Source: Candidatus Methanoperedens sp. | GTDB lineage: Archaea; Halobacteriota; Methanosarcinia; Methanosarcinales; Methanoperedenaceae | Length of the DNA: 32,000 nt | Direction: 5' to 3' | Assembly (NCBI GenBank): GCA_012026835.1 | Contig: VEPN01000016.1 | Location: forward strand, 19,328-51,327 | Shown: positions 1 to 32,000 of the stretch, piece after piece | Layout: each line of letters starts with the position of its first letter | How positions within the stretch are numbered: position 1 is the first letter of the stretch | Program-made: the position numbers and the translations under genes | The notes under the pieces: generated by a model | The model's database searches: none | Told to the model about the DNA's origin: nothing | What the model saw: the letters and a program-made list of their open reading frames with translations, nothing else

Positions 1-61
1 GGCACTGGTTGCATGCTCTGGTCTCTCCAGCATATGCCTCCACCGGTGATATCCCGGCCAT
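1..61 (-). CDS. Possible 5' end of a gene running off the left edge (MAGISPVEAYAGETRACNQC...)
   Basis: A minus-strand ATG at 61 is open to the window edge. The first 60 nt are GC-richer and are followed by a 400-bp AT-rich intergenic region. Only 20 codons are visible and there is no clear SD. Confidence 0.3.
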   Translation of the reverse strand, partial: MAGISPVEAYAGETRACNQC

Positions 62-64
62 TAT

Positions 65-81
65 CAGTATTAAAAATACTG
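65..81. promoter_or_regulatory. Perfect 7-bp inverted repeat CAGTATT-aaa-AATACTG next to the putative divergent start
   Basis: Read directly from the sequence. It sits 4 nt upstream of the putative minus-strand ATG, so it could be an operator. No function is demonstrated. Confidence 0.2.
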
Positions 82-467
82 TTACACTTAATATATAGTT
101 AATCTTCAAATTATATACCTCCTTATTCTTTTAAATGCTATCAATGGTTGCCTGTTACGAACCTGATTGGGACTTCCAGGACACCATTTCCTGGTAGATC
201 ATTGATTTTATCCTGTTGTTTAAACCTGAGGCAACATCGGACAATAATAACTTATCTTAATATAAATAAACCGACAATTTATATATTTCAATTTTGTTTT
301 TTAAGGTTTAAATTAGCTTATTTTTGTTTATTATTGTCCATAGATAGTTTTTTTAGAAAAATAGCCTTAAAAAATGAATATCTACATCTCATACTCTTAA
401 ATGCCATCACATGCTTCATAGAACAGAATGATTAATATATCTTCCAATCAATTTTCGGGAGATTAAA

Positions 468-2066
468 ATGCCTGTTATTACATTATACTACGATGACCTT
501 GAAGACCTTTCAGGAATTGATAAAAATACACTTATTAAACGTATCCCGATGATGGGATGTGATATAGAACGAATAGGGGATGACCATATCGATATCGAGT
601 TCTTCCCCAACAGGCCAGACCTTTATAGCACAGAAGGGGTGGCGCGGGCGCTGCGGGGATTCCTTGGTATTGAGACGGGCATCCGGGAATACAAAACAGC
701 GCCATCAGGCATCGAAATAACAAAAGACAGGGAAATTGAAAAAATCCGCCCCTATTTTGCATGCGCAGTAATTCGTAATATGCAGTTCAATTCCAGAAGT
801 ATCGAATCCCTCATGGCCCTTCAGGAATCCCTTCACTGGGCAGTGGGCAGGAACCGCAGGAAAGTTTCAATAGGTGTGCATGACCTTGCAAGAATAAAAC
901 CGCCTTTCAGGTATATTGCGCAGTACCCGGGTTTTAAATTCACGCCTCTTGATTTTCAGGAACCTATGACTATGAGAGAAATCCTTGAGAAACATCCAAA
1001 AGGCATCAAATTTGCCAGTATACTGGAGAAATTTGATAAGTACCCGCTTATACTTGATTCAGAAGATAACGTGCTTTCATTCCCGCCTATAATTAACGGC
1101 GAACTTACGCGGGTAACTGAAGAGACCACTGACCTGCTTATTGAAGTCACAGGCCTTAGTCCCTCGGTGTCAACAGCACTGAACATCGTGGTTTCAGCGC
1201 TGGCAGAACGTGGGGGAAGGATAGAAACGGTTACGATTGACGGCGGAATGGAGACACCTCGGCTTGAGCCGGATATCATGGAACTCAAGAATAATGAAGT
1301 CGAGAAACTCATTGGCCTGAAATTCTCAAATGAAGAAATAATTACATGCCTTGAAAAGATGAGATACGGCGCAAGATCATCTGAGAATAAAATCGAGGTC
1401 GCAGTTCCGGCTTACCGTTCAGATATCCTCCACAACTGCGACCTTATCGAGGATATAGGCATAGGATATGGTTTCGATAAGATAAAACCGGAACTTCCCG
1501 CAACCTCAACAACAGGAAGTTCCCACCCGATATCAAAACTCAGGGATGCCCTGCGTGAAATAATGGTCGGCCTCGGTTATTTTGAAGTGATGCCTTTCAC
1601 ACTCACGAGCGATAGAGTCCAGTTCGAAATGATGCGCAGAGAAAAGGCAGAGGGTATTACTCATATCAAGTATCCCATAAGCGAAGACCATACCATCGTG
1701 CGCCACACAATTCTCCCGAACCTCCTGGAGATATTGTCAATAAACACGCACCGCGAACTCCCGCAGAGGATATTCGAAGCAGGTGAGGTTGTGCTGAACT
1801 GTAAGACTGAACAGCGCCTTGGTGCTGTCGCCATCCACCCGCAGGCCAATTTCACAGAGATACAGGCTGTTATGGATGCCGTGTTGAGGGAGAGGCGCAT
1901 GGAATACGAGGTCGCGGAGTCGGATGACCCGGCGTTCATTGAAGGAAGGAGGGCAGATATAATTATTAAAGGTGAAAAAGCAGGGGTCTTTGGCGAAATC
2001 CACCCGGAGGTTATCTCGAATTTCGGGCTGGAGCATCCGGTTATTGGGTTTGAGCTGGAACTGTAA
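468..2066 (+). CDS. pheT: Phenylalanine--tRNA ligase beta subunit, archaeal type
   Basis: The 532-aa ORF has an N-terminus ([14 protein letters not shown]...[40 protein letters not shown]) and length typical of archaeal PheRS beta. A GGGAGA SD lies upstream. Confidence 0.93.
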
Positions 2067-2110
2067 AGAAATGGTAAAACTTAAATAAGATTATTGTCTT
2101 ACATATTTTC

Positions 2111-2371
2111 ATGACGACTGTAACGGTTTCAAGTAAAGGGCAGATAGTAATCCCCAAAAAATTAAGGGAAACGTTAGGTTTAACAACTGGAAACAAACTG
2201 AAGGTCTTTCAGGAAAACAAAAAGATAATCCTGGTAATTGAGCCGGAAGTAAGGCCATCGGAATTATTTATCAGTGCTTCGCCCCATGCTGTTGATAAAG
2301 CCATGAAAACCTCCAGGAAAACCGATGAGGAGAAGATAAAAGGACTTCTGCATGATCTGGGAATAAAATGA
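2111..2371 (+). CDS. vapB: AbrB/SpoVT-fold antitoxin (VapB-like)
   Basis: The 86-aa protein carries the N-terminal SpoVT/AbrB swapped-hairpin signature (VTVSSKGQIVIPKKLRETLGL). It has a 4-nt ATGA overlap with the downstream PIN gene. Confidence 0.75.
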   Translation: MTTVTVSSKGQIVIPKKLRETLGLTTGNKLKVFQENKKIILVIEPEVRPSELFISASPHAVDKAMKTSRKTDEEKIKGLLHDLGIK

Positions 2372-2820
2372 TTGCAATAGACACTGGAGTCTGGATAGAA
2401 TATATCAACACCCGGGGAACCTTACATCCTCAGGCAAAAGCCGTAATCGATTCTGTAAATCGGGGAGGAACTACTGCTATTTTGACCCCATTGACGTTGA
2501 CTGAAATATATTATGTTGCAGGAAGAGTATATCACGAAGTACATGCACAGTCAAAATCTGAAATCCTTGCAAGGAAACTCTATGATTTCGTACATTACCA
2601 CCCGTATGTAGAAATAAAACCCTTGGATTACGAGCTCTGTCTGAATGCTGCTATTATAAAAAGCAGATATAATATTGCATTTTCAGATTGCTTCTTGCTT
2701 GCTCTATCTGAAAATGATAACGTAGCAGTTTTATTTAAAAATGTCGAAAGCGAGATGAAGCAGAACATAAAAGAATTAAATAAACATTTTAATCTTAAAT
2801 TTTTGGAAAATTATTCGTGA
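2368..2820 (+). CDS. vapC: PIN-domain ribonuclease toxin (VapC-like)
   Basis: The 150-aa protein starts MIAIDTGVWIEY (conserved Asp near the N-terminus) and has later acidic residues (FSDCFLLAL). It is translationally coupled to the antitoxin. Confidence 0.8.
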   Translation: MIAIDTGVWIEYINTRGTLHPQAKAVIDSVNRGGTTAILTPLTLTEIYYVAGRVYHEVHAQSKSEILARKLYDFVHYHPYVEIKPLDYELCLNAAIIKSRYNIAFSDCFLLALSENDNVAVLFKNVESEMKQNIKELNKHFNLKFLENYS

Positions 2821-2923
2821 TATGTCCAGGTACTCTTTGGCTGAATCATACCTTTTTTATAGGAGAAGGAATATCAGGGGGATACACTGCACATACCACA
2901 TGAGAAAGTTTGTCGTGTTGGGT

Positions 2924-2995
2924 GCCAAGGTGGCGGAACGGCTACGCAATCGCCTGCAGAGCGATTCCATTCCGGTTCGAATCCGGACCTTGGCT
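2924..2995 (+). tRNA. tRNA-Cys (GCA)
   Basis: Manual cloverleaf fold: acceptor GCCAAGG/CCTTGGC, anticodon stem ATCGC/GCGAT with loop CTGCAGA (anticodon GCA), T-arm TCCGG-TTCGAAT-CCGGA. No CCA is encoded and a T-run follows. Confidence 0.9.
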
Positions 2996-2997
2996 TT

Positions 2998-3855
2998 TTA
3001 CATCTTTTTCTGGCAGCCTGAATTATTCCCTGGATATAGATCAGCCCTTTCCCATATGGCAAAGAATCTCTTCCTGAGCTCTTCTGCAAGCTTTGCATCT
3101 CTTACGTTGACAACTGCAAAAAGCTCATCCGGGTCAAGCGGGTTCAGCATCTGGAGGAGAACGTTTTCCCTGTCTATTATATGAAATGGTGTTGCAGGTA
3201 TTGCAGCAAGCCTGCAATTGAATTCATTACCCATGTGCTCCAGAAGTTTTTTAATTGCAGAAGAATCCTCAACCACGCTGAAATCCACATCCTTGTTAAG
3301 AATTGCTTTGATATCTATCCCTTTATTAAGCGCTTCATGGACAGAGCTAATAATCCCGGGTAATTTTTCAATCTTCAATTTGTTCTTAAGCCTTTCGGAC
3401 GTCGTACGGGAAGCCATGAAAAACAATATTTCCGCCCTGGCGCCCAGTATGCACTCCTGTACAAGCTCCTCGGATTTATCCCCTATGGCAACGGTCCAGA
3501 AGGATTTTGTGGGTGTAGCTGTTTTAACGCGGGAAAGTCCTGAAATAAGATCATTTGCAAGCGCTTCCATTTCTGCGCCAGTGCGCTTTAGTTCTTCATG
3601 TTTATTTTTTATAAGCCTCTCAAGAGCAGCAGAAGGTTCAACGCATGTATATCTTCTCGGGCGCGTATCCTGTGCCCGGACAAGGCGGGATTCCTCAAGG
3701 TCTGAAAGCACGCTATATATCCGTCCCATCGGTATCCTGGCCTTGCTTGCTATCTCATCCGCTTCCGCATCACCGAGTTCAAGAAGAGCGATATACGCCT
3801 GCGATTCATATCCTGTAAGCCCGAGTTTTTTAAGTTTTTCTATCACGCAGGACAA
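2998..3855 (-). CDS. TrmB-family transcriptional regulator
   Basis: The 285-aa protein has the typical TrmB N-terminal wHTH (KLGLTGYESQAYIALLELGDAEADEIASKARIPMGRIYSVLSDLEESRLV). Its stop lies 3 nt from the tRNA-Cys 3' end, in convergent orientation. Confidence 0.85.
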   Translation of the reverse strand: MSCVIEKLKKLGLTGYESQAYIALLELGDAEADEIASKARIPMGRIYSVLSDLEESRLVRAQDTRPRRYTCVEPSAALERLIKNKHEELKRTGAEMEALANDLISGLSRVKTATPTKSFWTVAIGDKSEELVQECILGARAEILFFMASRTTSERLKNKLKIEKLPGIISSVHEALNKGIDIKAILNKDVDFSVVEDSSAIKKLLEHMGNEFNCRLAAIPATPFHIIDRENVLLQMLNPLDPDELFAVVNVRDAKLAEELRKRFFAIWERADLYPGNNSGCQKKM

Positions 3856-3957
3856 TTTTCCACCAAGATATTTAAAGCTTTTGAATTAAACCACTTTTGG
3901 GTTGTTTAAAGTGCAAAGCTTTAATACCCTCATTGACAATAGGGAAAGCTGAACAAA

Positions 3958-5136
3958 ATGCCAGACTTCCTTGAAACAAACCTGAAAAGACTTGCCGAGA
4001 TTCAGAGAAAACACACGAGATTACTTGCTGTTCTGGTAGTTCTCATAACTATTTTTCTGGGCATCGGGCTCAAGGACCTGACCATAAATTCTGATATCAG
4101 GCAGGAGATGCCCACAGAGCTGCCTATATTCAAACTCAATGACAAGATAGCCGATAAATTTGGCGGGGAAGATATCGTTGTCATAGCTGTATATCTGGAT
4201 GAAACTGTGGATTCAAAAAATGCAGTCAGGGATATCCGCGATCCGCGTGTAATACGGTCTCTCATGCTGCTGGAGAACAGCCTGCGGGACGAGGGAAGCG
4301 TCACCAGTTTATCTTCGCCCGCAAGTTTTTTCAGGGGCAGGAAGACCATTACGGACGGGGATATCACTGAAATGATGCATAGTCCCCAGGCAGAGGCTTT
4401 CTTCAGCCGTGATTACAAGATGACCCTGATGTATATTACAGCAGATATAGGCACGGGGGAAGAGAAAATCCAGGACTTTAACAGGCTTATCGGGCAGCAG
4501 ATTGAATCTACCCCAAAGCCCACAGGTGTAAAATTCGGCATCACGGGCGCGCCAATTCTCAGGATGACTATTTTTGACCTGCTCAAGAGAGACGCAGCAT
4601 TTACCCTGGTAGTTGCCGCCGTCTTCATATTACTTCTACTTTTTGTGATGCAGCGATCTTATTCGCAGGGGCTTCTGGTATTTATCCCCCTTTCCCTCGG
4701 CCTGATATGGACCATGGGTACCCTCGGATGGCTCGGTATATCACTCTCTATTGCCACGGTGGGCTTAAGTTCCATGATTATGGGCCTTGGCGTTGAGTAC
4801 GGGGTATTCGTAGTAAGCAGGTACAAGGAAGAACGCGCAAAGAAGGTAAGCCAGCTTGAATCCATGCAGACCACGGTACACGGGATAGGCACCGCCGTCA
4901 TCGGCTCGGGGCTGACGACTATAGTGGGTTTTGGTGTGCTCTCTTTCACATCACTCCCGATGATACAGCACTTCGGCCAGACGCTGGCCCTTGGAATTGC
5001 TTACTGTCTTCTTGCAGCGCTTTTTGCAAATCCCGTATTGATCCTGCTGGAAGAGGACTATGAATACTGGAATACGCAGAGAAAGCTTGGGAAGCTTGCT
5101 GCCAGAAGAGATGAACATATTATGAGGGGAAGGTAA
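3958..5136 (+). CDS. RND-superfamily/MMPL-domain exporter, first half-transporter
   Basis: The 392-aa protein has an N-terminal TM helix, a roughly 170-aa extracytoplasmic domain, then a 5-TM bundle (GLGVEYGVFVVSRYKEE). This is the COG1033-type predicted exporter architecture. Confidence 0.85.
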   Translation: MPDFLETNLKRLAEIQRKHTRLLAVLVVLITIFLGIGLKDLTINSDIRQEMPTELPIFKLNDKIADKFGGEDIVVIAVYLDETVDSKNAVRDIRDPRVIRSLMLLENSLRDEGSVTSLSSPASFFRGRKTITDGDITEMMHSPQAEAFFSRDYKMTLMYITADIGTGEEKIQDFNRLIGQQIESTPKPTGVKFGITGAPILRMTIFDLLKRDAAFTLVVAAVFILLLLFVMQRSYSQGLLVFIPLSLGLIWTMGTLGWLGISLSIATVGLSSMIMGLGVEYGVFVVSRYKEERAKKVSQLESMQTTVHGIGTAVIGSGLTTIVGFGVLSFTSLPMIQHFGQTLALGIAYCLLAALFANPVLILLEEDYEYWNTQRKLGKLAARRDEHIMRGR

Positions 5137-6285
5137 ATGATACAGAAACTCCTTCGGAAATATTCGGGCTTTGTGACCCGCAGGCCGTTTGTCGTATTGA
5201 TATTTGTTCTTCTTGTCACGGTGTTTGCAATCCAGATGTCCGGCACCATACAAACACGCACAACAGAGATGAAAGACTTTCTTCCAAAGGATGTGGAAGC
5301 AATAGGTACGCTTTTTAAAATAGAGGACGAGTTCGGGAGCACGAACATCGTGAATCTTGTTGTAGAAGTAGATCCTCAATATACAGGATCGGACGAGGTA
5401 TCGGATGTAAGGGATCCGAGAGTGATGCGATATATGAACCAGCTTTCGGACATTGCGCTTCAGACGGAGGATGTACTGGAAGTCACAAGTCCTGCATCGG
5501 TCCTGAAAAGCATCAATGGCGGGCTTTTGCCCCAATCCATCAGGGAAATACGTGAGATGACGTATAAAAACGGGCTGCTTGACAGCTATATAAGTAAAGA
5601 TTACGCTACCGCTCTTGTAAGAATTAGAACGACCGACGATGTTGATCTTAATAATCTTGAACAGGAACTCAGCAAAATCATAACCCAGGTGCCAAAGCCG
5701 CCGGGCATCAAAACAAGCCTCGGTGGCAGTGTAATGGAAAGCCAGATAATGGAAAAATCTATCGGGCCGGATATGGCAAAAACATCATTATATTCGCTTA
5801 TCGGGATTCTGATGGTAATACTCCTGATTTTCCGCTCGATCAAATACGGTTTCACACCGATGACAACAATAATATTCGGAAGCATCTGGGCGATGGGTTA
5901 TGTGGGTCTTATAGGGATGGGATTGACCTCTGAGACATCAGGTGTTTTATCCATGATTATGGGAATCGGGATAGATTTCGGGATACAGGTCGTCACAAGA
6001 TACAGGCTTGAGCTTCCCGGGAAATCGCCTGAAGAGGCAATGATGATTTCACTTGACAATGTGATAATCCCAATGTCAACAACGACTCTTGCAGCACTTA
6101 TTGGTTTCGGGGCTATGTCCCTTGGCAAGCTGACTTTCCTGGCCGATATGGGAACGATGATGGGCTACGGTGTCGTGGCAAGCATGTTTGCTGCAATCAC
6201 AGTGGTTCCTGCACTTATAGTAATAATTGATAAAATCAATATAAAAGATATGTATAAAAATTTAACGAACAGATTTGAGGTATGA
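5137..6285 (+). CDS. RND-superfamily/MMPL-domain exporter, second half-transporter
   Basis: The 382-aa protein has the same architecture as the upstream gene (GIGIDFGIQVVTRYRLE). Its ATG directly abuts the upstream TAA (TAAATG). Confidence 0.85.
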   Translation: MIQKLLRKYSGFVTRRPFVVLIFVLLVTVFAIQMSGTIQTRTTEMKDFLPKDVEAIGTLFKIEDEFGSTNIVNLVVEVDPQYTGSDEVSDVRDPRVMRYMNQLSDIALQTEDVLEVTSPASVLKSINGGLLPQSIREIREMTYKNGLLDSYISKDYATALVRIRTTDDVDLNNLEQELSKIITQVPKPPGIKTSLGGSVMESQIMEKSIGPDMAKTSLYSLIGILMVILLIFRSIKYGFTPMTTIIFGSIWAMGYVGLIGMGLTSETSGVLSMIMGIGIDFGIQVVTRYRLELPGKSPEEAMMISLDNVIIPMSTTTLAALIGFGAMSLGKLTFLADMGTMMGYGVVASMFAAITVVPALIVIIDKINIKDMYKNLTNRFEV

Positions 6286-7526
6286 ACATGAGAAGCAAAT
6301 TATTTCTAATAACAGGTATGCTGATACTTCTTTTATCAGCCGCGTCTCCGGCCCTGGGTGTCCCGATTACGACAGCTACAGGAAGCAAGGTGCAGATGAA
6401 TTTCATGTACCAGGATCCCGACCCTGCCGAGGCCGGAAAGTACATAGACCTGAGATGGCAGGTCGTAAATACTGTGGGGGGAACACTGGATAACCTGAGG
6501 TTCCGCCTTGAGGCCGGGTATCCATTTTTATTTGAGGCCGGCGACAGCCCGGATAAGTACCTGGGTACATCGGCCGGGACAAACGATAAAGAGGTTTATT
6601 ATGTCCTGCATTACAAACTCAAGGTAGCAGACAACGCCCTTAAAGGGACATACAATGTAACCCTTGGATGGACAACGGGTGAAGGATGGACAAAAAAAGA
6701 CTTTCCCATTTACATCGACCCCAAACAATCCGATTTCGTAGTTGGGACACTTGTGACCTCGCCCGAAAAGCTGATAGCTGACACGGATGAAGCAAAGCTG
6801 TCCGTGGATATAGACAATATTGGAAAAGGAAATGCTGAGAACGTCAAAGTCAAACTTTTACTGCCGCAGGGTTTCAAGCCGACATACAGCTATTCAGATG
6901 AAGACAGTCTTGGCATAATCGAAAAGGGCGGCAGTAAAGAGGCAACTTTCTATGTGGATATCGACGAGAATATAACAGACGGGGAATATGATGCAAAACT
7001 TGACATCACTTACAGGGATGAAAATGATGAGACAAACCAGTACAGGACAAAAACACTTGACCTTAAGCTCCCTATCAAACCTGCCCCGCGTCTTGTAGTG
7101 GATTCAGTTTCATCCACTCCGGTAAACCTTGTGCCCGGAAGCAAAGCTGATATCCTTATCAAAGTCAGGAACAACGGCAATGAGAAAGCAGAAACTGTTT
7201 CTCTGCGTGTTTTCAAGGATTCATCGCAACCTTTTGAGTTCAGTGAGAAATCAGACTTCGTAGGAAAACTGGAGCCAGGCGAAAGCGGCGATGCAGTGAT
7301 AAAATTGACTGTTGATAGCGATGCTGCACCAAAGAAGTACCTGCTTGATGTGGAATTAAGAGGTATCGATCAGAAAGAGAATGTGGTGAGATTCAGCAGG
7401 ACAGTACCATTAACAGTGGTCGCAGAAACCGGGTCGTCCCTTAATGCCGGTTTGCTGGGAGTGCTCGTGGTTATACTCGGTATAATAGGAGTTGTATTTT
7501 ATTTGAAAAATGGAAAAAAATTATAA
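6282..7526 (+). CDS. Secreted CARDB/S-layer-like (COG1361-type) beta-rich protein with C-terminal membrane anchor
   Basis: The 414-aa protein has a signal peptide (LLLSAASPALG), repeated NxGxxxAENV/NNGNEKAETV CARDB-like motifs and a C-terminal TM (LLGVLVVILGIIGVVFYL). It overlaps the exporter gene by ATGA. Confidence 0.7.
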   Translation: MNMRSKLFLITGMLILLLSAASPALGVPITTATGSKVQMNFMYQDPDPAEAGKYIDLRWQVVNTVGGTLDNLRFRLEAGYPFLFEAGDSPDKYLGTSAGTNDKEVYYVLHYKLKVADNALKGTYNVTLGWTTGEGWTKKDFPIYIDPKQSDFVVGTLVTSPEKLIADTDEAKLSVDIDNIGKGNAENVKVKLLLPQGFKPTYSYSDEDSLGIIEKGGSKEATFYVDIDENITDGEYDAKLDITYRDENDETNQYRTKTLDLKLPIKPAPRLVVDSVSSTPVNLVPGSKADILIKVRNNGNEKAETVSLRVFKDSSQPFEFSEKSDFVGKLEPGESGDAVIKLTVDSDAAPKKYLLDVELRGIDQKENVVRFSRTVPLTVVAETGSSLNAGLLGVLVVILGIIGVVFYLKNGKKL

Positions 7527-7535
7527 TTTTTTTAT
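7527..7535 (+). terminator. Oligo-T tract after the exporter operon
   Basis: TTTTTTTAT follows the stop codon directly. Archaeal termination typically uses oligo-T. Confidence 0.3.
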
Positions 7536-7673
7536 AATTTCAATTATAACTCTCCGGCATGAATTGAATCTGTCAAATTCAATGCAAGAATATATATCCA
7601 TGCGTAGAGCACAGGATAACTGGCAGCAGTAACAAAAATATAATTATCTATCTATAACCAGTGTCCAATAATT

Positions 7674-8558
7674 ATGCACCTTGCAGATCCATACAATATC
7701 ACTTATAGAGGTATATACGCCGTTGCAGACAGGAAAAACGAACTTGTGGAATTAATGGAACATTCCAACTGCTTCGGCGGTTCAGCATGGGCGCTGTACC
7801 ATTATTCCAAAAGCCCGCTTGTTATTAAAAGCCGGGCAGTAGGGGATATGATGCGCTATCTTGTCAGGACTGGTAACTCAAATCTTGCACTACAATCCTC
7901 GGTAGCCGCCGCGGGCATCGAATCTGTCCTCGTGAACGGTGATGAGATCGAGATAACATACAGCGGCCTCGGAGGAGGTGGCGTCGGCGCGACGACATGC
8001 AGGGCTTATGCAAGCGGGGTTCTGCGCTGCCGGATATCGGAGTCGGGCGGGGGAAAGCGCGCAAGCGGAACCATCGTCGTACCGAGGAGGGAACGGGTGC
8101 TTGTGGGAATAGATAACACAGACTCAAAAGAGGTGGGGGCAACGTGGACACTTGCCCATAATATCGCGGATGCTGTTGATTCCATAGAACACAAATACAT
8201 CTCGCATACGCTTGTCCAGCTCTATCCGGTTCCGGACAAGACCCAGAACTGTGTGGCGACGGTGCTTGAATTTGCATGCATCGATGGTGCCAGGAACGAA
8301 TTAATTGAAAAAATAAAAGAAGGGCTTCTTGAATACAGCGTGTCACCCGAAACCGGGATGGTAGCATTGTCTGATTTTGATGCCTCGGCGCTTATGGACT
8401 ATAGCAGGCTTTGCAGGAGCGGGATGATAACAAAGGAGCTTACGATAAAAACCGCGAAGGAAAATGGTGTCGATATCTGCATCGACGGCAAAGGAACCAT
8501 CGGCGCCCTTGCAGCGCTTCCGTGGTTCTCGCGGAATTTCGAATCAGTGGTTCTATGA
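7674..8558 (+). CDS. Protein with a TiaS-N-terminal-like (DUF1743-like) domain; possibly methanogenesis marker protein 11
   Basis: The 294-aa ORF has a central motif VLVGIDNTDSKEVGATWTLAHNIA that resembles the GIDDTDS nucleotide-binding motif at the TiaS N-terminus. The marker-11 assignment is from memory and is unverified. Confidence 0.55.
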   Translation: MHLADPYNITYRGIYAVADRKNELVELMEHSNCFGGSAWALYHYSKSPLVIKSRAVGDMMRYLVRTGNSNLALQSSVAAAGIESVLVNGDEIEITYSGLGGGGVGATTCRAYASGVLRCRISESGGGKRASGTIVVPRRERVLVGIDNTDSKEVGATWTLAHNIADAVDSIEHKYISHTLVQLYPVPDKTQNCVATVLEFACIDGARNELIEKIKEGLLEYSVSPETGMVALSDFDASALMDYSRLCRSGMITKELTIKTAKENGVDICIDGKGTIGALAALPWFSRNFESVVL

Positions 8559-10012
8559 AAAACCCCACGACCGGACTGGACGCTGTTATTTTCGGATTGA
8601 TTGATAGCAATGTCCAAATCGTAACAGGCGTTCCGGGTTATCCTATAACTGAGCTGATGGATGCACTTCCTGGAAAAATAAAACACGAATGGTCAGTCAA
8701 CGAAAAAGTGGCACTTGAAGTAGCTCTCGGTTCCTCGGTGTGCGGTGAACGAAGCGCAGTCATAACAAAACATGTGGGGATGAATATCCTTGCAGACCCG
8801 CTTGTCAGTTCTACAACGCATACAATAGGCGCAGGCGTGATAATAATTGCCGGAGACGACCCCGGTGTCCAGAAATCCCAGAACGAGCAGGATTCAAGAT
8901 ACTTCGGCCTTGTGGCTGAAGTCCCGGTTTTTGATCCCTCAAAGCCGGATACCGCATATCGCTGTGTCAAAGAGGCATTCCTCCTATCGGAAGAAGCCAG
9001 CACCCCTGTAATAATCAGGATCACTGATAGGCTCCTGAAAAGTAAAGGCAAAATTATGCGGAAAACCGAAGCAGAATCAGGGATACCTATTTTTGACAAG
9101 AAAATATGGCTTCTCACAATGCTTGGGAAGCACCAGCGTTTTCACAAGTATTCTTCTCCAAAAATGTGTGAATATTCAGAAGGATCAAATTTAAATTCAT
9201 CTACAAAAAGAGGGGACATAGGGATAATCTCATCCGGTTATCCTTCATCTTTAGTGGAATCTGTTATAAATGACAATATCTCCCACATGTCCCTGCAAAT
9301 CACTAATCCGCTGCCAAAGGAACTTGTGAATAGCTTCATAAATAACCATACACGTGTCCTTGTCGTGGAGGAGACGGAGCCTGTTATTGAGAGACAGCTT
9401 ACAAAAAGGGTGCTTGGAAAACTGACGGGCCATCTACCTTTCGGGATTATCGAAGTGAATGATATCCTGAAGGCTATCGAGAAAATAAACGATGACAAAG
9501 TCGAATCCGATTTAATACCCCAGCAAATCAGAGAAAGAGGAGCCCGGCCCCTGTGCGAGGACTGCCCTTATCTGCCACTTTATGATGCTATCAAAGAATT
9601 GGATGTACCGGTTGCAGGCGATGTGGGATGTTCCATACTGGCCTCATCGCCCCCTTTATCTATTATTGATGCCGCCTTCTCGCTTGGGTCATCTGTCGGT
9701 ACAGCGTCAGGGTTTAACAGGAAAGGGATAGCGATAATAGGAGATTTTGGCCTCGCCCATTCTGGAATGGCAGGAATTATCAATGCAGTCTATAATAAAC
9801 ACGATCTGCTGGTAATTGTACTGCAAAATGAAGTATCGGCCATGACAGGGGGGCAGGGGGTGCCTGACCTGACAGAACTCGTAAGTTATTGCGTTAAAGA
9901 TACGGCTATAATAGATCCACGGGCCGGCAATTTAAAAAATCTGATGGATATGAAACTTAAAACAAAGGGTGTTTCTGTGATTCTGGCCCGTGCACGATGC
10001 CCAAAGTTTTAA
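8555..10012 (+). CDS. Indolepyruvate:ferredoxin oxidoreductase alpha-like TPP enzyme, lacking a ferredoxin domain and an IorB partner
   Basis: IorA-like blocks are present (NEKVALEVALGSS, HVGMNILADPL, AGDDPGVQKSQNEQDSRYF, RPLCEDCPY), as is a TPP motif GDFGLAHSGMAG...LQNE. I chose the ATG at 8555 (ATGA overlap with the upstream stop). The 8411 start in the ORF track would add an Arg-rich out-of-context extension. Confidence 0.75.
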   Translation: MKNPTTGLDAVIFGLIDSNVQIVTGVPGYPITELMDALPGKIKHEWSVNEKVALEVALGSSVCGERSAVITKHVGMNILADPLVSSTTHTIGAGVIIIAGDDPGVQKSQNEQDSRYFGLVAEVPVFDPSKPDTAYRCVKEAFLLSEEASTPVIIRITDRLLKSKGKIMRKTEAESGIPIFDKKIWLLTMLGKHQRFHKYSSPKMCEYSEGSNLNSSTKRGDIGIISSGYPSSLVESVINDNISHMSLQITNPLPKELVNSFINNHTRVLVVEETEPVIERQLTKRVLGKLTGHLPFGIIEVNDILKAIEKINDDKVESDLIPQQIRERGARPLCEDCPYLPLYDAIKELDVPVAGDVGCSILASSPPLSIIDAAFSLGSSVGTASGFNRKGIAIIGDFGLAHSGMAGIINAVYNKHDLLVIVLQNEVSAMTGGQGVPDLTELVSYCVKDTAIIDPRAGNLKNLMDMKLKTKGVSVILARARCPKF

Positions 10013-10031
10013 CGCCATTATAATATTTCAA

Positions 10032-10056
10032 CGCCATTGAAATATTTGCTATGGTT
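10032..10056 (+). terminator. Hairpin AATATTTCA-acgccat-TGAAATATT downstream of the IorA-like gene
   Basis: A perfect 9-bp inverted repeat lies 20 nt after the stop. It overlaps a direct repeat AACGCCATT (10021 and 10040). Its function is not established. Confidence 0.3.
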
Positions 10057-10274
10057 TAAAATTTATACTAGTTCAGCCATTTATAATCTACCAGATGTTA
10101 AGGCAGGTTGGGGACTGAAAAACGTAATTCTATTTTTGATTATTAATGATTGAGACTGTTGATGTTCGTAACAAATTTCAGATGTTAACCCATCTATTGT
10201 TTTTTTATTTTGTTTCAGAGGTAAACAATATATATATACAGCACCAAGTTGGCGAAGAAATTCAGGAGGATATT

Positions 10275-12341
10275 ATGGATTCATTGTTGTATTCGGCCCC
10301 GCTTGCGGGCCTGGTCGGTTTATTGTTTGCCGTGTATCTTGCTTTGTATATACTCAAACTGGATGCAGGAACAGACAGGATGAAAGCCATCGCATCCGCC
10401 ATACAGGAAGGTGCAATGGCTTATCTGAACAGGCAGTACAGGACAGTGGCAATCATTGCCGTGATACTTGCGATATTGATCGCAGTTGCAATCAATATGG
10501 AAACTGCCGTGGGATTCATCCTTGGCGCGGTCATGTCAGCCGCAGCCGGTTACCTGGGGATGAACATATCCGTAAGAAGCAATGTGCGCTGCGCGAATGC
10601 CGCAAAAGAAGGCATGCAGAAAGCCCTGAACGTTGCATTCAAGGGCGGCGCTGTTACGGGAATATCCGTGGCAAGCCTTGCGCTTCTTGGCGTAAGCGGT
10701 CTCTACATAGCTTTCGGCGGGGATATAAAAGCCGTTGAAAAAGTAGTGGGGTTCGGCTTTGGCGCCTCGCTCATAAGTCTTTTCGCAAGGATTGGAGGCG
10801 GGATATATACCAAGGCGGCCGACGTGGGCACTGACCTTGTGGGGAAAGTGGAAGCTGGTATCCCCGAAGACGACCCGCGAAACCCCGGCGTCATTGCTGA
10901 CAATGTAGGGGATAATGTGGGCGACTGCGCAGGAATGGCAGCCGACCTTTTCGAAACATATGCGGTGACTGCGCTAGGTGCAATGCTCATAGGAGTCACG
11001 GTCATTGATAAATATCCGAATGCGGTCATGTACCCGCTTGTTCTCGGCGCGGCAGCAATAATCGCTTCCATAGTCGGTACGTTCTTTGTAAAGTTAGGGA
11101 AGTCCGGCGATATAATGGGGGCTATGTATAAAGGCGCAATAGTGGCAGGATTGATATCTGTGGTGCTGTTCTACCTGATAACACAGCGGTTGATGGAAGG
11201 CAATACAGGTCTCTTCATAAGTGCGCTTGTGGGTCTTGGCGTAACGGCGGCAATGATAATCATCACAGAATATTACACGGCCACGACCCATGCCCCGGTC
11301 AAGGATATCGCCAATGCTTCGGTGACCGGTCCGGGAACCAACATCATTACCGGGCTTGCAGTGGGCCTGCAGAGCACCGCTTTGCCAGTCCTTGTGATTT
11401 GCGCCGGGATATTGATCTCATTTTACGTAAACGGAGGCGCTTCCAACCCATCAATGGGACTTTACGGCATAGCCATAGCGGCAGCAGCCATGCTTTCAGT
11501 TACCGGAATTATAATTTCCATCGACTCATACGGCCCGATAACAGATAACGCAGGCGGGATAGCAGAAATGGCAGAATTATCAAAGGAAGTAAGGGACATC
11601 ACCGATCCGCTTGATGCCGTGGGAAATACCACAAAAGCGGTCACGAAAGGTTATGCCATAGGCTCTGCTGCTCTGGGCGCGCTTGCACTTTATGCGGCAT
11701 ACAGCAGCGAAATTAACAAACTGCTTCTTGAGCAGGGGAAGGCGGAACTGGTGCTTAAGCTCTCAGACCCGATGGTCTTGATAGGTCTGCTTATCGGAGG
11801 CATGATACCTTTCCTGTTCGCAAGTTTCCTTATGAAGGCAGTGGGCAGGGCGGCATCCACCATTGTTTCTGAGATCAGGAGGCAGTTCAGGGAGATAGCC
11901 GGCATTATGGAAGGAAAAGCAAAACCCGATTACGGGCGCTGCGTGGATATCGTCACAATAGCGGCCCAGAAGGAAATGATAATCCCGGGATTGCTTGCAG
12001 TTCTTTCGCCTCTCCTTGTGGGCTTTATATTCGGTCCTGCGGCGCTTGGAGGCCTTCTTATCGGAGTCATTATCTCAGGTCTGCTTCTTGCCCTTATGAT
12101 GACGACTGGCGGGGCAGCATGGGATAACGCTAAGAAATATATCGAATCCGGCAACCTCGGAGGAAAGAGATTGCCTGACGGCAGCAAGAACCCGACGCAC
12201 GCTGCGGCAGTGGTGGGCGACACTGTGGGTGACCCTACAAAAGATACGGCAGGTCCTGCCATCAACCCGCTGATAAAAGTGATGAATATAGTGGCAATAT
12301 TGTTTGCGGCGCTTATTTTAAAGTACAGCCTTCTGGGTTAA
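10275..12341 (+). CDS. hppA: Membrane-bound proton-translocating pyrophosphatase, K+-independent type
   Basis: This is a multi-TM protein with diagnostic motifs [31 protein letters not shown] and [12 protein letters not shown]. The [10 protein letters not shown] motif (Lys/Thr instead of Ala/Gly) marks the K+-independent subfamily. The start was moved to ATG 10275, which follows AGGAGGA. Confidence 0.93.
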
Positions 12342-12366
12342 GGCTGTAACTTTTCTTTTTTATTTT
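12326..12366 (+). terminator. Stem-loop CAGCCTT-ctgggtt-AAGGCTG followed by TTTTCTTTTTTATTTT
   Basis: A 7-bp perfect stem spans the hppA stop codon and a long T-rich run follows it. Both were read directly. Confidence 0.5.
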
Positions 12367-12418
12367 CCGGGTCTATAGTTATACGAAGATTTTTATTATT
12401 CAAAGGCAATTCTATATT

Positions 12419-14143
12419 ATGCTTTTGAAGGAGAAGATATTCGCCGGGGAAGGGAAGATCAAGGCTGATACGATACTGAAAAACTGCATGATCGTTAACG
12501 TCAACACAAAAGAGATCACAAAAGGCGATATTGCCATTAGTTCGGGGTTCATCGCTGGTATTGGCGACGTCGATGAATTGAAAGGCCAAAAAACGGATTC
12601 TATCGATTTAAAGAACGCCCATGTCTGCCCCGGATTGATAGACGGGCATATGCATTTTGAATCGAGCATGGTAACACTTACGCAATTTGTGAAACAATCC
12701 ATGCTTCATGGAACAACAGGTATTGTCATTGACCCTCATGAGATCGCAAATATCCTTGGTGCAAAAGGTATCAGGCTCGTGCTTCGTGAGACAAAATGGC
12801 TTCCGATCGATGTTTTTGTGACAATCCCATCATGTGTGCCCTCAAGCCTGCTTGAGACATCAGGTGCCCGGCTGGGGCTAAATGAGATCACAAAGTTCCT
12901 GCGCACAGAATTCGTGGTGGGGCTTGGCGAGATGATGGATTATCCGGCGGTTCTTGGCGGCGCCCCCGAAAAGCTCAGGATAATTTCAGAAACTCTTGAA
13001 AAAAAACTCGTCGTTGACGGTCACTGCCCCGGTTTGCATGGAAAGGAGCTTTTCGGATATCTGAGCGCCGGGATATCAAGCGACCACGAGTCCGTAACTT
13101 ATGAAGAAGCGCTTGAAAAGGCGCGCCTGGGAATGAAGATAATGCTTCGGGAGGGCTCGGCCGCAAAATGCCTTGATGATTTCATCCCCAAGCTGGTTCG
13201 TGATGGAATCTCTCTTGAAAACTTTTTCTTCGCTACTGATGACAAGAATCCCGCAGACCTTGTGAAAGGACACATGGATGTGCTGGTAAGGGCCGCGATC
13301 AGTCTCGGGATAGACCCAATCCAGGCGATCTCAATGGCCACAATCAACACGGCACGCCATTACAGGGTGGACCAGCTTGTTGGATCGATAAGCATAGGCC
13401 GGAGGGCGAATTTGATAATACTTGATGACCTGAAACATTTCAGGATCAGGAACGTAGTGGTAAGGGGCAGATTAAATCCAAGAATTGAAAAAATAGAATA
13501 TCCCCGATATGTTTTCAGGACATTGGAATATAAAAAAATAGTACCTGATGATCTGAAGCTCAAATCCCCTGGTAAAATTGTATTTGCCCATGTCATAGAA
13601 ATCGTACCTGGGAAGATTATCACAAACATGACCATAGAAGAGCTTAGCACTGAGAAAAATGTTGTGCAACCTGATGTGGGACGCGATATCCTTGCCATTG
13701 CGGTTATAGGACGACATGGGAAATCCGGAAACATCGGCCTGGGTTTTGTCCGGGGCTTTGGTCTGAAAGAAGGAGCTCTTGGCCAGAGTATTGCCCATGA
13801 TTCGCACAATGTCGTCCTTGCAGGTACGAACTTTGAGGATATGGCGCTTTGTGCGAACAAGCTCAAAGAATTGCAGGGCGGGATAGTGCTTGCCAGAAAC
13901 AGGGTTATAGATTACCTCAGCCTGCCTTTTGCAGGTATTCTTAGCACTGATAACGTAAATAATGTTGATATAAAACTGAAAAAACTGCATAGCAAGGTCA
14001 GGAAAATGGGATGCAGGCTCGATGCGCCTTTTACACAGATGTCTTTCCTTTCACTGCCGGTCATACCCTCTCTCAAAATAACTGATAAAGGACTGGTAGA
14101 TGTGGATGAGTTTAAAATAATAAAGCCTATAAAAAGCCCCTGA
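12419..14143 (+). CDS. ade: Adenine deaminase (amidohydrolase superfamily)
   Basis: The 574-aa protein has the metal-binding motif PGLIDGHMHFESS and the length and organisation characteristic of adenine deaminase. Confidence 0.88.
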   Translation: MLLKEKIFAGEGKIKADTILKNCMIVNVNTKEITKGDIAISSGFIAGIGDVDELKGQKTDSIDLKNAHVCPGLIDGHMHFESSMVTLTQFVKQSMLHGTTGIVIDPHEIANILGAKGIRLVLRETKWLPIDVFVTIPSCVPSSLLETSGARLGLNEITKFLRTEFVVGLGEMMDYPAVLGGAPEKLRIISETLEKKLVVDGHCPGLHGKELFGYLSAGISSDHESVTYEEALEKARLGMKIMLREGSAAKCLDDFIPKLVRDGISLENFFFATDDKNPADLVKGHMDVLVRAAISLGIDPIQAISMATINTARHYRVDQLVGSISIGRRANLIILDDLKHFRIRNVVVRGRLNPRIEKIEYPRYVFRTLEYKKIVPDDLKLKSPGKIVFAHVIEIVPGKIITNMTIEELSTEKNVVQPDVGRDILAIAVIGRHGKSGNIGLGFVRGFGLKEGALGQSIAHDSHNVVLAGTNFEDMALCANKLKELQGGIVLARNRVIDYLSLPFAGILSTDNVNNVDIKLKKLHSKVRKMGCRLDAPFTQMSFLSLPVIPSLKITDKGLVDVDEFKIIKPIKSP

Positions 14144-14294
14144 GATTTATGGATAAATTATAGCAATGGAATAACTATATTGGTAGTTACGGAGTTAGAA
14201 CTACTTGTAAGAAAGATAAATTAACTTATACTTTTCAAAAAACCCAAGAGTATAAATCACAAATTATTTAAGGCATCAGGATAACATTAATCTG

Positions 14295-14314
14295 AAAAAC
14301 GGGATAAAAACGGG
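14295..14314. promoter_or_regulatory. Direct repeat AAAAACGGG x2, spaced 11 bp, upstream of the cytochrome operon
   Basis: AAAAACGGG-at-AAAAACGGG lies about 60-80 nt upstream of the ATG at 14373, in an AT-rich leader. It is a candidate regulator site only. Confidence 0.2.
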
Positions 14315-14372
14315 TACAATATCCACAATGGATAGGAAAACGTATTAAAATGGTTAAGAGAGGTAAAGAATA

Positions 14373-15329
14373 ATGTTACTTATTAGTTCGAGCGTATGCT
14401 CATTATTGAAAAAAAATTATGTGGTGATTTTAATTGCAGCATTAATTTTATTAATCCCGGACGTCTCTGCCCAGCAGGACGTATCCTGTTACCACTGTCA
14501 TACAGCGGTAGTCAATGAATTCAGGAATAACATCCATTACCAAGGGGGCTTCTCCTGCGCGGACTGCCATGGAGGCGTTTTGGAGTCTAACACTACTGTA
14601 ATATCAGCCAATGCGATGTCGGGGAATTTTATTGGAAAGCCTTCAAGAAACAATATAACCGACATATGCTCAAAATGCCATAGTCGGGAAGCAAGCGACT
14701 ACAAACAGAGCATTCACTGGTATGCCATTGAGAAAGGCCATCCTGAAGCAGCGACATGCACGGACTGTCATGGAGTACATGAGATACGTGCAATAGCGGA
14801 TAACAAGTCATTATCGAACCACCAGAACAGTCCTGCTACATGTGCAAAGTGCCACTCGAACAAGGAATTAATGAGCGCATGGTATTATGGCATCAAAACT
14901 GACAGGATCGATACTTATAAAGAATCTTTCCACTGGAAGGCGCTACGAAATGGATACAACGTAGTTGCAACCTGCGCGGATTGTCACAATAATCACGTCA
15001 CAAAATCGCATGAAGATCCTTCATCAAGCACATATCCCGACAACCTTCCCAAAACATGCGGCAAGGAAGGCTGCCATCCAGGGGCAAGATTTGACGCCAA
15101 GGTAGCAGCGGGGCTTGTACATGATAAGGAATCATTGCATACAGGAGAACTTGTATTCAACCAGTCACGCCTTGATCCGCAGATGAAGGCATATTTCCTC
15201 GGCCCTTTTGATCTTGCTTACTGGATAGCTATATTTTTCAAGATACTGACAACAGGCGTCATAGGTCTCTTTGCTGCCATGGTAATTCTGGATTTCGCCT
15301 CAAGATTCAAGATACACAGGAGATGGTGA
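14373..15329 (+). CDS. Membrane-anchored multiheme cytochrome c (six CXXCH plus one CX4CH)
   Basis: There is a signal peptide (..IPDVSA/QQD). Heme motifs are CYHCH, CADCH, CSKCH, CTDCH, CAKCH, CADCH and CGKEGCH. A C-terminal TM helix is present (WIAIFFKILTTGVIGLFAAMVIL). Confidence 0.9.
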   Translation: MLLISSSVCSLLKKNYVVILIAALILLIPDVSAQQDVSCYHCHTAVVNEFRNNIHYQGGFSCADCHGGVLESNTTVISANAMSGNFIGKPSRNNITDICSKCHSREASDYKQSIHWYAIEKGHPEAATCTDCHGVHEIRAIADNKSLSNHQNSPATCAKCHSNKELMSAWYYGIKTDRIDTYKESFHWKALRNGYNVVATCADCHNNHVTKSHEDPSSSTYPDNLPKTCGKEGCHPGARFDAKVAAGLVHDKESLHTGELVFNQSRLDPQMKAYFLGPFDLAYWIAIFFKILTTGVIGLFAAMVILDFASRFKIHRRW

Positions 15330-15391
15330 CTATGCGAGAGCAATCATTAATTGAGGTTTCATATTCTAAGGAACTGAAAGGAGATAACACG

Positions 15392-16090
15392 ATGGGTGAA
15401 GTTTTTTTTAAACGTTTTACATTCAATCAACTTGTACAGCACTGGGTAATGATAGCCACGTTCATGGCCTTGGTGGTAACAGGGATGCCTGTCAAATTCC
15501 CTGATGCATGGTGGTCGCCCGTGATCATCAACATGGTCGGGGGATTTGAAATGAGAACATTGATACACCATGCAGCCGGTATTTCAATGGTAATGCTTGG
15601 TATATACCATATCACCTACCATGTTTTTGTTGATAAAGAGTCCCTGCTTGACAGGAAAGTGTGGCCCACATTGAAAGATGCAAAGGACTTCTGGCAAACG
15701 GTCCTTTTTTACTTCGGGAAAGCAGAAAACCCAAAATACGGCAGGTATAGCTGGAAAGAAAAATTCGATTACTGGGGAGCTTTCTGGGGTATGGTGATGC
15801 TTTGCGTAACAGGTCTCATAATGATGTTCCCGTTCATCGCAATGGAATACATACCTTATGCATATGTCCATCTTGCAACTATTATCCATACAGATGAAGC
15901 ATTACTGGCGACCCTGTTTATTTTTATAGTCCACTGGTGGAATGTTCATTACAGCCCTGAGGTATTCCCAATGTCGAAAGCATGGCTGACCGGCAACCTT
16001 TCAGAGGAACAGATGAAGCATGAACATCCCCTTGAATACGAGGAAATTATGAGACAGATGCGGGAAAAAAACGAAAAGGTGCCTGATTGA
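15392..16090 (+). CDS. Dihaem b-type cytochrome, FdnI/HydC (prokaryotic cytochrome b561) family
   Basis: The protein has 4-5 TM helices with conserved His in TM1 (VQHW), TM2 (IHHAAG) and TM4/5 (IIHTDE, VHWWNVH). ATG 15392 is preceded by AAAGGAGA. An alternative ATG at 15323 overlaps the cytochrome c stop (ATGGTGA). Confidence 0.85.
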   Translation: MGEVFFKRFTFNQLVQHWVMIATFMALVVTGMPVKFPDAWWSPVIINMVGGFEMRTLIHHAAGISMVMLGIYHITYHVFVDKESLLDRKVWPTLKDAKDFWQTVLFYFGKAENPKYGRYSWKEKFDYWGAFWGMVMLCVTGLIMMFPFIAMEYIPYAYVHLATIIHTDEALLATLFIFIVHWWNVHYSPEVFPMSKAWLTGNLSEEQMKHEHPLEYEEIMRQMREKNEKVPD

Positions 16091-16116
16091 TTTCTTCCCC
16101 CTCTTTTTTATTTATA
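16091..16116 (+). terminator. T-rich tract after the cytochrome operon
   Basis: TTTCTTCCCCCTCTTTTTTATTTA follows the stop directly. Confidence 0.35.
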
Positions 16117-16203
16117 GAATCCTGAGAAAAAGCATTTGTGCAAATTCTTAAATATTTCACTTGAGTATTTTAAAGTGGAATTGAAATCCAGGGAAGTATT
16201 TTA

Positions 16204-17343
16204 ATGCGCCATCCGAAACATAATTACTGGGAAGGAAAATCGATATCTCCACTATCGCTGACCGGGAATTTGACCATAACGGAACTTGTTGATGACATAT
16301 TCGATGGTATGGGGTATAATGCGAAAAGACTGGCTGAGGCCTGCCACCTGTTCAAGGCAATGATAGATGAGAACTCAACAGTATGCCTGACACTGGCAGG
16401 CGCAATGACACCAGTGGGTATGGGCGGGGGAATTATCAAGATGATAGAGAACGGTTTTATCGACTGGATAGTTACAACAGGGGCGAATACATATCATGAT
16501 ATGCATTTCGCATACGGGCTGCCTGTGCACCAGGGGGATTACACGGCCGATGACAACGAACTGGCGGATAATGATGTTGTCAGGATATATGATGTTTATA
16601 TCGACATGGAACGCACGCTTATGGCCCAGGATAAGATCATCCAGGCGCTTACCAGGAAAGCGGTCGAAAGGAACCTGTTCCCTGGAAAATTCTCAACCGC
16701 GTATTATTATAAAACCCTCGGCGAAGGGATACTGGAGACTACAAAGCACCCTGAGCGTTCATTCATTGCCTCAGCCTCAAGGAACAATGTCCCGGTTTTT
16801 GTGCCATCTTTTGCCGACTCTTCAGTCGGGATGAACACAAGTTATATTCCCATCATAGCAAGCGCGATATCGGGTTCAAAAGATCTCAACACCGTGGATT
16901 TTGTTGACCCAAGCCCCACGATGGATGTTCTTGAAAGTGCTGCCATAGTTTTTAGCAGCATGAAGGAAGATATACCGCGTGGCGCTCTTGAAGTCGGCGG
17001 AGGTGTTCCTAAGAATTTCCTGCAGCAGACAGCGCCTACTATCTCCCAGATACTTGGAATGGAGTGCCCGGGTGAGAATTATGTTGTGCAGGTAACTGTT
17101 GACCGCCCGGATACCGGGGGGCTTTCAGGAGCTACGATCAATGAAGGTAAATCATGGGGAAAAATCCCGAAAGCAGGAGAGGGAAATGTTGTACCGTACC
17201 TTGATGCAACAGTCGGGATCCCGATAATTTTTGCTTATGCCCTTGAGAACTGCAAGCCAAGGAAACTTAAGAGGTATGGCAACAGATTACCCCGGCTGGC
17301 AGGGGAGCTTGTGGAAGCGGCTAAGGAGAAAGTGGAGAAATAA
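16204..17343 (+). CDS. dys: Deoxyhypusine synthase
   Basis: The 379-aa protein has TLAGAMTPVGMGG and TTGANTYHD NAD-binding blocks and the catalytic-lysine motif NEGKSWGKI. Confidence 0.88.
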   Translation: MRHPKHNYWEGKSISPLSLTGNLTITELVDDIFDGMGYNAKRLAEACHLFKAMIDENSTVCLTLAGAMTPVGMGGGIIKMIENGFIDWIVTTGANTYHDMHFAYGLPVHQGDYTADDNELADNDVVRIYDVYIDMERTLMAQDKIIQALTRKAVERNLFPGKFSTAYYYKTLGEGILETTKHPERSFIASASRNNVPVFVPSFADSSVGMNTSYIPIIASAISGSKDLNTVDFVDPSPTMDVLESAAIVFSSMKEDIPRGALEVGGGVPKNFLQQTAPTISQILGMECPGENYVVQVTVDRPDTGGLSGATINEGKSWGKIPKAGEGNVVPYLDATVGIPIIFAYALENCKPRKLKRYGNRLPRLAGELVEAAKEKVEK

Positions 17344-17384
17344 GTTCGTAGATTTTAAAAGTCACGCTTTATCACCTAACAGTT

Positions 17385-17398
17385 TTGTTATATAACAA
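17385..17398. terminator. Perfect 14-bp palindrome TTGTTATATAACAA between convergent genes
   Basis: Read directly. It is flanked by a direct repeat TTTTGTTAT and lies in the 112-bp gap between the dys and flavoprotein stops, so it may be a bidirectional terminator. Confidence 0.3.
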
Positions 17399-17455
17399 TT
17401 TTGTTATGTGCCACGGATAATCAATATATTTGCAAAATAAATTATTCTGTTAAAC

Positions 17456-18844
17456 TCACCCCACCTTCTTCAAAATCCCCCTTCCCGCAATCACCCCGGT
17501 CGCCGCGGCATTCACGATATCCCTCGAAAGACCCGCGCCGTCACCTGCTGCAAAAAGGTTCCTTACAGTGCTTTCCATGTTCCTGTCAACAAGAACCTGC
17601 ATGGAATAGAACTTTATTTCTGGAGCATAAAGCAATGTCGAATCCGATGCCACACCAGGGATTATCTCATTCAGTACTTCAAGCCCTTCGATAATATCAG
17701 TGACTATGCGGTGCGGCAGCGCCATTGAAATATCCCCCGGGGTTATGTCCTTTAATGTATTTACCACGGGATTCTTCTTCAGCCTGTTTTCGGTACTGCG
17801 CCTGCCCCTCCTGAGGTCGCCCATCCTTTGCAACACGGGTTTACCTCCGCCGATTGTGGTTGCCAGCTTTGCAATCGACCTGCCGTATCGCACCGTGTTC
17901 TCGATAGGCTCCGTAAGCTCCACTCTCACGATAAAGGCAAAATTCGTGTTCTCTGAGCGCGTGTTCGTCATGGAATGACCGTTCGTGGCTATGAAGTCCT
18001 CATATTCCTCCTTGACAACAAAACCATGCTCATTGGTGCAGAACGTCCTTACGAAATCGTCGTATGTTTTTGTCTGGATATGGAATTTCGGGTCGCGATT
18101 GATCTTTGTCACGGGGTCCATTACGATAGCGGGAACCTCCACCCTGACACCCACATCGATAGGAGCATATTTTGCCCCTATATTATGTTTATTTATTATC
18201 TCGTCTATCCATTTCGCCCCAACTCTTCCGGGCGCTATGATCGTAAAACGCGAGTGCAATTCTGTCCCGTCTTTTAAAACAACACCCCTGCATTCCCCGC
18301 CCTCGATGATGAGGTCTTCCACCCTTGTATCAAGCAGGAATTCAACTCCTCTTTCTTTAAGATCCTTCTCGAAGTTCCTGATAACCACAGGAGCATTATC
18401 AGATCCGATGTGCCTCTGGATGATTTCAATGAACCGCGCGCCCACGGATGCGGCACGCCTTTTCAGTTCCTCGACCCTGCCGCCTTTCGGGATATAAAGA
18501 TGGTCAGGCGCACCGTATTTAAGAAAAACCTCATCCACATGGTCGACAAGCTGCCAGGCATAATCCCTGTCGCCCGTCTGCTCAGCAAGATCTCCCCCGA
18601 TATCGGGTCGCAGGTTCAGCGTTCCGTCAGAAAATGTGCCTGCCCCGCCCACACCGCACATGATATCGCAGGGGTCACAATGCATGCAGATGCTCCGCAG
18701 GTTCATTTTACAGTTGCGTTCACCGATATCCCGTCCCTGATCTATTATCAGCACTTTCATCTTTTCTGCAAGCTCATCTGCTGCAAACATACCCGCAGGC
18801 CCGGCGCCTACTATGATGACATCGTATTCCTCTTTTTGATTCAT
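17456..18844 (-). CDS. FAD-dependent dehydrogenase (COG2509-type, function unknown)
   Basis: The 462-aa protein has the N-terminal dinucleotide fold YDVIIVGAGPAGMFAA, a Cys-rich insert CMHCDPCDIMCGVGGAGTFSDG and a C-terminal AAGDGAG motif. Confidence 0.8.
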   Translation of the reverse strand: MNQKEEYDVIIVGAGPAGMFAADELAEKMKVLIIDQGRDIGERNCKMNLRSICMHCDPCDIMCGVGGAGTFSDGTLNLRPDIGGDLAEQTGDRDYAWQLVDHVDEVFLKYGAPDHLYIPKGGRVEELKRRAASVGARFIEIIQRHIGSDNAPVVIRNFEKDLKERGVEFLLDTRVEDLIIEGGECRGVVLKDGTELHSRFTIIAPGRVGAKWIDEIINKHNIGAKYAPIDVGVRVEVPAIVMDPVTKINRDPKFHIQTKTYDDFVRTFCTNEHGFVVKEEYEDFIATNGHSMTNTRSENTNFAFIVRVELTEPIENTVRYGRSIAKLATTIGGGKPVLQRMGDLRRGRRSTENRLKKNPVVNTLKDITPGDISMALPHRIVTDIIEGLEVLNEIIPGVASDSTLLYAPEIKFYSMQVLVDRNMESTVRNLFAAGDGAGLSRDIVNAAATGVIAGRGILKKVG

Positions 18845-19911
18845 GAGATAACCTCGGAAAGCATATCCAATTCCTGCGCCACCCTGATCTCCCGTGCTAT
18901 ACGCCGCCCCATTGATAGTTTTTCATCTACCAGGTCAGAATACGGCGAACCTGAAATGAACAGGTTTGTTCCTGCGACGATGCGAGCTGATATCTCGAAA
19001 ACTTTTAACTCAAGTGAATCCGTTACCACGGCTTCAAGACAGAATGGCCCTATCATGCCCCCGAACAGTTCAAGTGATTTTTCGACGACCTGTTCTCCCA
19101 TCTCAAATATTCTGGGAAGAAGTGATTCTCTTACCATTAGCGGTATATTACCTGTTACGACAAAAGTAGGATATATCCCGGCCTCTGCAAGTTCTGTTGG
19201 CGATCCGATCCTGAATATCTCATCGGCGTTCGATTCCACGCGCCTGTCAATCCCCAGAAGTTCAAGAGTTCCTTTACTTAATGCGTACCCGTCTTTCTTT
19301 ATTGGTGAATAAAAATAATGCATGTAATAACGTGTCCCAAGAACGAACTCCTGTATTGTATATTTTTCATTCAGGTTAATCCGCTTCTGGAAATCCGAAT
19401 AATTCTTTACAACAAAGAAGCCCATTCCGCCTTTTGCCCCGTAATATTTTACCATCATCGGTGAATCAATATCCTCGGGATTCTTTATTTGTCGGGGCAT
19501 CTTTATTCCCGCAGATTCAAGCCATTTGCGGCTCATATCCCTGTCCGATTCCCATTCAAGCACGCGGCGGTTGCCATAAGTGGGCAGGCGCAGTTTCTGG
19601 AAATTTTCAGCTCTGAGATATTCCACAAAAGAACCGTGCGGAATTATTATGGCGTTTTTTTCCGCAAGTTCACGGGATTTTGTGAGTATGTCCTTGTAGT
19701 CTTTCACTATGAAATATTCATCAGGCTTCGCTTTTGGAAAGGCATCGTAGAACTTTGGCGGCGCACCCATGCATATCCCGATAGTCCTGAAACCTTCTTT
19801 CCTTGCGCCGTCAAAAATCTGGAGGCTGCTGTGCGAGCAGACCGTGGCAATGGCTATATTGTCCTTATCGTAGCTTTCCAGAATGCCAATTATCTCCTGT
19901 TTTTCGACCAT
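18841..19911 (-). CDS. purP: 5-formaminoimidazole-4-carboxamide ribonucleotide (FAICAR) synthetase PurP
   Basis: This is the archaeal ATP-grasp enzyme. MVEKQEIIGILESYDKDNIAIATVCSHSSLQIFDGARKEGF matches the PurP N-terminus, so I chose the second ATG (19911) over 19935. It has an ATGA overlap with the downstream flavoprotein gene. Confidence 0.88.
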   Translation of the reverse strand: MVEKQEIIGILESYDKDNIAIATVCSHSSLQIFDGARKEGFRTIGICMGAPPKFYDAFPKAKPDEYFIVKDYKDILTKSRELAEKNAIIIPHGSFVEYLRAENFQKLRLPTYGNRRVLEWESDRDMSRKWLESAGIKMPRQIKNPEDIDSPMMVKYYGAKGGMGFFVVKNYSDFQKRINLNEKYTIQEFVLGTRYYMHYFYSPIKKDGYALSKGTLELLGIDRRVESNADEIFRIGSPTELAEAGIYPTFVVTGNIPLMVRESLLPRIFEMGEQVVEKSLELFGGMIGPFCLEAVVTDSLELKVFEISARIVAGTNLFISGSPYSDLVDEKLSMGRRIAREIRVAQELDMLSEVIS

Positions 19912-20030
19912 TACGCACCTGCACAGTGCAACCATTATATATTTTCTGGGTTAATTAATCTTGTGGAGACTGGCTGATAATTACGTTACTATCGTATCAA
20001 TGAGATGTGTTTCTAAAAAAGAAATTAAAC

Positions 20031-20666
20031 TTATTTATCAGTACTGTCATTCTCTTCCTGAAATAAGAATATTACTTCTTCTTTGAGATATAAACTCATA
20101 TAGATCAATAGTGTATATACGAAGAAAGCTGCCCCTATCATTTCAAGCGATTCTTCTACCGTGGAAATCATCGCATAGGCCAGGTTTTCTTTACCGTTTG
20201 AGAATTCGTACCAGCCACCCGCAAGTTCCATAATAAGAGAACCGCTAACAAAAAAAACACCAGCCAGAATAAATAAAAACCGTATATTTTTTGGGAGATT
20301 AATTAAAAATCTCATATAGACGGTTATAAAGATTATAACAAATAATATTCCAATTAAAACCCAGGGAAAATGGAGAATGCGGTAGCTTGAAAATGAATAC
20401 AGGAAGATATTAAATAGCTCATGAATCTGGGCAGCTTCATCAATCGATAAATATAAGAAAAAAATCGAAAGTGCACTCCAATGAAATCGGTATTTATCAT
20501 TATTTCTTTTTTTCGTAAGAGCAATTATAGCGAGAAGGATTGCGCAAATTAGTAATACTATCGATTCATACCATGTAGGCACATTTGCTTCTGCGCCGAG
20601 ATAAAATAATCGTACAAGCCCAAAGACCTTGTTGTGACCGAATAGATAGGTAGATAGCTGCCCCAT
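20031..20666 (-). CDS. Polytopic membrane protein of unknown function
   Basis: The 211-aa protein has about 6 predicted TM helices and lies in a visibly AT-rich stretch. I recognise no family. Confidence 0.6.
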   Translation of the reverse strand: MGQLSTYLFGHNKVFGLVRLFYLGAEANVPTWYESIVLLICAILLAIIALTKKRNNDKYRFHWSALSIFFLYLSIDEAAQIHELFNIFLYSFSSYRILHFPWVLIGILFVIIFITVYMRFLINLPKNIRFLFILAGVFFVSGSLIMELAGGWYEFSNGKENLAYAMISTVEESLEMIGAAFFVYTLLIYMSLYLKEEVIFLFQEENDSTDK

Positions 20667-20885
20667 AGTGCTTGCAAAAATAAGAAATATAATTAATATT
20701 AAAAGTATTTTTAAAACTTGATATGGATGAATTGTAAGTCTTATATACTATTCCTCCTTAAAAAATGATTTTAGATTTTTATTCATATAATATTGTTAAA
20801 TATAGTTATTTAGATTTAAAAGTTTCTTTTGGCAGGTTTGCCTTTAATAGAAGAATATATTTACTTTAATTATAATTTGGTATCT

Positions 20886-21089
20886 ATGAGTATAGAATAT
20901 ACGGGAATCAATAAAGAAACGGTGGCCGGAGAGATAAATAACTTTCTCAAATCCTGTACTGAAGATACAATTTTTAAAATGGTGATTAATTCAAAGCGCG
21001 GCTCGATTAACATTAAAATAAAACACGCCAGGAAAAACAGAATAAAAAAATTATTCGGGAAATTAAGAAGAAAAAAATCAGATACCTAA
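20886..21089 (+). CDS. Small basic hypothetical protein
   Basis: The 67-aa protein starts at the internal ATG (MSIEYTGINKE...) and has a Lys/Arg-rich C-terminus. The ORF track starts it at a TTG (20829). Support is weak. Confidence 0.3.
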   Translation: MSIEYTGINKETVAGEINNFLKSCTEDTIFKMVINSKRGSINIKIKHARKNRIKKLFGKLRRKKSDT

Positions 21090-21278
21090 TATATCAATAG
21101 CAATATCCCCAAGGGCATAGATTATAAGCGCTATAAGAAAGAAAATGATAATTAAATGAATTCTTTTGCTCTGTTTATAAAATGCTGTTTCGATTATAGT
21201 GATCAAGATAAGAAGCAGAACACCTATGATAAGACCAAGACCGAAGCGCAAGGCAACATCTTTCAATACCGCAAGCAT
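21078..21278 (-). CDS. Small two-TM membrane protein
   Basis: The 66-aa protein has two clear hydrophobic helices. It is convergent with the previous ORF and overlaps it slightly. Confidence 0.4.
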   Translation of the reverse strand: MLAVLKDVALRFGLGLIIGVLLLILITIIETAFYKQSKRIHLIIIFFLIALIIYALGDIAIDILGI

Positions 21279-21350
21279 GTCTGATAATTGAAATAGTATT
21301 ATTTAATTCTATTCCATAAACTATTCAAAGAGGTAAACCTACTATAATAT

Positions 21351-21914
21351 ATGACTGATGAAATTATTATAGGTATCAGCGGGGCTTCAGGAGTACAGTA
21401 CGGGATAAGACTTCTTGAAGCATTTAAAGATATGGGGAATTTTGAAACTCATTTAATAATCTCAGGTTCAGCAGAAAAGCTTATCAAGATCGAGACTGGT
21501 TTTTCTGTGCAGGACGTGAAGCAACTGGGAAAACATGTTTATGCGGACAATGACTTCACAGCACCCGTGGCAAGCGGTTCGCACAGGACAAAGGGCATGA
21601 TAATCGCCCCGTGCAGCATGAAAACGCTTGCATCGATAGCGACCGGGATGTCAGATACGTTGATTTCAAGAGCGGCCGATGTATGCCTGAAAGAAAGACG
21701 TCCTCTTGTCCTGATGGTGCGCGAAACGCCCCTGAATTTGATTCATGTCGAGAACATGGAACGCGCAATAAAGGCAGGGGCTTCCATCCTCCCGGCATGT
21801 CCGGCTTTTTATCCAAAACCCAAGACTATTGATGAAATAATCGACTTCATGGCAGGGCGCGCACTTGACCTCCTTGGAATCGAGCATAAGCTGTACAGGA
21901 GGTGGCGTGAATGA
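21351..21914 (+). CDS. ubiX: Flavin prenyltransferase UbiX (prFMN synthase)
   Basis: The 187-aa protein has IIGISGASGVQYGIRLLE and APCSMKTLASIA motifs typical of UbiX/Pad1. Confidence 0.9.
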   Translation: MTDEIIIGISGASGVQYGIRLLEAFKDMGNFETHLIISGSAEKLIKIETGFSVQDVKQLGKHVYADNDFTAPVASGSHRTKGMIIAPCSMKTLASIATGMSDTLISRAADVCLKERRPLVLMVRETPLNLIHVENMERAIKAGASILPACPAFYPKPKTIDEIIDFMAGRALDLLGIEHKLYRRWRE

Positions 21915-23173
21915 GTTTCAGGGGATTCATAGAACAACTAAGGTCTGAAGGGAAACTCAGGGATATTGGAACACCGATCTCGCCTGTATATGAAGTTTCC
22001 GCTATCGCTGGAAGAGAACCCACGCTTTTTAGCAATGTAAATGGTTCAAAAGTTGCAATGAATATCATCGGTTCAAGGCAACTGCTTGCAGAAGCACTGG
22101 GCGTAAAGCCTGAGAGAATCATATCCCATTTATCCTTACACCCGCCTGAAGGAAAAGTTCAACTTGTTGCAGATTCGCCCACAAAAGAGGTGGTTGAAAA
22201 ACCCGACCTCTCAAAACTTCCAATACTTACGCACTTTGAAGGGGACGGTGCCCCGTATATTACATCAGGCGTGGTGGTTTCGGAATACGAAGGTGTCATG
22301 AACGCATCGATACACAGGCTCCGCGTAATCGGAAAAGACAAACTTGCGGCGCGGCTTGTGGAATTCAGGCACACTTACAATCTTCATAAAAAAGCCGCCG
22401 AAAATGGGGAGGCACTGCCCGTTGCTATCATTATTGGCATCGACCCTGTAACGCTTTTTGCGGTCTCGACACGTGTGCCGGAAGGAAAAGAGTTCGAATA
22501 TGCATCGTCGCTCCAGGGCGGGCCGATTGAGGTATTCGAATGTGGGAATGGTATCAAAGTCCCGCATGCTGAGATAGTGCTTGAGGGATACATCCATCCG
22601 ACGGAACTTGTGGATGAAGGGCCGTTCGTGGATATCAGCGGCACCTATGATATTGTGAGGAGACAACCTGTCATATATATAACAAAAATTATGCACAGGA
22701 AAGACCCGATATACCATGCCCTGATGCCTGCAGGAAATGAACATAATATCCTTATGGGAGTGCCTTATGAACCGCTGATCTTCAATGAAGTGAAAAAAGT
22801 GGCGGATGTAAGGAACGTGGTACTTACTCCCGGAGGCTGCTGGTATTTCCATGCGGCTGTCCGGATACATAAAAATAACGATGAAGAGGCAAAGAAAGCT
22901 ATCGAGGCGGCGTTTTTGGCGCACAAGAGCCTGAAACATGTAGTGATAGTGGATGACGATATAAATATTTTCGACCCCAATGATATCGAATTCGCTATTG
23001 CGACCCGCGTTAAAGGCGACGAGGACATATACATTTATCCGAATGTCAGGGGCAGCACTCTTGACCCGCGCTCTGAGAACGGGATAGGGACGAAAGTGGG
23101 CATTGATGCTACGATGGATTTGAGCAAGAGGTGGAAGTTCGAGAGGGCAAGACGGCCGGAGATAAAAGGCTGA
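21911..23173 (+). CDS. UbiD-family prFMN-dependent (de)carboxylase
   Basis: The 420-aa protein shows UbiD-like blocks (NASIHRLRV, GGPIEVFEC, EGPFVDISGTY, HVVIVDDDINIFD). It has an ATGA overlap with ubiX. The substrate is unknown. Confidence 0.85.
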   Translation: MSFRGFIEQLRSEGKLRDIGTPISPVYEVSAIAGREPTLFSNVNGSKVAMNIIGSRQLLAEALGVKPERIISHLSLHPPEGKVQLVADSPTKEVVEKPDLSKLPILTHFEGDGAPYITSGVVVSEYEGVMNASIHRLRVIGKDKLAARLVEFRHTYNLHKKAAENGEALPVAIIIGIDPVTLFAVSTRVPEGKEFEYASSLQGGPIEVFECGNGIKVPHAEIVLEGYIHPTELVDEGPFVDISGTYDIVRRQPVIYITKIMHRKDPIYHALMPAGNEHNILMGVPYEPLIFNEVKKVADVRNVVLTPGGCWYFHAAVRIHKNNDEEAKKAIEAAFLAHKSLKHVVIVDDDINIFDPNDIEFAIATRVKGDEDIYIYPNVRGSTLDPRSENGIGTKVGIDATMDLSKRWKFERARRPEIKG

Positions 23174-23202
23174 AAAAAAATTTTGTTGAAACTTTGATTC
23201 TC

Positions 23203-23216
23203 AAAAGAAAAAAAAA
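23203..23216 (-). terminator. Oligo-T run (minus strand) after the zinc-ribbon gene
   Basis: The minus strand reads TTTTTTTTTCTTTT three nt (TCA) past the stop at 23220-23222. Confidence 0.35.
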
Positions 23217-23219
23217 TGA

Positions 23220-23735
23220 TCAGCTCATGAACTTAGGGGAAAAATACTTCTTGATGACAGTATCGCATTTCCCGCATGTGATCATGAGCCAGTCGCCGAC
23301 ATCCTGTTTATCGTAGTGGTCAAATATGGACGCGCCGCAGCCCGGGCAGACATAGTATTCCTTGAAATAATAGTTGTAGAACTCAGGACACCCCTCAAGC
23401 CAGTTGATCGCCTGGAGCAACCTTTCAAGATATCTCTGTTTCCCGCCTTCTGCGCCTTTTTGCATCTCTTCATGCACATGCTCTTCCATATGCTTGATAT
23501 GCCGCTTGCTATGCTTGCGTATCCGCTGGTAGTCGCTCACGAACTGTTTCCCGTTCTCAAGATATTTGAGGTATCCTGTTTTTGTATCAGAACCCTCATG
23601 CCTCATTGTCCTCAGGAAATACTCGCTCATGAGGTCTTCCATCAAATCGGCGCATTCCGTGCAGATATTGAATCCTTTGTAATGTTTTGAGTCCTGGTCA
23701 CCCTTGCATATCTTGCAGGTTTCCATTCTTCTCAC
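23220..23735 (-). CDS. Double zinc-ribbon protein of unknown function
   Basis: The 171-aa protein has CKICK...CTEC at the N-terminus and CPGCG...CGKC at the C-terminus, flanking a His/Lys-rich helical region. It has a 4-nt overlap with the upstream gene. Confidence 0.65.
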   Translation of the reverse strand: MRRMETCKICKGDQDSKHYKGFNICTECADLMEDLMSEYFLRTMRHEGSDTKTGYLKYLENGKQFVSDYQRIRKHSKRHIKHMEEHVHEEMQKGAEGGKQRYLERLLQAINWLEGCPEFYNYYFKEYYVCPGCGASIFDHYDKQDVGDWLMITCGKCDTVIKKYFSPKFMS

Positions 23736-24148
23736 CCGACTACTACGGGTTTAGTGGCCTCTCGCGTGAACATTATCGGATAAAGGTTCAATACAGAGAG
23801 AAGGTCTCCCTTGTTGATCTCACCAGATTCCTGCCCGAGTACATATGCTGTATTGATAATGCGGTCAGTTTCAACGGGCGCAGGGCCTTTTTTTGCTCCC
23901 ACTTTCACAACTGATACGAGCGGATGGTGGCTGAAAGCGCACGGCATTGCAAGCATATCCTTCTGCACTTTTATCTCTTTTACCTTTATTCGCTCAAGTT
24001 TCCCCGCTCCGATGGTTACATTTTCATCTGCTATTACCATCTCCCATTTTGCTCTTGTGGCTATTGTAAATTCGTATGGCGATGCCTTCACCTTTTTTCT
24101 GTTGACTTTCCCGTTCTCACGGGAAACTACGTTTACTATTTCGCTCAT
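23732..24148 (-). CDS. Hypothetical beta-rich protein
   Basis: The 138-aa ORF is first in a two-gene minus-strand operon. I recognise no motif. Confidence 0.6.
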   Translation of the reverse strand: MSEIVNVVSRENGKVNRKKVKASPYEFTIATRAKWEMVIADENVTIGAGKLERIKVKEIKVQKDMLAMPCAFSHHPLVSVVKVGAKKGPAPVETDRIINTAYVLGQESGEINKGDLLSVLNLYPIMFTREATKPVVVG

Positions 24149-24301
24149 AAAGCCTCACAAGAATCTAATAAACGGCATAGTACTTAAGTTTTATCATATT
24201 TAATCATGATAATAAATTAATATTACCGAAAATACCATCCGGCCAAATTCCCGCTTTCAAACGAAACTTTAATAATCAGGTAGGGACTTTCAGATAACCT
24301 C

Positions 24302-24376
24302 GCTCCGATAGTGTAGCACGGCCAATCATGTCAGACTCTCACTCTGACGACTGGGGTTCAAATCCCCATCGGAGCA
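24302..24376 (+). tRNA. tRNA-Glu (CUC)
   Basis: Manual fold: acceptor GCTCCGA/TCGGAGC, GGCCAATCAT D-region typical of tRNA-Glu, anticodon stem TCAGA/TCTGA with loop CTCTCAC (anticodon CTC), T-arm TGGGG-TTCAAAT-CCCCA. An A/T-rich TATA-like TTTAATAA lies about 30 nt upstream. Confidence 0.9.
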
Positions 24377-24607
24377 TTTGGTGTTTTTCCTTTTCTGGAA
24401 TACCTGGAGCTGGATTTTATCACAATTGGGTCAATTTAACGATGTACAAAAAGGAAGAATGATATCGTTTCTATCCGGGTCCCGGATTAACTCTGAAAAT
24501 GAATTCGCTGTATAACAGTGGTTCCTCATCTCACAGGACAGTTTCAAACATGGTAGATAATCTTTTTTGACGCGCTTTTTTAGCTTGGGACACCAGTATT
24601 TCATTTT

Positions 24608-24811
24608 CTATCCGGGCTTCGGCTGGCCCATCGGAATTATTCCAGGTTTGAGATCTGGCCTTATGCTCTTTGGCGCCATGACAATTTCATGCTCTGTCCC
24701 GCACTTGGGACATTTTGTATTACCGCTTTCATTCCACTTGTATGAATTCCCGCAGTCGCATTCAATAATAAGCACAAGCTTGATTGCTTTAACTTCGTGT
24801 ATCTTAGCCAT
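24608..24811 (-). CDS. Small zinc-ribbon protein (candidate regulator)
   Basis: The 67-aa protein has CDCG...CPKCG. A GAGGA SD lies 5 nt upstream of the ATG. It is divergent from the rightward module. Confidence 0.6.
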   Translation of the reverse strand: MAKIHEVKAIKLVLIIECDCGNSYKWNESGNTKCPKCGTEHEIVMAPKSIRPDLKPGIIPMGQPKPG

Positions 24812-24859
24812 CGTATCCTCATTATAAGCTAAAAGTATAACATATTATATTTGTTTATG

Positions 24860-24896
24860 CTTACTTTAAATATCCTGTCCCTAACTTAAAAGTAAG
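24860..24896. promoter_or_regulatory. Imperfect inverted repeat CTTACTTTAA-N16-TTAAAAGTAAG in the divergent promoter region
   Basis: Read directly. It lies in the 96-bp AT-rich gap between the divergent genes at 24811 and 24908. Confidence 0.3.
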
Positions 24897-24907
24897 GTGA
24901 TGATGCT

Positions 24908-25252
24908 TTGAAAAAGAGCTACATAAAATGCCCTTACTGCCCGGATGAAGTAAGCATAAGCGGTTCAAGCATGCATGTCAGGAACAAGCATCCTGACAAG
25001 TATGAGGAATTCAAAAAGAACTTTGCCGAGATCAAGAAAACTGCTGTTGTAAAAGAAAGTGCAACTAAGATTCAAGTCCCGGGCTCTGAACCTCCAAAGA
25101 TAGAGGACAAGGATAAACAAACACCTCCACCTCCCCAGGAGCCGTCAAAAGAGGTCCCAAAAGAAGCTCCCAGGGCAGGTGATGAAAAGCCCAAACAGGG
25201 CGGATCGTTTCTCGACGAATTCAACAAGTGGCTCGACAGCCCGGACTTCTGA
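24908..25252 (+). CDS. C2H2-type zinc-finger protein with a Pro/Lys/Glu-rich tail
   Basis: The 114-aa protein has CPYCPDEV...HVRNKH. It starts at TTG with a GGTGA SD 8 nt upstream. The low-complexity segment is QTPPPPQEPSKEVPKEAP. Confidence 0.6.
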   Translation: MKKSYIKCPYCPDEVSISGSSMHVRNKHPDKYEEFKKNFAEIKKTAVVKESATKIQVPGSEPPKIEDKDKQTPPPPQEPSKEVPKEAPRAGDEKPKQGGSFLDEFNKWLDSPDF

Positions 25253-25379
25253 GTTCGTTGATGAAAAGTTCGAAGTCATCCCTGTAAAAGCGCAGGTAAA
25301 CCAGACAGAAGAAAAGGCGCCGGAATCCCAGGGATTGAGCAGCACCCCGATACCTGATGATTACACAGAAGAGGACGTG

Positions 25380-25736
25380 ATGTTCATTTCTGAGAGCGTG
25401 GCAAGCCTTCCAAGCATATTTTTCCCGAAGGTCCCTCTGCGAACTAAAGAGCAGGTGATACCCTTTAATCATCAGTTCTACCGGTACTGCAAAAAGAAAG
25501 GCATCAACCCCTTTGAATTCTTCTTTGACGAGTTCGGCCTTTTGATGGCAGGCGCGGGTCTTGCAGGCGGGATATGGCGCGATTACAAGGATAATTACGG
25601 CAGCACCAGGAGGGAAGAAACTAAAGAGGATAAGAAGCTGTCGGCAGACTTTGAACATGAAAAGCAAGTAGCAGAGCAGAAAGAAAAGGATATCCGGGAC
25701 GGCAAAATAACCACGGGAGGGTCCGCAGTCCCATGA
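25380..25736 (+). CDS. Hypothetical protein with one TM segment (start uncertain)
   Basis: The frame is open from 25179, but the first ATG beyond the upstream stop is 25380. The hydrophobic segment is FGLLMAGAGLAGGIW and the C-terminus is charged. Confidence 0.5.
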   Translation: MFISESVASLPSIFFPKVPLRTKEQVIPFNHQFYRYCKKKGINPFEFFFDEFGLLMAGAGLAGGIWRDYKDNYGSTRREETKEDKKLSADFEHEKQVAEQKEKDIRDGKITTGGSAVP

Positions 25737-25933
25737 AGTTTGATGAAGCCAGGCTTGATAGGATGAATCCATACAGCAAGCAATATCAGGACCAGCTTGA
25801 CAGGATACTGTACGGCAACAACAGGGTCGAGGATAAAAGTATCTTCAAGGAAGTGATGGATGCTGATAGCAAGAGGGAACGGGAGGGACGAAGGTTAGTC
25901 AGAGCGATGCATTGGAGAATGCAGCAGGGATGA
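25733..25933 (+). CDS. Small hypothetical protein
   Basis: The 66-aa protein has ATGA overlaps with both neighbours. Confidence 0.5.
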   Translation: MKFDEARLDRMNPYSKQYQDQLDRILYGNNRVEDKSIFKEVMDADSKREREGRRLVRAMHWRMQQG

Positions 25934-26277
25934 ATATGGGAATAAGCGATAAGCTTAAAAACATGGGTAAAAGCACAAAAGATCAGGCTGTTTTATCTGC
26001 GCTATCCCCGGCTATGCAGCTGATAGACAGATGGACCAAGGATATCAAGCCTGAGAACGATATTTCAAGGTTCATAGATGAGAAGTACGGCATCCTGTTT
26101 GAAGCGCAGTCATCCGAGGCAAACGGCATGATGGCCCTGCTTACAAAGCTTGCAATAGCAGAGGCAAATACAAACCCTGAGTGGGTTGAAAATAAGCTGC
26201 TCAGGTTCTACGACGAGTTCAGGGTATGGTATAAGGAATACCTGGCAAGGAAGGATATGCAGAATGGCCCGACCTAA
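25930..26277 (+). CDS. Hypothetical helical protein
   Basis: I chose ATG 25930 because it forms an ATGA overlap with the upstream stop. This gives 115 aa. Confidence 0.55.
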   Translation: MNMGISDKLKNMGKSTKDQAVLSALSPAMQLIDRWTKDIKPENDISRFIDEKYGILFEAQSSEANGMMALLTKLAIAEANTNPEWVENKLLRFYDEFRVWYKEYLARKDMQNGPT

Positions 26278-26470
26278 AACCAGTAAACTATCATCCAGTG
26301 AATCGAAAGAAGCCATCCGGATTTTTGGCACTTTCCAGGAACGCGGATTCAGTATTTCAAAAGATAAAAACGGTTATTTCATCCATACTCACAGATGCAG
26401 ATCCAAGTCATACAAATCCCTATCTCGTATCCCTGCAAAGGTTATCAAATTCATAAAAAGCACTGGATGA
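26264..26470 (+). CDS. Small basic hypothetical protein
   Basis: The 68-aa protein starts at the internal ATG (MARPKTSKL...) and is rich in Lys/Arg/Ser. It is a possible nucleic-acid binder. Confidence 0.45.
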   Translation: MARPKTSKLSSSESKEAIRIFGTFQERGFSISKDKNGYFIHTHRCRSKSYKSLSRIPAKVIKFIKSTG

Positions 26471-26471
26471 T

Positions 26472-27077
26472 ATGCAGATAAAAAGCAGTGATCGCATCTT
26501 TGTAGCCGGCAAGACAGGATCCGGAAAAACTACCCTGGTAAAAAAAATGCTTTTTCCCATGTACACCAGGCGCGTGTTTTGGGATATCAAACTTGAAAAC
26601 AGCGATCTTGCATTCTGCTGCACGATCTGCACGACCCCGGATGAGCTGAGGTCCAGCATCAAAAAAGGAAAAACCAGTATCCTCTATCAACCTAAGAGCC
26701 TGGAGCCTTTTGATTTTAACCGTGTATGCCAGATATTGTATGAAACCGGCAATTTCACTTTGTTCGTGGATGAAGTATCGAGGGTATGTACTCCATCATG
26801 GATAGAACCCTGGCACGATGAGATCATGACGAGAGGCCGGGGACGTGGAGTAGGGATCGTCAATCTCACTCAGAGGCCCAGGCGCTGTCATAACACAGTG
26901 ATATCAGAAGCTGAACATTTCTTCATATTCAGGTTGCAATTAGAAACTGATATCGCGAAGATCAAAGAGATCCTTCCCAGACAGTGGGCCAACCAGGTAT
27001 CATCATTGCCGTACCACCACTGCATTTATTCTGATAGTGTCGGCACGATCAAGCCTCTCGCGCCGATCAGGTTATGA
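26472..27077 (+). CDS. FtsK/HerA-superfamily P-loop ATPase (A32-like packaging or DNA-translocating ATPase candidate)
   Basis: The 201-aa protein has Walker A VAGKTGSGKTTL, Walker B LFVDEV and a downstream NLTQRP motif like the FtsK ATQRP block. Confidence 0.75.
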   Translation: MQIKSSDRIFVAGKTGSGKTTLVKKMLFPMYTRRVFWDIKLENSDLAFCCTICTTPDELRSSIKKGKTSILYQPKSLEPFDFNRVCQILYETGNFTLFVDEVSRVCTPSWIEPWHDEIMTRGRGRGVGIVNLTQRPRRCHNTVISEAEHFFIFRLQLETDIAKIKEILPRQWANQVSSLPYHHCIYSDSVGTIKPLAPIRL

Positions 27078-27187
27078 GCTTCAGACAGAAATATAAAGAA
27101 AATTGCAGCCACTAAAGCCGCGGTTGCATTATCGGGGCTAAAAGGTGCCGCCCCTCGAACTGTATGAAGTACACACCGAAATATTAA

Positions 27188-32000: not shown

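Follow-up and report, generated by a model that had tools for sequence, protein, structure and literature searches.

In a Candidatus Methanoperedens genome, two overlapping genes encode an exported cytochrome c with seven haem-binding sites and a dihaem cytochrome b with the fold of FdnI. These proteins likely form a two-subunit membrane complex that passes electrons from the menaquinol pool to the cytochrome c and then on to the cell surface. The exit of methane-derived electrons from the quinone pool is a central unsolved step in metal- or electrode-dependent methane oxidation. The c-b operon is the most widely conserved candidate for this step, and it is also the candidate that is most expressed in a Mn(IV)-reducing species.

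The gene pair is most likely the Group 3 cluster of the Methanoperedenaceae, which has already been proposed and expression-profiled, so the idea is not new. With the proposal already in print, the finding itself contributes little. What we add is a haem count corrected to seven, a defined set of proposed haem-ligand and quinone-site residues for mutation, a topology model that places the CX4CH haem where the two subunits meet, and bacterial fusions that would be convenient for biochemistry or cryo-EM.

Gene structure

The window is the whole stretch of DNA that was analysed (32,000 nucleotides). The operon and its flanks are laid out as follows, by position in the window. The upstream intergenic region and the ribosome-binding-like site were read directly from the sequence.

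14144-14372, + strand: intergenic, AT-rich region preceding the operon
14250-14257, + strand: TATA-like box GTATAAAT, upstream of the cytochrome c gene; putative promoter element
14342-14351, + strand: TATA-like box GTATTAAAAT, upstream of the cytochrome c gene; putative promoter element
14357-14363, + strand: GAGAGGT, ribosome-binding-like site
14373-15329, + strand: heptahaem cytochrome c, 318 amino acids (open reading frame with six CXXCH motifs and one CX4CH motif; Pfam Cytochrome_C7, E = 2e-10)
14373-14471, + strand: signal peptide of the cytochrome c, residues 1-33 (hydrophobic stretch at residues 7-37)
15057-15077, + strand: CGKEGCH, the seventh haem-binding site (CX4CH), residues 229-235 of the cytochrome c (from sequence and conservation)
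15213-15314, + strand: membrane-spanning C-terminal anchor (residues 281-314 of the cytochrome c; hydropathy 2.2)
15323-16090, + strand: FdnI-fold dihaem cytochrome b, 255 amino acids, four transmembrane (TM) helices (PF01292, E = 5e-10)
15752-15778, + strand: WKEKFDYWG (family signature [WY]x[EQ]KF[DE]Y[WF][AG]), where TM3 of the cytochrome b begins on the cytoplasmic side
16091-16115, + strand: T-rich tract immediately downstream of the cytochrome b stop codon; candidate archaeal terminator
16204-17343: deoxyhypusine synthase, the next gene, with its own AT-rich upstream region

The reading frame for the cytochrome b overlaps the preceding frame for the cytochrome c by 7 nucleotides. The genes beside the pair encode adenine deaminase and deoxyhypusine synthase, and there are no genes for Mo-bisPGD or 4Fe-4S subunits among them. 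A scan for sigma-70 promoters and hairpin terminators found nothing above shuffled sequences; such a scan is not applicable to archaeal DNA.

The cytochrome c

An earlier note on this DNA had described the first protein as having a signal peptide, a C-terminal anchor, six CXXCH motifs plus CGKEGCH, and three internal repeats. All of these features were confirmed. The hydrophobic stretch at residues 7-37 corresponds to the signal peptide, which is likely cleaved after VSA (between VSA and QQ). At the other end of the protein, the hydrophobic helix at residues 281-314 is followed by the tail RFKIHRRW, and the AlphaFold 2 (AF2) model has a helix at residues 281-317.

The CXXCH motifs begin at residues 39, 62, 99, 129, 157, and 201. 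Because the CX4CH motif is retained, as CGKxxCH or CEKxxCH, in more than 100 of 120 homologues among the matches listed (down to about 42% identity), and because 3 of the listed homologues have a seventh CXXCH in its place, its presence in the protein is evidently not due to chance. There are 13 invariant histidines and a near-invariant one (His41), and these 14 conserved histidines would fit seven bis-His haems. Each of the three internal repeats is a dihaem module with the pattern CxxCH ... [YF][KR]x[SN][IF]H[WY] ... [ST]CxDCH, and the three segments are similar to each other in pairwise BLASTP comparisons (E = 2e-10, 5e-6, and 1e-3).

For the cytochrome c, AF2 gave a mediocre model (pLDDT 70.5), to which Foldseek found no match in the PDB at E ≤ 0.001. 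The Foldseek results also included a merely generic haem-packing likeness to HAO, MtrA, and NrfB. When we searched the sequences in the PDB, we found only local matches to the haem motifs of NrfA.

The cytochrome b

Along its whole length, the profile of the cytochrome b family matches FdnI of E. coli (1kqf_C; E = 4e-21), and in a Foldseek comparison, the cytochrome b matches 1kqf_C with E = 5.7e-7 and TM-scores of 0.70 and 0.82. The protein has a four-TM fold in which TM1 and TM2 each provide one histidine ligand and TM4 provides two. More precisely, His40, His82, His189, and His204 align with the haem ligands His18, His57, His155, and His169 of FdnI. This alignment and the 7-nucleotide overlap bear out the view, given in the earlier note, that a b cytochrome with four conserved histidine ligands directly follows the cytochrome c. 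We propose that His40 and His204 bind the haem on the cytoplasmic side and that His82 and His189 bind the outer haem. There is an additional invariant histidine, His96, and His209 is also surplus to the needs of two haems.

The WKEKFDYWG segment of the cytochrome b aligns with the loop from Y109 to K114 of FdnI. That loop is reportedly involved in quinone binding, as described by Jormakka and colleagues in 2002. By analogy, WKEKFDYWG is a candidate for the menaquinone site.

Among NCBIfam families, the best match for the cytochrome b is formate dehydrogenase (FDH) gamma (E = 3e-14). The score is far under the equivalog cut-off for the FDH-gamma family TIGR01583 (53.4 vs. 115.85 bits), so no characterised protein has the cytochrome b as its equivalog. 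In the ESM Atlas, it falls only in generic clusters for "cytochrome b / putative FDH gamma." Matches to hydrogenase-type proteins are weaker: the cytochrome b scores 26 bits against TIGR02125, as compared to 53 bits against FDH gamma, and its TM-scores with the cytochrome b of Hyd-1 are only 0.39 and 0.54.

Conserved pairing, natural fusions, and a predicted complex

The gene for the cytochrome c lies directly before the gene for the cytochrome b in all 18 orthologous loci, and a stop codon separates the two reading frames in all 18 as well. Orthologues with at least 76% identity are found in 43 of 53 genomes from the Methanoperedenaceae. About half of the 53 genomes contain a paralogue at 44-50% identity, which corresponds to the published Group 4 cluster. 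One genome (G002) has only the copy with at least 76% identity and lacks the paralogue; in M. nitroreducens, Group 3 is present and Group 4 is absent (PMC7327174).

In other organisms, we considered the best 80 of at least 589 relatives of the cytochrome b. For 42 of these 80, a gene for a multihaem cytochrome is directly upstream. Another arrangement, found in 27 of the 80, is a single polypeptide with a multihaem cytochrome c, then one TM helix, and then the cytochrome b. The cytochrome c from Methanoperedens aligns over almost its whole length with the seven-haem part of the bacterial fusions (E = 9e-37). These fusions argue that both subunits work as one unit.

The earlier note had also raised the possibility that the cytochrome b would cluster with the gamma subunits of FDH or hydrogenase. 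In our tree, it lies within a group of 88 rows (SH-aLRT 89) that is separate from the gamma subunits of Mo/FeS enzymes. Most of this group (74/88) is linked to cytochromes c, and for the remainder, no haem partner was seen.

The earlier note had suggested modelling the complex, and a model of the two proteins together predicts that they associate. The model of the pair scored 0.75, while the best of 3 controls scored 0.00. Of 80 solved complexes, 58 attain this mark, as do 2 of 110 mismatched pairs, in a calibration set that was run differently from the c-b pair (for which we used our own alignments and included the haems). The runs share at least 92% of contacts, and the pLDDT of each partner is at least 78. 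In the model, the anchor of the cytochrome c packs on TM4 of the cytochrome b, and residues 229 and 235 of the CX4CH motif are among the interface residues. In part, the prediction may simply reproduce the helix packing of the solved FdnH-FdnI structure.

The published Group 3 cluster

Leu et al. (2020, mBio; PMC7327174) proposed that Group 3 is a menaquinone:cytochrome c oxidoreductase of the Methanoperedenaceae. In their description, Group 3 comprises a b-type cytochrome that adjoins a "6-haem" cytochrome c, and it is present in nearly all members of the family (PMC7327174). The pair in the window has six CXXCH motifs (plus one CX4CH), a b subunit from PF01292, and genes that overlap by 7 nucleotides. 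The source genome matches Ca. M. manganireducens; our mapping onto the published locus tags was made through features of the genome and index offsets rather than through sequence identity. For example, a plus-strand pair is what tags 01547 (c) and 01548 (b) of Mn-2 suggest, and tags 02261 (c) and 02260 (b) suggest a minus-strand pair, as found on contigs C27 and C43. At another locus, L024, the order is cytochrome c, cytochrome b, 13-haem, and 6-haem, which is the order that Data Set S1A gives for ASW-6_01423-01426. In some genomes, Group 3 adjoins the 13-haem and 6-haem genes of an NrfD cluster, and L024 is arranged likewise (ASW-6_01423-01427).

When Ca. M. manganireducens oxidises methane with Mn(IV), Group 3 is the most expressed cluster of this kind (PMC7082337), with 138 TPM for the cytochrome c and 35 TPM for the cytochrome b (PMC7082337). 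In M. nitroreducens, the Group 3 cytochrome was up 2-fold at an electrode potential of +400 mV (PMC10542353). The papers on Group 3 give a count of six haems because only CXXCH motifs were counted, whereas with the conserved CX4CH site, there are seven. Those papers do not include a structural, topological, or fusion analysis, and otherwise nothing substantive differs.

Proposed mechanism and direction of electron flow

The genome contains McrA, MqnA/D-type genes, genes for cytochrome c maturation, and multihaem cytochromes of giant size (113 and 52 CXXCH motifs). Methanoperedens is held to use menaquinone (PMC7327174). The earlier note had viewed the pair as a candidate quinol/methanophenazine:cytochrome c oxidoreductase. 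The pairing, the fusions, and the tree all support a quinol module. Given the reported use of menaquinone and the MqnA/D-type genes, the electron carrier is probably menaquinone rather than methanophenazine.

We propose that Fpo/Fqo and HdrDE would reduce menaquinone while methane is oxidised anaerobically, and that the c-b complex would oxidise the menaquinol, probably near the cytoplasmic-side haem. The four helices of the cytochrome b, in the FdnI fold, would hold two b haems stacked across the cytoplasmic membrane. The exported cytochrome c would hold seven covalent, probably bis-His haems on the outer face, with its C-terminal helix against TM4 of the cytochrome b, similar to FdnH on FdnI. 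Electrons would pass from haem bC to haem bP, to the CX4CH haem, and through the other six c haems before reaching the large multihaem cytochromes of the S-layer and then Mn(IV), Fe(III), or an electrode. In this picture, the gene structure, the motifs, the FdnI fold, the conserved pairing, and the natural fusions are observations; the association of the subunits (backed by the model), the kind of quinone, the place where it binds, and the direction of flow are inferred.

Outward transfer might also work as a reverse redox loop, with an FdnI-like quinone site on the cytoplasmic side, protons from the quinol released inside the cell, and electrons driven outward by the membrane potential. We think that this is rather unlikely. 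If it is correct, then the complex would be a low-yield, potential-tolerant exit valve. His96 (and His209) would permit a redox-dependent change in ligation, and hence gating, as has been speculated for CbcL from Geobacter. Also, the pair would be an archaeal, split member of a very large and unnamed family of bacterial c/b fusions with 7 to 23 haems.

FdnI works inward: it reduces the quinone. Because the template runs inward, the fold alone does not set the direction of electron flow. It is conceivable that the c-b complex also runs mainly inward, so that electrons from extracellular donors or from reduced surface cytochromes would reach menaquinone and the complex would be the pmf-generating arm of an FdnGHI-like redox loop, in which the heptahaem cytochrome c stands in for FdnGH. 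FdnI is the closest solved relative, the conserved motif maps to the quinone loop on the cytoplasmic side, and chains of bis-His haems are generally reversible. However, methane oxidation with external acceptors requires that quinol be oxidised, the genes are highly expressed while Mn(IV) is reduced, with a rise on an oxidising electrode, and the analogues of this architecture that have been studied (CbcL and CbcBA) are quinol oxidases. We therefore consider mainly inward flow to be quite unlikely, and we infer that menaquinol is the donor and the cytochrome c the acceptor.

A very unlikely alternative for the acceptor is that the complex is a quinol dehydrogenase, like NrfH or NapC, for a soluble extracytoplasmic reductase of nitrite or another oxyanion instead of for extracellular electron transfer. 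No gene for a reductase is adjacent to the pair in any of the 18 orthologous loci, and with the query used, no NarG in the genome is above the cut-off (the only match has 25 bits). These results stand against weak local matches to the haem motifs of NrfH, NapC, and NrfA, the label "nitrate/TMAO reductase-like tetraheme cytochrome c subunit" on some homologues in a source database, and an expressed "nrfH" entry for Ca. M. manganireducens in a community KEGG table (PMC7082337). Membership of the cytochrome c in the NapC/NirT/NrfH family was ruled out by scores that are far under the cut-offs (30 vs. 134 bits for NrfH and 22 vs. 311 bits for NapC/NirT). Members of that family have an N-terminal anchor and four haems, while this protein has a C-terminal anchor and seven haems.

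Finally, it is hardly credible that the cytochrome b is a spare gamma subunit for an FDH or hydrogenase that is encoded elsewhere and is next to the cytochrome c by accident: its best NCBIfam match is to FDH gamma, and JGI calls many of its homologues "formate dehydrogenase subunit gamma," but the pairing with the cytochrome c is invariant and the two are often fused, the cytochrome b is apart from the Mo/FeS-linked gamma subunits in the tree, no uptake hydrogenase was found in the genome, and the sole FdnGH-like enzyme in the genome (on contig C42, with a Mo subunit of 1051 amino acids and an FeS subunit of 268 amino acids) is followed by its own gamma subunit, whose identity to the c-paired cytochrome b is as low as about 26-30%. 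The FDH's own gamma subunit, the tree, and the search for hydrogenases effectively refute a role as a gamma subunit in trans. Transfer of electrons from menaquinol to the cytochrome c and outward remains our preferred explanation.

Comparison with known systems

The earlier note had likened the pair to the cytochrome b/multihaem cytochrome (Mco) modules of ANME-2 archaea. In ANME-2a and ANME-2b, Mco has a cytochrome b beside a cytochrome c with 7-11 haems, and it was proposed to move electrons from the membrane carrier to extracellular electron transfer (PMC9012536). The pair in the window shares this layout and proposed role. The cytochrome b of Mco, for its part, is a sister of VhtC (the hydrogenase type), its gene precedes the gene for the cytochrome c, and the carrier is methanophenazine (PMC9012536), whereas the cytochrome b of Methanoperedens is of the FdnI type and is encoded after the cytochrome c. 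On the FdnI-type scores, the low TM-scores with Hyd-1, the gene order, and a search of 52 genomes of a sister family (f2) that yielded no relatives of the cytochrome b at E ≤ 1e-25, we rejected the view that the pair is of the Mco/VhtC type.

FdnI and FdnH (PDB 1KQF) share with the pair the fold of the b subunit, the four aligned haem ligands, a loop that aligns with the quinone-site region of FdnI, and the C-terminal anchor helix of the partner protein. The partner of FdnI is a 4x[4Fe-4S] protein with a Mo enzyme, while here it is a heptahaem cytochrome c, and electrons probably flow in the opposite direction.

CbcBA from Geobacter sulfurreducens (bioRxiv 10.1101/2021.04.15.440034) likewise pairs a seven-haem cytochrome c, with a C-terminal TM helix, and a four-TM dihaem cytochrome b. 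As compared by description, the gene for the cytochrome c is transcribed before the gene for the cytochrome b, and this is the order in Methanoperedens too. CbcBA was shown genetically to be a quinol-oxidase route to extracellular acceptors; it is regulated by sigma-54 and is active only below -0.21 V (bioRxiv 10.1101/2021.04.15.440034). CbcB is described as thiosulfate-reductase-like and supplies three histidine ligands, with the fourth from CbcA, whereas here all four ligands are in the cytochrome b. We ruled out a CbcA-like role as b-haem ligand for the C-terminal His315 of our cytochrome c, because this residue is not conserved (it varies among H, Q, K, and N across homologues).

The layout of the pair, an extracytoplasmic multihaem c domain (periplasmic and bis-His in CbcL, probably bis-His here) with a dihaem b domain, is shared with CbcL (PMC9129911; bioRxiv 10.1101/2022.08.31.506072). 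CbcL is also described as having FDH-like pairs of histidines, with more candidate histidines than two haems need; the extras here are His96 and His209. The earlier note had suggested a CbcL-type architecture, and, compared by description, the likeness stands, except that CbcL has its nine haems and six TM helices in a single polypeptide, while the Methanoperedens complex would have two polypeptides (with separate reading frames at all 18 loci), seven haems, and 4+1 TM helices. Among the bacterial relatives of the cytochrome b, there are fusions with exactly the layout of CbcL.

A candidate operon for a seven-haem cytochrome c and a cytochrome b

The stop codon of the cytochrome c gene falls within the first codons of the cytochrome b gene (AGATGGTGACTATG):

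14373-15329 (+), cytochrome c ORF, 318 aa
15057-15077 (+), CGKEGCH (CX4CH) of cytochrome c, residues 229-235, read from the sequence
15323-16090 (+), cytochrome b ORF, 255 aa, overlapping the cytochrome c ORF

A T-rich tract follows the cytochrome b stop, and an AT-rich 229-bp spacer lies 5' of the cytochrome c gene. From this layout, the genes look like a two-gene operon.

The earlier note had described six CXXCH motifs and one CX4CH motif in cytochrome c. All are present (the CXXCH motifs begin at residues 39, 62, 99, 129, 157, and 201), and the CX4CH motif is exactly where the note placed it. The signal peptide and the C-terminal anchor that it proposed correspond to a hydrophobic N-terminal signal, ending in VSA before QQ, and to a hydrophobic helix at 281-314, which is followed by a basic tail. 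Its three internal repeats are mutually similar dihaem modules (E = 2e-10, 5e-6, and 1e-3). Of 120 homologues, more than 100 have CGKxxCH or CEKxxCH at the CX4CH site, and three lack the site and have a seventh CXXCH instead. Because the site is kept or replaced in this way, its conservation identifies it as a true seventh haem site. Among 45 homologues, with identity as low as 42%, 13 histidines never vary and His41 hardly does, and together they make up the 14 histidines that seven bis-His haems require. Met82 and Met167 are likewise conserved in these homologues, so there may be one His/Met haem.

Pfam matches to cytochrome c were to generic multihaem families only (Cytochrome_C7, E = 2e-10), and NCBIfam matches to DmsE, NrfH, and NapC were all far under the cut-offs. 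Cytochrome c was modelled with mediocre confidence (pLDDT 70.5), and the model matched nothing significantly in PDB.

Cytochrome b resembles FdnI

Cytochrome b matches PF01292, with formate dehydrogenase gamma under the cut-off (NCBIfam, 53 vs. 116 bits). For a profile of 13 relatives, the sole match with a solved structure was E. coli FdnI, the gamma subunit of formate dehydrogenase-N (1kqf_C, E = 4e-21, full length). The AlphaFold2 model (pLDDT 85) has TM-scores of 0.70/0.82 against FdnI and only 0.39/0.54 against the cytochrome b of hydrogenase-1, so the protein is FdnI-type, not HydC/VhtC-type. The earlier note had called this protein FdnI/HydC-type with four histidine ligands; the HydC part does not stand, but all four ligands do, as His40, His82, His189, and His204 align with FdnI's haem ligands His18, His57, His155, and His169. 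Besides these, there are two invariant histidines, His96 (in the cytoplasmic half of TM2) and His235, and a nearly invariant one, His209; FdnI has no histidine at the position of His96. The family's most conserved stretch, [WY]x[EQ]KF[DE]Y[WF][AG], is W144-G152 here and aligns to the Y109-K114 loop of FdnI, which is reported to line the menaquinone/HQNO pocket, next to the haem on the cytoplasmic side, in the FdnGHI structure.

Do the two proteins form a complex?

We folded the b subunit and two haems with mature cytochrome c. The score was 0.75, versus 0.00 for the best of three controls, which supports binding of cytochrome c to the b subunit in the model. Of solved complexes, 58 of 80 reach this mark, as do 2 of 110 mismatched pairs, but our job differs from that calibration because it used our own alignments and included ligands. 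Also, the predictor may have memorised how the FdnH and FdnI helices pack in 1KQF, which would account for part of the score. Contact agreement between runs was at least 92%, with partner pLDDT of at least 78. In the predicted complex, the cytochrome c anchor (281-313) runs along TM4 of cytochrome b (183-212), and the CX4CH region (229, 235, and 237-253) and the surroundings of His187 contact the outer loops of cytochrome b.

Conservation and bacterial relatives

Orthologues with at least 76% identity are present in 43 of 53 Methanoperedenaceae genomes, from three of the four genera, and the paralogue is found in about half. All named homologues are from Candidatus Methanoperedens. The cytochrome c gene is immediately 5' of the b gene in all 18 of 18 orthologous loci, and deoxyhypusine synthase is next in 8 of the 18.

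Beyond this family, a search of species-representative genomes found at least 589 relatives of cytochrome b, nearly all bacterial, and we read the partners of the best 80. Among these 80, 42 have a cytochrome with at least four haems directly upstream (34 of the 42 with a C-terminal hydrophobic anchor), and 27 are single ORFs that join 7 to 23 haem motifs, one TM helix, and the b domain. The haem motifs and helix precede the b domain in 24 of the fusions and follow it in 3. Nearly all of cytochrome c, including the anchor, aligns to the seven-haem part of such fusions (L056, E = 9e-37; also L090 and L070), which is Rosetta-stone evidence that the two proteins would work as one unit.

A second copy of the b domain is present in at least 34 of these 80 loci, suggesting that c-b units form modular arrays. 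A Zixibacteria contig (L018, 2020-8005) has the module in tandem duplicate (11-haem c, b, 9-haem c, b), followed by a gene for a 682-aa, 18-haem cytochrome (17 CXXCH and 1 CX3CH). Three loci from Syntrophaceae and deltaproteobacterial MAGs (L050, L077, and L098) encode reverse-order fusions of about 716 aa, with an N-terminal b domain and then further TM helices and seven haem motifs; a separate anchored 6-haem cytochrome precedes each.

In a quick maximum-likelihood tree of b subunits, whose weak deep branches we did not read for donor or direction of transfer, both Methanoperedens clades fall in a group of 88 (SH-aLRT 89). This group is separate from the gammas linked to Mo/FeS enzymes, including this genome's own, and 74 of the 88 have a multihaem cytochrome partner (none was seen for the rest), so the phylogeny favors the earlier note's reading. 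The sister family f2, with 52 genomes in a 401-genome sample of the phylum, yielded no relative at E ≤ 1e-25. Family f6 archaea (L108-L110 and L116) form a distinct archaeal clade (SH-aLRT 100), in which the b gene is flanked by genes for a 355-aa protein, hydrophobic at its C-terminus, and for a 520-566-aa protein with a single CXXCH.

Genome context

The window is part of contig C27 of a 3.32-Mb genome (G000; 99.8% complete), which encodes McrA, two MqnA/D-type genes (on C41 and C93), and 11 cytochrome c maturation-type matches. Neither NarG above the cut-off nor an uptake NiFe hydrogenase was found in G000. Its giant multihaem cytochromes have 113, 52, 40, 19, and 19 CXXCH. Other features are:

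G000:C49:10744-27588 (+), giant open frame, 5615 aa, 113 CXXCH
G000:C86:46320-62645 (-), giant open frame, 5442 aa, 52 CXXCH
G000 C43, paralogous c-then-b pair, 43-44% identity to the window pair
G000 C42, FdnGH-like Mo and FeS pair with its own gamma
G000, Rieske/b6 cluster with two 6-haem cytochromes
L003 7734-8974 (G000:C27:15733-16973), about 2.4-3 kb before the window start, 211-aa molybdopterin-domain protein (PF00174) and 202-aa PF01292 cytochrome b, translationally coupled

The last pair resembles YedY/MsrP periplasmic oxidoreductases, with a b subunit that is not of the MsrQ type, and it is unrelated to the c-b finding. A UbiX-UbiD pair (window 21351-23173), 5 kb downstream of the c-b genes, could serve quinone biosynthesis in a menaquinone-using archaeon with a futalosine pathway. 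The 113-, 52-, and 19-CXXCH cytochromes and the formate dehydrogenase are exactly the set reported for Ca. M. manganireducens, whose S-layer cytochromes have 113, 52, and 19 haems and whose formate dehydrogenase is membrane-bound (PMC7082337); the two giant frames thus point to the identity of G000.

Comparison with known systems

Leu et al. 2020 (mBio, PMC7327174) described five menaquinone (MK):cytochrome c oxidoreductase clusters in Methanoperedenaceae; in Groups 3 and 4, cytochrome b adjoins a "6-haem" cytochrome, a label that counts CXXCH alone. The window pair is most probably Group 3, on three indirect grounds: the genome that we take as M. nitroreducens (G002), which is without Group 4, carries only the orthologue of the window pair; the gene order of L024 equals ASW-6_01423-01427; and the Mn-2 tags agree in strand and index pattern with contigs C27 and C43. 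In Ca. M. manganireducens, this was reportedly the cluster of its kind with the highest expression while methane was oxidised with Mn(IV); in the supplement, genes 01519 (c) and 01520 (b) are at 138 and 35 TPM (PMC7082337), and the index offset between the two annotations places them at Mn-2_01547/01548, the Group 3 pair. The Group 3 cytochrome of M. nitroreducens was 2-fold higher on a +400 mV electrode (PMC10542353).

Three paralogous 480-aa proteins without Pfam matches flank the Group 4 pair (L001, G000:C43:17000-36900; ORFs 5478-6920, 7505-8947, and 10991-12433, all -), and in another Methanoperedens (L029) a 488-aa haem-free ORF also follows it. These may be unrecognised accessory subunits of Group 4.

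Overall, the earlier note's observation is confirmed and its interpretation is supported, but the cluster and the hypothesis had been published before; what is new here is the seventh haem, the residue map, the bacterial fusions, and the complex model. The best-supported reading of the window pair is a menaquinol:cytochrome c oxidoreductase, for which we infer the direction, the quinone species, and the position of the site. The b subunit would oxidise menaquinol, and its two haems would hand the electrons on to the CX4CH haem, from which they would travel via the other six c haems to surface cytochromes.

Mco of ANME-2a/b is a different solution, as it is VhtC-derived and has the opposite gene order (PMC9012536). 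The functionally studied analogues are from Geobacter sulfurreducens: CbcBA has a 7-haem, C-terminally anchored c and a 4-TM b (bioRxiv 10.1101/2021.04.15.440034), and in CbcL a 9-haem c is fused to b (PMC9129911; bioRxiv 10.1101/2022.08.31.506072). If the quinone site is cytoplasmic, as in FdnI, then the step would run at the expense of the membrane potential, an argument also made for CbcL; the yield of CbcL-dependent growth is roughly halved, which fits a lower H+/e- ratio.

Follow-up and report, generated by a model that had tools for sequence, protein, structure and literature searches.

A compact ATPase in a tRNA-Glu-bounded island as the probable packaging motor of a double jelly-roll provirus of Methanoperedens

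What kind of mobile element is marked by a small, stand-alone ATPase gene in a genome assembly filed under Candidatus Methanoperedens sp. (GCA_012026835.1)? The original prediction, made from the sequence alone, placed the 201-aa product of this gene in the FtsK/HerA superfamily and considered both a packaging motor of a membrane-containing icosahedral virus and a motor of pleolipovirus, plasmid, or Zot/TraD type. The window, i.e., the whole 32,000-nucleotide stretch of DNA that was analysed (contig VEPN01000016.1; G000:C27:19328-51327), contains the gene, and features past its end are given here in the coordinates of locus L003, in which a position equals the window position minus 23172. On the basis of the results described below, the protein is likely the packaging motor of a PRD1/STIV-type double jelly-roll virus, whose 17.7-kb provirus has inserted into the 3' end of a tRNA-Glu(CUC) gene in a probable Methanoperedens genome.

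The ATPase gene occupies positions 26472-27077 of the plus strand, with an ATG at 26472 and a stop codon ending at 27077, and its reading frame is intact over all 201 codons. The three motifs from which the superfamily had been recognized, the Walker A GKTGSGKTT (residues 13-21), the Walker B LFVDEV (97-102), and the NLTQRP block (131-136), are all found in the protein. In an alignment of 28 relatives that share 26-87% identity, no variation is seen at G13, G16, G18, K19, T20, D38, D100, E101, G122, R123, R135, and D160 and next to none at Q134 and P136; the ATPase keeps every residue that is invariant among these relatives. It thus displays the Walker A signature GxxGxGK[ST] (G13-T20) and the Walker B signature hhhhDE (L97-E101) that define the family, as well as the arginine/polar sensor block GR...[ST]QRP that follows Walker B, and the latter aligns with 'NRHAGLGLILSTQR' of B204 and 'GRSKKIPMIILSQRP' of P9. 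A word search of 5.8 billion proteins returned 58 relatives, down to 26% identity and almost all 190-250 aa long, and a profile search of 1.84 billion cluster representatives returned 2,078 that match at E<=1e-10, the best 150 of which are mostly stand-alone proteins of ~190-260 aa aligned end to end. Because 58 homologues and 2,078 representative clusters match the protein, a chance ORF is excluded. The dN values of the gene against four relatives are 0.24-0.43, and dN/dS is ~0.1 in the one usable pair, dS being saturated in the other three. The ATPase ORF is real, intact, and conserved.

Membership in the FtsK/HerA superfamily leaves several kinds of motor to be told apart, and the matches of the protein differ among them in both strength and extent. 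When the family profile was compared with all sequences in the PDB, B204 of STIV2 (4kfr, E 1.6e-18) and B204 of STIV (4r2h, E 4e-18) took the top ranks, and the alignment runs from profile positions 7 to 202 against residues 2-204 of the 204 in B204. Profile-profile comparison with hhalign gave probabilities of 99.5% for PRD1 P9 (E 3.5e-22, 186 columns), 98.7% for MetSV, and 98.7% for SH1. The comparison that the original prediction had proposed with B204, P9, and sphaerolipovirus NTPases came out on the viral side. The protein is therefore a compact, stand-alone ATPase within the ~200-250 aa typical of the packaging family and homologous to it over the whole length. Among the PHROGs it matches phrog_2666, annotated as terminase large subunit, at E 1.5e-31. 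A tblastn search of 50,697 phage records found 112 that match; among the ~90 matches listed, all belong to Tectiviridae, Corticoviridae/Vinavirales, MetSV, Sphaerolipoviridae, or related tailless phages, and the genes matched, where a function is named, are packaging ATPases or 'terminase large subunit'. The matches listed fall to the packaging ATPases of the PRD1-adenovirus lineage, and neither a tailed-phage group nor a plasmid is named in the organism tally of these phage-record matches.

The alternative that the protein is a plasmid-type or cellular motor related to FtsK, HerA, TraD, or Zot, or a HerA-type defence ATPase, and thus serves conjugation, segregation, or immunity, draws on the same superfamily membership, since HerA models do match the core of the protein around R123-P136. 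In the PDB search, the best HerA reached 3e-14, FtsK ~1e-7, and a conjugative coupling protein 2.7e-5, i.e., B204 is better by several orders of magnitude, and whereas B204 aligns over its full length, the HerA and FtsK matches cover just ~65-80 residues around the arginine/TQRP block. The HerA models of PADLOC likewise match residues 117-181 (best E 1e-10), but this is only ~65 of their 570-690 profile positions, and the NCBIfam model HerA_antiphage gives 19.7 bits where its cut-off demands 850, with the match confined to residues ~117-185. Cellular and defence HerA/FtsK proteins are multidomain proteins of ~500-700 aa or more with whole-protein matches over the cut-off, which does not describe this 201-aa ATPase. 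No Pfam family is matched at gathering score; below threshold there are weak P-loop matches to AAA_22, Zot, FtsK_SpoIIIE, and DUF87, the last three at E 0.013-0.041, which speak for this alternative, as does a ParA-like gene in the island. Against it, Pfam scans of the island revealed no conjugation genes, the island contains a capsid gene (see below), and none of the related loci examined is a conjugative plasmid with a relaxase or type IV secretion system and without a capsid gene. We therefore regard a cellular or plasmid-type motor as very unlikely. On sequence grounds, the ATPase is assigned to the A32/P9/B204-type packaging ATPases, the compact viral branch of the FtsK-HerA proteins, rather than to the cellular or conjugative motors, with B204, P9, and the ATPases of tectiviruses, corticoviruses, sphaerolipoviruses, and MetSV as its best matches; the stand-alone packaging ATPase that had been proposed is borne out, while the pleolipovirus, plasmid, and Zot/TraD options found no support.

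How far this assignment reaches is seen from a maximum-likelihood tree, in which the ATPase falls within a clade of uncultured sequences (P0001-P0042). Its immediate clade contains no reference virus, a Vibrio Vinavirales phage nests on a long branch among more distant uncultured sequences, and the deep nodes lack resolution, with the reference sequences forming long branches. The ATPase alone speaks for a packaging motor of the Varidnaviria and does not tell whether the virus is of the single or the double jelly-roll lineage; that decision belongs to the capsid protein only.

The capsid gene was found within the same island as the ATPase, and the borders of this island are well defined. The integration target is a tRNA-Glu(CUC) gene at 24302-24376 of the plus strand (ARAGORN), the last 22 nt of which (24355-24376, plus strand) form the left att core. 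A 22-nt repeat with one mismatch, the right att core, is found outside the window at L003 18881-18902, equivalent to window positions 42053-42074. These two repeats are 17.7 kb apart, a match for which none was expected by chance, and they delimit an island that extends from window position 24377 to the equivalent of 42074, ~10 kb past the window end. A search with the att core of the island found no third copy.

Two gene modules that converge on each other make up the island. The rightward module comprises, in order, genes for a 114-aa zinc-finger protein, a protein of up to 185 aa, a 66-aa protein, a 121-aa protein, a protein of up to 94 aa, and the ATPase, followed by VapB, VapC, a 66-aa zinc-ribbon-like ORF, and a 216-aa tyrosine recombinase. 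Divergent from this module, a 67-aa zinc-ribbon protein with only weak zinc-ribbon matches in Pfam, a possible regulator, is encoded at 24608-24811 on the minus strand. The zinc-finger gene (24908-25252, plus strand, as are all the following genes of this module) has homologues upstream of the ATPase in related loci L022, L025, L026, L027, and L028. The protein of up to 185 aa (25179-25736), whose start is uncertain, carries a hydrophobic segment and has no Pfam or PHROG match, and homologues with 30-37% identity occupy the same place in L022 and L025-L028. The conserved 121-aa protein (25912-26277), which weakly matches DUF7172, has homologues of 41-57% identity immediately upstream of the ATPase in L022, L023, and L025-L028. 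The ORF of up to 94 aa (26186-26470) matches phrog_3666, a family of unknown function, at E 8.6e-14; its conservation is apparent in the C-terminal 39 aa only. Just 1 base separates its stop from the start of the ATPase gene, which indicates that the two genes are tightly coupled. Behind the ATPase, a 77-aa VapB and a 134-aa VapC/PIN protein are encoded at 27215-27849 (Pfam VAPB_antitox 2.5e-17, PIN 1.5e-13), and the recombinase of up to 216 aa at 28171-28821 consists of the catalytic domain only (Pfam Phage_integrase 3.5e-26) and has no homologue in the related loci compared.

The leftward module runs on the minus strand from the right end of the island and begins with small ORFs, a 368-aa ParA-like ATPase, a 251-aa protein, and a 309-aa integrase with a SAM-like N-domain (2.2e-26). 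The integrase is followed by genes for proteins of 107, 67, 130, 392, 144, 139, 105, 152, 182, 362, 81, and 79 aa, of which those of 144 and 105 aa have hydrophobic ends. The genes for the 392-aa protein (L003 9973-11151) and the 130-aa protein (L003 11166-11558) are both outside the window. The gene for the 105-aa protein, hydrophobic at both its N- and C-termini, runs off the window, with its 3' part at 31734-32000. At one point, the 105-aa and 139-aa genes were considered as an MNT-HEPN pair owing to a weak NTP_transf_2 match (E 0.003), and this candidate was dropped in view of the hydrophobic ends of the 105-aa protein and the lack of any match for the 139-aa protein. In L022, L025, and L027, homologues of the 182-aa and 152-aa genes (30792-31731) follow the capsid gene on its downstream side and keep their order; a short motif is common to the 152-aa protein and the 130-aa protein. 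For the 362-aa protein (29517-30605), which has no Pfam, PHROG, or PADLOC match, a role as a spike or receptor-binding protein would be only a guess. The module ends with ORFs for an 81-aa protein and a 79-aa protein with a C-terminal hydrophobic segment (29051-29532), neither of which matches a family, and the two modules meet between the short integrase and the 79-aa gene. In all, the island carries two tyrosine integrases, a VapBC pair, and a ParA-like gene, and no polymerase domain was found among its ORFs scanned with Pfam.

The 392-aa protein has 86 database homologues, none of them annotated, although one touches the Pfam family P2_C, the C-domain of the PM2 coat protein. An AlphaFold2 model built from 42 sequences has a pLDDT of 92 and a pTM of 0.91. 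Searched with Foldseek, this model retrieved the major capsid protein (MCP) of STIV first (E 7.5e-15), followed by Vp54 of PBCV-1, P2 of PM2, and P3 of PRD1, and its top matches in a viral structure library are the capsid proteins of Wip1, STIV, and GC1. In VIA-align, it superimposes on the STIV MCP (2bbd) with Z 24.9 and an rmsd of 2.9 A over 285 residues, and it scores 23.5 against the coat protein of the PRD1-like PR772, ~23 against PRD1 P3, and 22.2 against PM2 P2, compared with only ~13 against cellular double jelly-roll proteins. As modelled, the 392-aa protein is a double jelly-roll capsid protein with the fold that characterizes the Turriviridae/STIV group. The resemblance is one of structure: the profile of the protein has no significant sequence similarity to STIV B345 (hhalign probability 0.8%, E 0.07), the sole capsid protein of the STIV group compared, and a phmmer search of the PDB with the 392-aa protein returned nothing. 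The 130-aa protein is modelled with a pLDDT of 90 as an eight-strand jelly-roll sandwich. Its matches are of a generic jelly-roll kind only, with a best Z of 9.1 for a phage cement protein and a Z of 7.5 for A223, the penton protein of STIV. A role as a minor capsid protein or penton is plausible, the penton being a guess.

The predicted fold of the 392-aa protein bears directly on the alternative that the ATPase belongs to a single jelly-roll virus of the sphaerolipovirus or simulovirus kind, or is an NTPase of a pleomorphic virus. The ATPase itself would permit such an assignment, as its profile matches SH1 as well as it matches MetSV and the deep branches of its tree are poorly resolved. 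However, Sphaerolipoviridae and Simuloviridae (Helvetiavirae) have two single jelly-roll MCPs, whereas the capsid gene linked to the ATPase encodes a single chain of 392 aa that contains both jelly rolls and has Z scores of 22-25 to the MCPs of STIV, PRD1, and PM2. Pleolipoviruses, moreover, are absent both from the phage-collection matches listed for the ATPase and from their organism tally. This alternative is extremely unlikely.

In the genome studied here, the capsid gene lies ~6 kb from the ATPase gene, on the other strand and within the same att-bounded island; the original prediction missed it because it is beyond the window end and on the opposite strand. The co-occurrence with a capsid fold that had been suggested as a check was nevertheless found, and neither of the two observations named beforehand as speaking against a viral motor, i.e., best matches to cellular or conjugative ATPases and no capsid fold in the element, was made. 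In related elements, the linkage is closer still. A single metagenome scan yielded 17 related loci. In L022 (12.3 kb) and L025-L028, the genes for the zinc-finger, 185-like, 121-like, ATPase, 130-like, and 392-like proteins follow one another on one strand, and the 392-like proteins of these loci are 66-71% identical; L022, L025, and L027 also have the 152-like and 182-like genes downstream of the 392-like gene. As L029 and L030 have the order ATPase, 130-like, and 392-like as well, the ATPase gene is followed on the same strand by genes for a 125-130-aa and a 390-406-aa protein throughout L022 and L025-L030, where ATPase and capsid genes belong to one adjoining set. In addition, the longest contigs with homologues of the ATPase, the 130-aa protein, and the capsid protein are equal in size (17526, 15818, 15877, 18244, 16806, and 8232 nt), which, judged by size only, suggests that the three genes share contigs. 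Scans of IMG/VR with the ATPase and with the capsid alignment found nothing, nor did a scan of genome contigs with an alignment that used one weak pattern only.

Of the 201 genomes sampled from the order, just two contain the capsid family, this one (G000) and that of a second species, G013; a further 400 genomes drawn from across the phylum have no member of it. In G013, a copy of the 22-nt att sequence is accompanied by an integrase with 36% identity and by the 130-aa and capsid genes, at 94% and 79%, all ordered and oriented with respect to att as they are in G000, and no ATPase gene lies between the integrase and the 130-aa gene. The shared att/integrase/130-aa/capsid layout indicates that the convergent arrangement is probably native to this sub-lineage and not a misassembly. 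A search of the module junctions for inverted repeats found none, which leaves a simple flip by a recombinase unsupported.

Is the ATPase then still the motor of the provirus in which it resides? The island has one intact ATPase gene and one intact capsid gene, and at 17.7 kb it falls within the 15.4-18.2 kb of many related contigs; the provirus may be complete. Several observations count against the main reading. The ATPase is set apart from the capsid gene and followed by VapBC and a short integrase, neither of the two integrases adjoins an att site, and the ATPase has no Pfam match at gathering score. The nearest relatives of the modules also differ: the closest database proteins are 91% identical for the capsid protein and 97% for the 130-aa protein, whereas the ATPase homologue on a contig equal in size to that of the 91% capsid relative is just 61% identical. 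These identities indicate an exchange of modules, and from such sequence comparisons the island may be a mosaic or two fused remnants.

The third alternative builds on these observations. It holds that the ATPase is viral in origin and no longer a working motor, the ATPase, VapBC, and short integrase together forming a defective remnant kept by its toxin-antitoxin pair beside a second, capsid-bearing provirus remnant that lacks an ATPase. The convergence of the modules, the unequal identities to what seems to be the same relative, the presence of two integrases, and the integrase-to-capsid block without an ATPase in G013 would all be in line with it. So would the ATPase 3' fragments, starting anywhere from residue 51 to 169, that lie directly upstream of VapBC pairs on another contig of the same genome (G000:C74), in G006, G007, G013 (three places), G020, and G036, and on metagenome contigs; the fragment in G007 begins within ~20 nt after the 3' end of a tRNA-Glu-like sequence. 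We read these fragments as putative decayed proviruses that have been outlived by their toxin-antitoxin pair, and as many related genomes have ATPase 3' fragments only, decay appears to be common in the lineage. The copy studied here, in contrast, is a full-length ORF with all of the invariant residues and, in the one usable pair, the low dN/dS. The island also holds a single ATPase gene and a single capsid gene and is of the size commonly seen in related contigs, there is no third att copy that would divide two elements, and the capsid module is oriented towards att just as it is in G013, which makes the layout look native. We consider a defective remnant unlikely, though less so than the other two alternatives, and favour a packaging motor that belongs to the double jelly-roll provirus.

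By analogy with P9 and B204, the ATPase would form an oligomeric ring at a vertex of the capsid, probably beside membrane proteins encoded by the virus, for which the small hydrophobic proteins of both modules are candidate vertex or membrane partners. ATP hydrolysis would then drive the viral dsDNA into a procapsid assembled beforehand and probably lined by a membrane. In such a motor, K19 would bind the nucleotide phosphates, D100 and E101 would coordinate Mg2+ and activate water, R123 or R135 would act in trans, and Q134 would serve as a sensor. Like STIV and PM2, the virus may have a circular genome, as suggested by the integrases, the att site, and scans of the ORFs that found no polymerase B. 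What the analysis shows directly is the homology to packaging ATPases of viruses, the linkage to genes for a jelly-roll protein and a double jelly-roll capsid protein, and the borders of the island; the oligomeric state, vertex location, internal membrane, and circular genome of this virus are all what we infer from such relatives.

The host of the provirus is probably Methanoperedens. Homologues of the capsid protein and of an ATPase fragment bear the source name 'Candidatus Methanoperedens sp.', and the genes flanking the island include proteins with CxxCH motifs of the haem-binding type, which would be consistent with multihaem cytochromes. One capsid homologue and one 130-aa homologue are filed under Methylomirabilis, which often occurs as a partner of Methanoperedens. 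Among anaerobic methane oxidisers, Methanoperedens is a major one; studies of its mobile elements have concentrated on Borgs and large plasmids, and its small capsid-forming viruses are barely documented. A literature search for double jelly-roll viruses or Varidnaviria in connection with Methanoperedens found none among the papers covered, the mentions of a major capsid protein that were listed concerning Borgs, other large extrachromosomal elements, and the viromes of alkane oxidisers. The element is identified here, with the confidence stated at the outset, as a temperate double jelly-roll virus with a packaging motor of a known type, and the ATPase, the 130-aa jelly-roll protein, the 392-aa capsid protein, and the tRNA-Glu att site could be used as markers for such viruses in methane-cycling communities.

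Viruses of this kind are already known: Euryarchaeota harbour double jelly-roll proviruses that encode a tyrosine integrase together with an A32-like ATPase. What looks new is the lineage, the apparent host, and the split layout. The lineage looks new because its capsid protein lacks sequence similarity to that of STIV and because the immediate clade of its ATPase lacks a reference virus. The odds appear even that the island and its metagenomic relatives represent an undescribed double jelly-roll varidnavirus lineage of roughly family level that infects Methanoperedens (ANME-2d) and has been missed by virus catalogues, with integrated copies whose morphogenesis module is split into convergent halves and with VapBC-anchored ATPase relics across the host genus.

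Among the known systems, PRD1 and the tectiviruses (Bam35, AP50, and phiG2) share the P9-type ATPase with the island, and phiG2 provides its best tblastn match (1e-15). In PRD1, two small genes lie between P9 and the capsid gene P3 downstream of it, and the metagenomic relatives of the ATPase mirror this order. However, Tectiviridae have linear genomes and a protein-primed family B polymerase, whereas the island has integrases and a tRNA att site and no polymerase in the proteins scanned. MetSV, which infects Methanosarcina, a genus related to Methanoperedens, has a homologous ATPase. In contrast to the island, it is a lytic virus with a 10.6-kb linear genome and a polymerase B, its ATPase falls outside the clade of the island ATPase, and small predicted capsid proteins have been reported for it (PMC10342651).

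The ATPase of STIV and STIV2 (Turriviridae), B204, is a counterpart in form. It is a single-domain protein of 204-212 aa, as compared with 201 aa here, matches end to end, and has the same Walker A, Walker B, and GR...TQR block, and STIV likewise infects an archaeon, builds its capsid from a double jelly-roll protein, and encodes a tyrosine integrase (PMC5894146). In the STIV genome record NC_005892, the ATPase is annotated only as a 164-aa ORF. The two differ in that the sequence identity is low and B204 sits on a very long branch outside the clade of the ATPase, the capsid proteins are alike in fold only, and the host of STIV is Sulfolobus, whereas here it is a mesophilic, methane-cycling euryarchaeon. 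Of the same kind are the euryarchaeal proviruses of the STIV group, such as TKV4 and MVV (Yutin et al. 2018, PMC5894146). Compared by their description only, these proviruses resemble the island in that they reside in a euryarchaeal chromosome and combine a capsid gene of the double jelly-roll type with genes for a tyrosine integrase and an A32-like ATPase.

In at least six genomes of the genus, VapBC pairs are directly preceded by fragments of the 3' end of the packaging-ATPase gene, variable in length. One such fragment is found on another contig of the source genome (G000:C74, locus L004 6765-7756), and others occur at the loci L008, L009, L010, L017, L018 and L019 and at the metagenome loci L033-L036. 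The arrangement is sometimes repeated in tandem, with two cassettes at L017 and two VapBC pairs at L009. These loci look like provirus relics anchored by their toxin-antitoxin genes.

In the related genomes G007 and G013, both ends of tRNA-Glu match about 108 nt apart (G007:C11:36326-36433 and G013:C12:50632-50739), and this spacing suggests that each site is a tRNA-Glu-like gene containing an intron. ARAGORN, at the settings used, did not call the G007 gene, which is immediately followed by an ATPase fragment and VapBC.

A stretch of about 100-200 nt before the short integrase, reaching into its annotated start (L003 4864-5072, window 28036-28244), is 83-87% identical in G000:C74, in the related genomes G006 and G020, and in the metagenome locus L035. 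Homology with these four ends at this block, and the short integrase is missing from all of the loci sharing it. The block could mark a recombination junction or act as a regulatory element.

An ORF of up to 94 aa (window 26186-26470, plus strand) overlaps the 121-aa gene at its end and abuts the ATPase start. Its match to phrog_3666, a family of unknown function, is confined to the last 39 residues, and the true gene is probably much shorter; the L022-type relatives do not have this ORF. The 362-aa protein (window 29517-30605, minus strand) is rich in Gly, Ala and Thr in its C-terminal half, gave no match in family searches or the Atlas search, and may be the spike of the virus or its receptor-binding protein. 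The motif G-x-HP-[KR]-C-[KR]-x-V occurs in both the 152-aa protein (L003 8101-8559, window 31273-31731) and the 130-aa protein (L003 11166-11558), each encoded on the minus strand. In this short match 10 of 23 residues agree (E 0.001), and the two may be paralogous jelly-roll proteins.

The island is flanked by multi-CxxCH proteins of the haem-binding type (window 14373-15329, and L003 19243-19998 past the window end), as expected for a Methanoperedens-type archaeon.

Regarding the comparison with STIV, its RefSeq record (NC_005892, 13958-14452) gives the packaging ATPase an ORF of only 164 aa, labelled 'B164, terminase large subunit'. The solved STIV protein, named B204, has 210 residues; the ORF in this record is cut off at its C-terminus.
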